Source: a virus. From it: a stretch of 64,000 bases of DNA. This document shows, one piece after another, positions 1-64,000 of this stretch (position 1 is its first letter; each line of letters opens with the position of its first letter). Below the pieces are notes generated by a model. It made no database searches. It worked only from the letters and a program-made list of their open reading frames with translations, and had not been told where the DNA came from. The translations under genes and the position numbers were made by a program. The DNA lies in the IMG/VR virus record IMGVR_UViG_3300033145_000192, positions 113,376 through 177,375 of that record. One strand, written 5' to 3'.

Positions 1-3000
1 TCGTAATTGAATCAATCTTCTCGATGATTTGCTTGTTCGTGTCTTGGCCACGGCTGATTCCTTCATTCAGTCTGCCAATTGACTCAGCGAATCCTTCAGT
101 CAATATCCTCTGCATATTACGCGCAGCATCTTCCGATACCTTCGTGGTGTTATTACTCAACTGCTCAGAAAGCTTCAAGAACTTGTCAACTGCATCGGCA
201 GCCTGACCCTTTGTCTTGATGCCTCTAGCTACATCACCAAATCCCTGTGAACCTAGAAGCTGTCTTGTTCTTTCAACATTGATATGTCTACGTCCACGCT
301 TGCCTTCGCCACGAACACCCTTTAGGTCCTTGACAAACGAGGTATCTCTTCCGCCTCTTTGTTGTAGTAGTCCTCTAAAGCTACTCTCAACGGCTTCCTT
401 GCCACCTTCCTGTGCCATTAGGTGCTTGTAAATTGCGCGTCCTTGTCCACGCTTGCCGCCCCCATGAACCTTGAGACTTTGACGCTTCAGCCTTCTTAGC
501 AGATTACGCTGCTCTCTAGTTCCTCCGCTATCCGAAATCTTACGCTCAAGCTCCTTTATGCGTGGGTCAATTAGTCTAACTCCTCCACCTCCGATGGTAG
601 GACGAACTGTTTTCTGTAGCCTTGACAAGACTCCACCCATACCCTGCTTGAATTGTCCACCACCCATTCCGCCAGGAGCAGTTAGGGCACCAATTCCACT
701 TGGCCTCTTACCCATTCCAGTGATTTCTCCAAGGACCCTTGCGAATTCCTTGAGCTTCGGAGTGGCTTCATCCATACTGCCAGCCAATTTATCAGTAGAG
801 CCCTTCAGCTTCTCCTTCTTAGGGTCAACTGCGGGTAGGTCTCCAATTGTGCCACTAGAGATGATTCCCTGAACATAGTCGATGGTTTCCTTGGTTGCAG
901 TCTTATTCCTGATGTCCTTCATCATCTTCTGGATTCCAGCAACGGTTTCCATTTCCTTCTTGTAGCTGGCCTTTCTCTTCTCATCTCTCTCTGGGTCTCT
1001 CTTATAGCCGGAGTCTCTGAAGTCTTGCTGCAATTGGCCTCTTACATCCCACTGCTTGTGCCTGAAGCCCTTAAGTGCCTCCCATACCTTCTCACTTCCC
1101 TTTACTCTACCCTCTGGACCAAGTATTTTACCATACGCTGCTGTGGTGAGTCTAGCACGGTTAAGTGCATCAATACCGGTCTTTAGCTTGTCCATGTCTG
1201 TAGTAAGCTGGGCTCTAGAACCCTGTAGCGCCTTGATAATATCGGTCCTTTGCTGCATTGCAATCTGAGCATCTAGGGACGCAACCTTCAATAGCTGCTG
1301 CTGAATGTTGGCATCGAACTCGTCTATTGCGATAATCCTGTCTTGCTTTTCCTTAATCTGCTTCTGGATTTCTGCGATGCGAGCGGCTTCCTTCTCTCTC
1401 TGCTTTCCAATCTTTTCTGGTGAGAATATCTGTAGTTGACTGAATAGCTGTAGTAGCTCCTTATTGCCAACTCCACTTACTAGCTCTGGTCCACCAAATC
1501 TATCTTGTGACTGCATACCCTGAAGGACACGAAGTAGGACTTGGCTGCCGCCCTGCTCCCTTACTCTCTTGATTCTGCCACCAAGCTGTCCCAGCCCCTC
1601 CTTACCAACACCCTTGATACCGCTAACAAAGGCTTTGGCCAGGTTCATGTTCTTGATAGCTTCTTTGAACTTATCTGGACTTTCGAGAAGTAGACGGCCA
1701 AACTCAGCCTGCTGATTACGCCTTTGGGCATATAGCTGATTTTCCTGCTGCATACGCGTTTGGAGAGCGCCTATTTGCTGCTGTAGGGCGACCTTTCTAA
1801 TCTCTATTTCGCGCTGAGTGCTCCTTACTCTAAGTTCTACATCGGAACGTAGTTCGGCTGCGGCCTGCCTTTCATTAGCAAGCTTGAATCTGATAAGTCC
1901 TGTTTCTTCGTCAACAACCGTTTGGTTTGCCTTAACGCCTGCTACCTTGATTGCCTTAGATAGCGCACCTATCATTTGACCTAGGCCAGCAGTTCCGCCA
2001 ACGCCTGGACCAACAGTTCCAAGCTGCCTACCGGCTCCATGCTGGATAGCAGCCAATTGCTGCGCGGCTCCACGCCTGATTTCAGTTAGTCTACGCTCTA
2101 CGCTTGCACCACTGGTCTCAAGTAGCTGTAGTTGCTTACCTGACATGTCAGAGATTTTCTTAACAAGCGCACTGCCTATGGTGGCAAATACTGAAGCTAG
2201 TCTTTCCTGTGCTCCTATTACATTTTCGAACGCACCAGCAGCATTAGAAGCGGCCTCTTCCCATGCCTGAATCTGGTCGAGTGTCTTGTCCTTAGACCAC
2301 TCTACCATATCCATTTGGGCCTTCATCTCAGCCGCTAGCATATTGTGCTTGGCGTCCTCAATTTGCTTCGCAGTCTTCTTACTGCTAGCCTGAAGACGCT
2401 TGGCTTCTTCGCTACTCTCAGCCGTAGTTGAATCTAGTAGTCCCTTTTGTATCGTCAACGACTCAATTTGTCTCTTGAATTCACCCTTGTCAAACTTTAG
2501 AGTAGCGCCGATTGCACTTCTGCCACCAACACCAGCCATCATTCCCTGTTGAATTACACTTCGCTGCTTCGCAAGGTTATTGTCTTCCTCTTGGATACGT
2601 AGGATGCGCTCTAGAACAACGAGTCTTTCTTGTTCTACTTCCGCCATTTTTCCTACGGTTTCAAATCCAAGCTGCTTCAACTTGGCATACTTAGATTCCA
2701 TTGCTTTTCTGAGGGTTACCTGATAGGCTGCGTCAGCTTCGCCCTCGGCAATTTGCAAGCCTATACGCTCAATGTCCTTAAGGATTTTGGCTCTTCGTTT
2801 TGCAGCATCTACCGCAGCAGCCGCCCTTTCGGCGTCATTCTTTGCTTCCTTAGCAACCTGCTGTCTAGTAGTAAGTTCGGCCTTTAGCTCCTCTAGCCTT
2901 TGCTTCTGTTGCCCAGTTAGACGGTCACCGTCCTTTACCTGGGCATTCATCCACTTGAATAGCGCCTTTGCCTTAGCTACTCCTGGGTCCTTGTTTTCAA

Positions 3001-5344
3001 TTGCAGTTAGTTTATCTAGCTGCTCTTGTGTAGCTTCGCCACTGGCCTCAATTACCCTCAATCTTTCGATTTCGGCAGTTGGCTTAATCATTCTTCTGGC
3101 TTGCTTGACGAGTTGTAGTGACTCTCCTATCTTCTTAAGGTCATTTGCCTTCTTTGTAGCTTCATCGAATTGTTCCTCATACTTACCAATGGCGAACCCA
3201 AAGCCTGCTCCAACGGCAGCACCAACAATGGCTCCGATAGGTCCACCAAGCATAGCGCCCATACCAGCGCCTCTGGCGGCTTCTCCTAGGCCCTTACCTA
3301 GTCCCTTACCTGCGGACTTGGATACAGTTTCTTCTAGAGGACCAGAGATAGCAGTAAGCGCCATACCAGCGACCATACTGCCCATACCTGGCATCATCCT
3401 GCCCATACCAGAGCCCATGCCACCAAAGCGGCTAGCAATGCCACGACCAGCGCCAGCAACTCCACGGCCTGCCATTCTGGCACCAAAGCCGCCAACCTGT
3501 CCTGCTCCTCTTAGGAAACCACCAGCCCTGCTGCCCATAACAGCACCACCGGCTCTTCGTCCAACGTCAGCTACTCTTCCTCCGACTGCACCAAAGCCAC
3601 CAGCGATACGGCTACCAAATCCGCCAACGGCACTCATGCCACGACCGAGTGTGCTTCTCTGTCTCTGCATAGCTCCTAGGCCAGTAGCCATTGGGGCTTG
3701 TGCTCCAATTGCTGCGCCACCCATTGTTCTGGCAGATTGTGCTACCTTGTTGCTAAGGTTTTGAATACCTACGCCAAGCCTACTCTTGTTAATCTTGTCT
3801 GCTGTGGAACTAACACTGGCCCCAAAGGACTTAAGTGGCTGCTTGACATTCTTATTGAAATCACCCGCTCTACTCTTGTCAAAGTCCGCAGAACGAGCCA
3901 GTGCTCTCTTCGTGATATCAGCCTGTGCTCCAGTGCTGGCACGAGTTGTTAGCCTTTCTCCACTGCGCATAATGGCAGAGGTTGGGTCACCAGTTACGGT
4001 TTGGCCTCTGCGTCTCATGGCAGAAAGCTTGCTTGCAGCCCTCTGTGTTGGAGATACAGTGTGTCCAGCCTGTGACCTTAGTGCGACTCTCATAGGGTCG
4101 TTAGCTGGCATTGATGATAGTTGTCTCATACCAGGAGTTGTCATTGCTGGCATTGGCATTGGCATGCCTGGCATTGGTGCCATCATACCTGGTAGTGGTG
4201 TAAGTCCACCTCTTACCTTCTTCAATGCCTCTGTGGATTGCCACTGCCTCATTCCTGCTAGAGCTGGATATTGCATTGGCATTGTTCTGTCTGCACCAGC
4301 GCCGATACTGCGAAGACCTCCTCTTACTCCTTGAAGTGCGGAAACCTGTCCAGCAATTGGCGCACCCTGTCCGACTCTCGTTGGTCTTCCGGCAAACATG
4401 TTTCCACGAACATTCGGTCCACCGAACCACGCCTTTGTTGCTTTGGATGCAGTAGATGCTGGGGCATTAGGATGCATAGGCTGTGAGTATGGCAACATAC
4501 TCTGTCTTCTTTGTTGCCTCTGCATGCCCAGGACTTCTCTATCCTGACGCCTATAGTTTAGGTTTCCAGGTGCGCTTCCTAGTGGACGACCAGCCATTTG
4601 CCTTGTTGGCGTTCCTGCTGGCTGTAGTCTACTACTTGCCTTACCCGTGAAGAATACTCTTGTTCCTAGTGACGCAGAGCTAGCTGGAGCCTTTGGGTCT
4701 AGGTGTGAAGGTAGACGTGGGCCCTGCATTGCCCCAGTTGTTGGGAATGTTCTAGTAGCTCTTGTTGTTCCGGACCTTAGCATTGCGGAGCTTACCGCTG
4801 GGGAAAGACCTCTTCCTCCCATATTTCTGGCAACTGCCGCTTCTCTTGCAAAGTCTCTTCCAGTTCCTAGGCCAGAGAGTTGGAGCTTCCTTTGTCCACC
4901 CCACGATGCACCCTCGATTTGTCCACCACTTCTAGTAGGACCTATTCTGCGTCTACCACCTAGAGGAAGTGTTGGTAGAGGGAGTTGTCGTTGTCCAGCA
5001 GCGGCAAGGAAATCCTTTGAATAACCAGAACTGCCAGGACTAAGTAGACGACCACCCACTCCGGGATGTTGGCCACCACCACCAAGCCATCCTCTTGTAA
5101 AGCCGGGACTAGGTAGCTGACCACCTTGGGCACTTGGAATTGGACCCAACATGCCACCGGCAGGACCACGGGTTCCGCCTGCTCCTGGGAGTCGTGCAGT
5201 TCCAGCAGTAAATCTTCTGAAGTCACGACCGGCAATTAGTGACCCGCCGCCACCACCGATGAAAGGTCCAGCGCCAAATCCTGCTCTACCGGCTCCAGCA
5301 GCGCCACCGCCGCCTCCACCTCTTCCACCGCCTCCACCGCGATA
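1..5344 (-). CDS. Tape measure protein, C-terminal portion (partial, runs off the left edge; joined to 5236-6993 by a -1 frame change)
   Basis: No stop found in this minus frame in the stretches I read or inferred from mirror ORFs (1-120, 2772-5344; 121-2771 not read codon by codon, but the frame is the same on both sides). Missing from the ORF track, probably because its stop lies outside the window. Gly/Ala-rich then coiled-coil-like sequence. Confidence 0.8.
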
Positions 5345-6993
5345 ATGCCGCCTCTTACCATACCGGCTGGTCCACCAGCGGCAGATATTCTTCTAGAGCC
5401 AGATTCGATTACTCTTTGCTGCCCAATGATGTCATTGAGGGCTGCGGAAACTTCCTTGACTGACCTTACTGAATCTCTCAAGCCTGCTACGAAATTCCAT
5501 ACGGCCCTTACAATCGTAACGCCGATTGTTATTCCAATCGCAGTAAGTATTGTCGAGTTACTAGCAATGAGACCTATCGTAGACTTGAATCCATCTACCA
5601 TGGCTGTAGCGCCAGAAATCACCATCTTCAAGAAGGTTCGCGTTTCTTCAGAGTTTACTAGAGAAACGAACGCTGCCTTAAGTCTGTTGATAGAACCCTG
5701 AAGACTGTTAGCCAAGTCCTCATTCTTACGCATTACGGCAATCGTGCTTTCGACTGCGAACTTGACTCTCTCCTCTTCATCACCAAACTTCTCAACGGAC
5801 TCTCTTAGTTTGTCGATGTTTAGGGCGTAGGCAAGTGTCTGTTCGATGTTTCTACCACCAAAAGCTCGCGCCAACTGCTCGGAGATAGCGGTTCCAGCAG
5901 TATCACGGATTCTCTCTAGGATATCTAGGATGACTGTTAGTCCCTTGATTTGGCCGCTAGATGGGTCAATGACCTCAATGCCACTGATTTCCTTAATCAT
6001 CTTCTGGTTCTTTGCGGCGAATGTAACCATTCTCCTAAGACCAGTTGATAGGCGGCTTACGCTAGCACCAGTTACGTTGAAGCCTGTGGCGATGAATGCC
6101 ATAGTCTGGTCTAGGTTAATGTTTTGAACATTCCTGAAAGCCGAACCGACTCTACGCGTTGCCTCCATCAATTCCTTGGCGTTAGCAATGGTCCTACTGG
6201 ACGTGGCAGCTAGCTGGCTAGAAATCTTGGTGAAGATGCCCATTTCCGTAGAGGCATCCTTGGCCACACCGATGTATTGGAGCTTAATGGCTGTAAGGCT
6301 ACGAACGGCATCGGTAGCACTCAATAGTCCATCCTCAAGACGAACTAGAGTCGTTACGGCATTTAGGAACTCGCTACTTGCGGTAGCCGTAGAGGAGCCC
6401 AGCTTTGTTGTCACTCCAATTAGTTGTTGACCAACACGAGCGGTCGTTAGAACGGCGTCAGTAACATCATCTAGGGAAAGACCAAGTTTCCTAGAAGTAT
6501 TGATGATTAGGTTGATACCTGCCGAAGTCTTCTTTGCTTCAGACCCTAGCTTTGCGAATGCCTTTGCCGTTGTTCCCAGTCCTGCCATTGCATCAGAAAG
6601 TCCCGCAACATCACGCGTAAGACCTTTGGTTGCTTTACTTGTTTCAATGAATACGCGGCCTCCACCAGCGAAGAAAGATAGCCTGCGAGCCTGAGTATCA
6701 AGCTTGATGATTTGCTGAACAGCAGACTTTAGCGCACCAATAGTAGCGAAGATGGCGGCGGCTGGAGCAGTCCAAGCCATTAGCCTCTTGGCAGCAAACT
6801 GGACCTGTCTACCAAACTGGAACGCATTAGACGTTCCTTGCTTGATAGCCTTGTTCAAGTTTACCTGGTTTTTGGTTACTCTATCAATCAGTCTAGAGCT
6901 TTGGCCCATGAATATCCTGTTGATATCCATTTGGGCTCTTTTAATTGATGATGGAGTGATGCCAACACTAAATTGAATGTCATCTCTGGGCAT
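5236..6993 (-). CDS. Tape measure protein, N-terminal portion (TP901-like core)
   Basis: ELMEATRRVGSAFRNVQNINLDQTMAFIATGFNVTGASVSRLSTGLRRM resembles the TMP core; lies after tail tube and chaperone genes; RBS GTAGGAG. Confidence 0.85.
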   Translation of the reverse strand: MPRDDIQFSVGITPSSIKRAQMDINRIFMGQSSRLIDRVTKNQVNLNKAIKQGTSNAFQFGRQVQFAAKRLMAWTAPAAAIFATIGALKSAVQQIIKLDTQARRLSFFAGGGRVFIETSKATKGLTRDVAGLSDAMAGLGTTAKAFAKLGSEAKKTSAGINLIINTSRKLGLSLDDVTDAVLTTARVGQQLIGVTTKLGSSTATASSEFLNAVTTLVRLEDGLLSATDAVRSLTAIKLQYIGVAKDASTEMGIFTKISSQLAATSSRTIANAKELMEATRRVGSAFRNVQNINLDQTMAFIATGFNVTGASVSRLSTGLRRMVTFAAKNQKMIKEISGIEVIDPSSGQIKGLTVILDILERIRDTAGTAISEQLARAFGGRNIEQTLAYALNIDKLRESVEKFGDEEERVKFAVESTIAVMRKNEDLANSLQGSINRLKAAFVSLVNSEETRTFLKMVISGATAMVDGFKSTIGLIASNSTILTAIGITIGVTIVRAVWNFVAGLRDSVRSVKEVSAALNDIIGQQRVIESGSRRISAAGGPAGMVRGGIIAVEAVEEVEAAVALLEPVEQDLALDLSSVVAAGH

Positions 6994-7007
6994 TTAATTC
7001 TCCTACG

Positions 7008-7050
7008 AAAAAAGACCATGTGCGCAGTTAATTATCTGAGCAACATGGCC
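7008..7050 (-). terminator. Intrinsic terminator-like hairpin just upstream of the TMP gene
   Basis: GGCCATGT...ACATGGTC followed by TTTTTT on the minus strand. Confidence 0.6.
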
Positions 7051-7075
7051 TTTAGTTTAGTCCGTTTGAGAGGAT

Positions 7076-7855
7076 TTAGTCTTTGGATGCAGCCTTCTTT
7101 TTTCTCTTCTTAGCCTTTTTAGGCTTTGCTTCTGGTTCCGGTTCATCAGCTTCGGCCTCTACTTCTGCCTCTGCTTCTGCTTCTTTTGCTGCTTCTTCTG
7201 CTTCTATCTTTACTCGTTCTTCCTCGGCCACTCGTTCTGAATAGGCTGTTAGCCACCTGTTCTCAGAATAGATTTGGCTAAGGTCGCTTGGAAGCTCTTC
7301 ACCCATGGTGACCTCTAGGGATGCGATTACCGTCTCCATATAGGAGTCCCTAGCTGCCTGCTCCTCGGCACGACTTTTGAAATCCTCTACACTCTTATAT
7401 ACACGAGAACCAGTTGTCTTGTGATAGATACATTGGGTAACCAGGAATTGGTTACGCTCTTCTCCACCAACAGATTCACATGTGTTCTCGGCAATAGAGA
7501 CAATGGGGTCGTTATGATTCTGGAGTTCGGTTCTAAGCACAACAAGCTCTTCACAGATAGCCTTTGCTGCTTCATCCCCAAGCTCTTCTTCTCCATCCTT
7601 CAGTTTGGCTTCTAGATTTCCAATCTGGAGTTGGAGCACTGCTGCCTCACGCTCCTTATCGTCATCCCAAATGCCACGCTCACGTAGAATCTTTTCTACC
7701 TCAACGCTGGTCAGGATGCCATCCCTAAAGCATTTCGAGAATGTCTTTTTGAAAATCAACTCTGCCGCGTTAAGCGAACCTTGACTTGGTGGACGGAATT
7801 CCAAAACCAAATCGTTTCCATTCTCATCCTTCGTGGTGAAAACCCTAATCCTCAT
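7076..7855 (-). CDS. Putative tail assembly chaperone
   Basis: 259-aa helical, acidic ORF directly before TMP; function inferred from position. Confidence 0.5.
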   Translation of the reverse strand: MRIRVFTTKDENGNDLVLEFRPPSQGSLNAAELIFKKTFSKCFRDGILTSVEVEKILRERGIWDDDKEREAAVLQLQIGNLEAKLKDGEEELGDEAAKAICEELVVLRTELQNHNDPIVSIAENTCESVGGEERNQFLVTQCIYHKTTGSRVYKSVEDFKSRAEEQAARDSYMETVIASLEVTMGEELPSDLSQIYSENRWLTAYSERVAEEERVKIEAEEAAKEAEAEAEVEAEADEPEPEAKPKKAKKRKKKAASKD

Positions 7856-7866
7856 CCTATCCTCCG

Positions 7867-8166
7867 TTATTCTGGTGGCGGGATAATCTTGAAATCAATG
7901 TGATAGTTCAAGAACTCAATGTTGTATTGATTATCCAACTCAGATTCCATGTTCCGAATTTGGTCGTTACCAATATTCAATATCTTAGACCTCAGCTTCC
8001 TGAAGGTCTCCTCTTCCAGTGCTCCGTCTGCCCTCTCTTTATCAAGGGCATCTAGAACTCCTACATAAATACGTTTCATCTTGTGACGGACGCTAGCCTT
8101 CAACTTCTTCTTGGACTTGTCAGACCAATTGTCTGTTTTTTTCTCGATGTGTTTACCAAGCCTCAT
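7867..8166 (-). CDS. Hypothetical protein (tail module)
   Basis: 99-aa ORF tightly packed in the operon. Confidence 0.6.
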   Translation of the reverse strand: MRLGKHIEKKTDNWSDKSKKKLKASVRHKMKRIYVGVLDALDKERADGALEEETFRKLRSKILNIGNDQIRNMESELDNQYNIEFLNYHIDFKIIPPPE

Positions 8167-9365
8167 CAGATTGTCCCTCCTGGGAACTGCTTGAAGGCGT
8201 TCCGACCACCTTGTCGCCCGCCTCGTCGTTGTCCACCACGGCTCTTCTTATCCAAAACAGCATCGGTAGAACCGATTATTCTTCGCGCACCACGATTGTT
8301 TCGTGAACGCAAGTCCTTTTCGTTCAATACCTTCTTATCTCGGATATGACCAAGCTCCTTCATTTTGAACTTACGAGTATTAGGTGAGTTTAACTCATCA
8401 ACAACGGCTGTGTCTGGTGCGTTAGGGTTGATGTCCGGGTTGGTTACGATGAACACTTCACCGTGTCGTGCTACCTCTTGCGATACCTTAACGCCACGTC
8501 CGACATCTTCTCTAGTTCCAGAAGTCCTAGACTTTCTCTTCTTGCGTTGCTTATCTTGCACCTCGAACCAAGCATCCAATTTAGCATCATTTTCAATCAC
8601 CTCCTCTGGTGGAGGCTCTGGAGATTCGTATACAGAGTCATATACCTGACTCCAGTATAGTAGATTTTGTTGGTCATTGTCCAACTCAATAATCGGTTTT
8701 CCAAACAAACTATCTATGTTGCTCTTTGCACCATTCCACCTAAAGCGCCAGTGGGAACTTCTAGCAACCTCTCTTGTTTCACTAATAGGAACAGTGGTAT
8801 CTTCGGCTAACGCAATTATCAACCCACCAATTAGAGTTATATCGGTTTCGTTTAGGAAATCGTCCCACGTTTCCCATAACCTCTTGTCGTTCTCATCATA
8901 CGATAAGCAGTAGGCTAGTGCAAGACTTCTGACTTCTTCTGCATATACTTCTGCCGAAGCGGCAAACATCGACCGCTTCTTTTGTTCTAGTTCTTTTAGT
9001 GCGCGGCCTTGGGCTTCAATAACCTTGGCAGTTCTCTTGAAAACTCTTGAATTCTTCTTCGCACCTGTGATTTCTTCCCCAAGCTCCTTGATGCGCTTTT
9101 TGGACCGCTTAATGGCATCGTCCTCATGTGGACCCCATAGCTCTCGCTCATTTAGAATTCGCTTAAGCTCAAAGCGACCCAAAACACCAGTAGACATAGC
9201 TTCCTTGAGCGCCTTATCATAAATGAAAGACACAAAGCCTTTTTGTCTACTATTTGGGGATTTGAGTATGACAATCTTTTTCTTGCCATATTCATTTTCG
9301 ATGTAATTATACCTGGAGCCCCACGTAATCCTAGCAATCCTATCCTCAATCTCCTCTGGAGACAC
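8166..9365 (-). CDS. Hypothetical protein, possible tail assembly chaperone
   Basis: 399-aa ORF between tail tube and TMP; GTG start with GGGGGTGG RBS. Confidence 0.55.
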   Translation of the reverse strand: MSPEEIEDRIARITWGSRYNYIENEYGKKKIVILKSPNSRQKGFVSFIYDKALKEAMSTGVLGRFELKRILNERELWGPHEDDAIKRSKKRIKELGEEITGAKKNSRVFKRTAKVIEAQGRALKELEQKKRSMFAASAEVYAEEVRSLALAYCLSYDENDKRLWETWDDFLNETDITLIGGLIIALAEDTTVPISETREVARSSHWRFRWNGAKSNIDSLFGKPIIELDNDQQNLLYWSQVYDSVYESPEPPPEEVIENDAKLDAWFEVQDKQRKKRKSRTSGTREDVGRGVKVSQEVARHGEVFIVTNPDINPNAPDTAVVDELNSPNTRKFKMKELGHIRDKKVLNEKDLRSRNNRGARRIIGSTDAVLDKKSRGGQRRGGRQGGRNAFKQFPGGTI

Positions 9366-9383
9366 ACCACCCCCTTATAGGGT

Positions 9384-9406
9384 AAAGGGGCGAGCAAGCC
9401 CGCCCC
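9384..9406 (-). terminator. Intrinsic terminator after the tail tube gene
   Basis: GGGGCGGGC-TT-GCTCGCCCC-TTT on the minus strand. Confidence 0.65.
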
Positions 9407-9427
9407 AGACCTTTCCTTAACCAGACC

Positions 9428-10585
9428 TTATAGGAACACCTCGTGCGAGATTGTCAAATCGTTGAAGGTGCTGTAGTTGTAAGTCACGCTCATGTTGTCG
9501 CCACCAGCTTCTCCACCCGTTAGGTCGATAGACTGCAAACGACTCTTGTTTCCAAGGTTAATCCTCAAACCCTCGCAGAGCTTGATGATGATTTCCTGGT
9601 CAGCAGTGTTCTCGGCTACAACGCAGTTCACTGCCTCGTAGGAGATAGCATCGACCAAGTCACCCTGGGAAGTAATTGCCTCAATGGCGCACGTTACCTC
9701 AACTGGATAGGAAACATACTTGAAGAACGGACGCTTGGAGCCAAGCTCAAAGATGTCCTCACGTCCAAGGTCACAGGAAATTGTGATGCCCTGAATGTGC
9801 TCGCTGATGTTTGTCAATGTTCCGGACGCACTGACGCCAGGAATATCGGTTGGTAGGCGAGATACAACTAGGTCGAAGCCTTCGCGTCTTTCGACACCAG
9901 AACCGATTGTCGTAGCGGACTCACCACCACTCGTTGTGAATGGAGTAATTCCACCAGGATTAGGAGCCAAGATACCACTTGGGTAACCTAGCTGCGTCTG
10001 CGTGCTTCCACCATCTCCAACACCGCTACCTCTTAGTAGGTTAGTTGGAAGTGGGTCTCCACCCTCAAAGTTGGACCAAATCTTGTCATTACCAACTAGG
10101 GTGACAGACTCGGTGAAGTTTCCGTCAACTGGGAACGAGTAGTTGATGGAGCTTAGATACATACCGGAACCGTATGCCATAGATAGTGGCGTTCCAATTG
10201 CGCTCGTCTGAGTATCCGCATAGATAGGAACGGCAATGTCTGCTCTATAGCTGGCAGTTCTCCCGATAAGAGTCGAAGTTCCACGAGGACCAGTAGTCAT
10301 GAACCATAGAGGCTTAGTTCCATCAAGAACCTTCTCAATGGTGAACTCAATCTCTGGCTCAAGCTCTACATACTCGTATAGCTGGATTTGACCAAGCTGG
10401 AATACTTGTTCGAAGTTGAATGTCGTTGTCATTCCAACGGACTGAACGCCGCGTGGGATATCCCAGCGGCCAGAAGGAGCAACGTCAACTCCTGCGATAA
10501 GTGGAACTACTTCGTTTGTGGGTGTAGTCCCATTTTCCTTAATTGCTACACTGTGAATAGCGTAGAATACTCTATTGTTAGGCAT
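9428..10585 (-). CDS. Major tail (tube) protein
   Basis: 385 aa, beta-rich, GVQSVGMTTTFNFEQVFQLGQIQLYE pattern; own promoter motif and terminator; precedes chaperones and TMP. Confidence 0.7.
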   Translation of the reverse strand: MPNNRVFYAIHSVAIKENGTTPTNEVVPLIAGVDVAPSGRWDIPRGVQSVGMTTTFNFEQVFQLGQIQLYEYVELEPEIEFTIEKVLDGTKPLWFMTTGPRGTSTLIGRTASYRADIAVPIYADTQTSAIGTPLSMAYGSGMYLSSINYSFPVDGNFTESVTLVGNDKIWSNFEGGDPLPTNLLRGSGVGDGGSTQTQLGYPSGILAPNPGGITPFTTSGGESATTIGSGVERREGFDLVVSRLPTDIPGVSASGTLTNISEHIQGITISCDLGREDIFELGSKRPFFKYVSYPVEVTCAIEAITSQGDLVDAISYEAVNCVVAENTADQEIIIKLCEGLRINLGNKSRLQSIDLTGGEAGGDNMSVTYNYSTFNDLTISHEVFL

Positions 10586-10640
10586 TTTCTACTCCCTCCG
10601 AATTAGGACTGCTGATGTCTAAAACCACTGGCTACTTGAT

Positions 10641-10648
10641 TATACACC
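10641..10648 (-). promoter_or_regulatory. Putative late promoter GGTGTATA
   Basis: Same motif recurs upstream of several structural genes (see findings). Confidence 0.65.
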
Positions 10649-10654
10649 AAACAC

Positions 10655-11575
10655 CTAAAAGTTCGGATATACTCTAGCATTAAAATTGACTCTGGTGCGC
10701 TCTATCTCAAACAAAGGCATATCCTTCGTCGGACCAGTTTGGTCTAGATAGATTCGTCTCCAAAAATATTGGCCATTCACATCAGCCAAGGTTGAGTAAG
10801 TTGTGAAATTTGGATTGCGTTCCCCTCTACTTAAGAGTGGATATTGAGCCGTATTGAAGTCGATTCCAACGAGCACTTGTCTTTGTTCATCCGCAAGGAT
10901 ATCCTCAATCATATCCCTTTGGAAATCATCGTGTGCCCATACATGGAATACACCAAAATAATCGGCAACTAGTGACCTCCAACCGAGTTCGTATCCAAAC
11001 GACGTTCTGGTCAATATATCAATGAATACGGCAGGAAGCGTCCTTGTATCTGATGTAGGATAACTCTCTACACCAGTTTGGGCCGGGTTATCTTTCATCG
11101 AAGTCTCTATTTGCAATGGCATGTTTTCATTATTGAATGCATTGGCGAAATCAACAGTGACTTCTTTGAATGAGTAGTTTGCTTGAACAACTGGGCTGCC
11201 CGTTAGTGGACTATCGAAAATCACTCTTCCATTTGGAAAATCAATTATGTGCGCGTATGTCCCAGTTGTCTGTGTCGTCTGATAAAACGTCCCGTCTACT
11301 ATAACACCAGAAGAGACAACCGGAGGCGAGATAATTCCGGATTCGATAGGAATGATACCGCTCTCATAGACCCAGCCTTTGTATGGACTTTGGAACACAG
11401 TTCCGTCAACAGGAAATGTGGGGTCTTGGGATGGCATCAAACGACTTATGTCATTTCCATACACATCCGTAGTTCCAGATGCAATAGTGGTGAAGAGTCC
11501 ATGTCTGAGGAATAGGTCATTTAGCCACAACTCAAGGTTTGACTTTAGCAATGCTTTCTTGCCCATTGTAGCCAT
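10655..11575 (-). CDS. Putative tail terminator / neck protein
   Basis: 306 aa, immediately upstream of the tail tube gene; positional call. Confidence 0.5.
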   Translation of the reverse strand: MATMGKKALLKSNLELWLNDLFLRHGLFTTIASGTTDVYGNDISRLMPSQDPTFPVDGTVFQSPYKGWVYESGIIPIESGIISPPVVSSGVIVDGTFYQTTQTTGTYAHIIDFPNGRVIFDSPLTGSPVVQANYSFKEVTVDFANAFNNENMPLQIETSMKDNPAQTGVESYPTSDTRTLPAVFIDILTRTSFGYELGWRSLVADYFGVFHVWAHDDFQRDMIEDILADEQRQVLVGIDFNTAQYPLLSRGERNPNFTTYSTLADVNGQYFWRRIYLDQTGPTKDMPLFEIERTRVNFNARVYPNF

Positions 11576-12216
11576 TATGCACCCCTCCTAGGTATAATCT
11601 TGGCACCGCGAGACTTAATTGCTCTAACGGCGTCAGCACGAACCTCGTCCATTGTGTCTAGTAGCCTCATCACCTTCGGTAGAAATACCCATAGACCGCC
11701 TCGAATCATTATGCCAGCACCAGTTCTCGACGTTTTTGGAATCGGCTGATGTGCGCTGAACCTTGCACCAACAACAGTCTGACCATCAATGAACCACTCC
11801 ATCCATGGGATATTGGTGAAGATTGTATTTGATACTTCGATATTGCATTCTGGTGCATCAAACCATCTATCAGTATTTAGCTTTATCGAAACAGTTCCAT
11901 TTCCTCCTATACCAGCAACAACTTTTATCGTCATGACTGTTGTAGGATGTTTTGGAGATAGCAATTTCCATGCAGCTTGGGTCTTGTCACGCCTAATCGC
12001 GCCCCCCATTCCGATACCCAACTGTGCAGCCTCATCGTCTGTTGGAATGAATCTCTCCTTATTTCTGGTTATAGTTCGGTCAACAGAATCTTCTACATAT
12101 GGCTGTAGGTTTGCGAAGTTGTTCTTGAATTTTCTACGAACGAGTTGCCCAAAAAGACTCTTGGCCTTTTCTACTGTTCCTCGCACGATTTTGAATTCAA
12201 TAAGTCTTTCAGCCAC
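11575..12216 (-). CDS. Putative neck / tail completion protein
   Basis: GTG start overlaps the upstream TAG (TAGTG); ORF track start 12333 is probably too far upstream; positional call. Confidence 0.5.
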   Translation of the reverse strand: MAERLIEFKIVRGTVEKAKSLFGQLVRRKFKNNFANLQPYVEDSVDRTITRNKERFIPTDDEAAQLGIGMGGAIRRDKTQAAWKLLSPKHPTTVMTIKVVAGIGGNGTVSIKLNTDRWFDAPECNIEVSNTIFTNIPWMEWFIDGQTVVGARFSAHQPIPKTSRTGAGIMIRGGLWVFLPKVMRLLDTMDEVRADAVRAIKSRGAKIIPRRGA

Positions 12217-12734
12217 TACTTGTCCATCTTTCTCCATGTAGCTTGAACATAATAGACGGTTCCACCAAATGCACGCTTCTCTAGGTCTCCAATTAGCTTG
12301 TAGTTCTCTCCATCTATAGTTGCTCCAATGCACTTCTGCAAATGCACATATGACGCAATAACCGTCTTTGTAATCAAGACGCGCTGAGATATTCTTCCTG
12401 CTGGAGTATCCTGTCCACCACTATCGGCACTCTCTAGCTTCATCTCTTCATGGCGGATATTTGCAGTATATGAGGTTTGCCTTTGCTCTAGCATGAACCC
12501 CTCGCCCTTACAGGCTCCACAAATACCACCAGTGGCGCTCATGTGTTTCTTATAGGTCGAGTTGTATCTACACGAACCTACACATGCAGACTTTAGTGGC
12601 GGAAGGTGAAGCGTAATCGCTCTTCCTCCTTGCATTATGGTATCCATAGCAATGCGCCACTTTGTCTTCAAACTAGACATCAAGTTAGGCATCGAATTGC
12701 CGTGAAAGCCTTCGCCATTAGTAATTACGCCCAT
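12216..12734 (-). CDS. Putative head closure protein
   Basis: 172 aa with CxxC pairs, located in the neck gene block. Confidence 0.5.
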   Translation of the reverse strand: MGVITNGEGFHGNSMPNLMSSLKTKWRIAMDTIMQGGRAITLHLPPLKSACVGSCRYNSTYKKHMSATGGICGACKGEGFMLEQRQTSYTANIRHEEMKLESADSGGQDTPAGRISQRVLITKTVIASYVHLQKCIGATIDGENYKLIGDLEKRAFGGTVYYVQATWRKMDK

Positions 12735-12742
12735 GACAACTC

Positions 12743-13123
12743 CTAGTAGATAAGTCTGCCTATAGTGCCACTCATGTTATACAGGTTTATCGCCTCCTTG
12801 AGTTCGGCACACGGACTATTCATGCTATCAAAGAATGAGCCACGCGCTACGGATTGGCCACGGGTGTCGAGCTTCTGCTCACCGTCCACTGCAAGAAGCC
12901 CAGCAGTGCCGTCTGTTAATTCCTGCTGGAATTCTCTAGAGGCTATCATGCACTCTGCCTGGAGAAGAACGATGTCTTCCAGGTCGTCATTGTCAGGCGA
13001 CATGACGCCGCTTGCATTTACGGTTGTCTGATTTGTTGTGCCGGTCAAGTGTAGCCGACGATTTACTCGTCTTGATGCCTTCTGCAAGATGGCAACTAGC
13101 ACGGCATTTGTGAAACGGGCCAT
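12743..13123 (-). CDS. Putative head-tail adaptor
   Basis: 126-aa helical ORF, strong RBS GGAGGAGG, first gene of the neck block. Confidence 0.5.
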   Translation of the reverse strand: MARFTNAVLVAILQKASRRVNRRLHLTGTTNQTTVNASGVMSPDNDDLEDIVLLQAECMIASREFQQELTDGTAGLLAVDGEQKLDTRGQSVARGSFFDSMNSPCAELKEAINLYNMSGTIGRLIY

Positions 13124-13157
13124 ATCTTCCTCCTCCTGCGATAGAGTCTTAGAATAT

Positions 13158-13165
13158 CATACACT
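13158..13165 (-). promoter_or_regulatory. Putative late promoter variant AGTGTATG
   Basis: Variant of the GGTGTATA motif, about 35 nt before the 13123 start. Confidence 0.5.
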
Positions 13166-13198
13166 TATCTGGGGTGTAAGACATGAGCCACATTCTAT

Positions 13199-14938
13199 TT
13201 AGAAGTTTGTGCCGTAATATGGGGCGTTTTCGGTCACCGCATCATCTGCCCTTGAGTAGTAAATCCAAATTCTAGCATCCCTGAATGGTTCACCACCAGC
13301 CTTTGCCCTGAACTGATACCCACGGTCATCAATAACTTCATTCTCATTGATGAGTCCAACCTGCCAAAATTGTAGTCCACTACCAATGTGATTTGTTAGG
13401 TCCGTAATAGCGATGTCATTTAGATATTCGGGAGCCCAGTTAAGAGTCTGAGCGTGGTTTGAATATCTTTTGAATTCCAATCCACTGCCTATTTCTGTGA
13501 ACGAAGTCCATGGGTCAGAACCAGAAACTTCGCACCAAATACCACCCAATCTGGTCCAATCCAGTGCATTGTAAACACTTACGTTATATGTCTCAAATAG
13601 AATCTTGGTGATATTAGCATTGTCTGGCAGTTCAGTGATATCAAAAATGCAAGCAGAACGATACAGAACAGTGGCATCCCTGCCGACAAACTCGGAGGCA
13701 TCAGCATCCCACCTGTTACCAATGTCGTAACTCGTAGTATGCACTCCAGTTATGACTGTTAGGTGGTCAAGTCCCTCGTCCCATGGACCGTCAACGAAGT
13801 CGTCAGTAGTATTTACTTCGAACGTATGGTCATAGCTCTTGTGAGCAGCAGTATTTTGTAGAACCAAGCACACACCAAAGCGGTCTGTTTCATCATCATT
13901 AACTACGCTGAATATCGCATTGTCTACTGTCGTAGCCAACTTCAGTCCTGTGCCTAGAAATGCGGCTTCTTCCTGTGAGTGCGCAGGGTGCGTGTCTGAA
14001 TCATCATTGCTTTGTGGAAGACGACAGAATTGTCCAGCATAATACTCAAGTGGCAATAGTCCATATTCAATAGCCGCACCAGCCACAAGACAGTCAATCT
14101 GACAACGATATTCTCCTTGTGGCCATTCTACGCCTGGAAGACCAGACATACTTACTGCATCATATGCAACTCCACCAACTGCTGCGGGAACCGTAAGAGC
14201 CTTGGTTCTTTCTGTAATACTGTCGGCATGTTTTGTGATGTATTCTGTATAGATGCCAGTATGCGCTGAAACACCAGCAGCATATGTTCCACCACGAATA
14301 TACATGGTCATTGTTCCGCTAGGAACGCTATACCTTCCTTGTGAGCGTTGGCCCAGCAATTTTCCAGTTACATCAAGCTCTGATTCTGGAAGATGCTCAG
14401 TCCACTGTCTCCAGCTTATCTCCTCTGTTGCTCCATCGTGTGTAGAAAGCAACTCATTGTCATCAACTTGCTTACCGTGACGAATCAATTCAGGAGCAGG
14501 AAGCTTGAAATCAGTCCACTTTTTGAATATAGTTTTTTCTGGAATGCCACTTTTTGTAAGTCTAGCAACAGCCTTTTCTTCAGCATAGACTACACGCGAC
14601 TGATTGGTATTGATTGCTCCACCAAGCCTTGCATCTGGAGCTAGGGGGCGAAATGTGATTTCTGTAGCATATCGCTCGCCAATTGGGTTTGTTCTGGGGT
14701 CGTCATCCCAAATTGTGGCCCTACACCCTCCGTCCATTGTATGCTCCACATAGTAATGGTCGGCACCCATTATGACACCTTGGATATTTAGCGAATATAC
14801 CCATCCGGCATCGTTATCTATAGAAAGACTTACAGGTGGAGTAGGGTCCACCTTGAATGGCGTGTTAGCCCACTCTGAACTATCTATTTGTTCCCACCCA
14901 GACGGGGTTGCCCTCGTCCACTGAACCAATACCTTCAT
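13199..14938 (-). CDS. Putative virion structural protein
   Basis: 579-aa beta-rich ORF within the structural operon. Confidence 0.55.
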   Translation of the reverse strand: MKVLVQWTRATPSGWEQIDSSEWANTPFKVDPTPPVSLSIDNDAGWVYSLNIQGVIMGADHYYVEHTMDGGCRATIWDDDPRTNPIGERYATEITFRPLAPDARLGGAINTNQSRVVYAEEKAVARLTKSGIPEKTIFKKWTDFKLPAPELIRHGKQVDDNELLSTHDGATEEISWRQWTEHLPESELDVTGKLLGQRSQGRYSVPSGTMTMYIRGGTYAAGVSAHTGIYTEYITKHADSITERTKALTVPAAVGGVAYDAVSMSGLPGVEWPQGEYRCQIDCLVAGAAIEYGLLPLEYYAGQFCRLPQSNDDSDTHPAHSQEEAAFLGTGLKLATTVDNAIFSVVNDDETDRFGVCLVLQNTAAHKSYDHTFEVNTTDDFVDGPWDEGLDHLTVITGVHTTSYDIGNRWDADASEFVGRDATVLYRSACIFDITELPDNANITKILFETYNVSVYNALDWTRLGGIWCEVSGSDPWTSFTEIGSGLEFKRYSNHAQTLNWAPEYLNDIAITDLTNHIGSGLQFWQVGLINENEVIDDRGYQFRAKAGGEPFRDARIWIYYSRADDAVTENAPYYGTNF

Positions 14939-14948
14939 TTGTTCTCCA

Positions 14949-15578
14949 TTATGTCGTCTGGAAGTCTAGACTCTGCACGGCATAATAGTCTGTTCCATCA
15001 TAGTAGAATGAGATGATATCAATAGCGCCACTGCCCGTAGTAATTGTTGGTGCAGTTCCTCCTGGGAAAAGCACTGCGGCTGGGGATGAGGCATCCCACG
15101 TTGGAGCGGTAAAAGCTCCCATTTGAACTACCTTGAGCAAAAAGTTGCCTGGGCCTGGAGGGGCCGTAAATGCAAATAGACAGTCCTGGTCCAATAGCAC
15201 CCTTTGCTTCTGGCCATTGTTCCAGTCGATAGCGCACGTTGAATGCGCTAGTCCGTGGTCATATTCAGCATCAAATGTAGCGGTGTGCAGGTCGCTCATG
15301 TTGTCGTTGTCGTCCAACAAGACGCTGCTTCCTTGAAGGTTGCGGCCCGACGTTGTGTTGAATCTAGGAATTGCGTTATCTAATGAATCTATCTGTTCAT
15401 TTCCTACGTTACCTGTTGCTGATGCTGTCGCTTCGTTCTTCCACCTTGGGACAAGGTCCACGTTCATATACAGAATTTGGTTCTCGTTGCCTGGAGGCAC
15501 AGACTGGGCCGTCCCACCATCATCGTAGTAATAGATAACTCCACTTGTTCCTGCCGCAGCTTCTCCACTATGAGTCAT
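14949..15578 (-). CDS. Fibre-like virion protein
   Basis: Gly/Thr-rich; C-terminal PTITTGSGAIDIISFYYDGTDYY motif; ATGA overlap with the upstream stop. Confidence 0.6.
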   Translation of the reverse strand: MTHSGEAAAGTSGVIYYYDDGGTAQSVPPGNENQILYMNVDLVPRWKNEATASATGNVGNEQIDSLDNAIPRFNTTSGRNLQGSSVLLDDNDNMSDLHTATFDAEYDHGLAHSTCAIDWNNGQKQRVLLDQDCLFAFTAPPGPGNFLLKVVQMGAFTAPTWDASSPAAVLFPGGTAPTITTGSGAIDIISFYYDGTDYYAVQSLDFQTT

Positions 15579-16261
15579 ACGATGTTCCACTCCGTCCCAT
15601 TATACAGCATGGAATATGCCTGGTAGTTGTTTATCATTACGACGCTACTAAGGCCATCAATGGTCTTCCCTGGAGCCAGAATGGTAATGTTGTTCGCCTT
15701 TGCATCGCCCTTTCCATCTTTAACCAAAACTTCTTGGCCCACCTTTGGTGTCACTGGAAGATTAACGGTTGTGATGCCAGCAATAGATTTGTTGATAATG
15801 ACTTTTCTACTACTAGAAGTGAGGTCTACTGATGCGCCAGCAGTAACAATTAGCGGGGTGAATATACAATGCTCTACCCAGTCGGGGTCGAGTCCATCAT
15901 TGCCTAGGACTTTGCCAGATTCGCCAATCGGCTTACGCGCCCACTTTGAGGCAGCAGTTACAGCTAGCAAGTCTCCACGAGTAACGGAATCAATGACAGA
16001 GTCGGAGTGCGACAAACTTAGGATGTCGTGACCACTAACCGCAACTGGCTGTGGAGACCACCTTGTTCCATCCCAGGTAAGGGCATACCCAGTAATTGGA
16101 GATTCAGATGATACTGGATTTTGCTGAATAGCAAGCACGACAAGGTTGTCGAGCACGCCCGATACGTCGCCCCTTGCTTCTTCCCATCCAACCCTGCCGA
16201 CACCGCCGCCTATGTTAAGCGTTAATACGGTGCCGCTGGGTGCTGTGCCATACCATGTCAT
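15575..16261 (-). CDS. Fibre-like virion protein (paralog)
   Basis: C-terminal LP.TP..G..V.VKD.KG.A..NNITI...TIDG...NY.A...YNGT.W domain shared with neighbours. Confidence 0.65.
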   Translation of the reverse strand: MTWYGTAPSGTVLTLNIGGGVGRVGWEEARGDVSGVLDNLVVLAIQQNPVSSESPITGYALTWDGTRWSPQPVAVSGHDILSLSHSDSVIDSVTRGDLLAVTAASKWARKPIGESGKVLGNDGLDPDWVEHCIFTPLIVTAGASVDLTSSSRKVIINKSIAGITTVNLPVTPKVGQEVLVKDGKGDAKANNITILAPGKTIDGLSSVVMINNYQAYSMLYNGTEWNIV

Positions 16262-16346
16262 AGCCCGCCCTATCTAGGCAATATGCCCATTCCGCAATAA
16301 AAGCCATTGCATTTACCAAACGAGAACCAGGTAGATTATCTGTAGG

Positions 16347-17198
16347 TTAGATAATGCTCCACTGAGTTCCGTTATACATCAGGGTCAGGGCTGAGAAGTT
16401 GTTTCTCATAATGACAGTCGCATTTCCGTCAATGTCGTTTCCATTTCCATCGACAGTAATTGCGTTTGACTTGGCATTTCCGTTGGCATCCTTCACAATG
16501 TGCAACTCTCCACTTACTGGAGCAGCAGGCATCGTAATTGTGATTGCTTCGGAGTTCTTTACAGAAACAATGTAGTCGGCTACTGTGACAGTATATGCGC
16601 CAACCGTGTCTGTGTCCCTGATAATCTGTCCACCATTCAGAACTAGGTTATCATTCGCACCGTCTAGTGTCAACATCTCGTTGCCACCAGCGGTTCCAAT
16701 TAGCGTGTTGGCTGTCTCAGCAGACCAGCCTGTGTCTACATCACCAACAAATGTCATTGAAGGTGCGGCAGAGGTTCCTAGAGCGAATGGAGTTACTGCG
16801 CCTAGCTGAGTCCACTCTACATCAGAGCCGCCAGCATAAAGGACGTATCCCTCTGTGCCCTTCTCATACTCTTCCCACTTAGGAGTAGAGTTCGCTCGAA
16901 TGATGGCACCCTGAGTCGGGCTATCAACATCAGTATCCGAGTGTGTTGCGCTCAATAGGTTGTGAGCGCCACCAGCGCCACCTGAGTCAGTAACCGGCGT
17001 CCACTGTCCACCAGTGAATACCAGAATTTCAGTTTCGCGTGGTGGAGTTGGGCTAACTGGAGACTCTTGAATACCAGAAACTACTGTTACTCCAACAGTT
17101 CCGGTAACATCACCGATTAGCTCGCTATACAATACTAGGTTCTCGTCCCCCATCGCGTGAAGGAGTTCACCACTACTGGCTACGCCAATCCAAGTCAT
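16347..17198 (-). CDS. Fibre-like virion protein (paralog)
   Basis: Same C-terminal domain; N-terminus MTW.G.A.SG shared with 15575-16261. Confidence 0.65.
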   Translation of the reverse strand: MTWIGVASSGELLHAMGDENLVLYSELIGDVTGTVGVTVVSGIQESPVSPTPPRETEILVFTGGQWTPVTDSGGAGGAHNLLSATHSDTDVDSPTQGAIIRANSTPKWEEYEKGTEGYVLYAGGSDVEWTQLGAVTPFALGTSAAPSMTFVGDVDTGWSAETANTLIGTAGGNEMLTLDGANDNLVLNGGQIIRDTDTVGAYTVTVADYIVSVKNSEAITITMPAAPVSGELHIVKDANGNAKSNAITVDGNGNDIDGNATVIMRNNFSALTLMYNGTQWSII

Positions 17199-17213
17199 AA
17201 TATGCCCCCTAGG

Positions 17214-17789
17214 TTATATCACGTTCCATTCAGTTCCATTATAGACAAACGTGAATGCTTGATAATTCTGTGTTATCACAAAAGAGTTAAGGCCATCAAT
17301 TGTTCCAGCGGACGCTCGAATAGTGATGTTGTTCGTAAACGCATCGCCCTTAGAGTCTTTCACTACTACCATTCTACCAGCGCCGGGTGATGATGGCAAT
17401 ATCACAATCGTTGCCGCGCCAATAGTTTTGTTCACCATGATTATATCGTCGGCAGGAGTTCCAGCAATATTACCGCCAGCAGTTACAATTCTTATGTTTC
17501 GCTTCAGATATCCGTTTAGCTTGATTCCACCAGGAGTTATGATGTTTCCATTATCGTCCAGCGTAGCTAGACTATTCTGAATTTGCTCCCCTGTGATTCC
17601 ATCCCATCGGACAATCGCGTTATCAGTAGATACACTAGGAGTAGTTACTCCGCCAGAAGCAACCACTGCTCCGTCGTCAGAAATATCAGTTCTTAGGTCA
17701 TCTACTAGACCAGCATCATCGGTGATTGTGCCAGATATGGCTACAAGCTCATCTCCAACGTCTGTTCTAAGGTCAGCCAGTAGATTCAT
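17214..17789 (-). CDS. Fibre-like virion protein (paralog)
   Basis: Same C-terminal domain; STDNAIVRWDG motif similar to the DNAIPRFN of 14949-15578. Confidence 0.65.
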   Translation of the reverse strand: MNLLADLRTDVGDELVAISGTITDDAGLVDDLRTDISDDGAVVASGGVTTPSVSTDNAIVRWDGITGEQIQNSLATLDDNGNIITPGGIKLNGYLKRNIRIVTAGGNIAGTPADDIIMVNKTIGAATIVILPSSPGAGRMVVVKDSKGDAFTNNITIRASAGTIDGLNSFVITQNYQAFTFVYNGTEWNVI

Positions 17790-17810
17790 GCATCTTACTC
17801 CTTACCTTAA

Positions 17811-17818
17811 TATACACC
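17811..17818 (-). promoter_or_regulatory. Putative late promoter GGTGTATA
   Basis: Exact motif about 22 nt upstream of the 17789 start. Confidence 0.65.
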
Positions 17819-17833
17819 CGCATAGAGTTGTTG

Positions 17834-18190
17834 TTAGTTCGTCAATCTGGCTATCACGCTCCTGCGCAACGCCATTTTTTCCGATGTTGATGGCTTGTTC
17901 CTTCCTACGTGGTAGTCTATACCAAATGCACATGCGATTTCAACAAGGATGTCGAAGTCTACTAGGTGCATCATAGATATTCTAAACGATACTGCTGGAA
18001 TGTCAACGCTAAACATTTCCTTGACGATTTCCGGAGTGTATGTTGCGTCTTCTAATACATCTCTGTTTTCCCTATACAAAGAAATAGGGATATCAGTAGG
18101 CCCGTAGCGGCCATAATCGAAATATCTACCATAGACTCTATATTTACCTACGGTTGTATACCCCATAGGCTCTTTTAGGTAAACTAGCAT
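17834..18190 (-). CDS. Hypothetical protein after the capsid gene
   Basis: ORF; start moved to ATG 18190, downstream of the terminator. Confidence 0.55.
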   Translation of the reverse strand: MLVYLKEPMGYTTVGKYRVYGRYFDYGRYGPTDIPISLYRENRDVLEDATYTPEIVKEMFSVDIPAVSFRISMMHLVDFDILVEIACAFGIDYHVGRNKPSTSEKMALRRSVIARLTN

Positions 18191-18204
18191 TTTAATCCAA
18201 ATAG

Positions 18205-18238
18205 AAAAGGCAGACACAGAGTCGAGTCTGTATCTGCC
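18205..18238 (-). terminator. Intrinsic terminator after the major capsid gene
   Basis: GGCAGATACAGA...TCTGTGTCTGCC-TTTT. Confidence 0.7.
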
Positions 18239-18265
18239 CCCTCATATTTTCGGCTGACCTTCGAT

Positions 18266-19270
18266 TTAGAAGGAGCCTAGGATTACTCTACGGTTATCGA
18301 GAACGGCGAAGCCATGCTCCATCCATCCGTAGATACCTGCCCTTTGCTGACGGTGTAGGTGCTCGTCCTCAAAGGTCTGTAGCTCCTGGCGAATTGGCTG
18401 GACAAAGCTGTCGTTGGTGCTTAGGTCGAGACCTACAACGAACTCTTGGTCACCAGCACTGATTGCTGTTACGGAGCGGGCTAGCGTGGTGTCTAGGTAA
18501 GTCTGATACTCTTGACCGACACCAAACTCGGTCATGAAGTGTAGCTTGGTTCCATATAGGATTCCAACGCTTCTTCCAGAGCTAGTTAGAATCTCACGGC
18601 GAGTTACCTCGTCGATTTCGGAGATGTCCCATGCTCTTAGGTCCTCCATAGCCTCCATAGAGACGAAGAGGTCAGTAAGCATACCAGCCTGGCCGTTTCC
18701 ACCAGCGTTACGCGTCATGGCAGTCTGCATACGGGAGACAAGCTCCTTAGTAAACTGACCAGCGGCAGCGCCAGTATCAGCGACAACAAGACCACGAGCG
18801 TCGGCGGCTGCTAGAAGCGTGTGCCATCCATCCTCGTTAATCTTGCGGACAAAACCCATCTGGTAGACGCGGATTGCGCGACTTACGACATCGAAGCGGG
18901 CATCGCGGGCGTAGCGTAGGCTCCAGTCAATTGCGTTAGCAATCTGGAAAGTAGGAACCCATAGCTCATCGCCTTCGACGTGACGCTCTGGAACCTTGCC
19001 CTGCTTAGGCAAAGTGATGGCGGTGAAGTCGAGGTCTTCTGTGCCTGGACGGACGAAATCAAGCGGATAGTTTGCCTGGGCACCTGGGGCTAGAACTTCA
19101 CGACGGAAGATTCCACCTAGGTTGTCCTCGTCAAAGATACCCTGACGAAGAGGCTCACTTAGAGCAGCGGCAAAAGCCTTTTGTGCTGCCATAGCCACTT
19201 GGACGTTATCAGAAGCGGTTGCTCTTAGTAGGGCAATCTGTTCTGGTGTTAGCTTAATCAATGCACTCAT
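18266..19270 (-). CDS. Major capsid protein (HK97-like fold)
   Basis: 334 aa; follows protease and decoration genes; precedes a terminator; AIDWSLRYARDARFDVVSRA / GIYGWMEHGFAVLDNRRV patterns. Confidence 0.8.
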   Translation of the reverse strand: MSALIKLTPEQIALLRATASDNVQVAMAAQKAFAAALSEPLRQGIFDEDNLGGIFRREVLAPGAQANYPLDFVRPGTEDLDFTAITLPKQGKVPERHVEGDELWVPTFQIANAIDWSLRYARDARFDVVSRAIRVYQMGFVRKINEDGWHTLLAAADARGLVVADTGAAAGQFTKELVSRMQTAMTRNAGGNGQAGMLTDLFVSMEAMEDLRAWDISEIDEVTRREILTSSGRSVGILYGTKLHFMTEFGVGQEYQTYLDTTLARSVTAISAGDQEFVVGLDLSTNDSFVQPIRQELQTFEDEHLHRQQRAGIYGWMEHGFAVLDNRRVILGSF

Positions 19271-19293
19271 ATTGTTTTCCTCCTAAGCCCTTC

Positions 19294-19749
19294 TTATAGG
19301 TCGATGTGGACTAGCGCGTAGCCGTTAGCGTTAGCAACCGTCCTGAAGTAACCGACTAGAGGAGAGTTCTTACCGGATGCACCATCAAGCGCCAACGTGG
19401 TGGAAATGTATCCACTTGCGCCGAGATAAGCTGGATTACCAGCTACAGGTGTTCCGATTAGAAGATTCGTCTCATAATCGCCCTTTGCTCCAACGCCGAC
19501 TACGCTGCCGACATCAGACACGTTACGGTTCAGGAACTCACCGTGACGGTCATAGTTCATATTCTCAACGTCGTCGAGAAGAATACCAACTGGATATACA
19601 TTCAAACCTGTTGCGGTTGCAAGACCTGTTACTTCACCAGCAGCGGTCGTTCCTGCGTCGATGCAAACAATCTTGCCTCTTTCCGCAACCTCATTCAATG
19701 CAAAGTGGACTTCTGTCCAAATTTGCTGTCTTCTTGGTGCTAGAGCCAT
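19294..19749 (-). CDS. Head decoration protein
   Basis: 151-aa Gly-rich beta protein between protease and capsid genes. Confidence 0.65.
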   Translation of the reverse strand: MALAPRRQQIWTEVHFALNEVAERGKIVCIDAGTTAAGEVTGLATATGLNVYPVGILLDDVENMNYDRHGEFLNRNVSDVGSVVGVGAKGDYETNLLIGTPVAGNPAYLGASGYISTTLALDGASGKNSPLVGYFRTVANANGYALVHIDL

Positions 19750-19761
19750 GTTAAATCCTCC

Positions 19762-21360
19762 TTAGTTGTCTTCACTGCTTGGCTTGTGAGCCTTAAGCAT
19801 TGTGGTTACTAGACCAGCATAAGCGTTTTCAAAGTCCATAGGTGTTGGAGCTTCTCCAGCGGATGGAGCGGCTTCAGCAACTACATTCTCAAGAATAGAC
19901 GCATCGGTTTCACCCTCTCCGTCATCATCTTCACTTTCGTCCTCATCAGCGGCACTTGCCTCTGCTGGAACTTCCGGCTTTGCTGGAACTGTTGCAAGCG
20001 CAACCGTCTCCTTGTAATCCTCAAGGAATGCTGCAAAAGCCTCGTCATCCATATGCTCGGCGGAAGAAAGAATCTTCTGTGCCTTCGCATCAATCATGTC
20101 TGTGTTCTCGTCAGTGCGTAGACCAGAAAGAACCTTGTCAATCTCTGACAATCTGTCTCTCGTCTTCGCCTCTGCGGCCTGTGCTGCTAGCTTTTCGTTA
20201 GCTTCGGCTAGCTGCTTCTTAAGCTCGTCGGTTTCTAGGTTGCTGGCTGAGATAGCCTCAACAAGAACTCCGAAGAACTCCTCGGCCTTTGCACTTGCTA
20301 GCTTCTCACCGACTCCGGGAAGAACCTTATCAAGCGCCTGTGCGCCCTTAACAAATGCACTGGTAATGTTCTCGACTTGCTTCTCAAGCTCTACCTTCTC
20401 AGCCACAGCGGCGTCCTTCTCACTGGCAGTAGTCTTAACTTCTGCTCGGAGAGTAACAGCTTCTTCTGTAGCGGCAGTATACTTGTCGAGAGGGACTCCA
20501 GCGCCGGTCTCTGCGTTGTTAGTATCACTCATTGTGTCTGAATCCTTCCTTGACTCTTTAACAGTCTGACTATTACTCCCCAAGTCACCAATAACATTGT
20601 TGGCAATTGCTTTTACGCTTGCCTCATTGGCTCCCATAGGTGTGTGAGTTACCGATTGAATAACAGATGGTTCGTTTGCTGGTCTTTCTACTATTCCTTT
20701 ACCGCCAAAAACTATGTTTCTCAGTATTCTCTTTACGGTAGAACTTCCAAATGAACCGTTTCCGCCATTAGCCTTAAGGCTGTCGTCCAAGAAGGCCGTA
20801 TCTTCGTTTCTAGCAATGACCTTGCTACCTACTAGGTAATCATAGTCACTAAACCATGCTTCCATCGAAACGAAAAGTCTACCTTCTTCTGCGCCTTTTT
20901 CAATTCTAGCAGCAACCGTAGGAAACAAAGCCTTCCAAATCACGGATTCATCCACGACATGGAATTGAGTTGGAACCTCGAAATCTACTGCTGACGCCTT
21001 ATCTTCAGAAATCACAACACCGTCGTTATCAGTAACGTATGCATTATACATTACACCAATTGTCTGGTTATCAACGACGACTTTTCCTGGATTTTCTTTT
21101 TGTTCGGACTCTGTTAATTCTCTACCCGTATTATGCTCCCAATCAACAGGCTTAAGTGCTGGCGTGGCGCGGGCTTTCCATGTCTCTTCTGGTAAGAATA
21201 CATCATCGTTCAGGTTTGAACCAGTGCTAACTAAAACAGACTTCATATAGAGAAGGTCTGGCTGTGCAACTACCGCCATCCCACCAACAGTTTTATGCTG
21301 TGTTTGTGGTGATGCGATTACTTGACACGGCACTAGCAATCTGGTTTTGAACTGTTCCAT
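19762..21360 (-). CDS. Prohead protease / scaffold fusion
   Basis: N-terminal domain with VDWEH and FVSMEAW motifs, then a long acidic coiled coil; start ATG 21360 with GGAG RBS. Confidence 0.75.
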   Translation of the reverse strand: MEQFKTRLLVPCQVIASPQTQHKTVGGMAVVAQPDLLYMKSVLVSTGSNLNDDVFLPEETWKARATPALKPVDWEHNTGRELTESEQKENPGKVVVDNQTIGVMYNAYVTDNDGVVISEDKASAVDFEVPTQFHVVDESVIWKALFPTVAARIEKGAEEGRLFVSMEAWFSDYDYLVGSKVIARNEDTAFLDDSLKANGGNGSFGSSTVKRILRNIVFGGKGIVERPANEPSVIQSVTHTPMGANEASVKAIANNVIGDLGSNSQTVKESRKDSDTMSDTNNAETGAGVPLDKYTAATEEAVTLRAEVKTTASEKDAAVAEKVELEKQVENITSAFVKGAQALDKVLPGVGEKLASAKAEEFFGVLVEAISASNLETDELKKQLAEANEKLAAQAAEAKTRDRLSEIDKVLSGLRTDENTDMIDAKAQKILSSAEHMDDEAFAAFLEDYKETVALATVPAKPEVPAEASAADEDESEDDDGEGETDASILENVVAEAAPSAGEAPTPMDFENAYAGLVTTMLKAHKPSSEDN

Positions 21361-21386
21361 TTTGTATTCTCCGGACCTTACTGATT

Positions 21387-21394
21387 TATACACC
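21387..21394 (-). promoter_or_regulatory. Putative late promoter GGTGTATA
   Basis: Exact motif about 27 nt upstream of the protease start. Confidence 0.65.
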
Positions 21395-21399
21395 AAGTC

Positions 21400-22137
21400 T
21401 TACGACTTCCGATAATGACTTCTAAACTCCTCGCGCTCATTTTCTGTATAGAAGTGCTTGGCTAGTTTGCTATTAAGCATCTTGCGCATAAATACCTGTG
21501 ACAAGGTCAATTCTGCCCTGTATTTGTATAATGCTTCAGGCCCACGATTCTTTTGATATATGCTCCCGATTGAATCTACTTCCAAAAAGTTCTTAATCAT
21601 GCCGCGCCAATGCTTGACATCTTCTAGACGAAGAATCATCGCTTCGACGTTTCCTGCACTTATGATACTACACCTACGGTCAAAGTCAAACGGAAGGCTA
21701 TATGCATCTATGCCGAAATCTCTCAGAAGGTGAGTATCCAACCAATTTAACGACCATTCCGAATTGTGGAAATCCTCCATGACCTTTACTGGGGGATGTC
21801 CGACGAACATCTTCTGATACATCTTCCAGTGATGGAAAACTCCAGAAATCATGCGCTCGACTGGATTACGAACCGCTGTAATTAGTTTGATTGGTGGCTT
21901 ATTGTCGATAATCCACTTCAATCGCTCGGCCTTAGCTTTTGGTATTGAGCGAAGCTTATGTGGGCGAACGAGCCCGTCTATTATTCCTAAGTCGGGCGTA
22001 TGTGCGCTAAAGAATTTTGCATTACGCATCTGTTCTTCGGTCGTTGGACGCCCACCGAAGCAAGATTGAATTGACGAGACGAGGGTGCTCGAACCAACCT
22101 TGCCCATCGTATATACGATTACGTAATTATAGGACAC
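21400..22137 (-). CDS. Sulfotransferase-fold protein (NKWYS / capsular polysaccharide synthesis-like)
   Basis: VYTMGKVGSST 5'-PSB-like loop, ITAVRNPVERMIS 3'-PB motif, LNWLD..GID.Y..PFD, ILRLED. Confidence 0.7.
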   Translation of the reverse strand: MSYNYVIVYTMGKVGSSTLVSSIQSCFGGRPTTEEQMRNAKFFSAHTPDLGIIDGLVRPHKLRSIPKAKAERLKWIIDNKPPIKLITAVRNPVERMISGVFHHWKMYQKMFVGHPPVKVMEDFHNSEWSLNWLDTHLLRDFGIDAYSLPFDFDRRCSIISAGNVEAMILRLEDVKHWRGMIKNFLEVDSIGSIYQKNRGPEALYKYRAELTLSQVFMRKMLNSKLAKHFYTENEREEFRSHYRKS

Positions 22138-22522
22138 TGTCCGGTTTCTCTGGAATCAAGTCTGTTCCACTGTTATCATCATCTTCAGGGTGATGGTGCC
22201 AACCAAGACCACTGAAATCGTGGTAATGGCCACCATCAGCCAGGACCATACCCTCAAGGTTGCCATGGACGTGCTCGCCCTCTGGATTTATGAACGTATG
22301 ACGATGCTCACCATCAATAGTGTCATCTATGTTATGCCTGTGCTTGCCAGTGGCATTATCTTCATCATGGATGTGATACCCAGGACTAGAGAAGTCCTTT
22401 TCGGCGTTCCACTGTTTTTCTAGGAGTGCCTCTTCTTCAGGCAATAGGGCTCTAGTATATCTCCTAGTGATGTCGGCAAATGCCTCACTTAGTAGTTTTT
22501 TTTCTTGCTTGCTTAGTGCCAT
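22127..22522 (-). CDS. His-rich protein (HxH repeats)
   Basis: GYHIH, GKHRH, GEHRH, GEHVH, GGHYH, GWHHH repeats. Confidence 0.65.
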   Translation of the reverse strand: MALSKQEKKLLSEAFADITRRYTRALLPEEEALLEKQWNAEKDFSSPGYHIHDEDNATGKHRHNIDDTIDGEHRHTFINPEGEHVHGNLEGMVLADGGHYHDFSGLGWHHHPEDDDNSGTDLIPEKPDSVL

Positions 22523-22922
22523 CGTTTTTTCTCCTGGTCGTTTTATTCTTACTGCCCTTTGGTCGGCCCCTCTTCTTCTTAGGAGTCTCACCAGTGTCCT
22601 TAATTACACCAGCAGTAGGATTGTCTAGTGGAGTTTTCGCCACGGGCTTGGGCTTATGAATCAGCTTCTTCACATCGGTAGATGCGTTTACTACTGGCTT
22701 GCCTTCCTTCGGGCTAATGTTCCGTCTCTTTGGCACACCTGGCTGAAAATTGAGACTTCTCGCCATCTTTGGCTTATTGACCCTGAAATTGTCTACCTTT
22801 GCAGGAGGGATGGGCTTTCCATCCTCATCTACATCAGCTAGCCTAGAAAGTTCTTCCCGAGCCCTACGTCTTTCAAAATACTTCTTGCTCAAGTCCTCGT
22901 AAATGTCCTTACCCTTTGGCAT
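22485..22922 (-). CDS. Basic protein with AT-hook
   Basis: Lys/Arg-rich; KKKRGRPKGSKNK motif. Confidence 0.65.
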   Translation of the reverse strand: MPKGKDIYEDLSKKYFERRRAREELSRLADVDEDGKPIPPAKVDNFRVNKPKMARSLNFQPGVPKRRNISPKEGKPVVNASTDVKKLIHKPKPVAKTPLDNPTAGVIKDTGETPKKKRGRPKGSKNKTTRRKNDGTKQARKKTTK

Positions 22923-22933
22923 TGTCCTCTCCT

Positions 22934-25156
22934 TTATACACCTATCCGATAACTCGCAATAGCCGTAGCCATAGCCAGCTTCTTGTCCTTCAATGTTGGT
23001 CTAGATTTCTCAGCAATGACTTCCGCATAGCGACTAAAGATAATAGGATGATATCCCCTAGTCGATTCATTAGCAAGAACTTCTAGAACTCTCTCAGTAG
23101 TTATCTCGTCTTCTAGGTATGAAGCAACGCCGAATGCAATGCGCTCGATACCTGTTCTATCGGTCTTTGTCAAAGACTTCTTGTATTTCTTCCCCGTGGT
23201 CTTCAATATCATCTTGGTGACGATATCGTAAACCTCTTCTACTCTGTCCAGTTCATTCGCCTTGGTTGTCTCCCAATCAAGCAGCCATCCCATGCCCTTC
23301 GGCTTGGTTTCTCTTGGCTTTTGTTTGATGTCGGTAGTTCCACCTGGTCTTCCAACTGGTGGCCTATTTCTATTCTGAGGCTTGCCTGGCTTATTCAGCG
23401 TAGGCATGCCTTCCTGCTCTTCCTCGTATTGTTCTGATAGAGGGTCAGTGAATGGGCCGTGCTTGATAAGCAATTCAGACTTCTCCCTAATTGCCTTCTC
23501 ATCACGCATACGCTCAAGCTCAATCTCAAAGTCCTCACCAAATGCCTCAAGGACTGCCTCAATGGAGATGATGTTTCTGTCTAGCAGACCCATAATGAGT
23601 TGCTTCTCAGCCTTCTCGTCACGTAGCGACATTCTTCCGAACTTAACCTTCGGAACGTCCCTATGGCCCATCGTATCGGCAATCATCTTCAACTGGCTGT
23701 TAATCCAGCGTGTGACGGTTTGGCGACCTTCCTCAAGACGCTCAAGCAAAGTTCGCACACCAAGGAAGCCTGTGCTAAAGCTAGCTCCAGTAGTTCCTCC
23801 TAGGAGAGTATCTGGGACGCCGAGGCCACGAAGAATGTCTCTATCAACTGCCTCATACTTGGCAACATTCAGGATTCTATCTACTGGTGGGTAGCTACTC
23901 TCAATAGAGATGGCATCATTCCATACCATGTTCATTGCGGCACTTGGAGTTCTCAAGAACTCAGCGAATGCTCTAAAATGCTCCTCTGGTGGAATAAAAC
24001 CGTTCTTGAAGTCGCCAATCTTGAAAATAGTGACTGCGTTAATTACGCTATCACATACGCTCATATCCATCTGGCGCAGTCTGTTCTTGTAGTAGATATC
24101 AGACATTACTGGCCATAGAAGTGGGTCAGCCCAATCCTCGTGGTCGTCCTTCATATAGTGGAGTGTCCACAGCTTTGCTGGGTCAACATCTACTATTAGT
24201 GGGTTCTTCCCCTTCTTTGATAGCTTCTTAAACTCGGGTGGTAGATTGATTTCGGTTTTGTCTAGGAAGTCGATTTCGTGCGTTGAGTTATACTGCCCAG
24301 TGTCGATATCGTTTGCTGTCAATGGGTCTAGGATAAAGACCCACTTTGACTCTCCGAAATACTTGGTGCCACGAAGGTCCATCTGGAATGGGTTGAGCAT
24401 AGTATAGCGCCATGGAATTTGCTTATCGCCAGGCTTCTTTCCAGATTGGTCGTCAACGTGCTGATTCTTGTCGTCTTCCGCCGGGTCATTTACATCACCA
24501 CGGACTTCAACAAATCCCTTCAGTGATTTTGTTCCCTTTGCTCTCTTCATCTTATTGTAGGCTGATTCGTTGATTGTGCCATGTGTTGTGTAGATGAATA
24601 CGTTGGCATACTTGTAGTAGTATCGAAGGATATCCTTTACTCTACCTGCAAGGTCTACGTGCTCGGCCCATCTTTTGTAGAACTTCTCAACGGCCTTGCT
24701 TGGGTGCTTGATGGTTAGTCCTTCTGAAGCGAAGTTAGCCATCAGGTCAATTACGTTCTTAGCTACGCCAAATCCCTTATATGCTTCAACACATAGACCC
24801 ATCTTGTAGTGGGCCATTCTGGCTCTAGAACTGAACGCGCTCATGCTCCCTTGGATTCGGCTATTACTGCCAGACAATCCACTGAACTGACTACCTCCAC
24901 CAAACATGCCGTTAAAGTTCTGTGGCATCAACCAAGAAAGTGGCCAATTTTGCAGACCATCCATTCCGAAGTTCTGTCCGGTGTCTCCACCTATGTTGAC
25001 GCCACGCCTTTGAATGTTTGCAGCATCGGCCCTAAACGCATCTACAGTTTCTCTATTGGCCTTAATGGCACCAGAAAGCGAACCCTCCAACTGTTTCAAA
25101 ACAGATGGGCTCAAGCCTATAGTATTGATGCCTAGTTCTACTCTGTTATCTGACAC
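22934..25156 (-). CDS. Portal protein
   Basis: 740 aa, directly after TerL; AKNVIDLMANFASEGL.I.HP, ILRGLGVP..LLGG patterns. Confidence 0.8.
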   Translation of the reverse strand: MSDNRVELGINTIGLSPSVLKQLEGSLSGAIKANRETVDAFRADAANIQRRGVNIGGDTGQNFGMDGLQNWPLSWLMPQNFNGMFGGGSQFSGLSGSNSRIQGSMSAFSSRARMAHYKMGLCVEAYKGFGVAKNVIDLMANFASEGLTIKHPSKAVEKFYKRWAEHVDLAGRVKDILRYYYKYANVFIYTTHGTINESAYNKMKRAKGTKSLKGFVEVRGDVNDPAEDDKNQHVDDQSGKKPGDKQIPWRYTMLNPFQMDLRGTKYFGESKWVFILDPLTANDIDTGQYNSTHEIDFLDKTEINLPPEFKKLSKKGKNPLIVDVDPAKLWTLHYMKDDHEDWADPLLWPVMSDIYYKNRLRQMDMSVCDSVINAVTIFKIGDFKNGFIPPEEHFRAFAEFLRTPSAAMNMVWNDAISIESSYPPVDRILNVAKYEAVDRDILRGLGVPDTLLGGTTGASFSTGFLGVRTLLERLEEGRQTVTRWINSQLKMIADTMGHRDVPKVKFGRMSLRDEKAEKQLIMGLLDRNIISIEAVLEAFGEDFEIELERMRDEKAIREKSELLIKHGPFTDPLSEQYEEEQEGMPTLNKPGKPQNRNRPPVGRPGGTTDIKQKPRETKPKGMGWLLDWETTKANELDRVEEVYDIVTKMILKTTGKKYKKSLTKTDRTGIERIAFGVASYLEDEITTERVLEVLANESTRGYHPIIFSRYAEVIAEKSRPTLKDKKLAMATAIASYRIGV
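22935..22942 (-). promoter_or_regulatory. Putative late promoter GGTGTATA (overlaps the portal stop)
   Basis: Exact motif just upstream of RBS AGGAGAGG. Confidence 0.6.
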
Positions 25157-25199
25157 ATCTCACCTCACGATTGGATTGCAACTGCATTACTAATCCTAT

Positions 25200-25207
25200 C
25201 ATACACC
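25200..25207 (-). promoter_or_regulatory. Putative late promoter variant GGTGTATG
   Basis: Between the TerL stop and the portal start. Confidence 0.55.
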
Positions 25208-26995
25208 CTAGAGCCTAGAAGCCCAACCACCAATATTGGGAACTACCTGTCTGGCCCCCATTGCGGTAAATGACCTCGCGGCATAAGAGGAAAGAAGCAT
25301 TGCAGAATACCTGTCCTTCCTTTGATATGTCTTGAGTGTCCCTTGCTGTGCAGAAGGCAAATCGGGCGTATCAAAGTGCTGAACGCCAGTCTTTGTTGAA
25401 GTTACGACAATCATGCACATCTCATTGATTTGCTCATCAATCTCACTCCATACATCTTCATGTTCCGCCTCAGAGAGTCCATCTCTTGAACGATTCGGGA
25501 ACAAGCACCTGTGGTGTTCGATATCTGCTAGAAGTCCATAGTTCGCTTCGCCAATCCATGTTGGAGTAAAGTTGACCATTTCAAGAATATGGCGACCTTC
25601 ATATCTCGCGGACTCGTCATCATCAAAGCGCCAAATCGGGGCCTCTCCAGGCTGTAGCATATTTGGGTCGCACAGCAAATCCTCAATCGTTGTTCCTCCA
25701 CCACCAGCATCCATCGCGATGTGGACGATGTTGAACTTGCTTAAAACGCTCCTTACTCTCCTGGTAGCCTCTGGCCACCTTTTACCGTTCATGCTTTCGC
25801 AATATACATTTCTGTAGGAACCGTCTTTCATCATCTTCACAACGCTAATTGCGAAGTTGTCGGTCTTACGAGCAGGGTCAATTCCCATAACGTAGTTGAA
25901 TCCTGGGGTTCCCTTTGTCTCAATGCAGAATCCAGGCTTTGGTGTAGAGTCGTTAATTGCGCTACGTCTTATGAAGCCATCTGAGTCTGTAGGGAAGACA
26001 CATTCATATTCCATTTGGAACAGGGCCTTTGGCATTGTTAGCTTGGCCTGTGCAATTTGTTTCTCATCCATGAACGAGCGAGGAAGTGCTTGGTATGGGA
26101 TTTGGATTATAGCATAGTCTCGATAATCAAGCGCACCATCCATAAGTGGGTCATCTTCTTCGAAATCGAGGTCTTTGCCTATTACCTTGCCATCTCCAAT
26201 TATCTTGTTATCTATGAGATACTTGTGAGCTAGGTAAACCTTGTAGAAGTGGTTGAACTGAAAATTGGCAGTTCCACTGTAGACAATTTGGTTGCCTTCA
26301 GTTTGCTGTCTATCCTTCTCCTCCATCCTGCCTTCTCTAATTGCCACCTCTTCCTTGTGGGTCTGCTTTGCTGCTTCAATGGGGTTTGCAGCTACAGCGG
26401 CGAAACCTCTAACAACGACCTGGAAGATTTCTGGTGGGATGGATGCAAACTCGTCCGTAAGGATATGCGTTGCACGAATACCACGGATTTTCTCACCATT
26501 GCCTAGCGGCAAGGCTTGGATTGTTGAATAGCCACAAGTCAACTTACGAGAATCACTTGGCTTCTCTGGGGCTCTTGAACAAGCTGCCCTGAAAATTGGT
26601 GAGTAGTTGTAAAGCTGCTCAATGTATTCAAAGACCAATTTCGACTGCCTGAACGAAGCGGCCACAATCACAATCTTCGACCCAGGCGTCAGCATGGCGC
26701 GTAAAACCGCGTAGACCGCTAGCATAAACGTCTTGCCACCACCACGGGTCATCAGTAGGATAGGGAAGGTCTTGCCCCACAGCGTTTCTAAAATTACGCT
26801 CTGGAATGGAGCTAGCTGGAGCGGCTGGCCACGCCACATTAGTAGATGGTAGGCAGCCCACGTCAGGTTCTCCAAACAAATGGCAGCGAACTCATCATAT
26901 GGGTCAGAGTATTTACCAAGATTCTCATAGAACGGATTTGTGAGTCTTGTTCCTTTTTCTATTTCATATGTGATTGGGAGTCTAATGCTTTTCAT
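25208..26995 (-). CDS. terL: Terminase large subunit
   Basis: Q motif (LQLAPFQ), Walker A TRGGGKT, Walker B ILTDEF, RNase H-like MGIDPAR and IAMDAGGGG, C-terminal KDRYSA. Confidence 0.92.
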   Translation of the reverse strand: MKSIRLPITYEIEKGTRLTNPFYENLGKYSDPYDEFAAICLENLTWAAYHLLMWRGQPLQLAPFQSVILETLWGKTFPILLMTRGGGKTFMLAVYAVLRAMLTPGSKIVIVAASFRQSKLVFEYIEQLYNYSPIFRAACSRAPEKPSDSRKLTCGYSTIQALPLGNGEKIRGIRATHILTDEFASIPPEIFQVVVRGFAAVAANPIEAAKQTHKEEVAIREGRMEEKDRQQTEGNQIVYSGTANFQFNHFYKVYLAHKYLIDNKIIGDGKVIGKDLDFEEDDPLMDGALDYRDYAIIQIPYQALPRSFMDEKQIAQAKLTMPKALFQMEYECVFPTDSDGFIRRSAINDSTPKPGFCIETKGTPGFNYVMGIDPARKTDNFAISVVKMMKDGSYRNVYCESMNGKRWPEATRRVRSVLSKFNIVHIAMDAGGGGTTIEDLLCDPNMLQPGEAPIWRFDDDESARYEGRHILEMVNFTPTWIGEANYGLLADIEHHRCLFPNRSRDGLSEAEHEDVWSEIDEQINEMCMIVVTSTKTGVQHFDTPDLPSAQQGTLKTYQRKDRYSAMLLSSYAARSFTAMGARQVVPNIGGWASRL

Positions 26996-27483
26996 AACAA
27001 CTTGTCTGTATGATATTTGAACATCTTCGACATAAGCCTTCTGACGTATGCCCTGGCTCTATCTTGCCTTCCGGCAAAGACTACATGAAGATTGTGTTTT
27101 ACTTGTAGTGAAATAAGCTTCGCATGCACATTGTTCACTGGAACCTGTGAATAGCTGTATCCTCTATCGACATCTGCGAGTGACCCTTCGATTACAAGGA
27201 ACTTAATCCTGTGGTCCTTGGCTCTCTCCATCTCTCGCAAGAACCGCTGATAATTCTTCTGTGGTCCAAGCGTGCCCCACAGGTCACCTATGGTCTTACG
27301 CTCAATCATCAGGATATCTTCCATGCCCTCGACTGTATAGTCTCCAACATCGAGCTTCTTAACCTTCTGGCCATAGCAATTCGCTGAAGCCCTAAAGTTC
27401 CAGCCCTTGCCCTTCTGCTCTCGGGTGTCTCTGATAATCCTGAATTTCTTCGGCGGCACGAAGCCTTCTTTTACAGTCGCCAT
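26992..27483 (-). CDS. ERCC4/XPF-family endonuclease
   Basis: IIRDTREQ, LDVGDY, IERK motifs. Confidence 0.85.
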   Translation of the reverse strand: MATVKEGFVPPKKFRIIRDTREQKGKGWNFRASANCYGQKVKKLDVGDYTVEGMEDILMIERKTIGDLWGTLGPQKNYQRFLREMERAKDHRIKFLVIEGSLADVDRGYSYSQVPVNNVHAKLISLQVKHNLHVVFAGRQDRARAYVRRLMSKMFKYHTDKLL

Positions 27484-27528
27484 AACTGAACCTACCCTTC
27501 TTGTTTCCTAACCATCTAGCTTGACACT

Positions 27529-27708
27529 CTAGAATCGTGCCCTTCCGTCTGGACTTTTTCCTTCTAAAATGCGGCATATCTCACGCTTCCCTTGCGCTCT
27601 GCGGCGCTTCGATGTAAGTCGTTTGGTCCCATGACGCTTTCTAACGTGGCCCGCCCATTCGCCATTCAAATAGGAATTCAGCTTACTACCAACGTCAATT
27701 CGCGACAT
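27529..27708 (-). CDS. Small basic hypothetical protein (59 aa; not in ORF track)
   Basis: MSRIDVGSKLNSYLNGEWAGHVRKRHGTKRLTSKRRRAQGKREI...; fills the gap with a GGGG RBS. Confidence 0.55.
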   Translation of the reverse strand: MSRIDVGSKLNSYLNGEWAGHVRKRHGTKRLTSKRRRAQGKREICRILEGKSPDGRARF

Positions 27709-27709
27709 A

Positions 27710-28462
27710 TTATTCCCCTAGTAGAAAATCCATCTTACTCATATCGGCTTTGCACTTATTAGTGAAGTAACTCATCATGCCCGCTGTATTTCCAGCCTTG
27801 TTTCTATTTCTCGCATCAAGTAGCGAAGACACCATTCCTGTAATAGTTATCTTCTCTTCCCTATTGGCCTTGAGTCTTTGTTCTCTGGTAAGGTTCATGT
27901 CTTTGTGGTATTTAGCGTAGCGGCCCTCGGCATCATTTAGGTCTTTGTATAGATACTGAGGAGGTGGACGCTTGTCCTCATCATCACTTCCCCTGTATGC
28001 AGTTACGGCCTCAGCTATCTGTTCTTGAATTCGAAGAATTTGAATCTCCGTCATGAGCATGTTATGCAAAATTTCTTCTTCTTGCAATGTTATGCTATCG
28101 ACATTGTCCAAGAACTCGATGTATTTGTGCTTATAGTATGGAAGCTCATCGTCAATTAGAATCTTTAGCAAGAACGGATACCTGTGGTTCTTGTCGAACT
28201 GACTCTTGTAGAAGGCAATTCTATCGTCCTTTGATAGTGTTGCGAGCGAATACTCTGTTGGATTGGCAATTACTGCGGCCTTCTGGGTTTTCTTTGCTGG
28301 CCTACCAGCCCTCTTTGAAAGTCCCAGAGCTTTACGTCTGCGAGCTACAGACTCAGTCGTTCTACCAATCTCTTTGGCTATTTGTTCATCAGTGGTAGTC
28401 TGCCACTTATCACGGATTATTTGGTCTTCCCAGCCCTTGAAGTGGTGTTTCTTCTTCGACAT
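27710..28462 (-). CDS. Putative terminase small subunit
   Basis: N-terminal HTH-like TDEQIAKEIGRTTESVARRRKALGL, then coiled coil; upstream of TerL. Confidence 0.5.
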   Translation of the reverse strand: MSKKKHHFKGWEDQIIRDKWQTTTDEQIAKEIGRTTESVARRRKALGLSKRAGRPAKKTQKAAVIANPTEYSLATLSKDDRIAFYKSQFDKNHRYPFLLKILIDDELPYYKHKYIEFLDNVDSITLQEEEILHNMLMTEIQILRIQEQIAEAVTAYRGSDDEDKRPPPQYLYKDLNDAEGRYAKYHKDMNLTREQRLKANREEKITITGMVSSLLDARNRNKAGNTAGMMSYFTNKCKADMSKMDFLLGE

Positions 28463-28544
28463 GTCTCACTATCTCCTATCAACCTACCTGTTACCTTCTC
28501 ATTGTAGCAGAAGTATCGGATGTTTCTACCTGCTACTACACCAC

Positions 28545-28580
28545 AAAAAAAAGGACGCATGCCACAAAATGACAGCGTCC
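28545..28580 (-). terminator. Intrinsic terminator
   Basis: GGACGC...GCGTCC followed by TTTTTTTT. Confidence 0.7.
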
Positions 28581-28605
28581 TTAATTGTTTGGTAAAGTTG
28601 TTTGA

Positions 28606-29241
28606 TTAGGCGGGAAACCTCACTCTTCTCTTATCTATGCAATCCATCAATTTGGCCATGTCACAATGCAGAAATCTTGCAATCCTGCCAAATTCGCCCA
28701 CGTCCTTGTCTATCAGTTTTTCGAAGCAAACTCTTAGGTGAGGATGTCTAGGAAGTATGCCTTCTCTCTCAAGCAAGACCTTGTCCTGTAGGAAGAGTCT
28801 ATGGTTGCACATTTCCGCTGTTTTCTTATCAAGCTCCTCTTGCGTAAATGGAGGGACATCAGCACGTCTAAGAACTTGTCCTGCCACATTTCTACTACAG
28901 ATACTTTTTCTTCTATTGGCTCTTATCCTGTCTGGTGCAAGAATCTTGACATCAAACTTTTCAGCCAAGAGAGGTATCCAGTCGTAAAATCCAATAACCT
29001 TGGCACAACTCATCCCCTCTTCTTTAATAACTCTCCAAGCATGCTCAACATTGCCTGGAAGTTTTCCAAACAAAGGATGCTCATTCCTCCCAGCCCTTTT
29101 GTCAAGCGGTTGTCTGTGGCATCTTCCTGCACAATATCCAGCAGCTTGAGCTATATCCATGCATAGGCTGGTGCCAGTTCTTGGAGCACCATATACTACG
29201 ATGAACGTCTCGACCTCACGTCTGCTCTGTAAATCGTCCAT
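28606..29241 (-). CDS. Sulfotransferase-family protein
   Basis: IVVYGAPRTGTS PAPS-binding loop; late LRVCFEKLI..GRIARFL pattern; true start may be GTG 29214. Confidence 0.65.
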   Translation of the reverse strand: MDDLQSRREVETFIVVYGAPRTGTSLCMDIAQAAGYCAGRCHRQPLDKRAGRNEHPLFGKLPGNVEHAWRVIKEEGMSCAKVIGFYDWIPLLAEKFDVKILAPDRIRANRRKSICSRNVAGQVLRRADVPPFTQEELDKKTAEMCNHRLFLQDKVLLEREGILPRHPHLRVCFEKLIDKDVGEFGRIARFLHCDMAKLMDCIDKRRVRFPA

Positions 29242-29609
29242 GGCTCTCCTGGGTCTTTGCAGTATCTCGTTATGCTGCTTTTGTCTGACCCAAGCTCATG
29301 AATCATTGCCAGTCCACCTTGAGCATATCCAACACATATGCATGCTCCACTGGTAGCTCCAGTAGACCATATCTTTTTCTTTTGGATGTAGCCTTCTTGG
29401 TTTTTTGGCAGCTTGACTTCTAGCCCACCTATTTGGACGCGCAGTTGAGTAATCGAGAGGTCGTTTTCCTCAAGATACTCACTCAAACGCTGCCAGGTGG
29501 GCCTATCTTTTCTTGAGTCTTCGAAGATTGTTTCTCCGTTAGACAATGAAGCAATCCACCGATTTTTCGGCACGAACTTATCCGCACTTCTAGAAAGTGC
29601 AATCTCCAT
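29196..29609 (-). CDS. Hypothetical protein
   Basis: 137-aa ORF with RBS. Confidence 0.6.
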   Translation of the reverse strand: MEIALSRSADKFVPKNRWIASLSNGETIFEDSRKDRPTWQRLSEYLEENDLSITQLRVQIGGLEVKLPKNQEGYIQKKKIWSTGATSGACICVGYAQGGLAMIHELGSDKSSITRYCKDPGEPWTIYRADVRSRRSS

Positions 29610-29623
29610 ATATCACCTTCGGC

Positions 29624-30220
29624 TTATAGGAATTCAGTCTCAAAATAGAAGCCAATGTTGGTCTTCTCACCAATGCTCGTTGGTGTTGCGGACAAAGCGA
29701 TGAAGAAGTCGTGCGTGGTAAAGTCCGCTGTAATCTGGTCGTAAAGACTAAGCGTCGAACCTGAACCGGCAATTGTTGACCAGTTCGTATTACCAGAACC
29801 TCTATCGCCCGTAAGGAACTTGCGAACCTCGGCTGCCCTAATTGTCACGCCACTTGGGTTGTTGTCAATATCCACACGGTCGAACGCTCTTAGCGATGCA
29901 TTCTGCGTCTGGATGGCGTTGTCAGTTACCAACGTAATCTTGAGCGTTGTCTCGTCGTTGTCAACTTCCCTAAGCTCAGTAGCCGTTAGCTCACCGGCAA
30001 CATAAGCGCCGGATACATTGGCATAACGCAAGTTAGGTAGCGCACCACCATTTGACGTTCCATTCTGATTTGTTCTGAATGAAGTGTTGTTGTATTCCCC
30101 AACTCGAATCGAGAATCCGAAGTTCGAGCCGAAGAATCCTAGAGTGTTAAGTCCACCAGAAGCGGCTGGTAGAATTTCTGGGCTGCCGTCTCCAGCATAC
30201 CATCTAATTGTAGTTGCCAT
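29624..30220 (-). CDS. Putative virion protein
   Basis: 198-aa Gly/Thr/Asn-rich beta protein with AGAGAGG RBS. Confidence 0.55.
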   Translation of the reverse strand: MATTIRWYAGDGSPEILPAASGGLNTLGFFGSNFGFSIRVGEYNNTSFRTNQNGTSNGGALPNLRYANVSGAYVAGELTATELREVDNDETTLKITLVTDNAIQTQNASLRAFDRVDIDNNPSGVTIRAAEVRKFLTGDRGSGNTNWSTIAGSGSTLSLYDQITADFTTHDFFIALSATPTSIGEKTNIGFYFETEFL

Positions 30221-30310
30221 TGTTACCTCTCTGTGTCAATGAATTGTCCTATGACAGATTATCGCCACTCAACGCTATGAAGGTTAACAACCCAGCAATA
30301 CATCAAGTAA

Positions 30311-30916
30311 TTAAGCCAGCAGCTTTTTAACAAACGACTGGATTTTCCTTTTGTCCTTCTTAGGGACCTTTTTTCCTTGGCCTTTCAGCATCTTGCACAA
30401 TGATTCCTTCAGGTCTGGAGATATCGAGTCAACGACATACTTCTCCAAGTCTTTATACTCCAATTCCTCCTCGAATCGAGCATGTTTTATTGTATCTCCT
30501 AGCATATCAATGGGTATGGGATGGAGAATCCGCAGCTTCCTTTGGAGGTTAGCTTGGAATTTCTGCCACCTGGCATAGTCCTGAGTCTTTTTGAATTCAA
30601 GCATCTCGGCAGGAGTCATACCATCTAAGTTCACACGAACTGGTGGGGACGTGCGTAGATAGTTGTCTCGCTTGAGGTTCTTTAATCCGTTATCGACACA
30701 TCGCCCAAAGAAATTCTTCCAGCGGTCAGCCTTGACCCTAGTAGAATCAAAATGTTCGATTGCCTTAAAGCAAATCAGACGTATCTCCTGAGCAATGTCG
30801 TCAGGTGCCCAACAGCCAAATGCATATGAATGAGACTTGGTTCTAACAAGATACTCTACGATATCAGTGATATCGCTGTATTCAATCCTTGTCTTTACCG
30901 TCTCCGTCTTCAGCAT
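30311..30916 (-). CDS. Phage sigma-70-family factor (candidate late sigma)
   Basis: DDIAQEIRLICFKAIEHFD...NFFGRCVDNGLKNLKR resembles sigma region 2; start estimated at ATG 30916. Confidence 0.65.
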   Translation of the reverse strand: MLKTETVKTRIEYSDITDIVEYLVRTKSHSYAFGCWAPDDIAQEIRLICFKAIEHFDSTRVKADRWKNFFGRCVDNGLKNLKRDNYLRTSPPVRVNLDGMTPAEMLEFKKTQDYARWQKFQANLQRKLRILHPIPIDMLGDTIKHARFEEELEYKDLEKYVVDSISPDLKESLCKMLKGQGKKVPKKDKRKIQSFVKKLLA

Positions 30917-31097
30917 CTCCGGACTTATCTCCTCCGTCGTCTTGTCCTTCTTGTCCTTCTTCGTATTCACCAATTGTATTTCTCTCAATCAGTTCGGCTT
31001 CGCTCAATCCTGCGACAGCCTTACGTTGCACTTTTCTAAGGTCCGGGGACTTTTTAACAGTGACAGACGATTTTACGACAATCTTCTTTTCATTCAT
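30882..31097 (-). CDS. Small hypothetical protein
   Basis: 71-aa ORF with ATGA overlap upstream. Confidence 0.45.
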   Translation of the reverse strand: MNEKKIVVKSSVTVKKSPDLRKVQRKAVAGLSEAELIERNTIGEYEEGQEGQDDGGDKSGDAEDGDGKDKD

Positions 31098-31329
31098 TTC
31101 TTATCCTGTCGGTTTGCTTTTGTGCTTCTGCTTCAGTGATTTTGACTATTTCGCCACCACATCCAATAGCAACATTCTGTCCGTATTCCGCGCCTTTTCG
31201 ATATACCGTTCGATACTCGACAAACGCACCACAGATGTCTGGACTACCAGCACCCGCAAACATATGACCGCACTTAATGCATCGGAAAAACATCACTTCC
31301 TCCATGTTCAACAAACCTTTGTCGTTCAT
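31090..31329 (-). CDS. Zn-ribbon protein
   Basis: CIKCGH...ICG...GCGG cysteine pattern. Confidence 0.55.
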   Translation of the reverse strand: MNDKGLLNMEEVMFFRCIKCGHMFAGAGSPDICGAFVEYRTVYRKGAEYGQNVAIGCGGEIVKITEAEAQKQTDRIRNE

Positions 31330-31339
31330 AACAGCTTCC

Positions 31340-33340
31340 CTACTTAATTGGGCAGCTTCCTCTTGAGCACTTTTGCTCAGGGTCGATAACCAACTTCTTA
31401 CCATCGTAAGCTTCATATGACTCGCGAGTTATTTCTGTATAGGGAGGCTGTGGTCTGCCCCCGGCTCCCACCAACACGGTGGTCCCCTTGAGCTTTGGAA
31501 GGAACTTAATTACCGTGTGGTAAAGCTCCTTCTCAGTTGTAGCAGGAGTTAGGTTGACTGTCAAGGAAATTGAATTGTCAGCCCACTCACGCTGCAACAT
31601 AGCCTGAATCGCGAGGGTGTCATGCATCGAAATGTCGTGCTGTCCCTCAACGATGTCTTCTGCATCGTAACCTAATTCAGAAACTTCGTCAACAAGCGGG
31701 TGCTTACAAACATGCTTGGCAATGATTGTGTTTATACCCTCTTCCTTGTTAATACACTCTTCGAACTCTATCCCGTCACTCATAAGTTTTGGAATGTTAG
31801 GGTCGTCCTTTTGATAACGCACGCGTTGCTCATAGTATGGGAACAGTAGAGCCTGGCCACCCTCGGTTGCTCCAGCCAATTTTGCAATTGTGCCAGTTGG
31901 AGCTAGGGTGGTGTTCTTGATTGGAGCAGGAATTCTAAGCTCATGGGCATATTCCATGCCGGTCTTTTTCACTACTCGGTAGAACTGACGCAGCGTGCTA
32001 TGCACCTCTGGGTCATTGTGGCAATCGCTATACTTCTTGCCTTGCTTGCACAGCCAACCCTGGAAGCCAAAGAACCCGACACCAATGCGCCTGTTGCGAT
32101 TAACTACGGCACGCTGCCATGGCGAATAGATATCGCCAAAGGTAGCACGAATAAGGAAGCGAGTCATCATCATAAATGCTCGCTTTGCTCCTTCGACATT
32201 GTCGTGGAATTCTGATAGGTTGATATGTCCTAGGTTGCAATTGCCAAATGGGAGAGCGAAAATCTCACCACATGGATTTGAACTTACGACCTCTTCGGTC
32301 TCACCGTGTTGCGCCAAAGACATATTGCAGAAGCCTGGCTCGCCACTGACATACATCGACTCGATGCATTTCTTATAAACCAGCCTGGCGTGCTTGTCGC
32401 CCTTCTTGAATAGTCTGAAGAAGGAATTGTCAACACCTACCGAGATGTTTGTTGTCCAATGAGAGACCCTGGCATTGTCGCCCTTACAGTGAATGAACTC
32501 AAAGATGTCCGGGTCCTTCCAATGCTTAATTGACATACGGGCACTACGACGGACATTGCCAGCAACTACGCACACTGCAATACGGTGGTCAATCTCCATG
32601 TGGTCGAGAGATGTGAGCCTCTGGCCCACTTTGCTACTCAACAATTCAGCAACGCCCTGAAGCATTCGGATAAGAGCCTCTGGCCCCGAAGCGGTGCCGC
32701 CAAATGACCTAATAGGGGAACCATAGGGTCTTACGCGGCTCATATCAAATACAAGCGGCTGTGGGTTCTTGGCAAATGCCTGCTCCAAAACCAAAATAAG
32801 AGCCTCTACCCAGCCCTCACGACTATCCTCGACAGGAATACATCCATCCCAAGTATGGTGATAATCAGTAGATAGAGTATCCCCAATGCGCTCGTGGTCA
32901 GCATGCTTAGAGTCGCATACGATGTGAACATCGAGCTTGTTCTTAATAGGAGGATATTTCTTGATGAACCTGTCGGAGTAGTTAGCACCGACGCCACCAC
33001 CCTTCATAAGCTCATCGAACATGAAGGAATAGTGGTCGGCCATATTATCACGCCAACCAGAGACGTGACAATTAAACAAGAACTGACGACCTTTGACGCC
33101 ACTAACCCACAGGTGACGGCCTGCGGGTAGTGCCTTAAAATCCATGAATAGGTCAACCAAATCTTGGCGTTCGTTCCTGCGCCAGAATTTTTTGTCTACT
33201 AGAGCAAGATTACCGTCTACGACACGTTCAACTGTCTCTGGCCATGTCTCGTTTGAGCCGTCTGGTTTCCTCCTACTATACGTTCTTTCATAAACTTGCT
33301 TCCCTATCGGACCCCACTTAATCTGCTGCATAGTAGGCAT
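31340..33340 (-). CDS. nrdJ: Class II (adenosylcobalamin-dependent) ribonucleotide reductase
   Basis: ERTYSR, PAGRHLW, VVAGNVRRSARM, NPCGEI finger loop, TTLAPTGT, C-terminal CSRGSCPIK. Confidence 0.9.
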   Translation of the reverse strand: MPTMQQIKWGPIGKQVYERTYSRRKPDGSNETWPETVERVVDGNLALVDKKFWRRNERQDLVDLFMDFKALPAGRHLWVSGVKGRQFLFNCHVSGWRDNMADHYSFMFDELMKGGGVGANYSDRFIKKYPPIKNKLDVHIVCDSKHADHERIGDTLSTDYHHTWDGCIPVEDSREGWVEALILVLEQAFAKNPQPLVFDMSRVRPYGSPIRSFGGTASGPEALIRMLQGVAELLSSKVGQRLTSLDHMEIDHRIAVCVVAGNVRRSARMSIKHWKDPDIFEFIHCKGDNARVSHWTTNISVGVDNSFFRLFKKGDKHARLVYKKCIESMYVSGEPGFCNMSLAQHGETEEVVSSNPCGEIFALPFGNCNLGHINLSEFHDNVEGAKRAFMMMTRFLIRATFGDIYSPWQRAVVNRNRRIGVGFFGFQGWLCKQGKKYSDCHNDPEVHSTLRQFYRVVKKTGMEYAHELRIPAPIKNTTLAPTGTIAKLAGATEGGQALLFPYYEQRVRYQKDDPNIPKLMSDGIEFEECINKEEGINTIIAKHVCKHPLVDEVSELGYDAEDIVEGQHDISMHDTLAIQAMLQREWADNSISLTVNLTPATTEKELYHTVIKFLPKLKGTTVLVGAGGRPQPPYTEITRESYEAYDGKKLVIDPEQKCSRGSCPIK

Positions 33341-33347
33341 ACATCTC

Positions 33348-34026
33348 CTAACGTAAGTCTTTGATATCACCTCTTAGAAACTTCTTGAGAGATGACTTCT
33401 TATTTGTTCTATGGTCTACAACCAGGTCTTTGCGCTCGCAATAGGTTCTAACTTTGTCCCCTCTTGCCCCTCTACCGACCTGGCTTTTCCTCTTGGCGTT
33501 CTTTTTATCTTTGTTGCGTCCCCGTTGGGCACTAAATAACTTAGCCCGCATGGCGTTCAGGGCCAACGCCTTATTGCGTCCCTGCCTGCGGCCATACTGG
33601 GCTATAACTACCATTCCTGTTGGGATGTGGGTTAGTCGAACTGCACTGTCAGTTTTATTTTTATGCTGTCCACCAGGTCCGCTACCTCTAAAGAAAGTAA
33701 ATCTGAGGTCTTGTGGTCTAAGTGCCACTTCAGTCTTTTGCTGGTGTTGTAAGACAGCAACGGTAATAGTGCTTGTATGAACTCTTCCCCTGCGCTCTGT
33801 AGGCGGGACTCTTTGGTATCTGTGGACCCCTGCCTCGTGACTGAAAACTTCATTTGCTCTCCTTCCTCCTACTTCTAGGACGACATATGATGCGGCGCGG
33901 TCGAGCAATTCAATGCTAAAGATGCTCCTTAGCGGCGACCTTCCTGAATACGTTCTCGAACTTGACAACCAAGTCCTTGGCGTCTGCACCACCAGCGGCG
34001 GCGCGAATCTCAATCGTTACGTTCAT
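33348..34026 (-). CDS. Peptide chain release factor 1-like protein lacking domain 1, expressed through a +1 frameshift at 33916-33921
   Basis: ORF1 MNVTIEIRAAAGGADAK...KEHL-TAG; +1 frame continues SIELLDR..., HRYQRVPPTERRGRVHTST (PxT motif), GPGGQHKNKTDSAVR (GGQ). Confidence 0.88.
33915..33929 (-). promoter_or_regulatory. prfB-style programmed +1 frameshift cassette AGGAG-CAT-CTT-TAG-C
   Basis: Internal SD, 3-nt spacer, CUU slip codon, in-frame stop, then C. Confidence 0.85.
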
Positions 34027-34034
34027 TATCTCCT

Positions 34035-34436
34035 CTATTCCTCACTCCAGAAACAATCGTCGTCAATCATCTCTTCGACTGTAGTGTCTCCTTGATTCAA
34101 ACTGTCTTCAATGCGGGCATCCCAGATGTCAAAGTCAACGAACTGGTTGCGCCTTAGATAAAACAAAAAGTTGCGCACGTTCTTCACCATTAGATAGTCA
34201 GCATCCATGCCGCCCCTATGCGCGTTCCAATAGTATTCGATGAAGTAGGCATACCTTGTGCATCTCAGTATACATACGTCGGGACCGTTAGACAACATGA
34301 AGAAAACCATGTCGCCAAATTCTTCGGCATTGTCGCGGACGGGACCAATTACAAGGCCCATCTTTTCCGCAGCGTTGCCAACTTTTGTTGCTCTTTTGAG
34401 TGTCTCAATTGAAAACTTCGGCTTGTCCACTTTCAT
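34035..34436 (-). CDS. Hypothetical protein
   Basis: ORF with GGGAGG RBS; first gene of the minus arm. Confidence 0.6.
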   Translation of the reverse strand: MKVDKPKFSIETLKRATKVGNAAEKMGLVIGPVRDNAEEFGDMVFFMLSNGPDVCILRCTRYAYFIEYYWNAHRGGMDADYLMVKNVRNFLFYLRRNQFVDFDIWDARIEDSLNQGDTTVEEMIDDDCFWSEE

Positions 34437-34450
34437 TCCTCCCACCTTTC

Positions 34451-34458
34451 TATACACT
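34451..34458 (-). promoter_or_regulatory. Putative late promoter variant AGTGTATA
   Basis: Just upstream of the first minus-strand gene. Confidence 0.5.
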
Positions 34459-34648
34459 TAGAGCAGACCATCCCCTATAGGCGAACATCATGGTTGCCCT
34501 CTAGTAGTAGAAGAGTCTCTACAAACCAGGAAGTCAAGGGGCCGAATTGAAGATTCTGCGGCGAATTAAAATCTGACGAAGCTGCTTGACTTTTCATTTG
34601 TTGCTCACTCTTATGACTGTAGAGCACCAAGATGTGTGAGGAGGACAG

Positions 34649-34948
34649 ATGAAAGTTACTTATCAACTGGGATGGATGAAACGTGGTAGGACACCTGGAA
34701 TGTTCAGGGCCATGGTTCATGAAATCGGGACACCTAACTGGGTCGAGAGACTCATAGGGAAGGACAATTACACAAAGAGCGACGAGTATATTGGGCACAA
34801 CATGTGGTTTCGTGACGGGACCAAAGTTAGGGCTAAAGTAGCCCTGGAGGAGTTTCTGAGTAAACGAACGATGTATGCTGATGCCAAACGCGGGGGAGGT
34901 ATCAAGTGTGCGCTACAGTTCAACATGATTACATTCAAGCGAGGCTAG
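34649..34948 (+). CDS. Hypothetical protein
   Basis: 99 aa, GAGGAGG RBS. Confidence 0.6.
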   Translation: MKVTYQLGWMKRGRTPGMFRAMVHEIGTPNWVERLIGKDNYTKSDEYIGHNMWFRDGTKVRAKVALEEFLSKRTMYADAKRGGGIKCALQFNMITFKRG

Positions 34949-35011
34949 TGCTGACCACTTGGCCCGTATGGTATAAGATAGGCAAGCATTGGATTTTAAG
35001 GGAGGAGGCCC

Positions 35012-35323
35012 ATGATGTCTGGCAATTTGAAAGAATTCAAGGAAAATGTGACGAGTGACCTAGGCGACCTGACCGCTGTGCAACTCAATGCGCTTTACGG
35101 CGAAGTGCTGAAGGAATACGCGGGAAGGCTGTGCGGCGAAGCCAAGAGGCAAGAGGGCGTAGAGGTCAGGCTGTCAGCCGAAGTTGTTGTTGGTGCTGTT
35201 TGTTCTGTGGTGATGAGCACCGAGCATTTGATTACTCACACCGCTAGTCCGGTCCAACTGTTTCACAAAGGCGGCGATGACCCACTTTACGTAGACACGC
35301 GAGAGCCATACGGCGGATGCTAG
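35012..35323 (+). CDS. Hypothetical protein
   Basis: 103 aa, GGAGGAGG RBS. Confidence 0.6.
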   Translation: MMSGNLKEFKENVTSDLGDLTAVQLNALYGEVLKEYAGRLCGEAKRQEGVEVRLSAEVVVGAVCSVVMSTEHLITHTASPVQLFHKGGDDPLYVDTREPYGGC

Positions 35324-35341
35324 TAAGAGAGGAACGAAGTT

Positions 35342-35584
35342 ATGTGCCATGGAAGAGCTTCTAGGTATGATATTATTGCCGCAATGGGCTGTAACGCAGA
35401 CAAAGGCTGCGCCGGTAGTTGTGGAGGGAGTGAGGGAGGAAGCGAAAAATGCGGCGACAAGTGCAAGTGCAAAAAGCAATGTGTCTGTGAGCATTTGGTA
35501 ATGGTCAATAGAGGATGTCAGTGTGGTGCCGTGAAGGCGGCGAAGGAATGTAAAGAAAAGGGCGAGTGCAATGATTGCACCTAG
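35342..35584 (+). CDS. Cys-rich metallothionein-like protein
   Basis: 80 aa with CxC / CxxC clusters (CGDKCKCKKQCVC, GCQCG). Confidence 0.55.
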   Translation: MCHGRASRYDIIAAMGCNADKGCAGSCGGSEGGSEKCGDKCKCKKQCVCEHLVMVNRGCQCGAVKAAKECKEKGECNDCT

Positions 35585-35918
35585 CGGAGTCGCAAAGTGG
35601 GACGGAAGAAAGACACGAGTTCCTCGTAGATGTATGGCATGTGGGCAAGAGCATAACATCATACCAGGGTCAGGAGGATTTTACATAGAGCCTAATGAGC
35701 GCGGAGAAATGAATCATGATTGTGTGATTGCCATGCGGCAGGCATGTTGGGATAGCTGGACTGAAGTTATTACGAACCTGTATGGCGTGCCAGGAAGGGA
35801 ATTTCCTAACTCACCCGTAATGGTAGCGTCGGAACGTAATTGGCGCGAAGATACCATCTTGCCTATAAGGGGATTTGATTACCGACCAGGAATGGGACCT
35901 AGCGGTGTGCTTGAATGA
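35571..35918 (+). CDS. Hypothetical protein with CxxC
   Basis: 115 aa, overlaps the upstream stop. Confidence 0.55.
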   Translation: MIAPSGVAKWDGRKTRVPRRCMACGQEHNIIPGSGGFYIEPNERGEMNHDCVIAMRQACWDSWTEVITNLYGVPGREFPNSPVMVASERNWREDTILPIRGFDYRPGMGPSGVLE

Positions 35919-36221
35919 TTAGGTGAAACACCTATTATTTGGGGCCTACACTATATCAGGGCCCCGCCGTAAGTCCTTTGTTTTCGACCACCGCTCTAAG
36001 TTCAATAATACCAGGGGGTTACGTAAAGCCTTTGTTTCCGACCCTTTCTTTTCATTTCACCGCCCCCATGAAATGAAATGCTTATCTCCTTTGTTTGCGA
36101 CCGCCCGATTTCTGGCACCCCCAACCCCTTGCCCTGTAAGGGTTTACGGCGGTGACCGTTTTCCGGCACCCCCAACCGCCCGATTTCCGTCGCCCCGCAC
36201 CGAAAACAAAGGAGTTATGAC

Positions 36222-36240
36222 TGGCACGGGACGTGCTATA
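36222..36240 (+). promoter_or_regulatory. Sigma54-type promoter (-24/-12)
   Basis: TGGCACGGGACGTGCTATA, exact GG-N10-GC spacing. Confidence 0.7.
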
Positions 36241-36499
36241 GGTAGGGTGGCGGCGCGGGGTCGGGTGCGACCCAAAAGCGTCCCGCTCTTTGACAATTCG
36301 GCTCATTTGCGTGTCACGGTGGGGGGCCTTGCGCCTCATTTGTGACGCACGGACCACGTCGAGAGACGTATCTGGAACCGAGACCCGCCGGAGGCTGAGA
36401 CGCTTCTGACACCTACGGGGGCGGCAGGAGGGACGCAAATGAGACGGCCTTGAAACGCAACGGGTCGCCCTGAAGGCAGGGAGTCGCAAATGCGACGAA

Positions 36500-36516
36500 T
36501 CCGGTTCGAATCCGGA
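36500..36516 (+). other. T-loop hairpin TCCGG-TTCGAAT-CCGGA
   Basis: tRNA T-loop consensus closing a 5-bp stem, ahead of the first early gene. Confidence 0.55.
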
Positions 36517-36583
36517 ACGACCCATGACACGTTTCACCATGCGTCTCACAGAAAGGGACGCAAATGACACGAAGGAGGAGGAG

Positions 36584-36814
36584 ATGAAACGAATGCGGCC
36601 TGTCACTGAGACGATGGCACGCATCTGCGACGAATGTGACGGGTTGGGTTTCGTTCCGCGACACTCAACTGGAACGAAAGTGACACTGGTCGAGGCGCAT
36701 ACGGCACAGAAATGCGACGAATGCGACGGCTTCGGGCTGGTGGCACGCAAGCGAGACGAATCCACCCTGACTGAGACGATTCTGCGACTCAAAACCCTCT
36801 ACGAAACGAACTGA
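36584..36814 (+). CDS. Small Zn-finger protein (two CxxCxGxG repeats)
   Basis: CDECDGLG and CDECDGFG; GGAGGAGGAG RBS. Confidence 0.7.
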   Translation: MKRMRPVTETMARICDECDGLGFVPRHSTGTKVTLVEAHTAQKCDECDGFGLVARKRDESTLTETILRLKTLYETN

Positions 36815-36823
36815 GAGACGGAA

Positions 36824-37333
36824 ATGACACGCTTCTGGACCATTGCCCACGACGATAAGGTTTCAAATGCGTCCCACGAACACCTAACCCTTGCGTTTCA
36901 CGACGATGGGACGATTGCGGTTCGAACCAAGACCGTCTCAGAAGGGGCTCATATGCGTGACACTTACGAGTCATGCGGCTCCTACGGTCGGTGGGATACG
37001 GGTCACCGTTGGGTCGAATTCGACTCAAGCTGCACCGCATTTGACATGGCTTCGGTTGCCATGCAACGCGAGTGGAACGTAACGGTTCTCAACTGCAACG
37101 CAAGTGACTCGGATTGGGGTCACATCAGTTTCATCGAGTGCGACGGAAACGTCACCGACCCGGATACGTTGCGCGGCATGGGACGCAACAAAGACGCGGA
37201 CGCCGATGAGACGAGTGCGACACGCAAGCGGAACGGAAACAGCCTCATGCGGTTCGGCGGGTGGAACGCAACGCGGGTCGTAAATGACAAGGCTCTGGCA
37301 CGAGCCAAGGCTGCCGACGCGGCACGCAACTGA
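36824..37333 (+). CDS. Hypothetical early protein
   Basis: 169-aa ORF. Confidence 0.65.
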   Translation: MTRFWTIAHDDKVSNASHEHLTLAFHDDGTIAVRTKTVSEGAHMRDTYESCGSYGRWDTGHRWVEFDSSCTAFDMASVAMQREWNVTVLNCNASDSDWGHISFIECDGNVTDPDTLRGMGRNKDADADETSATRKRNGNSLMRFGGWNATRVVNDKALARAKAADAARN

Positions 37334-37375
37334 CACGAACGGTGCTCGGGGCGGGTTCGACTCCCGCCCGTGTCA
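37331..37375 (+). other. T-loop hairpin inside a TGACACG/CGTGTCA stem (tRNA top-half mimic)
   Basis: GGGCGGG-TTCGACT-CCCGCCC at 37349-37369. Confidence 0.7.
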
Positions 37376-37432
37376 TTTCGGTTTCACCATACGTGCCACC
37401 CAGAGGCACGCAAACAGAACGGAAGTTTCAAA

Positions 37433-37651
37433 ATGAAGAACATTCACGACCTGCGAGACGCATTCGACACGATTCAGGCTGCGGCACGAGACGGAAAACG
37501 AGCCTGCAACGGATTTGAGACGCTAGAGGCGTCCTGCGTGTTGGACCACGATATGCTGGCCAGCATACTCCTGAGCGTTGAGGAGCAGTTGCGTCTCATT
37601 GCGGACCACGCGAACCGGAGCCTGGGACAAACCGCTATCCGAATCGACTGA
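37433..37651 (+). CDS. Hypothetical early protein
   Basis: 72 aa from MKNIHDL. Confidence 0.6.
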   Translation: MKNIHDLRDAFDTIQAAARDGKRACNGFETLEASCVLDHDMLASILLSVEEQLRLIADHANRSLGQTAIRID

Positions 37652-37677
37652 CACGCATCTGAGACGGACGGCTTCTA

Positions 37678-37706
37678 GGGTCGTAGGGTTCGATTCCTTA
37701 CGACTC
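37678..37706 (+). other. T-loop hairpin
   Basis: GGGTCGTAGGG-TTCGATT-CCTTACGACTC. Confidence 0.7.
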
Positions 37707-37761
37707 ACTTGCGGTTCACAATCCGTGAAACGCACAACTGCCTGGTGGCAAAGGATTTAGC

Positions 37762-38355
37762 ATGAACGTCAGAAAGAACGCGCTTCGTCTCATGGTCGTC
37801 CGCAACGCAACTGAGACGGAGTTCGCTGCCCAGTTCGCCTACCGCACCGCACCGCTCGGCTCGACGGGACGCAAATGGGACGCAATGATGGACGACGGCT
37901 GGTGGAGGGGCGACGGTAACGAGTGGGTCAAGGTCTACAAGGGTATCAGTGAAACGCATTTGAGCCCGGACGACTACAACTACCTCTCGTGGGACGAAAT
38001 TGACTCGATTCTGCGACGAGAGACCATTCGGTGCGTAAGCGTGTCAACGACTCGTCTGCGGCGTGTTCGGTCTCACTTGCGTATCACCGAGGCGTCGTCC
38101 TTCGGTGGCAACGTGGCCCGCAGGGTTCGGTGGCTCAAGGACATGCGGGACGAAGCGGAGCGAAACGCATTTGAGGCGAACGTCCTGCTCTGCTCCGATA
38201 TGGACCAGTTGGCCGTAACTCCCGGCGACGAGTGGGATTACACCTACAACCCCGAGACCTACGGTTGGGACCACAGCGAGCCGTCCGGGTCATTTGCGTT
38301 CCAGAACCGTGCCAGCCACGAGTTGACCTTCGACGACATGGACGACTGCTTCTAG
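37762..38355 (+). CDS. Hypothetical early protein
   Basis: 197-aa ORF, AAGGA RBS. Confidence 0.65.
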   Translation: MNVRKNALRLMVVRNATETEFAAQFAYRTAPLGSTGRKWDAMMDDGWWRGDGNEWVKVYKGISETHLSPDDYNYLSWDEIDSILRRETIRCVSVSTTRLRRVRSHLRITEASSFGGNVARRVRWLKDMRDEAERNAFEANVLLCSDMDQLAVTPGDEWDYTYNPETYGWDHSEPSGSFAFQNRASHELTFDDMDDCF

Positions 38356-38374
38356 CAGACACGCATTGGTGACG

Positions 38375-38403
38375 GAGGCGGTAGGTTCGATTCCTGCCGT
38401 CTC
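38375..38403 (+). other. T-loop hairpin
   Basis: GAGGCGGTAGG-TTCGATT-CCTGCCGTCTC. Confidence 0.7.
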
Positions 38404-38458
38404 ATTTGCGTCTCAATTATGGGACGCTTAACGGCCTGGTGGCCAAGGTGACACGCAT

Positions 38459-38698
38459 ATGAGTATCTTCCTGAACGGCGAGGCGTATGAGCAGGACATG
38501 GCCGAGACTGTCGTTGAAACGCAAGTGGAACGATACACCGGCAACTGGGAAATGAAGGACGGCAGCCAGCCCGTTGGCATGGTGACCGGAATGAGACGGA
38601 AGGACAGTTTGTCCCGTTTGCGTCTCACCGACTCCCAGGCCAAGTTCTTCCTCAGCGACACTCACTGGGATATCTACTGGGAGGTGTTCACCGACTGA
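38459..38698 (+). CDS. Hypothetical early protein
   Basis: 79-aa ORF. Confidence 0.6.
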   Translation: MSIFLNGEAYEQDMAETVVETQVERYTGNWEMKDGSQPVGMVTGMRRKDSLSRLRLTDSQAKFFLSDTHWDIYWEVFTD

Positions 38699-38736
38699 TA
38701 CGCATTTGAAACGAACCAACGTCGGTTTGTTTCAGA

Positions 38737-38765
38737 GGGATAGACGGTTCGATTCCGTTTGTCTC
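38737..38765 (+). other. T-loop hairpin
   Basis: GGGATAGACGG-TTCGATT-CCGTTTGTCTC. Confidence 0.7.
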
Positions 38766-38809
38766 TTTTGCGTCTCACAATGAGGCGCAGCAATGCCTGG
38801 AGGCACGCA

Positions 38810-39040
38810 ATGAACACGTATCTGCTCACGGTTTGGGACGGAAGCAACGCAAATGGGCTCGGCCAGACCTACAATCTGGGGCGCAGCAACGGGCTCTACA
38901 CCCCGATTCAGCAGGCTGGAACGATTCTGGCACAGTGGCACGCAAATGGCACGAACGAGTGGACGTGCAACGATAACGGGGCGTGGGAGAACCTGGAGAC
39001 GGGCCACAAGGCGCAACTGAGCCGAGTGCTGGGCCGCTAA
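38810..39040 (+). CDS. Hypothetical early protein
   Basis: 76 aa from MNTYLL, GGAGG RBS. Confidence 0.6.
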   Translation: MNTYLLTVWDGSNANGLGQTYNLGRSNGLYTPIQQAGTILAQWHANGTNEWTCNDNGAWENLETGHKAQLSRVLGR

Positions 39041-39089
39041 ACGCAAGTGAGACGAATCAACTTCTAGCCTGAAACGCAAAGGAAACGAA

Positions 39090-39314
39090 ATGCTGAAAAG
39101 TGAACTGATAGAGGAAAACAAGCGGCTGCACGATACCGTCGATTACCTTCGGTCGCAGTTGCGTCTCATACCGCACAGTCGTTTCGAGAAGTATCGGCAC
39201 GCAAAGGACACGAACGAGACTCTGGCCTACCGCAAGTGCGCCCAAGAGGTAGACTCGCGCTGCCTCGCCGCACTGAGCCACGCAACTGACATACAAGACG
39301 GTTGCACCGACTAG
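39090..39314 (+). CDS. Hypothetical early protein
   Basis: 74 aa, AAGGA RBS. Confidence 0.6.
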   Translation: MLKSELIEENKRLHDTVDYLRSQLRLIPHSRFEKYRHAKDTNETLAYRKCAQEVDSRCLAALSHATDIQDGCTD

Positions 39315-39562
39315 GCGACACGCATTTGAGACGGACCTGAGCATGTCGTTAAACTGCTCGGTTTCTTTTGCGTCTCACAACTGGCCAGGCCAGGGGGCAG
39401 TCTGTCTATAATGAATCAGCGAACGACACGCAAATGCAACGTATCTTCTCTAGCAGTTACGAATGACACGCAAATGCTACGAATGCTTTCGTTTCACCAT
39501 ACGTCTCACGAGAATCCGCCCGAGGTGTTCACGCATAAGGAGTAAATGACACGCAAATGAGA

Positions 39563-39724
39563 CCCACTACATATGGTATGCTATTTGTTATGACACGCAA
39601 ATGAAACGCTGTTGTTCCCTACGGGGAGATTGGCATGATTCCAACACAACTAAAGGAGTTACAAATGAGACGCAAATGCAACGAGCACCTGCGCCATTCT
39701 AATACACCCCCCATATGTAGTGGG
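39563..39724. repeat. Perfect 14-bp inverted repeat CCCACTACATATGG / CCATATGTAGTGGG
   Basis: Arms at 39563-39576 and 39711-39724. Confidence 0.85.
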
Positions 39725-40004
39725 TTGGCACGCAAGAGAGACGCAACGAGCCTATGAAACGCATTTGTGACATAAAATCAATTCGTTTCACTATACGTCT
39801 CACGGAAAGCCGCCCGAGGTGTCTGGGGAGAGGGAGGAAACGCAAATGAGACGAGAGCCGCAAATGAGACAAAAGCCTCCGCTGCGCTGCGTCATGCTTC
39901 TTTTCATTTCACCTTGCAACGCATTTGTGGAGCAAGGCTACCTAAAGGCTTTACAGCGTTTCACTTACGTCTCAGATGTTGCACCGTATGTGACACGAAG
40001 ACTT

Positions 40005-40020
40005 TGGCACGGGATTTGCT
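40005..40020 (+). promoter_or_regulatory. Sigma54-type promoter
   Basis: TTGGCACGGGATTTGCT, essentially the consensus. Confidence 0.75.
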
Positions 40021-40114
40021 TAGGGGGCGGCTGGCGGCTGGCCGACGTAACTCTATACGCCACGTCTAAGCCATTGTGCCCACTAGCTTTATGAACTCAG
40101 TGGACCTTGGGGTC

Positions 40115-40130
40115 TGGCATGGCATTCGCT
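40115..40130 (+). promoter_or_regulatory. Sigma54-type promoter
   Basis: TGGCATGGCATTCGCT, GG-N10-GC. Confidence 0.55.
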
Positions 40131-40261
40131 TAGTGAGACGTATCTGACCCATGACACGCATAACTCCTTTGTTTTGGCAATGAGACGTATTGTGGTGTCC
40201 AGCCGGACACTGTAGCCAAATGGACACCACTGGAATCATTAGAGTTACGTCAAATACCCTC

Positions 40262-40280
40262 TGGCATGGGACGTGCTATA
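40262..40280 (+). promoter_or_regulatory. Sigma54-type promoter
   Basis: TGGCATGGGACGTGCTATA, near-identical to the 36222 site. Confidence 0.7.
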
Positions 40281-40511
40281 GCTTCCCTGTCGGCCAACGG
40301 CAACACGGGAGGAAAGGTAAGGTATCACGGGGGTTACGGGTGTCATTGTGATACCCTCCCATGATACTAACCCTAGACTCGCCAGCATATTCGGGAGGTA
40401 AGCCTAACCCCTATTCGCAGGAATCGTGTCAAAACGGTCCCGAGCGAGCCATAAATGAGACGGATTGTCGCCAAAAGGCTACAGCGTCCACGCAACGGGG
40501 GGAGTTAGGTT

Positions 40512-40528
40512 TGGCATTCGGCGTGCTA
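40512..40528 (+). promoter_or_regulatory. Sigma54-type promoter directly upstream of the large ncRNA
   Basis: TGGCATTCGGCGTGCTA, preceded by GGAGTTA as in the other copies. Confidence 0.65.
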
Positions 40529-40537
40529 CTGTGTTCC

Positions 40538-41425
40538 GTAACGCTAACTTGAGAGGGTAAAGCGAGCCACTATACCGCCCCATAAACGGGATTCCGACTG
40601 ATAGCGGGATAATGATTCTATCAGGGTTTTATACTAACCGGCGTTAAAAGCGTTGGACGTATTGTGGACCTTAGCACGATACGTAGGGTTCCCCTGGCGG
40701 GGAATACAAAGGTTGTATGGTCTACTGTGCAAGGTAGCTTAAGCCATACAACCGGGGGCGGTAAGCCGAGATACTGGCTTGCTCAATGTCGTAAGACTGC
40801 CCTGTAAAAGCGACGGCGCTTGCCCAAAGTATTTAGGCTTTAACCTATAAGGTTGCGGTAGGGGTTGGAATCAGGATACCCTGAGCGAGTAGACTAGGTT
40901 AGAGTTTCTGCCATGCGGGCGACAAGCCGATTGTTAAGCGGCTCGCGTGGATAGGTTGGCAAACCTATAACCCTGTTTTGGTGGGGTATATGGTGAGCTA
41001 TGGCCGACTGTTGGGAGCGTGGCGCAAGCTACGCCAGTCGGTTATCTCGCTAGTCTGTGCAAGCGGACCTTGTATATCCTTTTAATGAACGGGGCCTAGC
41101 CCGAAACGTCCGTTTCCGTTAGCTAGACACGGTTTCGCCTCTATTCGCCTATATCCGTGAGTCGTTTAGACTCGTGGGCTACCTAACTTGGTAGGTTACA
41201 GGATACCGCAAGGTCTCCCCAATACCGTAAACCCAGGGGCCTACAGGATAGCGGGCGATTGGCGATAACACGGTCCATAATGCGTTGATACCAAGGGACT
41301 CCAAACGGAGTTATTAAATCCCGTGAACGGTTTATGCCGGAAACAATGGCTTATTAGGGCAGGGTTCAAGGGGTCATATCCCCTGGCAGGGTTTTTGCCG
41401 CCACCATTCGGGAGGCGGCTTTTTT
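40538..41425 (+). ncRNA. Large (~880 nt) highly structured non-coding RNA, class unknown
   Basis: No credible ORF; many hairpins with GNRA loops; long-range helices 40657-40670/41272-41285 and 40581-40593/41317-41336; promoter before, terminator after. Confidence 0.8.
41397..41425 (+). terminator. Intrinsic terminator
   Basis: GCCGCC...GGCGGC-TTTTTT. Confidence 0.75.
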
Positions 41426-41439
41426 CGTGGGAGTGTATC

Positions 41440-41634
41440 GTGTTCAAGTTCTCGATTCGTTCGGCTCGCTCGGGTGGCGAGACCGAGGTATTCTCAATGG
41501 TCCCGTTCTGCGGGGTCAAGGTCGCCTTGGGCGGAAACGCCCCCAAGGCAAACTGCGTCCGAAACGGCGCGGGCTACGTCTACGTGGGACGGCGCAAGCG
41601 GTCGCAAATGCGCTCAGGCCGCACGCGGGTCTAA
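41440..41634 (+). CDS. Small hypothetical protein
   Basis: GGGAG RBS, GTG start, 64 aa. Confidence 0.45.
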   Translation: MFKFSIRSARSGGETEVFSMVPFCGVKVALGGNAPKANCVRNGAGYVYVGRRKRSQMRSGRTRV

Positions 41635-41659
41635 CTCCCTCGCATTGGTATTGGTCGCT

Positions 41660-41730
41660 ATGCCACTGGCCTAAAAGTAAGGCGCTCGCCGCAAAGGCGG
41701 GAGGTATGGGTGCAAATCCCATGTGGCGTT
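41660..41730 (+). tRNA. tRNA-Cys-like element with a defective anticodon loop (CGCAAAG, no U33)
   Basis: Acceptor ATGCCAC/GTGGCGT, D arm GCCT/AGGC, stem CTCGC/GCGGG, T arm ATGGG-TGCAAAT-CCCAT, discriminator T. Confidence 0.8.
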
Positions 41731-41763
41731 TTGTTCCGTTCGTTTCTTCTACTAGGAGTGATT

Positions 41764-42045
41764 GTGTTCAAGCCCGACGAGTCCAAGGCTGAGGAAAACT
41801 CGGCCATTCTCAGGACCGAGACCGTTCCCGGTATCGGTTCGGTTCTCGTGTTCACCGACAGCGCGGCGCGTGACGCATACGGCAAGTATGTGGAGCCCGA
41901 GGGTTTCGCGGACGAGGGTTCGTTCGAGGAAATTCTCTTCGACAAGCACGGGGAAATGGTGCTCACCTACCGCGACGACCCCCGTGGTATCGACGAGTAT
42001 CTGGAGGAGCCCGCAATGGTGACTCGGTTCTGGGGTCGCAAGTAG
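41764..42045 (+). CDS. Hypothetical protein
   Basis: AGGAG RBS, GTG start. Confidence 0.6.
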   Translation: MFKPDESKAEENSAILRTETVPGIGSVLVFTDSAARDAYGKYVEPEGFADEGSFEEILFDKHGEMVLTYRDDPRGIDEYLEEPAMVTRFWGRK

Positions 42046-42085
42046 CGGGACCAATACTCCCGCAAACCTAGCCTGCTCGGGCTAT

Positions 42086-42170
42086 CCGCGATAACTGAGC
42101 GGCTGGGCTACGCTTTACGAGGGGAAGGGAATGATAGCTCCCTACTCGGGTTCGACTCCCGAGATTGCGG
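42086..42170 (+). ncRNA. Degenerate tRNA-like element
   Basis: CCGCGAT/ATTGCGG closing stem, two internal hairpins, CTCGGG-TTCGACT-CCCGAG arm. Confidence 0.6.
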
Positions 42171-42185
42171 TTTTTCGGTTTGTTT

Positions 42186-42213
42186 CGTCTCACGTTGGGA
42201 CGATTTTGAGACG
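42186..42213. promoter_or_regulatory. Inverted motif pair CGTCTCA-N14-TGAGACG (candidate upstream activating site)
   Basis: Centred about 75 bp upstream of the -24 element at 42276. Confidence 0.55.
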
Positions 42214-42274
42214 GAGTGTAGCCCGCTGGAAACAGTCGGGCTTGCTTTGTTTCGGAAGCAAACGAGTTACGCTT

Positions 42275-42295
42275 TGGCACGTCGGGTGCTATAGG
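42275..42295 (+). promoter_or_regulatory. Sigma54-type promoter
   Basis: CAAACGAGTTACGCTT-TGGCACGTCGGGTGCTATAGG. Confidence 0.75.
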
Positions 42296-42346
42296 TTGGT
42301 CGTCAAGTTCAACCGAATGTAGCAAGCACAAGGGAGGGAGGGGCAT

Positions 42347-43057
42347 ATGAAACGTCGCAAGCGCAGCGGGCGAACGACTCACAAACGGGCGTGGCATAGC
42401 GCGGCGAAAGCCCCCCGTGGCAAGCCGTGGGCAAAGGTCGATACCTTGCTGGAACGGCTCAAGGCAGAGCACAGTTTCAAGGCTATGGCTCTCCCCGTGT
42501 TTCAGACGCTCTGGACACTCCAGCGTGACAACGGCTGGAAGGGAAACGCTGTTACCCAGTTCGTTTGGGAGCAGTATCGTCGGCGCACGGAGTATATGCC
42601 CTACGTCCGGGACGGCCTGGATATGGGGGACGTGCTCGCTGCGGTAGACGGGCAGGCTTTCCCCAACTGGCTTGACGCATACGCTGAGAAGCACGGTTCG
42701 GGCCAGCGCAAGTATGGGGAGTCAAAGGGAGAGATTATCCCTGAGACGAAACCTACTCGGTTCAAGGTCCGTGGAAAGCCCAAGCCCAAGGTTGAGGCTC
42801 CCAAGGTCGAAACCCAGGCAGAGCGGTGGAAGCGTATCGGAGACGAGCGGCGAGCGGAAAACGCCACGGCTGAGGAACAGTCGGGTATCCGCCAGAAAGC
42901 CTGGCTCCGCGACAGAGACATTGAGGACATTTGGCGACTCATATCCAAGGGAGAGTTTCCCCTGGGGACCGTCGCTTTTGACGCAGAACTGAAACGGCGT
43001 GCAAACGAGCGGGAACAGGCCCGACAGCACGCGGTTTTGTTCGACCACGGGCGGTAG
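42347..43057 (+). CDS. Hypothetical protein
   Basis: 236 aa, GGGAGGG RBS. Confidence 0.65.
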   Translation: MKRRKRSGRTTHKRAWHSAAKAPRGKPWAKVDTLLERLKAEHSFKAMALPVFQTLWTLQRDNGWKGNAVTQFVWEQYRRRTEYMPYVRDGLDMGDVLAAVDGQAFPNWLDAYAEKHGSGQRKYGESKGEIIPETKPTRFKVRGKPKPKVEAPKVETQAERWKRIGDERRAENATAEEQSGIRQKAWLRDRDIEDIWRLISKGEFPLGTVAFDAELKRRANEREQARQHAVLFDHGR

Positions 43058-43076
43058 AACCGCCATAGGAGTTTTC

Positions 43077-43727
43077 ATGGCAAAGGCCAAGTTCGATTTC
43101 ATTGGTATGGTCATGGACGCTCCCGAGGACCAGCGGGCTGGTATGTTGGAGCAAATGGCCAACATGACCAGCACCCCGGTTTCCGAGCTTTCGGAGCAGT
43201 TGGACAGCCGACTGAACAAGCGGAAGGAAACTGAGGAGCAGAAGGCTCGACGTTTGGAGCGCGAGGAGCGTAACAAGCGGGTCGAGACTGTTACCGCTAC
43301 GGTGGAGTCGCTGCGCGACGATATCGACGGTCTGCGGGTGGCGTTCGAGGAGGTTTCGGAACTGGAGGGGCAGATTGTCCTGAGCGGTTTCGACAGCGAT
43401 ACCCTCGTGTTCACGGTCGGCGGGCTCAAGGTGAGCAAGCGTGGTGGCGGAACTGGCGGCGGAAAGCCTGCCGCGAATCAGCCGCGCCCCTACGTTTCGG
43501 ACGGCGAGCGTATCTTGGGCCAGTTGCCCAAGTGGGCTGAGGAAAACGTCGGCCTGGCTGAGTTGGAGGAGCTTTCCGAGGAGCACGAGATTGACCTTTC
43601 GTATTCCGCAAAGACGGGCAAGCTCGGTTCCAAGAATCTCGCCAAGTTGCTGCTCAAGGCAGAGCTTATCGAGAAGAGCGAGGTAACTGCTGAGGAGCAG
43701 GCCGCGTTCGAGGCGACTCGGGACTAA
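43077..43727 (+). CDS. Hypothetical coiled-coil protein
   Basis: From MAKAKFDF, AGGAG RBS. Confidence 0.7.
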   Translation: MAKAKFDFIGMVMDAPEDQRAGMLEQMANMTSTPVSELSEQLDSRLNKRKETEEQKARRLEREERNKRVETVTATVESLRDDIDGLRVAFEEVSELEGQIVLSGFDSDTLVFTVGGLKVSKRGGGTGGGKPAANQPRPYVSDGERILGQLPKWAEENVGLAELEELSEEHEIDLSYSAKTGKLGSKNLAKLLLKAELIEKSEVTAEEQAAFEATRD

Positions 43728-43769
43728 CAAGGTCCAATGCGCTGGCATACCGCCTCATAGTATGCCGCT

Positions 43770-43817
43770 GCCTTATCTCCGACTGGCGGGGTTTACGGGT
43801 CCGACTCCCGATAAGGC
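43770..43817 (+). ncRNA. Minimal tRNA mimic (acceptor stem + one hairpin + T arm)
   Basis: GCCTTAT/ATAAGGC, CTCCG/CGGGG, CGGG-TCCGACT-CCCG. Confidence 0.6.
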
Positions 43818-43819
43818 TG

Positions 43820-43905
43820 TCGTTGCTGGTCTAGTAGAATGACGCCCGCTATCAAAGAGCATAGCTCTTATGCGGGAGATATGGGTTCATGTCCCATGCA
43901 ACGCG
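43820..43905 (+). tRNA. tRNA-like element with a 22-nt hairpin replacing the anticodon loop
   Basis: CGTTGC/GCAACG, D arm GTC/GAC, stem CCCGC/GCGGG, T arm ATGGG-TTCATGT-CCCAT. Confidence 0.75.
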
Positions 43906-43987
43906 CTACACAAGCCAGTAGGTAGAACCCCGCGTGGGGTATCACGCCGTATGGCTGTTTCTTTCACTCCAGCAAATAGGAGGGCAA

Positions 43988-44194
43988 ATGCCCCACCCCG
44001 CAATCATGGCTCCGCGTCCGACCGTTTGTTTCAAACAGGGAAACCGAGTCTACTCGGTCACTCGGATTCGAGAGGGCAAGGTTGAGGCGAGTTTGACGCT
44101 CAATGGGCGTAGGCTTCGCGGTCGGCCCAAGTTCTTCAAGCCTGCCGAGATTTGCACGTTTGGCGTGCGGAATATCGTTCGGCGGGGTAACTAG
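43988..44194 (+). CDS. Small basic hypothetical protein
   Basis: AGGAGG RBS, MPHPAIM..., 68 aa. Confidence 0.6.
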   Translation: MPHPAIMAPRPTVCFKQGNRVYSVTRIREGKVEASLTLNGRRLRGRPKFFKPAEICTFGVRNIVRRGN

Positions 44195-44322
44195 ACAGCC
44201 TCAGTTTGTAGGCGGCGCGGGAATGGGGGTTTCAAGTATAGGCTGGCCCCCTCGCCCCGTATTCCCTGGGGAGGGTAAAGAATCCATGCGTATCAGGGCT
44301 GTTTGAACGGGGGGCTTCGGCC

Positions 44323-44464
44323 CCCTTCGTAATGTAGCTAGGCAGTTTGTGCGGCGCACCATGTCGGAATTGGATTGGGTGCGAGCGTATTGCGCGTGAA
44401 TGGGGCGCATACAATACAAACTCTCTAACGGTCCCAAGCCCGTGTAAATACAGAGGGAGGAAGG
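44323..44464 (+). ncRNA. Twister self-cleaving ribozyme (type P1, enlarged P3)
   Basis: P1 CCTTC/GAAGG, T^AA, P2 TGTA/TACA, GC, P4 ACGG-TCCCAAGC-CCGT, GA-GGGA pseudoknot partner; predicted cut between 44329 and 44330. Confidence 0.82.
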
Positions 44465-44471
44465 AATAACC

Positions 44472-44780
44472 GTGAGTAGCCCGTCATACTACCTTTTCCG
44501 AATAAGCCTGCCGCCGCATTTGGTGGGCGGGCTTGACCCGATTGTGCTTATCCCCGCCCCAAACGGCGAGGATTCCGAGCATAGTGGGGATACGGTGTTC
44601 CATAGGGACGGGACGGTAACGTGCCTGCGGGATATGGTGCGTTTTCGTGCGGCTCACGACGAGGTAAGGGAGCATATCGGGGACGGCCAATGGATTGGAA
44701 CCGTCTGCCTGTATGACGATACTCTGGAGGACCTTGTGAGGTTTATCCAGAACGGCTTTCGGTGGCACGTTTCACCGTAA
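44472..44780 (+). CDS. Hypothetical protein
   Basis: GTG start after AAGGA, 102 aa. Confidence 0.6.
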   Translation: MSSPSYYLFRISLPPHLVGGLDPIVLIPAPNGEDSEHSGDTVFHRDGTVTCLRDMVRFRAAHDEVREHIGDGQWIGTVCLYDDTLEDLVRFIQNGFRWHVSP

Positions 44781-44837
44781 GTAACCCGCAGAAATCAACA
44801 AACAACGGCTAGGCCGCACGTCTCATAGGGAGTAAGT

Positions 44838-45092
44838 ATGCGGAATCCAGGGTGTTTTGGCGATTGGCGCAACCTACTCAGCGCGGAACGCGGTGAGATT
44901 GGTATGGATTGGCCCTATACGTTCAAGGGAACGGTGGCCAGTATCAGCGCGGTTACTGGGGCGGCGCTTGTCGCCAGTGTCCCTAACGCCGAGCCGCTGG
45001 ATAACAAGTTCTGGCTGTGCATAGAGAACGGGCGCGTTTTCTTGTATACCCACGATTGCGACGTTCGGCTGATTGTTCTGGAGGAGGAGTAG
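44838..45092 (+). CDS. Hypothetical protein
   Basis: 84 aa, GGGAG RBS. Confidence 0.6.
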   Translation: MRNPGCFGDWRNLLSAERGEIGMDWPYTFKGTVASISAVTGAALVASVPNAEPLDNKFWLCIENGRVFLYTHDCDVRLIVLEEE

Positions 45093-45095
45093 CCT

Positions 45096-45308
45096 ATGTA
45101 TGAGGAGTTTATTGCCGCAATGGCAAAGGCTACTCAGCGAGCTAATGACCTAGCAGGGCTTGAGGACGCGGTCGCGCTTATGCGACGGCTCTACGTCATA
45201 CGCCCCACCGAAGCGAATACCATTCGCCGGGAGTATCAGGAAGTGGTGGCCGAGTTTCATAGGTCGCCGCTTTACGTGGCTTGGAAGAAACAAAGCGAGG
45301 GGAGTTAG
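45096..45308 (+). CDS. Hypothetical protein
   Basis: 70 aa, GGAGGAG RBS. Confidence 0.6.
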   Translation: MYEEFIAAMAKATQRANDLAGLEDAVALMRRLYVIRPTEANTIRREYQEVVAEFHRSPLYVAWKKQSEGS

Positions 45309-45309
45309 A

Positions 45310-45612
45310 GTGGCGAAACTGATTGAGGTAAAGGTCGGACAGATTTGGCGAGCCCGCGTTAGCGGAAATTTCGTGGACGTGGAGGTTATCGCCATTCACA
45401 AGCCCGACAATTACGGCGGTCGTCGGCAGAAAACGAAGCTCACGCTGCATAACCTCAAAACGAAGCGCCAGATTGAGCGCACCCCTGCTTTCCTGCGGCG
45501 TAAGGTCGCGAATAGCAGGGTCGAGGGAAATATCCGAGTGACCCCCAAGGCCGCTCTGGATATCAGGATTCAGGAGTTGCCGAACTGTCTCGGTTTCGCA
45601 GGGGAACGCTAG
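45310..45612 (+). CDS. SH3/KOW-like small protein
   Basis: VKVGQIWRARVSG..VDVEVIAI pattern; GTG start. Confidence 0.55.
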   Translation: MAKLIEVKVGQIWRARVSGNFVDVEVIAIHKPDNYGGRRQKTKLTLHNLKTKRQIERTPAFLRRKVANSRVEGNIRVTPKAALDIRIQELPNCLGFAGER

Positions 45613-45640
45613 AAAACACGGTCTGGAGTATTGCGCCGTA

Positions 45641-45778
45641 GGCTTGACAAACCGGCGTTGGTAGAAATACCACGGGGACTCCAATCCTGCCGGTTATTGG
45701 TCCCGAGGTAGCTAGGAGTTTGGTGAAACTTACTCTGTTTGAAACTACCCGAGAGAAAGTATCGGGTATAGTCAAGCC
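45641..45778 (+). ncRNA. Candidate pseudoknotted structured RNA
   Basis: GGCTTGAC/GTCAAGCC closing stem, AACCGGC/GCCGGTT, TGGTA-GAAA-TACCA, crossing GGGAC/GTCCC. Confidence 0.6.
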
Positions 45779-45817
45779 CCAGACAAATTCCACAACTGAT
45801 TGCCAGGAGAGCAAAAC

Positions 45818-46549
45818 GTGAACGATATCACCACAAACAAGGGTTCCGAGTGTTCGTGCGGAGACTGCCAGAGCATGTGTAACCGTCCATGCTGGCCGAC
45901 GCCCGAGGAAGCCAAGCGGCTTATCGAGGCGGGCTTTGGCGACAAGCTAATGCTCGACCATTGGGTCGGAAACCCGAAGGACGACGACGTGGATTGGGAG
46001 GATTACTGCGGCGATACCAGAATCCTCAGCCCCGCGTGCCAGGGTAGCGAAAAGCGCCGAGCGCCGTTCTGGCCCGAGGGACGTTGCACCATGCAAAACG
46101 AGCAGGGGCTTTGCCGCCTGCATACGTTCGAGGGGCTGAAGCCCATTGAGGGACGTTTGGCCGCTTGCCATGACGGTCCCGACGATACCCCGTCAAACCT
46201 CCACCAAGAGGTTGCGAAGCTCTGGGCTAACCCCGAAGCGCAGAAGCTCTGCGACGAGTGGGACGATATGGTGAACGAGGATACTCTGCCTGCCCTGAAG
46301 GACGAGTATCGCGAGAGTGAGCCCGAGGTTTACTCCGTGGACGACGAGGTTGAGGTAAAGCGAACTAACGGGGAGTGGACCAGGGGGACTATTCACCGGA
46401 TTCAGCCGCTCGGATACGTCTACGGCAACGTCTACACCGTAAAGGTGGCGTTGGACGAGGAGCACTATATCAATGCTCGGGGATACTATCCCCCGCAGAA
46501 GCACGGTTACAAGTGCAACATACCGCCGACCGATATTCGGCGCGTGTAG
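45818..46549 (+). CDS. Cys-rich Fe-S/Zn-chelating (YkgJ-like) protein with SH3-like C-terminus
   Basis: CSCGDCQSMC, C..., CRLH, C pattern. Confidence 0.55.
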   Translation: MNDITTNKGSECSCGDCQSMCNRPCWPTPEEAKRLIEAGFGDKLMLDHWVGNPKDDDVDWEDYCGDTRILSPACQGSEKRRAPFWPEGRCTMQNEQGLCRLHTFEGLKPIEGRLAACHDGPDDTPSNLHQEVAKLWANPEAQKLCDEWDDMVNEDTLPALKDEYRESEPEVYSVDDEVEVKRTNGEWTRGTIHRIQPLGYVYGNVYTVKVALDEEHYINARGYYPPQKHGYKCNIPPTDIRRV

Positions 46550-46552
46550 CGA

Positions 46553-47005
46553 ATGGACAATATCCGAACCGACTACCTGAGCGACGTGTTCTATCCAGAG
46601 ACGTTCAAGGCGGCGGTCGATAAGGCAACGGAGCGACTGCGAGAGTTTGACGGGCATACCCCGTTCGACTCTATCGCGTTCACGGGGGTTAGCGGGGCGG
46701 CATTCGCGTTCCCGCTATCCCTGGCGCTAAATAAGACGCTACTTTGCGTGAGGAAAAAGAAGGGCGAAAGCTCCCACTCCCCATACGAGGTTGAGGGGAA
46801 TTACTCCTCCGAGAGTTACGTCATTGTAGACGATTTCATATCGTCTGGCGCTACGGTCATGGAAATCCAGAGGATGATATCCAGGCACGTCGAGGATACG
46901 AAGCCTGCCGCTATCTACCTCTATCGCGATTACGGCGGCAAAGAGAAGTGGGACGACCTAAACGGAGGGATTATCCCGGTTCTGTCGCAGGAGGTTGCTG
47001 ACTGA
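46553..47005 (+). CDS. Type I phosphoribosyltransferase
   Basis: PRPP loop YVIVDDFISSGAT; GVSG..FAFPLSLALNK..VRKK. Confidence 0.85.
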   Translation: MDNIRTDYLSDVFYPETFKAAVDKATERLREFDGHTPFDSIAFTGVSGAAFAFPLSLALNKTLLCVRKKKGESSHSPYEVEGNYSSESYVIVDDFISSGATVMEIQRMISRHVEDTKPAAIYLYRDYGGKEKWDDLNGGIIPVLSQEVAD

Positions 47006-47011
47006 AATAAC

Positions 47012-47141
47012 GGGGTGTTAGTCCAACGGGAGGACGCCGTCTGTAATGCTGCGCAGCGGGCATATTACTGCTAGGAGTAGCTATCCTGGCCGAGTATGTC
47101 GTCACTAGACGGAAACATAGGTTCGACTCCTATACACTCCA
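47012..47141 (+). tRNA. tRNA-Glu-like shell with a 66-nt structured domain replacing the anticodon loop
   Basis: GGGGTGT/ACACTCC, GTCC/GGAC, CCGTC/GACGG, AAAC, ATAGG-TTCGACT-CCTAT. Confidence 0.85.
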
Positions 47142-47242
47142 TTCCACGTCTGGCCGAGTAGAGCAAACACGCAAAAACTCATTCCAGAATATGAATCTGA
47201 CCTGTAAGGGTTAGCTTTACTCACTCGGGCGTGGTTCAAATA

Positions 47243-47269
47243 CGTCTCACTTGGGGCGTTTCTGAAACG
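47243..47269. promoter_or_regulatory. Inverted motif pair CGTCTCA-N13-TGAAACG (candidate upstream activating site)
   Basis: Closely resembles 42186-42213, including the spacer; centred about 65 bp upstream of the 47320 promoter. Confidence 0.55.
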
Positions 47270-47318
47270 GAACGTCGCCATTTGGCTACACTACCACCGA
47301 CTGCAAAGCACTTATGGC

Positions 47319-47335
47319 TGGCACGCCTTGTGCTT
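47319..47335 (+). promoter_or_regulatory. Sigma54-type promoter
   Basis: CAAAGCACTTATGGC-TGGCACGCCTTGTGCTT. Confidence 0.7.
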
Positions 47336-47347
47336 AGATAGGACAGT

Positions 47348-47617
47348 ATGAACCCAGACAACCCGCCGAGTAAGACAAAGTGGCGCGAGCCGCGTATCCC
47401 CGCCGTGCTTCCGAAGCATATCGACCCGAAGGAGGTAAAGGCTGCGTTGCGTAAGCTCCAGCGTATTACCTCGGGCCTTGAGGCTATCGAAAAGGTCGAG
47501 ATTGCGGTGGGCATTACCAAGTGTATGGCGCTGCGCCTGGATATCGAGCAGTCACTCACAACGGCTGCTAAGGAACTCGTTGAGGCGGTTAGGATTGACC
47601 GCGTGACGGTTGGCTAG
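47348..47617 (+). CDS. Hypothetical protein
   Basis: 89-aa ORF. Confidence 0.6.
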   Translation: MNPDNPPSKTKWREPRIPAVLPKHIDPKEVKAALRKLQRITSGLEAIEKVEIAVGITKCMALRLDIEQSLTTAAKELVEAVRIDRVTVG

Positions 47618-47658
47618 TTTCACCCAATGTAACCCGCCGAGCGGCGGTAAGGGGAGGA

Positions 47659-47760
47659 ATGACTGACGGCGAGATAGCTGTGGCAGTTGTTCTCTTTGTG
47701 TTTCTGGCACAACACATTTACGAAGAGTTCCTAAAGAAAAGGGACAGGAGCGGCTTATGA
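47659..47760 (+). CDS. 33-aa single-pass membrane peptide (not in ORF track)
   Basis: GGGGAGG RBS; MTDGEIAVAVVLFVFLAQHIYEEFLKKRDRSGL; ATGA overlap downstream. Confidence 0.5.
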   Translation: MTDGEIAVAVVLFVFLAQHIYEEFLKKRDRSGL

Positions 47761-47978
47761 CCTGCATTTACTGTGGGCTGACTGACTGCGACTGCAAAGC
47801 ACGTATGGCATGTAACGAGGTTGGAAAGCCTGGCCATACAATGTGCGGGCGCAAGCCTTGCGGGTGCCCCAAGTTTATCCCGTGTTCGCACGAGGGTAAC
47901 AAGTTCGACCGTGGTATGGGACTGAGTATGCCTGATAGCGTGCTTGCCTCCCTTATCACGAGGGGACGGACCCAATGA
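47757..47978 (+). CDS. Small Cys-rich protein
   Basis: CIYCGLTDCDC...CGRKPCGC. Confidence 0.55.
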   Translation: MTCIYCGLTDCDCKARMACNEVGKPGHTMCGRKPCGCPKFIPCSHEGNKFDRGMGLSMPDSVLASLITRGRTQ

Positions 47979-48154
47979 CCAAGAAACACTTTGTCGCTAT
48001 TGCGCGGATTCTAAGGGGTCTGCGTTGTGGAAGCACCACCATAGAGGAAATGAACCTTATCAACCGACTGTCGGACGATTTGGCGCGTTACTTCGCAACT
48101 CAAAACCCGCTGTTCAAGCACAACAGATTCATAAACGAAACCGAGGAGAGGTAG
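47975..48154 (+). CDS. Small hypothetical protein (59 aa; not in ORF track)
   Basis: MTKKHFVAIARIL...LARYFATQNPLFKHNRF; ATGA overlap; fills the gap. Confidence 0.6.
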   Translation: MTKKHFVAIARILRGLRCGSTTIEEMNLINRLSDDLARYFATQNPLFKHNRFINETEER

Positions 48155-49615
48155 ATGGGCGGCTTTGACCGAAACATCACGATTGGCGCTAGGTGGTTTG
48201 ATACCATCAAGAAGGATTATTCCGACTGGCGCTTTGCTTGGGCGCGTGAGGCTGGACAGAATAGCCTTGACGCGGGAGCCCAGAATATCGTCATTACCGT
48301 GGAGTATGACGAGGATACCGACGAGACCACCGTTAGCTGGAACGACGACGGTTGCGGTATGGACGAGGATACGCTTGAGTCCAAGTTCATGGCTATTGGC
48401 GGAAGCCAAAAGGCCGAGGGCAATACCGGCGGCTTTGGCGTAGCCAAGCTAATCCTGGCGTTTGCTCAGGAGAATTACGCGATTCGCACCCGTGATATCC
48501 ACGTCCGGGGCGAAGGCTCGCAATACTCGGTCGAAACCGGACTGCTCTACAAGCGGGGGCTACGGCTTACCGTTACCATGTCTGGCGACGAGACATACTG
48601 CGTGCGTGAGCGTATCAGGCGGTGGGTTCGGTTCACTACCACTCGCTGCGCTATCATGCTAGACGGCGAAAACCTCACGACGTTGCGTATGCACCGACCA
48701 AAGGTCCAGAACGAGTGGTGCAAGGTTTACACCCACAACATTGGCGACGATTTCGCGCACCAAATCCGGGTCCGAATCAATCGCCAGTATATGTTCGACA
48801 TTTACTCCAGTGTCCCGAGGCACATTACGGTGGACCTTATCGGGGACTCCACGGAGTATCTCACGTCGAACCGGGACGGAATGAACTGGCAATGGCGCAG
48901 TAAGCTCCAGAAGCTCTGCGAGGAGCTATTCGCTGACCCCAGGCAAATCAAAGAAACCCCCGACCACGTAAAGATTTATCGTGGAACTATGGGGCGTATC
49001 TCGTGGCAAACTGAGGACGAGAAGCCTCGCAAGGTTTCGCTGAATACCAAGCCCGAGAGGGTTGCGGCTGTTCCCACCACGTATGCGGGTTCCCCCAACG
49101 CAAGGGAGTGTAACCCCGTCCCGCTGCCGCCGCACAAGCGGAGTTTCAGAGAGATTCAGCACCTTATCGACGGGTTCGATGTGGTCGTTATGAATCAGAC
49201 GAGTAAGGAGTTGCCCGAAAAGTGGGAGCCGGGAACTTTGAGCAAAACGAACTACAAGCTCCTCAACCGTTGGATTCGAGTTATCCAGACGGTCGGAGAG
49301 ATACTCGGGCGAACCGAGGACGTGACTATCGGCTGGGTTTTCTCGTTCGATGCGCGTGCTATGCACCGTTACAACGACGAACACGGCCATATGGTGCTCC
49401 TCAACCCCGTGGACGTAAAGGAAACTCGCATGACGAATCACTGGAGGGCGGATATTTCCTCCTTCTATGAGATGGTCGTCTGCGCTATCCACGAAATCAC
49501 GCATATCGACAACTCGGGACATACCGAGGCGTTTGCTCGGGACATTACCTACTCAATGGGCAAGGTTATGGCTCGCCAGTCGCTTCTGGAAAAGGTCCGA
49601 AAGGAGACGAGGTAA
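48155..49615 (+). CDS. GHKL (HATPase_c) ATPase with a C-terminal HEXXH motif
   Basis: REAGQNSLDAGA, NDDGCGM, GGFGVAK Bergerat motifs; AIHEITH. Confidence 0.8.
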   Translation: MGGFDRNITIGARWFDTIKKDYSDWRFAWAREAGQNSLDAGAQNIVITVEYDEDTDETTVSWNDDGCGMDEDTLESKFMAIGGSQKAEGNTGGFGVAKLILAFAQENYAIRTRDIHVRGEGSQYSVETGLLYKRGLRLTVTMSGDETYCVRERIRRWVRFTTTRCAIMLDGENLTTLRMHRPKVQNEWCKVYTHNIGDDFAHQIRVRINRQYMFDIYSSVPRHITVDLIGDSTEYLTSNRDGMNWQWRSKLQKLCEELFADPRQIKETPDHVKIYRGTMGRISWQTEDEKPRKVSLNTKPERVAAVPTTYAGSPNARECNPVPLPPHKRSFREIQHLIDGFDVVVMNQTSKELPEKWEPGTLSKTNYKLLNRWIRVIQTVGEILGRTEDVTIGWVFSFDARAMHRYNDEHGHMVLLNPVDVKETRMTNHWRADISSFYEMVVCAIHEITHIDNSGHTEAFARDITYSMGKVMARQSLLEKVRKETR

Positions 49616-49998
49616 TGCCCGTCAGCATTTGCGACGTGCTTTATGCGCGGAAGCCTGAGCTAAAGGACTCCGAGTATATCACCGCGACCGAGTTTGATAA
49701 GGAGGGTTTACCCTTCTTTTCAGGCTGCCAGGGTTGCGGTGAGTCGCTTGGGCCACATAACGCTTACCCCTCCAATACCGGATTCATTCGGTGCGAGGCG
49801 TGCGTTGAAGGGCGCGGTTTCGATACCGTCGAGGCATTCCGTAAATACGAGGAGGATAACCTCGTAACGTGCGAGGTTGGCAATCGTTGCGGAGTATGCG
49901 ACGACTGTTACAACGGATACCACGGACACGAGGGAACAAAGGCTGGTAACGAGTATGCCAGCAAGCAAAAGGAAAGGCGGGAGCATGACGAAGATTAG
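49615..49998 (+). CDS. Cys-rich hypothetical protein
   Basis: Several CxxC pairs. Confidence 0.6.
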   Translation: MPVSICDVLYARKPELKDSEYITATEFDKEGLPFFSGCQGCGESLGPHNAYPSNTGFIRCEACVEGRGFDTVEAFRKYEEDNLVTCEVGNRCGVCDDCYNGYHGHEGTKAGNEYASKQKERREHDED

Positions 49999-50074
49999 CC
50001 TCACTATCAAGTGGTGGCACGTCGCCGTGCTTATTGGCGGCTACCTTGTCGCCAAGCATTTCGGCGTCATCTAG
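49985..50074 (+). CDS. 29-aa membrane peptide
   Basis: GGGAG RBS; MTKISLTIKWWHVAVLIGGYLVAKHFGVI. Confidence 0.45.
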   Translation: MTKISLTIKWWHVAVLIGGYLVAKHFGVI

Positions 50075-50080
50075 GAACAA

Positions 50081-50377
50081 ATGAACTGCGCTGATTCCCG
50101 TTACGGGGAATGTGACGCCTGTTACCACGGGAACAAAGAAAGGTGCGTTATGGCAGGGATAAAGCCTGAAAAGGTATCAATCTTCGCCGCAGCTATGGTC
50201 ATTCTAGACGAGCGGCATATGGTGAGGGCCACTATGGCAGTCGTGGACGCTATCGTTGACGGTGCCTTTGAGGATGGCACTATTGACGATATGACCGCTC
50301 GATTCACTGAGAGGTTCTCCGCGCCTCTGGATAAGGACGGAAACTTCATTCCTCCTAGGAGTGCATATCCTCTATGA
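50081..50377 (+). CDS. Hypothetical protein
   Basis: 98 aa, AGGA RBS. Confidence 0.55.
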   Translation: MNCADSRYGECDACYHGNKERCVMAGIKPEKVSIFAAAMVILDERHMVRATMAVVDAIVDGAFEDGTIDDMTARFTERFSAPLDKDGNFIPPRSAYPL

Positions 50378-50850
50378 CCATTACGAAAACAGTCAAGCTG
50401 TATGTCGAGGGCTGGATTTGTTCTGGCTGTAAAGCCGACGTGGACACTAACGTCGAGAAATGCCCCAAGTGCGGCAAGGCGTTTGAGGACACAAAGGACT
50501 CCGGTTACGACGAGGAGCGCGAGGTAGAGTTTCCCGCCGAGTGGGAGATTTGCCCGGATTGCCGTGGTAAGGGCACCACATATCTCGGGTGGGCTGCGCG
50601 TGACCAGCCAGCCTTTACCGCCGAGGATATGGCATACGAGGGGCCAGATTTCATGGAGGATTACATGACTGGCGCGTATGACAGTCAGTGTCCCGAGTGT
50701 AAGGGTAGCGGCAAGGTCAAGGTTATCGACTCAAAGGCAGTCGAGAGTAATCCTGAACTGAACAAACTCTACAAGGCATACCTCGAATCGGTCGAGCAGG
50801 ACGCCTATTACGACGCAATCAGTAGAGCCGAACGGGCTATGGGGGCTTGA
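50374..50850 (+). CDS. DnaJ-type Zn-finger protein
   Basis: CPDCRGKG and CPECKGSG repeats plus an N-terminal Zn ribbon. Confidence 0.7.
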   Translation: MTITKTVKLYVEGWICSGCKADVDTNVEKCPKCGKAFEDTKDSGYDEEREVEFPAEWEICPDCRGKGTTYLGWAARDQPAFTAEDMAYEGPDFMEDYMTGAYDSQCPECKGSGKVKVIDSKAVESNPELNKLYKAYLESVEQDAYYDAISRAERAMGA

Positions 50851-51401
50851 TGAAGGGCATTTGTTTCATTCTCTCTGGTGTTTCAGGCATTGGCAAGAGC
50901 CTCCTATCCAGTCATATCTGGAAGCGCGTTATCGACGCCGGGCTTGTTGCCTCGCTTATCAACGCCGATAGGTTCCACGAGAACCCTGCGACGGGTGAGT
51001 ATGAGTTTGATATCGCCAAGGCTGGCGAGGCTCATAACTGGTCGTTCCGTGGCGCTTTGTCTGCGTTTGGCTGGCACCGTGGCGGTTGTGAGGAGATTCC
51101 GGTTGACACGGTTATCGTGGACAATACCAACTGCACGGCTGCGGAAATGAGCCCCTATATCCTGGCCGCTACGGCAAGTGGGTATGAGGTGAAGATAATC
51201 CGCGTGTCCGGGGATTTCGAGGCTGCCTTTGCCCGAAACTCTCATGGCGTGCCTCGCAACGTGTTCGATTACATGGTGGCCGAGTTTGAGAAGAAGAGCC
51301 TAGCCCCTTGGTGGGAGGTTTCTGAGTATCACACCGATACCGCCGCCGAACAGTTCGATAGCGATTTCGTCCCTGCCGACGAGGATACGCTGGAATGGTA
51401 A
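50847..51401 (+). CDS. P-loop kinase (AAA_33 / N4BP2-like polynucleotide kinase)
   Basis: GVSGIGKS Walker A, INADRF, VIVDNTN, RNSHGVP. Confidence 0.8.
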   Translation: MMKGICFILSGVSGIGKSLLSSHIWKRVIDAGLVASLINADRFHENPATGEYEFDIAKAGEAHNWSFRGALSAFGWHRGGCEEIPVDTVIVDNTNCTAAEMSPYILAATASGYEVKIIRVSGDFEAAFARNSHGVPRNVFDYMVAEFEKKSLAPWWEVSEYHTDTAAEQFDSDFVPADEDTLEW

Positions 51402-51595
51402 GGCTTGCTTGCCTAGCAGTTATTCTCATGGTGGGCTGCGCTACACCGAACAGTGTTCCAGCCAACGTAACACGCCCGAAACCACAGCGAGAGGCGACAA
51501 ACTGGGAGCATAGACCGTTCCCAGTTATGTATGTCTGGGAGGATGTCTATTACGGGCACGTTGACCCTGAGTATGACCCCGAGGAAGAGGAATGA
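51395..51595 (+). CDS. Putative small lipoprotein
   Basis: Signal peptide ending in the lipobox-like MVGC. Confidence 0.5.
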   Translation: MVRLACLAVILMVGCATPNSVPANVTRPKPQREATNWEHRPFPVMYVWEDVYYGHVDPEYDPEEEE

Positions 51596-51804
51596 CAACC
51601 CGCTTTGGCCAGGACGTAGATACTCAGGCTACCGCCGCGTTTGTGAGAATGTGGCGAGAGTGTAAGGACGAGTTTGAAGGGCTCCCGAAACAAATCGCGC
51701 TCCTGGTATTCAAGGTGGGCTTCACTGAGGGAATGAAGGAAGGGACTGCTAGAGCAAGGGATATGCTTGGCAAATCAGGAGAAAGCCATGACAAATCAGG
51801 ATAA
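51592..51804 (+). CDS. Hypothetical protein
   Basis: 70 aa, GAGG RBS, ATGA overlap. Confidence 0.55.
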   Translation: MTTRFGQDVDTQATAAFVRMWRECKDEFEGLPKQIALLVFKVGFTEGMKEGTARARDMLGKSGESHDKSG

Positions 51805-52033
51805 GGTCGAACGGTGCGTGAGTCGCGGCCATTACGCGACATTTCTCGACCGACGCAAGAAAGGAGACTGGCCATCCCAGCGTTTAGGCCAGGCGTTCGT
51901 AAACTTCTTCAATATCAACTGTTGCGCCGATAAGGAGAAGGCCGGTTACAGTGGAGCCTGTCTTTTCCACGAGAGAGACGAGAAACGCGCAAGGGAGATT
52001 ATCAGGGACCTGTATCTCGATACGGGCTGGTAA
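51788..52033 (+). CDS. Hypothetical protein
   Basis: From MTNQDK; QRLGQAFVN motif. Confidence 0.6.
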   Translation: MTNQDKVERCVSRGHYATFLDRRKKGDWPSQRLGQAFVNFFNINCCADKEKAGYSGACLFHERDEKRAREIIRDLYLDTGW

Positions 52034-52040
52034 CTCAAGC

Positions 52041-52113
52041 GCCTCTATAGCTCAGTAGGTAGAGCAGCGGGCTTTTAACCCGTGGGTCGGGGGTTCGATT
52101 CCCTCTGGGGGCA
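52041..52113 (+). tRNA. trnK: tRNA-Lys(UUU), canonical, no encoded CCA
   Basis: Full cloverleaf, anticodon loop CT-TTT-AA, T loop TTCGATT. Confidence 0.95.
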
Positions 52114-52317
52114 TCCTACCGTGATGGTGGGTAATAAAGATTAAATAACAAATAGAAGTATATAGGTGTTGTTGTGTGTAATTGTTGAACTAAAATGGAT
52201 ACTCTAAGGCGGTAGAGGTATATTATGTGGGGTGTCGCAGCCGCCAATGCGATACCAGCGCGACGTTTAGGCAGGGTCCGGTTACATACCCGGACGGGTC
52301 GCATATGCAGGTGTTGG

Positions 52318-52459
52318 TCTGTGTTAAGTGGCTAAAGACGCCACGCCGAGTATTATTCATATCATACAAAATGAATATAACATGCTCGGTGCCGTTGCTT
52401 CTCCGTGGCCTTAGCGGGCAGGATAAGCAGGCTGCTCGGTGCAATACCGAGACACAGTA
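52318..52459 (+). ncRNA. tRNA-like shell with two greatly extended arms
   Basis: CTGTGT/ACACAG, GTGGC/GCCAC, GCCGAG/CTCGGT long hairpin, third hairpin, CTCGG-TGCAATA-CCGAG. Confidence 0.65.
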
Positions 52460-52470
52460 TAGTCGCTGGT

Positions 52471-52551
52471 GGGTAATTCTTCCCGCCTTAATAATCATTG
52501 GGTTCTGCCAGCGACACCAATCGAATGCCGTCTGGGGTAATTCTTCCCGCC
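52471..52551 (+). repeat. 17-bp direct repeat GGGTAATTCTTCCCGCC x2
   Basis: Copies at 52471-52487 and 52535-52551. Confidence 0.85.
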
Positions 52552-52725
52552 AAATTAAGAATTGTATAAGCCGAGTCGGTGCGTAAGCACCACAAAATCT
52601 CGGTGGATATGTTAGAAAAGGGTTCTCAGGCGGCAGCTACAAAGAGGAGATGTCTCGTGGAACGTATTACGGGCGCTGGATACATCGACTCAACCGGAAT
52701 CCACTGGACCTATAAGGAGGGTCAA

Positions 52726-53202
52726 ATGGCCAAACTGAAGGCTGGAACTGTTTACGCAATCACTCATGGCGAACTCCACGGGCTGAAGAAGCCTGCAATC
52801 CGCGTTTCCAAGTGCGGCCAGTATGGCTGGTTTTGGAATACCGCTGAGGCCGAGGAAACCCGCGTGCATATCAAGCATACGGACGGAGCAGACCCCGACG
52901 CTACTAAGCCCCTCCCTGGCGATTTCTTCACCGAAAAGGCTGCCGAGGAGCTTGAGGTTGCGCGAGCTATGGCGTCCGAGCTTGTTTCGGCACGAGACCT
53001 CGACCGTATCCGCAAGTTCAAGTTTCGGGTCAAGTCCCGAACCGAGACTATCGCGGAGGAACTGCGGGCACTGGAGGACGTTAGCGGAGAGTATCCTCCG
53101 TTCTTCTCCACCGGTCGTATGACCGATTTCGCTCTCGGTGCGCTCGTTAGCGGCGCGGTGGCTGGCGCTACCGTGCTCGGCACTATTCTCTACGTGCTGT
53201 GA
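52726..53202 (+). CDS. Hypothetical protein with C-terminal transmembrane helix
   Basis: AAGGAGG RBS; hydrophobic C-terminus. Confidence 0.65.
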   Translation: MAKLKAGTVYAITHGELHGLKKPAIRVSKCGQYGWFWNTAEAEETRVHIKHTDGADPDATKPLPGDFFTEKAAEELEVARAMASELVSARDLDRIRKFKFRVKSRTETIAEELRALEDVSGEYPPFFSTGRMTDFALGALVSGAVAGATVLGTILYVL

Positions 53203-53432
53203 ACAAGCGCGAGTTTGCATACGCCCTGATACCAGGGCTAGAGCAGGACATTGACGGTGCGAGTAAGGCTCTCAGTAATGCTGGGAGCCTGCTCGGCCTT
53301 CCTGAGTCGTATCTCCTAAGCCTTCAAGCCGAGTTTGCGGCGGCGGGGCTAGAGGAGCGATTTCAGGAGTGGAATGAAGGGACTATCTTTCCCGAGGCTA
53401 TGAGGCGGGAATTGTTCCTTCGGACTATTTGA
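53199..53432 (+). CDS. Hypothetical protein
   Basis: GTGA overlap, 77 aa. Confidence 0.55.
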   Translation: MNKREFAYALIPGLEQDIDGASKALSNAGSLLGLPESYLLSLQAEFAAAGLEERFQEWNEGTIFPEAMRRELFLRTI

Positions 53433-53437
53433 AACAA

Positions 53438-53618
53438 CGACCGTTGTGGTGAGCTTAAAGCATGGGCCCAATAAGCAACAAAATCCACGGGCGACGTATT
53501 GTGTCAAGCATTACTGTATGTGGCGTAAGCCGCAGCGCAGGGGCCTAATCGTCGGGGAATTTGCAAACCCTTTGTCGGTTAGGACACAAACGGCCAGGCT
53601 CGAATCCTGGGCGGTCGA
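53438..53618 (+). ncRNA. 181-nt tRNA-like shell (C1-G72, A73) with large insertions
   Basis: CGACCGT/GCGGTCG, TTGTGTC/GACACAA, CCAGG-CTCGAAT-CCTGG. Confidence 0.65.
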
Positions 53619-53621
53619 TTT

Positions 53622-53821
53622 GGCGCGTGAATAAGGGGAAACCCGAGTATCGGAGATAAAAGTTAGACAACTCTCGTAAAGGGAGGTATCTGGTAGGATA
53701 TTCTACCCATTGGAAGCGACCACCGACGCGCTAATTGAAACATGGGGAGCACGACGGAGACGCCGTGTTATGACCCAGTGATGTATGTAACTGTCATAGA
53801 CTGCATTACTGGCCCCCGCCA
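53622..53821 (+). ncRNA. Two tandem structured RNA candidates
   Basis: GGCGCGT/ACGCGCT closing stem with GNRA hairpins; then CCAGTGATGTA/TGCATTACTGG stem, ending CCCCCGCCA. Confidence 0.5.
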
Positions 53822-53826
53822 TACAA

Positions 53827-53961
53827 GGGAGTCTAGCTCAAAGGCGTGGCCACGTCTGCTGGGGAGTATCTGGACAGGCCGCAGATACAACCGTTAACAG
53901 TAAGTAGAGCAGCCGATTTGAAATCGGAAGGGTCCTGGTGCAAGTCCAGGGGCTCCCACCA
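53827..53961 (+). tRNA. tRNA with TGA anticodon, short variable arm, encoded CCA and a 67-nt D loop
   Basis: GGGAGTC/GGCTCCC-A-CCA, GCTC/GAGC, CCGA-TTTGAAA-TCGG, CCTGG-TGCAAGT-CCAGG. Confidence 0.85.
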
Positions 53962-53974
53962 TATAGGAGTGAGT

Positions 53975-54169
53975 ATGAAAGTCTATGTCTGCCAACATCA
54001 AAACGGGTATGCAGTAGCCGTATCTTATGGCCGAGGCCATGCCGTTAAGATGATAGCCAAGGCGCTAGAGGCAGAGGGCTTTACGCTCACAAAGGAAGAT
54101 AAGGTCGAGGAATTGACCTTGGAAACAAAGAAGGGCTATGCGAAGCTCTTGCCCACGAAAGAGGCGTGA
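53975..54169 (+). CDS. Hypothetical protein
   Basis: AGGAG RBS, MKVYVCQH. Confidence 0.6.
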   Translation: MKVYVCQHQNGYAVAVSYGRGHAVKMIAKALEAEGFTLTKEDKVEELTLETKKGYAKLLPTKEA

Positions 54170-54170
54170 G

Positions 54171-54419
54171 ATGTTCAAATTCTATACGACAGACAAAACG
54201 GTCGCCCTGGTATTCGAGGATACCAAGAAGGTTTGGCAAATGGCCTGTCAAATGCTGCAACTCGAACAGCCCCGAAGGGTTCTTTTCTTCAGTGACGAGG
54301 AAGTTACTGACGAGGAGGCTAAGGAGATTCTGGATAGAATCCATGCTGACGGCATTGAAACCGAGGAGCCTATCAGGCATAATGGAGTCAGTTGGGAGAA
54401 CCCAAATGAAGGTGGATAG
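54171..54419 (+). CDS. Hypothetical protein
   Basis: From MFKFYTTDK. Confidence 0.6.
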   Translation: MFKFYTTDKTVALVFEDTKKVWQMACQMLQLEQPRRVLFFSDEEVTDEEAKEILDRIHADGIETEEPIRHNGVSWENPNEGG

Positions 54420-54606
54420 AATCTGCCCTTGCGGCAATCCGGTTTATCGAGGCCGAAAGCACTCCTGTAGAGGGATTGGTATGGGGCCTTGGCAGGAACA
54501 CGGAGCTATGGGGCACGCCACTCGAACCAAGAACAAACGTCGTATGGCTTCAAGGTTAGCCTGTCGAGGAAACAAGGCGGGTAAGCTAAGGAGTAGCGAC
54601 TACTAG
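54406..54606 (+). CDS. Small basic hypothetical protein
   Basis: MKVDRICPCG..., GGGAG RBS. Confidence 0.5.
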   Translation: MKVDRICPCGNPVYRGRKHSCRGIGMGPWQEHGAMGHATRTKNKRRMASRLACRGNKAGKLRSSDY

Positions 54607-54613
54607 GAACAGC

Positions 54614-54898
54614 ATGTGCTGTATCCAATCACTTGGCAAAGAGACTGAGGAGGCCGTAATGGTCCGATACAACGTGGGCGATATCATTCTGCAACAGTCG
54701 TGGTCATTCGGACAGCGATACATCCGAATCACAAATAAGGACAACGATATCAAGAACGGTTCATCCGGGTTTGATGGAGTCCTGTGCGATAAGCGCGGCA
54801 ATGAGGTCAATAAGGACGACAAGTATGGGAATACAGTCTGGGGCTACGATACCCAGATTCTCAAGGTCGTGGACCCAAACGACGAAGAGGATGATTAG
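54614..54898 (+). CDS. Hypothetical protein
   Basis: 94-aa ORF; start may be 54659. Confidence 0.55.
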   Translation: MCCIQSLGKETEEAVMVRYNVGDIILQQSWSFGQRYIRITNKDNDIKNGSSGFDGVLCDKRGNEVNKDDKYGNTVWGYDTQILKVVDPNDEEDD

Positions 54899-55032
54899 CC
54901 CCGAGATAACCTTCTGGCGGCAATACAGACAGCGATTAGTAGGTATTGAGTGGGAGTGGGATTACATCTCATTCTACCTGCTTCTCTTTGGAATCACAGT
55001 AAGATGGTGGGATAGACCCATCGGAGGTAAAC

Positions 55033-55599
55033 ATGGCTGACTTTGACCCCAGGAGCGTAATCCAGGGAATGTTCTCTGGAATAGCAGACGCGCAATCCCG
55101 CAAGTATCACAAGGCTGTGGGTAAGAGCGGCGCTGTTTGGCTTTATGCTGACCAGCCGAACGCTGGCGATAACGTCTATTCTCACACTCCAAACCCTAAC
55201 TGGCGCACCATGCGAGCGTCCTTTGCTGGCTTTGGTGGAGCCGTGCTCAAGTTTCCTCTAGTAGACGGGACAGTTTACGAGGCTCGTGCGCCGTGGCATT
55301 CCAATGCGGTAGCGATGTTTACCGACACGGGGATTGATTTGAGACAGACTCACCTTACCTTGGTCGTGATTGGTAAGGGAGTGAGGCGTGTAAGCGGCTC
55401 ACTACACGGCATCATTACCGACGTGCTATACAAAGACCTCAAGCCCCTAGTCGGATACTTCAAGCGTGGCGATTACCTTGCGGACAAGCTGGCGAATGAG
55501 CTTGATACCGAGGTTTTCCTGTTCGTATCCTCGCAAGGCGGCTCGTCGGCTGGCTTTAGACAGCCTGGGAAAACGGTAGACGAAAGCAATAGGTGGTGA
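55033..55599 (+). CDS. Hypothetical protein
   Basis: 188 aa, GGAGG RBS. Confidence 0.65.
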   Translation: MADFDPRSVIQGMFSGIADAQSRKYHKAVGKSGAVWLYADQPNAGDNVYSHTPNPNWRTMRASFAGFGGAVLKFPLVDGTVYEARAPWHSNAVAMFTDTGIDLRQTHLTLVVIGKGVRRVSGSLHGIITDVLYKDLKPLVGYFKRGDYLADKLANELDTEVFLFVSSQGGSSAGFRQPGKTVDESNRW

Positions 55600-55716
55600 G
55601 TAACTGCCCCAGTTGTATCCAACTTTGGATAGAGGGGTTCAAGTATTGCCCAAGCCACAAGGTCTGGAAAGGCCCGTGGCATTGGGTAATGTGTCTCCAC
55701 GACCAAGGGAGTTACA

Positions 55717-55914
55717 ATGGTCCACGTTTCACCTAACATATCAAGCCCGAAACCAACCGACTGCTTCATTGTAGAGGAGCTAGGCCCGTCGAGGCTGGAG
55801 ATATGTGACCTTTGCTGGTATATGGGGGACACAAAAGAAAAACAGTGCAAGGAAGCGTTTGGCGTGATTTGCTGTCAGAAGTGTTACAAGAGTATGGCTT
55901 CCATCGAACGCTAG
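55717..55914 (+). CDS. Small Zn-finger protein
   Basis: CDLC...CCQKC, GGGAG RBS. Confidence 0.55.
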   Translation: MVHVSPNISSPKPTDCFIVEELGPSRLEICDLCWYMGDTKEKQCKEAFGVICCQKCYKSMASIER

Positions 55915-55923
55915 GAGACTCGC

Positions 55924-56352
55924 GTGAGAATCTTTGAGACGGACGGAAAGACGAATTACGTCGATACCAACGACGTGTTGGTCGGTTTCGACGCCTGGCA
56001 GAGTTGCTGCGAAACCTTTGGCCACAAGTGGGCCTATAAGCCGGAATTTCCCGATGACGACGCTGAGGATAAGCCCGAACCGGCAAACCTTGAAGCTATG
56101 GTGTTCGATACCAACTTCTTTAAGGACCATGACCACAGTTGGGGCGGTGGCGAGGTTATGTTCCGTCTGGTAGTGCCTGAGTTGCAGCGCACCCGAACCG
56201 ACGAGGAAATGCGCCGTATCCAGCGTCGATTTGCGAGCGATAAGATGCCTTTCGAGGCATACCTCATCCTCTTCAATCACCACAACGGATACTACTCTCA
56301 CGGTTTCGAACTTACCGTGGGCGGTGAGATAATCCGCGACGGTGGCATTTGA
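55924..56352 (+). CDS. Hypothetical protein
   Basis: 142 aa, AGGAG RBS. Confidence 0.65.
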   Translation: MRIFETDGKTNYVDTNDVLVGFDAWQSCCETFGHKWAYKPEFPDDDAEDKPEPANLEAMVFDTNFFKDHDHSWGGGEVMFRLVVPELQRTRTDEEMRRIQRRFASDKMPFEAYLILFNHHNGYYSHGFELTVGGEIIRDGGI

Positions 56353-56600
56353 TGTTCCCGTGGAGTTTCCACGCCTGCCCCAAATGTGGCGTGAAAGACG
56401 GCTCGCCTGACGGTAAACAATACTGTCACAAGTGCGAGATAGAGTATCAGAAGGATATGGGTGAGGAGGTTAGAGAGGCCAAGCGTCTCATTTCCGACTC
56501 ACAACGTCTCAATCCGTGAAACGATTGTAGCCAAACGGCGACAGTAGCCACGGATTCCAAAGGAGTTACGAACGGCACGAGATGTGCTTAAAGGACTACC

Positions 56601-56981
56601 ATGAGAATCAAGGTCAAGCCAAGCGGAGCAGCAACCCATACGCTCCATATCATGTTCAGAAACGGCAAGCAGCGGACATATCACGTCTATAGTGACAACA
56701 CCGCTCTCCGCACTATCGCCGTATGGACCAAGAGTGGTAATCCAGTGCCAAAGCTGATTCTCCACAGGATAACGGATATCATTGGTGACAGCCGTATGAA
56801 GTATGTCACCGGACTCCAATACCTGCTCCTGAGCGATAAGCTCTGGGAGTTTCGACACTCAAAGGGCCAGGCCGCTTTGCGAACCGCTGAGATTGCCGAG
56901 ATTTCAGTAGAGGTTGGCCTAGTAGACCCAACGGATAATCCCCTCAATGGGGCCGATTATTACGACAACCCGCTCAACTAG
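56601..56981 (+). CDS. Hypothetical protein
   Basis: 126 aa, AAGGA RBS. Confidence 0.6.
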   Translation: MRIKVKPSGAATHTLHIMFRNGKQRTYHVYSDNTALRTIAVWTKSGNPVPKLILHRITDIIGDSRMKYVTGLQYLLLSDKLWEFRHSKGQAALRTAEIAEISVEVGLVDPTDNPLNGADYYDNPLN

Positions 56982-56993
56982 GAGGCTAACGCC

Positions 56994-57179
56994 ATGCAGG
57001 AGAAAGTCATTCGAGTAAGGGATATGAGGCGACGTGTCGGGGATATCGACGCGGAGCTAAAGGTCGAAAAGAACAAGAAAGAGGTGGCCAGGCTTACGGA
57101 TGAGCAGGCCGCATTGAAGTTTGTGCTGCGAACACAGCCGATGTTCGTTGCAGACCACGCTAGTTTGGGGCCGAAATAG
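56994..57179 (+). CDS. Hypothetical coiled-coil protein
   Basis: 61 aa, AGGAGG RBS. Confidence 0.55.
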   Translation: MQEKVIRVRDMRRRVGDIDAELKVEKNKKEVARLTDEQAALKFVLRTQPMFVADHASLGPK

Positions 57180-57257
57180 TGCAGCCTGGAATCGGATTTG
57201 CTGTCCTTTTCTGTATCTGCGCTCTCGCGGTATTCCTTCTGGACATATAGGAGAAGC

Positions 57258-57467
57258 ATGATTGTTAAGAGAACGAGCCCATTCAGCGGCAAACTCAACG
57301 AGATGGATATTCCCGTCACTCAGGACCAGCTAACGGCGTGGGTTGGTGGCGAGCTTATCCAGAACGCTATGCCGAATCTTTCGGCAGACCAGCGTGAATT
57401 CATTAAGACTGGTATCACTCCTGGCGAGTGGAATAGTCTTTTCCCTGCAAACGCAGACAACAACTAG
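57258..57467 (+). CDS. Conserved phage hypothetical protein
   Basis: GELIQNAMPNLSADQREFIKTGITPGEW; AGGAG RBS. Confidence 0.7.
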   Translation: MIVKRTSPFSGKLNEMDIPVTQDQLTAWVGGELIQNAMPNLSADQREFIKTGITPGEWNSLFPANADNN

Positions 57468-57481
57468 CAAAGAGAAGCCAA

Positions 57482-58498
57482 ATGAGTAAGGATTTTGCGA
57501 ACATTGACGGAGGTTCGGCGGCTGCTTCTAGTGGCCAACGACCGTGGAACTCAAAGGGAATCAAGGTTCCCGGCCTTATGACGGTGGAAGAGGCGCTTAT
57601 TGCCGGTCGGGCAAACTGGGATGTGACTAGGGAGTCCATCATGCTTGCCGACCTCAATATGACGCCTGTGGCCGACCACTGGGCAACGTGCCGAAATGGC
57701 CCCGAAACCGACGACGACGGTGTTATCAAGAAGATTCCTCTCGGCATTGTCGGGAAGAAGTATACCATCGTTCAGAACCGTGAGGCGTTTAGCTTCTTCG
57801 ATTACGCAATCGAGGAGGGTGTCGCCTGTATCGAAACGGTGGGCGTGCTCGGTAACGGTCAGACCGTTTTCGCCGTGGCAAAGCTGCCCAAGACTTTCGA
57901 GCCCACGCCGGGTGACCCGATTGAGGCGTATATCCTTCTGATTACCACCCACGATGGTAGCGGAAGTATTCAGGCGCTTTTCATGCCTTACCGGCTTTCC
58001 TGCACCAATATGCTCATCGGAGTAATGAAGGGTGCGAAGAACATCGTGAAGATTCGCCATACCAAGAGCGCACAGTCGCGCCTGAAGATGGCTCACGAAC
58101 TCATGGGCGTTTCGGACGCATACTGGACAAACCTGGCTGCCTGCTATAGCAAGCTCGCCATGTCCAACATGGTCCGTCTGGACGTTATCGAATTCATCAA
58201 GAAGCTCTTTCCTGGGCAGATGAAGGAGATTGTCAAGAATGGTGTGGCAAAGAAGGAGGAGGTTGTTTCGACTCGGACGAAGAACAACCGTCTCAAGGTT
58301 TTCGGGCTTTACGAGGGTGAGGCCAAGGGTTCTCGGTTCGCTCCTGGGACAAAGTGGCAGGCGTTCAACGCTGTCACTGAGTATATCGACCACGAGCGGT
58401 CAATTCGTAAGACCTCGAACGCATGGGAGTCGAGTGTCTTTGGTAGCCAGGCGCAGAATATGCGTCAGAAGGCCCTTAACCTTCTGCTCGCGCCGTAA
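57482..58498 (+). CDS. DUF932 / TIGR03299-family phage-plasmid protein
   Basis: LGIVGKKYTIVQNREAFSFFD, ETVGVLGNG, THDGSGS, RLSCTN, IRHTKSA, GTKWQAFNAVTEYIDH. Confidence 0.8.
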   Translation: MSKDFANIDGGSAAASSGQRPWNSKGIKVPGLMTVEEALIAGRANWDVTRESIMLADLNMTPVADHWATCRNGPETDDDGVIKKIPLGIVGKKYTIVQNREAFSFFDYAIEEGVACIETVGVLGNGQTVFAVAKLPKTFEPTPGDPIEAYILLITTHDGSGSIQALFMPYRLSCTNMLIGVMKGAKNIVKIRHTKSAQSRLKMAHELMGVSDAYWTNLAACYSKLAMSNMVRLDVIEFIKKLFPGQMKEIVKNGVAKKEEVVSTRTKNNRLKVFGLYEGEAKGSRFAPGTKWQAFNAVTEYIDHERSIRKTSNAWESSVFGSQAQNMRQKALNLLLAP

Positions 58499-58502
58499 AC
58501 CA

Positions 58503-58697
58503 ATGACCGACGAACAGAAAAAGTGGATTGATAACGCTAGCTATACAGCCCTGCTGAGACGTTGGAGATTTGCGCCATCAGAGGATGGGATATTCCAAGG
58601 CGAAACCGGGCAGTATTACTGCAAGGTCATAGCCAAGCGTAAAGCAGAGGTTGGCCAAGCGGCGCATGTCAAGGCCAGTAAGTCGATTGGTTGGTAG
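58503..58697 (+). CDS. Conserved phage hypothetical protein
   Basis: MTDEQKKWIDNASYTALLRRWRFAP...FQGETGQY. Confidence 0.65.
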   Translation: MTDEQKKWIDNASYTALLRRWRFAPSEDGIFQGETGQYYCKVIAKRKAEVGQAAHVKASKSIGW

Positions 58698-58819
58698 CCT
58701 AAGTAGTATTGGTCGGGAAACGGCTAGGGTCAAACGTAGCTGACTCTGCGGAAATGCGAGCGAGGGGCTTCTTCCGCAATCAAAACAAACCAAACTAAAC
58801 AACGAACCTAGGAGTTAAC

Positions 58820-59314
58820 ATGAGTTACAGCAATTTGAAGGAAGCACTGAAGGACTTGGAGACGGACCAGGTGGTTATCGTGTTGGATACCACCGGAGAC
58901 GAGGACCACAAGGTTACCTTGCACCTTTGCCCCGATGGGCTCAAGTATGTGCTTGAGCAGGCCGAGGAGCATATGAACCTGGACGGTTCCGCCCTTTCGG
59001 AGCTTTGCCCGCAACTGAAGGATATCGACCTCACCGACCTCGTTCTCAAGGCCATTACTAATGGCAGCGTTGAGATTGAGGATTTGCTCGAAAGTATCGA
59101 GGAGGCTACCGAGGAGGGAACTGATAACGCGGTTGCGGTTCTGAAGAACCCCCAAGTTGGCGACAAGGTTACCGCCACCCGAGAGGTTACGTCGGTGTAT
59201 GGCTATGGAATCGACCGCACCGTCCAGTTCCGTGACGACCACGGCAAGTATTCGACCGTAAAGCTCAAGTCTTGGCAGGGCTACGGCAACAAGCGAAAGG
59301 TCTCCCGCAAGTAA
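58820..59314 (+). CDS. Hypothetical protein
   Basis: 164 aa, AGGAG RBS. Confidence 0.65.
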   Translation: MSYSNLKEALKDLETDQVVIVLDTTGDEDHKVTLHLCPDGLKYVLEQAEEHMNLDGSALSELCPQLKDIDLTDLVLKAITNGSVEIEDLLESIEEATEEGTDNAVAVLKNPQVGDKVTATREVTSVYGYGIDRTVQFRDDHGKYSTVKLKSWQGYGNKRKVSRK

Positions 59315-59351
59315 TCCACTCCCGCCACAACCACTTACCTGGAGGTAAACG

Positions 59352-59555
59352 ATGAAGGGTGACAAGCGATTGATTTGTGTCCGTTACATCGCGACCGGAC
59401 GACCGGCGCGTATTCCCCGGAACAGCGCAGAGCAGCTAGTTCTGGATAACGAAGTGGCCTACATTAGTAGGTCGGAGTGGAGGCTTGCCACTGGAAGGAA
59501 ACTCACGAAGGCCCAAGAGGCTGACCTGAAGTTTAGAAAGAACAAGGGGCGCTAA
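59352..59555 (+). CDS. Small basic hypothetical protein
   Basis: 67 aa, GGAGG RBS. Confidence 0.6.
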   Translation: MKGDKRLICVRYIATGRPARIPRNSAEQLVLDNEVAYISRSEWRLATGRKLTKAQEADLKFRKNKGR

Positions 59556-59619
59556 TCAGGGGTGGTTTGGCGTTCCAACACGGTTGACAGTTATCCGTGA
59601 TTGTTTGAAACTGTCACTT

Positions 59620-59751
59620 AGTAGAGTAGCATAAGTGAATGCTATCGGCTGACCCCGTCATAGTTTGAACGGCAATAATGTATCTGTGGGTGAACGGTTA
59701 GTTGCCGCTGGTCAGAACCGAAGGATTTAGGTGCAAGTCCTAACTCTGCTG
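59620..59751 (+). tRNA. tRNA-Asn-like shell with a 69-nt domain replacing the anticodon loop
   Basis: AGTAGAG/CTCTGCT-G, GCAT/ATGC, TCGG/CCGA, TTAGG-TGCAAGT-CCTAA; insert closed by CTGACC/GGTCAG. Confidence 0.85.
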
Positions 59752-59769
59752 TAACAATGAGAGGTAAAC

Positions 59770-60249
59770 ATGCAAAATCTAGCAGGCCACGTCCGTTCCA
59801 CTGAAATCATCACGCACGAACTAACCCGCTGTGGTATTGAAATTGTAGAGAGCGACAAGCCTCTAGGTGAGCCAAAGTCAATGGTAAAGGGTAAGCTAGG
59901 TAACTTTGATTTCCAGCGTGCCTGGTATTACTGGATGGTTAAGGGCTTGGTGCCAATGAACGTGGCCAATGAGCTTTATGCGAACAGAATCGGACGCACC
60001 GATATCCGCTCTGGCGGGCATTGTGGCTGCCCGTCTCCAAGTGAGTATGGCGCAGAACGCTTCAATCCCAAGACTGGTATCAGAATGACCGGAACAAGGG
60101 AGGCTAAGGAGTATCCCGACGCCGTTAAGAGCCTTGGCTGGGAAGTAAACGACGAGGGTGGCGAAATGTTCGTTACCTCGTATCACATTGACTCCGAACT
60201 GGGGCTCTACTTGTTCGTTGAGGCGCTAAAGAAGCACAAACTGGTATGA
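59770..60249 (+). CDS. Hypothetical protein
   Basis: 159 aa, GAGG RBS. Confidence 0.65.
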   Translation: MQNLAGHVRSTEIITHELTRCGIEIVESDKPLGEPKSMVKGKLGNFDFQRAWYYWMVKGLVPMNVANELYANRIGRTDIRSGGHCGCPSPSEYGAERFNPKTGIRMTGTREAKEYPDAVKSLGWEVNDEGGEMFVTSYHIDSELGLYLFVEALKKHKLV

Positions 60250-60452
60250 GCGTCCAGCTAACAATCAATAAGTGTGGTGAATGCCCACACAAGCACTCTA
60301 AGCGCCAATACACCGCAGACTCGTGGGAACATGCGTCCGAGTGGCTTTGTAGGGCAGCGGACGACAAGCAAATTGCGGGATACATTGAATGGTCACGCGA
60401 TGAGCCAAAAAAGATACCAGAGTGGTGTCCACTGAGGAAGGCAAAGCCGTGA
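60246..60452 (+). CDS. Small Cys-containing protein
   Basis: CGECPH...IPEWCPL; ATGA overlap. Confidence 0.6.
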   Translation: MSVQLTINKCGECPHKHSKRQYTADSWEHASEWLCRAADDKQIAGYIEWSRDEPKKIPEWCPLRKAKP

Positions 60453-60772
60453 TTGACCACAACTTTTCTGTAAGGATTAACCAATGCTTTGCTCGGTTTG
60501 AGGCAAACCTCTACCTTCACAATGACGAGTTTCGTGATGTTATCCATGATTACTTCACGGAATCCCCAGGCTGGGACGAATACCGCGTTAGTCCAATGGA
60601 GTGGGCATACAGGATTCCACCACATCTCTGGGACGAGCTAGTTACCCTTAAGACTAAGGAAGAAGCAGAACGGGCATATCACAAGGCTCGCAATCTAACC
60701 TCCCAAGAGTTTGAAGCTATGGACATTGCGACCTGGCAACTCGGAGGAAACCTGCCACCGGCATCTTACTAA
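60449..60772 (+). CDS. Hypothetical protein
   Basis: GTGA overlap. Confidence 0.55.
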   Translation: MIDHNFSVRINQCFARFEANLYLHNDEFRDVIHDYFTESPGWDEYRVSPMEWAYRIPPHLWDELVTLKTKEEAERAYHKARNLTSQEFEAMDIATWQLGGNLPPASY

Positions 60773-60802
60773 GGGGGTCACCCCGGACTTATAGGAGAAA
60801 CA

Positions 60803-61549
60803 ATGCGCCCAGTAAATAGATGTAAAGCGGAAATCATGCAGCGCATTAAAGCTGACCCATACTGGCTTGAGGTATTCACGCTTGTCCAGAAGAATGTGTC
60901 TGGTAAGTTCTATCTCGTCGGTGGGAAGCTATACAGGACTGCCCTAGAGGTAATCTATGGGATTGACGCTGGTAGCGCCACGGCTGATTGGGATTTCCTG
61001 GCCCTAAAGGTTGAGGCTCAACGTATGAGGCTCGCTAGTGGGTGGAGGTTTGCTCGTTTTCCAGATAGGCACGAAGATGAGGCTTATCCAGAAGAACTAA
61101 CTAAGCGCAGCGCGAGGCTAGAAAAGCATGAAACGCGCAATGCGGTCGAGTTTATCGTATCGTTTGGTAGGCTAAGAGCACCAAAGGTGGTGTGCAAGCT
61201 AGACATCATTGATGTGCGCGATACTCAGAACTACAGGAAACCATCGCTCGACGTTGCTGGATACTTTGACGCGGTTCCAGCCTCCATTCAGGCAATCGCG
61301 TATGACTTCCATAAGGACGAGATAATCGGTGACAGAGGCATTTGGTCTATTATGAACAAAGCCATCTTTGTCAACCCGACGTTCAACATACGCAGAGAAA
61401 ACTACCGTAGCCCTTCACAGTGGAGGACTTACTTCAATAAAAAGGTGCAAACAACGGGCTGTAAGCTATTGACTGGCAAACATACCTGTTACTGCTACCC
61501 AGAGAATCACGCGATGCTCGCTTGGGGCTGTAAGTGTGGAGGGGCCTAA
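60803..61549 (+). CDS. CCA-adding / poly(A) polymerase-like nucleotidyltransferase head domain
   Basis: FYLVGGKLYR, ADWDF, SIQAIAYD resemble class II NTase motifs. Confidence 0.55.
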   Translation: MRPVNRCKAEIMQRIKADPYWLEVFTLVQKNVSGKFYLVGGKLYRTALEVIYGIDAGSATADWDFLALKVEAQRMRLASGWRFARFPDRHEDEAYPEELTKRSARLEKHETRNAVEFIVSFGRLRAPKVVCKLDIIDVRDTQNYRKPSLDVAGYFDAVPASIQAIAYDFHKDEIIGDRGIWSIMNKAIFVNPTFNIRRENYRSPSQWRTYFNKKVQTTGCKLLTGKHTCYCYPENHAMLAWGCKCGGA

Positions 61550-62301
61550 TGGACGAAGCAACAATTCTGAAATACACAGTCTTTAACGTCGTTCACGGCT
61601 CTCGCGCATACGGGACTCACACTCCTAGTAGTGACTATGACGAGAAGGGAATTGCGGTCATTCCTATTCCCAAATACTACTTCGGGTTTACTAAGTTTGA
61701 GCAAAAGGACTCAGGCTGGGCTGATGGCTCTGATAGGGTGATTTACGACGTGCGCAAGTTCTTCAAGCTGGCGCTATCGTGCAACCCGAATATCATCGAA
61801 GTTCTCTATGTCCCGAAGGACAACATCAAGCTCATGGATTTCACAGGCACACGTATTAGGGGGTTCCGCGACCGCTTCCTTTCTAGGAAGGCGCACGCAA
61901 CATTCTCTGGATATGCCGTCGCTCAAATGCGAAGGATTGAAAGAAGGATGAAAAGCCTTGGCACCTATGGTGTTTGTGATTGCCCTGGCAACCCGAAGAT
62001 TTGGAAACACGCCGCGCATATCATTCGCCTGTGCCGTATGGGTGAGGAAATCCTGCGCGATGGAGAGGTAAACGTCGCCCGTAAGGACGCGGATTATCTT
62101 CTCAAAATCCGACGCGGAGAGGTTCCGCTTTCAGAGATAATGAAAGAAGGCCGCGAAAGGCTGGAGATTATCGACTCACTGGTAGATAAATCTCCTTTGC
62201 CCGAACAGCCTGATTTCGACAATGCAGAGCAACTGCTAGTTGATATCATCCAAGACGCGCTAAGAACGCAACGAAGGAGAGTTTTGAATGACCGACCCTA
62301 A
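61549..62301 (+). CDS. Pol-beta-superfamily nucleotidyltransferase (RlaP / Nuc-transf-like)
   Basis: HGSRAYGTHTPSSDYDEKGI, YDVRKFFKLALSCNPNIIEVLY, KHAAHIIRL. Confidence 0.85.
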   Translation: MDEATILKYTVFNVVHGSRAYGTHTPSSDYDEKGIAVIPIPKYYFGFTKFEQKDSGWADGSDRVIYDVRKFFKLALSCNPNIIEVLYVPKDNIKLMDFTGTRIRGFRDRFLSRKAHATFSGYAVAQMRRIERRMKSLGTYGVCDCPGNPKIWKHAAHIIRLCRMGEEILRDGEVNVARKDADYLLKIRRGEVPLSEIMKEGRERLEIIDSLVDKSPLPEQPDFDNAEQLLVDIIQDALRTQRRRVLNDRP

Positions 62302-62545
62302 GCCCAAGAAGGACGAGAAGGACGTTGAGCCCAAGAAGGAAACGAAGCCTCGAAAGTCTCGATATGAGACCGACCCTGATTGGCGTGCTGCCGACGATAT
62401 GGCCACTGGCATTGTCGTGGGTAGGGACAAGTCCAATCCTTATAGGGATGAGGATGAGATGATTGAGGAGCGGCGTTTTCTCCGAGAGGACCTTTATTAC
62501 GACCGCATGGAGCGAAGGGAGCGCAGTAGATATGGACGCTACTAA
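62288..62545 (+). CDS. Hypothetical protein
   Basis: 85 aa, AAGGAG RBS. Confidence 0.6.
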   Translation: MTDPKPKKDEKDVEPKKETKPRKSRYETDPDWRAADDMATGIVVGRDKSNPYRDEDEMIEERRFLREDLYYDRMERRERSRYGRY

Positions 62546-62714
62546 GGCTCTGGGCGCTATTCAGGAGATTCTCTTCAATCGTCAGCATGACGAGAGTTGC
62601 GAGGGCACAAAGCTCTGGGGCATTCATAACATCGTGAAGCTATGCAATCTTCCCCCGAAGGCTGCATGTAAGCAGCACGGAGTAGAATACTGTAAGCTGT
62701 GCCACGAGGCGTGA
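62532..62714 (+). CDS. Hypothetical protein
   Basis: From MDATK. Confidence 0.5.
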   Translation: MDATKALGAIQEILFNRQHDESCEGTKLWGIHNIVKLCNLPPKAACKQHGVEYCKLCHEA

Positions 62715-62752
62715 GAATCAAATGCTCAAGGCCGGTAATGTCAAAGGAGGGA

Positions 62753-62914
62753 ATGAGGGAACTCGTTTTCTTCTTTGATACAGAGACACTAGAGTTTGTC
62801 TTTGACGAAGCCGACACTGAGCTACTCTCGGAAATCTATATGGGCAGCGCCCAAGATATCCCAGAAATGGCCGAATACAAACAGGAGCAAGACGATGGAG
62901 CGGTTCTTTACTGA
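62753..62914 (+). CDS. Small acidic hypothetical protein
   Basis: AGGAGG RBS. Confidence 0.5.
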   Translation: MRELVFFFDTETLEFVFDEADTELLSEIYMGSAQDIPEMAEYKQEQDDGAVLY

Positions 62915-63134
62915 TGATGAAGAATGGACGCGAGATGCACATGACTTGCACTTTCGTCTTAAGATGGATGCAGAAGCTATAGTGCGTGACTATCCAGAGC
63001 ATAACTTGCGAGAGTTGCTCTATATTATGCAATCGGCTGTTACTGACGCTGTGCATACTGCTATTATTCGTCGCCGCCTTTCGCCACCTTGCCCGAAAAA
63101 CTCCGAGGTGGAATCGTCACAAGTCGAGCCCTAG
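62895..63134 (+). CDS. Hypothetical protein
   Basis: AGGAG RBS, MERFFTDD. Confidence 0.55.
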   Translation: MERFFTDDEEWTRDAHDLHFRLKMDAEAIVRDYPEHNLRELLYIMQSAVTDAVHTAIIRRRLSPPCPKNSEVESSQVEP

Positions 63135-63198
63135 CAGGGGTTTACGACATATTTCTTTCAGAAAAAACTAGGTAGAACTTCTGAAAAACGGAGCTAAG

Positions 63199-63417
63199 AT
63201 GACTGATAAGGCCAGACTCGACCAGGCACGCCAATTACTCAACAAACACGGTATTCACCGAGGTATGACCGTCGAAGATAAAGACGGTAAAGGTGAGTTC
63301 GGATATGTGAGTGGCACGGGTCATCTTATCTTCTACGAGGTAGGCTGCTGCAATATGCAGGATAGCTGGGCTATGACGCCCGAGAATGCCGAGAAAGCCT
63401 ATTTCCCCACAGAGTAG
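63199..63417 (+). CDS. Hypothetical protein
   Basis: 72 aa, GGAG RBS. Confidence 0.6.
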   Translation: MTDKARLDQARQLLNKHGIHRGMTVEDKDGKGEFGYVSGTGHLIFYEVGCCNMQDSWAMTPENAEKAYFPTE

Positions 63418-63474
63418 ATTAAGTCTAGGTGCCATAGGCATTTAGGTTTCTACAGAGTAGATACTGGAGTAGAG

Positions 63475-63705
63475 ATGGCAAAGAAAGAAAAGATGTGTCC
63501 ACAACCCGCGACTAAGGTCGGCTGGGTATCGAAGGAAAAGAAGGGCTCATACCTCAAGAGGGCTTACTGTCCTACTTGCAAACGGCACCTAGAAACTTAC
63601 CTAGAATTGTGCCACGATGGCTGTTGCTTCTCTGTAATGATTCCGCCCCACAAACGCAAGGGTTGGTGGAAGAAGGGCAAGAAACAGTCAAAACAAGGAA
63701 AGTAA
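63475..63705 (+). CDS. Small basic Cys-containing protein
   Basis: 76 aa, GGAG RBS. Confidence 0.55.
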   Translation: MAKKEKMCPQPATKVGWVSKEKKGSYLKRAYCPTCKRHLETYLELCHDGCCFSVMIPPHKRKGWWKKGKKQSKQGK

Positions 63706-63855
63706 ATGTCAAAACAAAACTGTTGGCTAACAAACACCTGGTATTGCCGCGTGAAGAAATCAATGAAGCGCGACACCTCAAAGGCTCGTCGTCGTTGGGG
63801 TAAAGCTGTTGTGAAGCAGCAACAAGGGTTGCCAGCAAGAGAAAAGAAAAGCTGA
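63706..63855 (+). CDS. Small basic protein (49 aa; not in ORF track)
   Basis: Abuts the upstream stop; AAGGA RBS. Confidence 0.4.
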   Translation: MSKQNCWLTNTWYCRVKKSMKRDTSKARRRWGKAVVKQQQGLPAREKKS

Positions 63856-63908
63856 CGGGTTGCACCTAATGTAACCCGCCGATATTGAGGGCCATAGGAG
63901 CCAAAAGA

Positions 63909-64000
63909 ATGAAACGCTACAAGGTCTTTGATATTCACTGGGACACGGACGGTTTCGACCGTGACGTGCTTGAACTACCCCAAGAGGTTGCCGTCTCTAT
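63909..64000 (+). CDS. Hypothetical protein (partial, runs off the right edge)
   Basis: AGGAG RBS, MKRYKVFDIHWDTDG. Confidence 0.55.
   Translation, partial: MKRYKVFDIHWDTDGFDRDVLELPQEVAVS

Follow-up and report, generated by a model that had tools for sequence, protein, structure and literature searches.

In an uncultured phage genome of 177 kb, the early gene arm opens with 4 kb that carry a dense array of a bipartite 18-bp site, here called site A, in which two TGRVACG half-sites are separated by a 4-bp gap. Within the window (the whole stretch of 64,000 nt that was analysed), 62 full copies fall in 36299..40151, whereas the 173 kb that make up the rest of the genome have 8. Site A is a DNA-level signal, helically phased and kept in the phage family. 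Judging from sequence, it may bind a host regulator acting at a set of downstream sigma-54-type promoters, the block serving as an enhancer reservoir or a sink, a reading to which we give slightly less than an even chance.

A previous sequence-only reading had listed 13 exact copies of ACGCAAATG in the block. All of these were present, together with one that had been missed, at 38847. The 14 copies in the window compare with 0.56 +/- 0.70 expected from shuffles of the whole window, and the 173 kb outside it in this comparison have a single copy. A scan with a matrix built from two distant relatives only gave 52-59 site A matches in the block, 160-200-fold above the rest of the genome. The motif had also been described as repeating head-to-tail every 11 bp. 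Autocorrelation of ACG in the block does peak at lag 11, with 36 pairs compared to ~7 at other lags, and is flat in a control region. However, the period is mostly internal to the 18-bp site (30 pairs, 3 triples and no longer run), and long runs were not found. Adjacent copies of site A keep a phase of 10.4-10.5 bp (p 0.001-0.02), and there is a 48:14 bias toward the transcribed strand (p 2e-5). The density was expected to peak in the non-coding DNA at 39.3-40.2 kb, but is flat across 36.25-40.2 kb, at 14-17 per kb; only the perfect copies cluster, at 39.4-39.85 kb.

Since coding sequence makes up two thirds of the block, we considered the possibility that the array arose by chance, from protein composition or through an assembly artefact, but this was refuted by the presence of sites in each of the three forward frames and in two of the reverse ones, by synonymous shuffling (27 observed against 4.2 +/- 1.7, scored with an independent matrix trained on two distant relatives only), by the same excess in different genes of relatives L007 and L274, and by the presence of the array in independent assemblies. 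The enrichment thus survives the control for codon and amino-acid content that the sequence-only reading had named as decisive. As to constraint on synonymous sites, which it had also proposed as a check, third-position conservation relative to L001 lacked significance when the five alignable ORFs were all included (p 0.14) and reached p 0.015 only in the three best-aligned ORFs, a subset picked afterwards. Frame independence, the synonymous tests, the phasing and the conservation in relatives with other genes support a phased DNA-level array and a candidate array of protein-binding sites, reflecting strong selection at the DNA level that overwrites fast-changing genes.

Eight relatives, whose terminases are 51-91% identical, carry 4-56 copies of site A in the equivalent slot, partly in unrelated genes, and two relatives that lack sigma-54 elements in the region have 0-1 copies. 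Counting against a role at sigma-54 promoters, a small cluster in G001 occupies the slot with no consensus sigma-54 element, and the clusters in G003 are distant from its sigma-54 elements. Kilobase arrays of site A were found in IMG/VR in this phage family only, and no similar DNA was found in cultured phages.

The block contains seven ORFs, rather than the six counted previously, and 14 copies of site A lie beyond the last of them (Table 1). The sigma-54-type element that heads the block has an equivalent in position in L001, L274, G005 and G003. The IHF-like site at the left arm of the inverted repeat differs from the E. coli consensus at 2 positions. The stems of the T-loop hairpins are often made of inverted site A halves. 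The non-coding stretch is retained even where relatives carry few copies of site A, and both palindromes within it, which we take to resemble NrdR boxes, persist in L001 and L007. Within the block, sigma-70 sites are no more frequent than chance would give. Site A itself is ruled out as a degenerate -24 box, because the G required at -24 is mostly A.

Table 1. Features of the site A block and of the promoter cassettes downstream of it (positions in the window).
Feature	Position	Strand	Remarks
IHF-like site and left arm of 28-bp inverted repeat framing the array	36203..36230	.	partner arm 40148-40175
Sigma-54-type -24/-12 element heading the block	36221..36237	+	lacks an upstream site A or B in this phage
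Site A array	36299..40151	48 sites +, 14 sites -	consensus TGRVACG-CAWN-TGRVACG
ORF, 96 aa, CXXC zinc-ribbon-like	36524..36814	+	6 site A copies within
ORF, 169 aa, no assigned function	36824..37333	+	6 site A copies within
Intergenic hairpin capped by tRNA T-loop, 1 of 5	37331..37375	+	others near 36503, 37687, 38384, 38746
ORF, 72 aa, no assigned function	37433..37651	+	L001 homologue 86% identical
ORF, 197 aa, no assigned function	37762..38355	+	L001 88% identical; 7 site A copies within
ORF, 79 aa, no assigned function	38459..38698	+	
ORF, 76 aa, no assigned function	38810..39040	+	
ORF, 74 aa, no assigned function	39090..39314	+	homologues in L001, L007
Non-coding part of array	39315..40220	.	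holds best-consensus site A copies
NrdR-box-like palindrome	39561..39578	.	second copy 39705-39722
Two more sigma-54-type elements, right edge of block	40004..40130	+	at 40004 and 40114; without site B
Promoter cassette	40181..40277	+	A half-sites, site B 40211, -24/-12 at 40261
Promoter cassette	40425..40527	+	A half-sites, site B 40466, -24/-12 at 40511; L007 likewise
Promoter cassette	42186..42290	+	A sites, site B 42217, IHF-like, -24/-12 at 42274; L007 likewise
Promoter cassette	47232..47334	+	A sites, site B 47273, -24/-12 at 47318
Promoter cassette	56484..56588	+	A sites, site B 56526, IHF-like, -24/-12 at 56572

The sequence-only reading had noted that, outside the block, the motif persists beside sigma-54-type promoters. 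This was correct and turned out to be the key clue. Six such promoters downstream share one cassette, comprised of one or more A half-sites, a site B, usually an IHF-like site, and -24/-12 elements that match the sigma-54 consensus GG-N10-GC. A half-sites were present 35-125 bp upstream of all six plus-strand sigma-54-type promoters beyond the array, with at least two in five of them, against a background of 0.5% of windows (p ~1.5e-11, for a pattern first spotted by eye), and these upstream copies occur in both orientations. Site B is a palindrome, TGT-N12-ACA, located 45-57 bp upstream of the promoter and nearly absent from the array. The distance from its start to the promoter falls into classes of 45-46, 50 (one case) or 56-57 bp, which hold in this phage as well as in L007, L274, G002 and G003, and in five of the six cassettes an A half-site lies 2-4 bp before it. 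Judged by position, the cassettes carry a candidate upstream activator site, site B, at a fixed, phased distance, with site A adjoining. The IHF-like element is a recurrent AT-rich motif just upstream of -24 that does not fully match the E. coli consensus.

To open, sigma-54 promoters require an AAA+ activator. No sigma-54 activator was found in the phage genome, whose sole AAA+ gene is an ordinary RuvB, and a phage that uses such promoters and encodes no activator must recruit that of its host. Host sigma-54 polymerase would thus be held closed on the phage promoters until a host AAA+ activator engages it, presumably by way of sites B and A upstream. Site A would be the recognition site of one dimeric helix-turn-helix host protein, either the enhancer-binding activator itself or a partner bound beside it. 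The ~60 copies over the first gene block may concentrate this protein there, so that the array would fire the left-edge promoter from downstream and the right-edge promoter cluster from upstream, and may draw the protein off host promoters as the phage DNA multiplies. It could also be that site B alone is the enhancer and that site A serves another protein. Known activator sites are mostly palindromes, while direct repeats in a 7-4-7 layout are what winged-helix proteins typically bind. Of the five options for the protein landing strip that had been proposed, enhancer or sponge nevertheless appears best supported, because of the fixed place of site A in the six cassettes and the lack of a recognizable phage activator. 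The centromere option is disfavoured, since a search for the ParB type of partition system found no such gene in the phage. Nor was a tyrosine integrase gene found in the phage, as integrase arm sites (attP) would call for.

In its strongest form, which we regard as possible but rather unlikely, the preferred reading describes a phage super-enhancer, with dozens of phased sites for a host enhancer-binding protein written through the genes at the head of the arm. A family of large lytic phages would then run its first genes on host sigma-54 with no activator of its own, and the array would both fire the phage promoters and strip the activator from host genes. The six-fold cassette (A, B, IHF-like, -24/-12) and the 60-site array are in any case ready bait for naming the factor and, probably, the host as well.

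The cassettes resemble bacterial sigma-54 promoters (PrpR, GlrR, NtrC and Desulfovibrio activators) in their -24/-12 elements, IHF-like site and TGT-N12-ACA palindrome, and in having sites within 100 bp (PMC4987338, PMC4641369). TGT-N12-ACA is a documented class of activator site (PMC4641369), the GlrR site is TGTC-N10-GACA (PMC4987338), and the PrpR enhancer, CGTTTCATGAAACG, contains an A half-site. Unlike the bacterial promoters, those described here are on a phage with no activator of its own found, site B lies near the promoter (centred at about -63 or -74), and there is an additional direct-repeat site in ~60 copies through seven genes, where bacteria have few. Pseudomonas phage YuA also has a sigma-54-type promoter, with a mapped start (10.1101/2023.10.13.562163), although a single one, and the part of that account available to us mentions no upstream cassette or site array. 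Our partial coverage of the literature on phage enhancer arrays yielded nothing beyond YuA.

Alternatively, the block could lie at the leading end of the virion DNA or form its terminal repeat, with site A organizing entry or packaging, as in the T5 first-step-transfer region or as an array for the terminase small subunit. Several features are consistent with this: the block heads the early arm at a strand switch, its borders are sharp and framed by the inverted repeat, its genes are small and fast-changing and give way to a conserved stretch of non-coding repeats, the contigs of several relatives terminate in or shortly beyond it, and the non-coding cluster persists in G001, where the sigma-54 elements have decayed. 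The contig of this phage is circular, with a 114-bp overlap. ORF 27710-28462 is likely the terminase small subunit; it has a predicted N-terminal three-helix bundle that locally and weakly resembles the GcrA DNA-binding domain (E 4.1), and a fold search gave no match at E 0.001. A 236-aa protein had no match in the Atlas. The T5 region likewise has small early genes followed by conserved non-coding repeats with boxes for a host factor (DnaA), and acts as an injection stop signal that is thought to organize DNA entry (10.1101/866236). However, the T5 repeats are in untranslated DNA, whereas site A runs through genes and recurs at distant promoters; its fixed place in cassettes 2-26 kb away is left unexplained, and one relative has no site A at all. 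We consider this explanation unlikely, although, if it proved right, the array would bear on the control of DNA transfer in large phages, which is unsettled even for T5.

Site A might also be an operator or roadblock for a phage or host repressor that silences the first block, along with the sigma-54 promoters, once the early phase is over. The site is asymmetric and biased to the transcribed strand, one copy sits at each of the seven stop codons in the block, and at each promoter one copy touches site B, where a repressor would block an activator. The analogy is mycobacteriophage L5, with many asymmetric, transcription-oriented operators and intergenic stoperators, found at promoters and gene junctions (PMC9283540). 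L5, however, encodes its repressor, and its 20-30 sites are scattered across the genome, while here the 60 sites are restricted to 4 kb at the early head, a quarter are reversed, many lie within genes and 14 lie past the last one. Overlap with stop codons is cheap, since site A contains TGA. No Fis-type HTH, OmpR-type wHTH, XRE or HTH_36 domain was found in the phage genome. A divergent repressor or an unrecognized phage protein could still bind site A, but we consider a repressor improbable.

Slightly more improbable again is a field of replication-origin iterons, with secondary origins coupled to the promoter cassettes. Unrelated phages have ~14 lambda-O/DnaD-like initiator genes that carry the exact 18-mer in their linker (codons 105-145), the genome-wide GC-skew minimum (34501) is 1.8 kb from the block, and IHF-like and NrdR-like boxes are present. 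However, those iterons are few, span <150 bp and lie inside the initiator gene, while site A is spaced 30-150 bp over 4 kb with no tight cluster. The block has a GC content of 49-59% and lacks an AT-rich unwinding stretch, and the skew switches where the coding strand does. Neither BLAST nor profiles of 15 initiators carrying the 18-mer found a homologue in the phage genome, which weakens the iteron option of the sequence-only reading.

Action as RNA, with the early transcript carrying a signal for protein binding or processing, would agree with the strand bias and with the T-loop stems built from half-sites, but is very improbable given the two orientations upstream of promoters and the phasing to the helical repeat of DNA.

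Searches of 121 Myxococcota and 26 Kiritimatiellia genomes did not turn up the cassette, site B and cassette patterns had no sigma-54-linked match in Planctomycetota, Acidobacteriota, Myxococcota or Kiritimatiellia, and IMPDH homologues, as a clue to the host, had no taxa attached. Among viral contigs, the composite of sites A and B gave chance matches only. Elsewhere, iterons and SARP-type targets carry this 18-mer, and, of 152 loci where it occurs exactly, only 2 were close to a sigma-54 element, which counts against the preferred reading. In its favour, a Methylomonas genome has the exact 18-mer across the start of a gene for a sigma-54 activator, with a divergent sigma-54 element ~110 bp away.

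The early arm of this phage is headed by a conserved, phased array of a DNA-level site (the block, 36299-40151), and six promoters beyond the array carry a fixed cassette of upstream sites. Alignment of the motif variants yielded an 18-bp site, site A, consisting of two 7-bp TGRVACG halves at an 11-bp interval, with CAWN between them. The strong enrichment noticed in the sequence-only reading was borne out: ACGCAAATG occurs 14 times in 36300-40200 versus once in the remaining genome, and site A matches scoring at least 12 bits number 62 in the block and eight outside. Because the first matrix was derived from the block, it was rebuilt from two distant relatives only; the resulting scan, a check which that reading had proposed, gave 52-59 block sites, an enrichment of 160-200-fold. 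Autocorrelation of the block showed a strong peak at lag 11, in agreement with the proposed 11-bp periodicity, but the head-to-tail runs are short, the array containing 30 pairs, three triples and nothing longer. Nor does the density peak in the non-coding 39.3-40.2 kb, as had been suggested; it is flat across the block, at 14-17 sites per kb, and falls to zero beyond 40.2 kb. Distinct sites separated by up to 160 bp are phased with a period of 10.4-10.5 bp (p = 0.001 at 10.4 bp; 0.014-0.019 when the search over periods is allowed for). The trend is alike in the related uncultured phages L001, L007 and G003, and absent at 10.4 bp in another, G005.

The motif had been thought to run through six ORFs; it does lie within genes (30 sites), of which there are seven, and occurs in every forward frame and in two of the reverse frames. 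Synonymous shuffling left 4.2 ± 1.7 sites versus 27 observed (maximum 10 in 1000 shuffles). The excess is likewise seen in L007 and L274, whose genes in the corresponding slot are mostly unrelated. The predicted synonymous constraint appeared as a weak trend towards better conservation, in L001, of third codon positions within sites. The array is a signal at the level of DNA. Five hairpins with tRNA T-loop caps, each after the stop codon of an array gene, are candidate processing or antitermination signals; their stems vary in sequence between copies and in L001, with pairing preserved.

Coordinates of features in the window (or in the whole genome, where stated)
Feature	Position	Strand	Remark
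Virion genes (terminase, portal, capsid)	left of 35 kb; terminase 25208-26995	minus	
Ribonucleotide reductase gene	left of 35 kb		
Conserved 250-aa gene	27710-28462		two genes upstream of terminase; likely small terminase subunit, with a three-helix bundle at the N terminus followed by long helices
Small genes	right of 36 kb	plus	
Sigma-54-type elements	36221, 40004, 40114, 40261, 40511, 42274, 47318, 56572, genome 2172	early	generic sigma-54 consensus
T-loop hairpins	36462-38770		
mascRNA match	37316-37374		weak (E 0.46)
NrdR-box-like palindromes	39561-39578, 39705-39722		conserved in L001, L007
Stretch behind 40511 promoter	40540-41420		~0.9 kb, no credible ORF, no Rfam match; equivalent in same slot of L007
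RuvB homologue (L036)	genome 9131-10066		full-length; conserved in relatives G001, G002
Glycosyltransferase, nucleotide-sugar and sulfation genes (L039-L040)	genome 58-90 kb		extended series

The contig is a complete genome of 177,375 bp, in which the GC skew changes sign where the coding strand switches. A similarity search against cultured phages found none resembling it, and terminase homologues delimit a family of 165-180-kb uncultured phages. In the same slot, at thresholds of 11-12 bits, the relatives have 56 sites (L001, terminase 91% identical), 43 (L007, 81%), 46 (L274, 65%), 25 (G005, 62%), 25 (L272, 60%), 16 (G003, 59%), five (G001, 61%), four (G002, 51%), one (G004, 58%) and none (L273, 59%). 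As in the window, the array crosses genes in L007 and L274, and in L274 sigma-54-type elements flank it on both sides. The clusters in G005, L272, G003 and G001 are non-coding, and four of the five strong sites in the whole G001 genome lie within 400 bp of the slot. No sigma-54 elements were found in the slot of L273 or G004. Within IMG/VR, kilobase arrays of site A were found only in this family.

Sigma-70 sites within the block are at chance level. Outside the array, the motif adjoins sigma-54-type promoters, as the sequence-only reading had it: all six have A half-sites upstream, five of them two or more (background 0.5%). All six also carry site B, an 18-bp palindrome (TGTMGCC-N4-GGCKACA) that starts 45, 45, 45, 46, 50 or 57 bp upstream of the element (45-46 or 56-57 bp in L007, L274, G002 and G003) and is nearly absent from the array. 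An A half-site lies 2-4 bp upstream of B in five of the six cassettes, and an IHF-like AT-rich motif usually just precedes the -24 element. The first promoter (36221) has neither A nor B upstream in this genome. Sigma-54 polymerase requires an upstream-bound activator, frequently together with IHF; PrpR has the enhancer CGTTTCATGAAACG, and GlrR recognizes TGTC-N10-GACA (PMC4987338). [quoted passage not shown] In Acidobacteriota, small toxin-antitoxin-like operons of two genes (L223, L227, L230, L234) have a B-like palindrome overlapping their promoter, so the format of B is not confined to sigma-54 activators. Sigma-54-like promoters are already known in phage YuA (10.1101/2023.10.13.562163); the part of the literature covered contained no description of such a cassette of upstream sites in a phage, or of an array of binding sites that runs through early genes.

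Quite possibly, a host regulator active at these sigma-54 promoters binds site A, and the block would concentrate this regulator, boosting the promoters on either side and titrating the protein away from host DNA. No sigma-54 activator, Fis-, OmpR-, XRE- or HTH_36-type domain, integrase or ParB was detected in the phage genome. Elsewhere, the exact 18-mer recurs beside DNA-binding proteins: within ~14 O/DnaD-like initiator genes, near ~8 Schlafen/RecG-C genes with a C-terminal HTH, adjoining four BTAD or STAND-TPR regulators and, in one case, spanning the start of a sigma-54 activator gene that faces a sigma-54 element. On this evidence, the format is compatible with a helix-turn-helix dimer with 11-bp spacing but points to no specific protein. 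Sites A and B both begin with TG and have G at position 13 and AC near the end, so one activator might read both. Counting against a host regulator at A, B is possibly the sole enhancer, and G001 and G003 retain A away from sigma-54 elements.

The latter observation, together with the sharp array borders and the contig breaks, would also fit a role in genome ends, entry or packaging, with a parallel in T5 (10.1101/866236), although we consider this unlikely. Roadblocks like those of L5 (PMC9283540) would fit the orientation bias of the sites and their presence at the stop codon of every ORF in the block, an overlap due in part to the TGA within site A; such a role is more doubtful still. Still less probable is a replication origin, for which site A is identical to iterons and the GC-skew minimum is suitably placed, but no initiator was found in the phage genome.

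In many unrelated small phages (L044, L047, L054, L056, L058, L062, L065, L066, L071, L072), the 18-mer marks linker repeats of the initiator gene, always at codons ~105-145. Up to 13 TGAAACG/TGAGACG copies in 10-11 bp steps (L085:6342-6480, L086:7543-7690, L147:6122-6400) adjoin Schlafen/RecG-C/HTH genes of Kiritimatiellia and other bacteria. At the right edge of the L007 array, three sigma-54-type elements (L007:2260-2460), oriented opposite to the early genes, point into the array and are possible decoys; the two corresponding elements in the window point outward. The NrdR-box-like palindromes, possibly decoys for the host reductase repressor, are ~145 bp apart, unlike the boxes at nrd promoters, which are spaced 31-32 bp (PMC2892513).

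Follow-up and report, generated by a model that had tools for sequence, protein, structure and literature searches.

What does a phage encode in almost 0.9 kb of DNA that holds no protein-coding gene? The stretch in question lies at positions 40538–41428 of the window, that is, the whole 64 kb of DNA analysed here, which is the final part of a complete virus record of 177,375 bp. The genome of this uncultured phage has its capsid, portal and terminase genes on the minus strand and encodes a B12-dependent ribonucleotide reductase; its sole named relative, Bacillus phage G, is distant (25% in the capsid protein). The phage is rich in tRNAs, with about 43 of them in a separate island, and has a true tmRNA (genome positions 23699–24068). 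On the circular map, the tRNA island is about 70 kb away from the stretch, which sits among small genes. Alternative genetic codes were rejected for this genome, which uses the standard code (code 11); a class I release factor (PF00472, PF03462) is encoded at 33348–34013 on the minus strand.

Near 35 kb of the window, both the direction of the genes and the GC skew switch. Rightward of this point lie small genes without a known function, a field of 17-bp repeats and six exact sigma54-type promoter motifs, all on the plus strand, and by inference this is the early region. The repeats (about 45 copies within 36000–40500, on both strands, inside and between the small genes) are candidates for enhancers, for sites of protein loading or for iterons of an origin. 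The same field occurs in L196 and a variant form in L198, two relatives considered below, and 15-bp tandem-repeat arrays are present in a related phage, G007 (L082:4047–4320 and L083:9490–9680).

A structured RNA gene and its transcription signals

The original prediction was that this stretch is a giant non-coding RNA with its own promoter and terminator, and the existence of a structured RNA gene at 40538–41428, with a predicted transcript, is confirmed. No credible reading frame is found under codes 11, 4 or 15, the longest stop-free run over all frames being 63 codons. Directly 5′ of the RNA, at 40512–40527 on the plus strand, lies the predicted sigma54-type promoter motif (GG-N10-GC), from which transcription would start at about 40538. 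The three additional upstream motifs are present as well, at 40005, 40115 (with one mismatch) and 40262 (40005–40277, plus strand), are retained in the sister copy L181, and could yield longer transcripts. The window contains seven exact motifs of this type, all on the plus strand and six of them within 36.2–47.3 kb. The position of the GG-N10-GC motif is retained in L181, L184 and L196, with a sigma70-like promoter instead in L198. Genes for a sigma54 activator, a TROVE protein and a CCA-adding enzyme (PF01743) were not found in the phage genome, so that transcription from such a promoter would need the sigma54 activator of the host. Behind the 40262 promoter, a conserved hairpin (40310–40385, plus strand) has a 21-nt core that is nearly invariant even in L184; with its few compensatory changes, it could be either a small RNA or a DNA site that is palindromic.

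At the other end, inspection of the sequence and the fold reveals a hairpin followed by a T-run at 41397–41425 (plus strand), resembling an intrinsic terminator, in agreement with the original prediction although a simple terminator scanner did not list it. This hairpin is identical in L181 and a terminator is probably present also in L198; no U-run follows it in L196, and none was seen in L184.

Relatives of the RNA

BLAST searches with the RNA yielded no match among annotated phages and plasmids, nor among 28 phage records related by the capsid protein (58–95%), of which the two closest stop short of the RNA locus. After these DNA searches gave none, homologues were reached via neighbouring proteins: homologues of the product of 43077–43727 led to L181/L182 and L184, and those of the HATPase encoded at 48155 to L196 and L198. 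Five RNAs could thus be compared, those of the window, the sister L181 and the diverged L184, L196 and L198, which represent four independent lineages. In the three diverged phages, counterparts of 710–830 nt occupy a gene-free gap behind a promoter and upstream of the same HATPase gene. Although both halves of the RNA vary, the total length stays within 710–855 nt. The L184 RNA is matched by nhmmer (E 1e-10) and its 5′ half is homologous to that of the window RNA (local z 10). The L196 and L198 RNAs show weak global likeness to the window RNA (z 2.2 and 5.0), with none detectable in the 5′ half (z ~1); they sit in the corresponding gene-free gap, which likewise follows a repeat field of this kind, and their 3′ parts fold well (z −5.5 and −6.1).

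The family seems narrow. When 26 of the 28 capsid-related records, many of them incomplete, were searched with a 3′-end model, there was a single weak match, in a coding region; a descriptor built from the shared features of the 3′ domain retrieved nothing further in 2.4 Mb of DNA; pattern scans of viral and metagenome contigs for the PAGEV-like loop described below and other motifs gave chance matches in genes; and a literature search found no description of such an RNA. Several other long gene-free stretches in related phages are candidate large RNAs (L086:13514–14730, L106:5897–7853, L110:6524–8345 and L090:9338–9946), one of which follows a sigma54 motif and has a T-loop hairpin at its end. 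In G008, a structured gene-free 0.9 kb (L088:2230–3130, z −3.7) ends in a small tRNA-like element; it has three short words in common with the window RNA but no collinear likeness (z ~0).

Structure under selection

The folding energy of the RNA is −359 kcal/mol, with a z-score against shuffled sequences of −7.1 on the plus strand versus −4.0 on the minus strand; a further folding z of −7.6 counts as support beside the former value. The RNA is 93% identical to its sister copy in L181, compared with 84–85% for the flanks. In a consensus fold computed from these two sequences alone, so that the lack of broken pairs is partly by construction, the 62 substitutions divide into 31 that are unpaired, 13 that keep a pair and 18 that make up nine compensatory pairs; when the same substitutions were placed randomly, an equally biased control, the mean was 1.1 compensatory pairs, with a maximum of 3 over 30 trials, and the consensus energy was 53 kcal/mol poorer. 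Loops that change in L181 remain GNRA loops, and one hairpin is missing altogether. The nine compensatory pairs against about one in the control, the loops that keep their class and the clean deletion of a hairpin indicate that the structure is under selection.

The local helices that were named in the original prediction are present in the minimum free energy (MFE) fold and several of them covary. The proposed pairing of the two ends of the RNA did not withstand comparison. The 14-bp match of 40657–70 with 41272–85 exists in the window but drops to 11 of 14 pairs in L181, where a local 10-bp hairpin (40657–66/40675–84, plus strand, spanning 40657–40684) keeps 10 of 10, with four compensatory and three one-sided changes; hence the long-range match is a chance complement, and the local hairpin replaces it. 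The pairings of 40581–93 with 41317–36 are present in the sequence; they are invariant in L181 and hence uninformative there, and two distant relatives have the corresponding 3′ strand paired in a local, covarying helix. The 14-bp end-to-end helix is not conserved. A 19-nt complement (40882–900/44042–060) was also treated as a chance occurrence, with a genome-wide E of 1.7 and a partner that lies inside a small called gene in L181.

The 5′ half of the RNA (40538–40968, plus strand) is a structured domain of about 430 nt with many hairpins (folding z −5.4) and compensatory changes relative to L181. It includes a long arm (40836–40906, plus strand) with a 12-nt loop (hairpin 40861–40882), in which the stems covary and the loop is invariant in L181. 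The domain ends in a boundary hairpin (40951–40968, plus strand) with a URGCAA loop, which recurs on differing stems in all five RNAs and stops 1 nt before the next structural element.

A 3′ domain that can close like a tRNA

In all five RNAs, the 3′ part can close in the manner of a tRNA, which is the main feature of the RNA and one that the original prediction lacked. In the window, this domain comprises 423 nt (40970–41392, plus strand; z −4.8) and consists of an acceptor-like stem, two giant arms and a T-loop hairpin. The four-way layout recurs when each of the five domains (423, 404, 245, 311 and 280 nt) is folded alone, and only 1 of 150 shuffled domains closes as an acceptor junction, the domain limits having been set after the acceptor pairing was seen. 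The 7-nt 5′ strand of the acceptor-like stem (40970–40976, plus strand), before which RNase P is predicted to cut, begins 1 nt after the URGCAA hairpin, and its partner (41386–41392) is the 7 nt that follow the T stem, in all five RNAs. All seven pairs form in every one of the five, with pairs 1, 3 and 5 fixed and two-sided changes at 2, 4 and 6. In the full-length folds, the probability of the acceptor helix is 0, 0.51, 0, 0 and 0.34 across the five RNAs, and its formation costs 0–11 kcal/mol over the MFE; the competitor differs from phage to phage, and in the window RNA it is an identical strand at 41359–41365 that competes for 40970–76 and wins. The acceptor closure is nevertheless credited, because it is the only perfect pairing common to all five RNAs at a fixed position.

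The 3′ strand (41386–41396, plus strand) continues into a discriminator-like U at 41393 and a U-run, with no encoded CCA. The T-loop-like hairpin (41369–41384, plus strand), which by comparison of the five has one extra loop base in the window phage, has a G-rich stem and invariant equivalents of U55–C56 and A58. Comparison of the five RNAs located no conserved GG of a D-loop, so that a true elbow is no more than conjectural.

Arm 1 stands in the D-arm position (40978–41085, plus strand; 108 nt) and in the fold of the domain bears two GCAA tetraloops; its L181 counterpart shows one-sided changes, replacement of GCAA by GAAA and one cleanly deleted hairpin. Arm 2 takes the position of the anticodon arm (41092–41367, plus strand; 276 nt) and contains compensatory pairs at 41162/41170 and 41202/41217. 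Across the five RNAs, the two arms span 59–108 and 155–276 nt, respectively, the shortest arm 2 (155 nt) being that of L184. The best-conserved element of this cargo, here denoted motif B (41290–41331, plus strand), is present in all five about 80 nt 5′ of the T-loop and consists of a helix, an AA/RYGAA internal loop, a GG/CC helix and a side hairpin with an AAAY loop; the helices covary, and the side hairpin is absent in L196. Such conservation of the cargo suggests a binding partner.

Smaller tRNA-like elements or T-loop hairpins are found between the early genes at 36463–36526, 37331–37375, 37675–37708, 38369–38405, 38731–38766, 41660–41730, 42086–42170, 43770–43818, 43820–43906 and 47012–47140. 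In several of these, the D or anticodon arms are missing or enlarged (the element at 47012 has about 65 extra bases), and the Leu and Asp calls made by ARAGORN in this region are not normal tRNAs. These altered elements suggest that the phage uses a tRNA-like device repeatedly.

Comparison with known RNA families

Searches of Rfam at gathering and at loose thresholds identified no known family, with a weak match to PAGEV as the only signal. Covariation, synteny and the failed Rfam searches support a large, structured, stand-alone RNA of no catalogued class, with a predicted transcript. The original prediction had allowed for either a divergent member of the GOLLD or ROOL families or a new class; the RNA is indeed structured and uncatalogued, whereas membership in GOLLD or ROOL finds no backing in the models. 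The model of the conserved 3′ domain of GOLLD (RF02032) has no match in the genome at E ≤ 1, and no ROOL candidate (RF03087) was found in the genome by a search that lacked a positive-control signal. The resemblance to GOLLD and ROOL is that of ornate RNAs of 0.6–0.8 kb, without a known function, in phages with tRNA islands (PMC12286853); GOLLD, moreover, has a conserved 3′ part and a variable 5′ part (PMC12286853). The window RNA differs from both in its sigma54-type promoter, its tRNA-like closure and its location, some 70 kb away from the tRNA island; no conserved set of pseudoknots was found in its family.

With tmRNA, the 3′ domain shares an acceptor stem and a T arm that enclose several hundred bases; the comparison of five sequences indicates that these are formed by the two ends, for the 3′ domain only. 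In contrast to tmRNA, a long arm stands in the D-loop position. The G3–U70 identity pair is absent, pair 3 being C–G in all five RNAs, and neither a tag frame shared among the five nor a match to RF00023 was found. Searches of the domain for a D arm, an anticodon arm with a 7-nt loop, a tRNA call by RF00005 or ARAGORN and a self-splicing intron core were all negative. For the Y RNA YrlA, there is neither an Rfam match nor a Ro60/TROVE gene nearby.

RNAC and RNAD of phage T4 (species 1 and 2 RNAs) have tRNA-like ends that host enzymes process; they are late RNAs of about 120–140 nt, compared with a domain of 245–423 nt in a unit of 850 nt, and the window domain has no Rfam match. They too are phage RNAs without a known function, and stable ones (PMC9697503). 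Another analogy in design is the engineered tRNA scaffold, in which acceptor and T arms around a large insert are read by tRNA-processing enzymes; in Escherichia coli, such scaffolds, which combine acceptor, T and D arms with an anticodon arm that holds the insert, undergo processing and are stabilised (PMC3753655). Unlike these constructs, the phage RNA is natural, carries inserts in two positions and has no normal D arm.

The match to PAGEV (RF03037; 17.3 bits, where the cut-off is 61) amounts to the 12-nt hairpin loop of the 5′ domain, with a single-base difference. This loop is invariant in L181 and absent from L184, L196 and L198, and six true PAGEV plasmid loci show no likeness to the window RNA. 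In small plasmids of Pseudomonas and Vibrio (L013–L018), PAGEV-like matches lie in long gene-free regions and the conserved sequence extends past the Rfam model; PAGEV may accordingly belong to a replication RNA of greater length. Ribozyme-like elements were also noted: a twister type-P1-like element at 44394–44461 of the window (plus strand; 33 bits, E 2e-4), conserved in L181, and, in L196, a stronger twister-like element (7979–8044) and a hammerhead-like element (4409–4468).

A possible natural tRNA scaffold and its alternatives

RNase P and the enzymes of 3′ processing read an acceptor stem stacked on a T arm. The 3′ domain therewith suggests, in the model put forward here, a processed transcript rather than a single 880-nt molecule, and the tRNA-shaped end probably serves excision and stabilisation by the tRNA-processing enzymes of the host. 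The host sigma54 RNA polymerase would produce a transcript of 855–890 nt, the last 423 nt of which, judging from the five phages, would fold into a 7-bp acceptor-like stem stacked on the T-loop hairpin, with the 108-nt and 276-nt arms where the D and anticodon arms belong. By analogy with established tRNA processing, host RNase P would cut before 40970, and 3′ nucleases would trim at the U-run, to 41393, as expected for the CCA-less tRNAs of this phage. Neither the real tRNAs nor the tmRNA of the phage encode CCA and the genome has no PF01743 gene, so the phage already depends on the host for end processing. The predicted outcome is a pair of stable, structured RNAs with lengths of about 430 and 420 nt, and the tRNA-like frame would shield the RNA from decay. 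Motif B would then bind a protein of the host or of the phage at an early stage of infection, and our best guess for the cargo, which is the weakest step, is that it acts as a decoy or sponge towards a factor that senses tRNA or RNA; no role in decoding or protein tagging is envisaged. We assign roughly even chances to this reading, in which a free-standing gene of the phage encodes a non-coding RNA with the build of a natural tRNA scaffold, the processing and the decoy being its predictions. Its most specific form, a new class of large RNA in which a two-piece unit of 0.85 kb yields an RNase P-excised 'giant tRNA' of 245–423 nt with two hypertrophied arms, acting early to divert, as a decoy, a tRNA-sensing defence or a translation factor of the host, is tentative and, taken whole, unlikely.

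The RNA might instead remain a single uncut molecule of 855–890 nt that forms an RNA-only oligomer or cage in the manner of GOLLD and ROOL, with the tRNA-like closure only defining or protecting the 3′ end. Its size, its phage setting and its many GNRA and T-loop-like loops resemble those RNAs (PMC12286853), and the overall length is steady (710–855 nt) despite the varying halves; yet the GOLLD and ROOL models have no match, and a cage requires conserved contacts, whereas the 5′ half is dissimilar between distant phages and the arms vary two-fold. We regard this arrangement as rather improbable. We judge it distinctly less probable that the locus is a structured leader or antiterminator of an early transcript rather than a free RNA, the T-loop hairpin being a mere processing mark. 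The four tandem promoter motifs, the T-loop hairpins after several small early genes and the want of a clear terminator in L184 and L196 would fit such a leader, but the window phage and L181, and probably L198, do have a terminator, the downstream gene differs between phages, and 850 nt of covarying structure far exceeds what known antiterminator RNAs need.

Two further explanations have very little probability. A replication primer at a phage origin, akin to PAGEV or to RNA II of ColE1, is brought to mind by the weak PAGEV match (17.3 bits against 61), by the occurrence of PAGEV in predicted plasmid origins (PMC5737381) and by the position of the locus next to the 17-bp repeat field, near the strand and GC-skew switch; against it stand the dissimilarity to the six real PAGEV plasmid loci, the lack of the PAGEV-like loop in three of the four relatives, and a terminator and closed 3′ end that are ill-suited to a primer. 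Just as improbable is an RNA that acts on ribosomes, either a divergent tmRNA-like molecule or a tRNA with an intron, even though in size and end-to-end topology the 3′ domain matches tmRNA: the G3–U70 pair and a shared tag frame are missing, the tmRNA and intron models are unmatched, the phage has a separate true tmRNA, and the arm 2 of L184, at 155 nt, is below the size of group I introns.

Implications

Bacteria and phages have few large ornate RNAs, and what these do is still an open question; the family described here adds an uncatalogued one. The scaffold reading makes a sharp prediction, namely that RNase P cuts before 40970 and that the RNA ends at 41393, possibly with addition of CCA, and the 245- and 280-nt versions of the domain are compact targets for cryo-EM. 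If this reading is true, phages would employ the tRNA frame as a natural cassette for the expression and stabilisation of functional RNAs of 400 nt.
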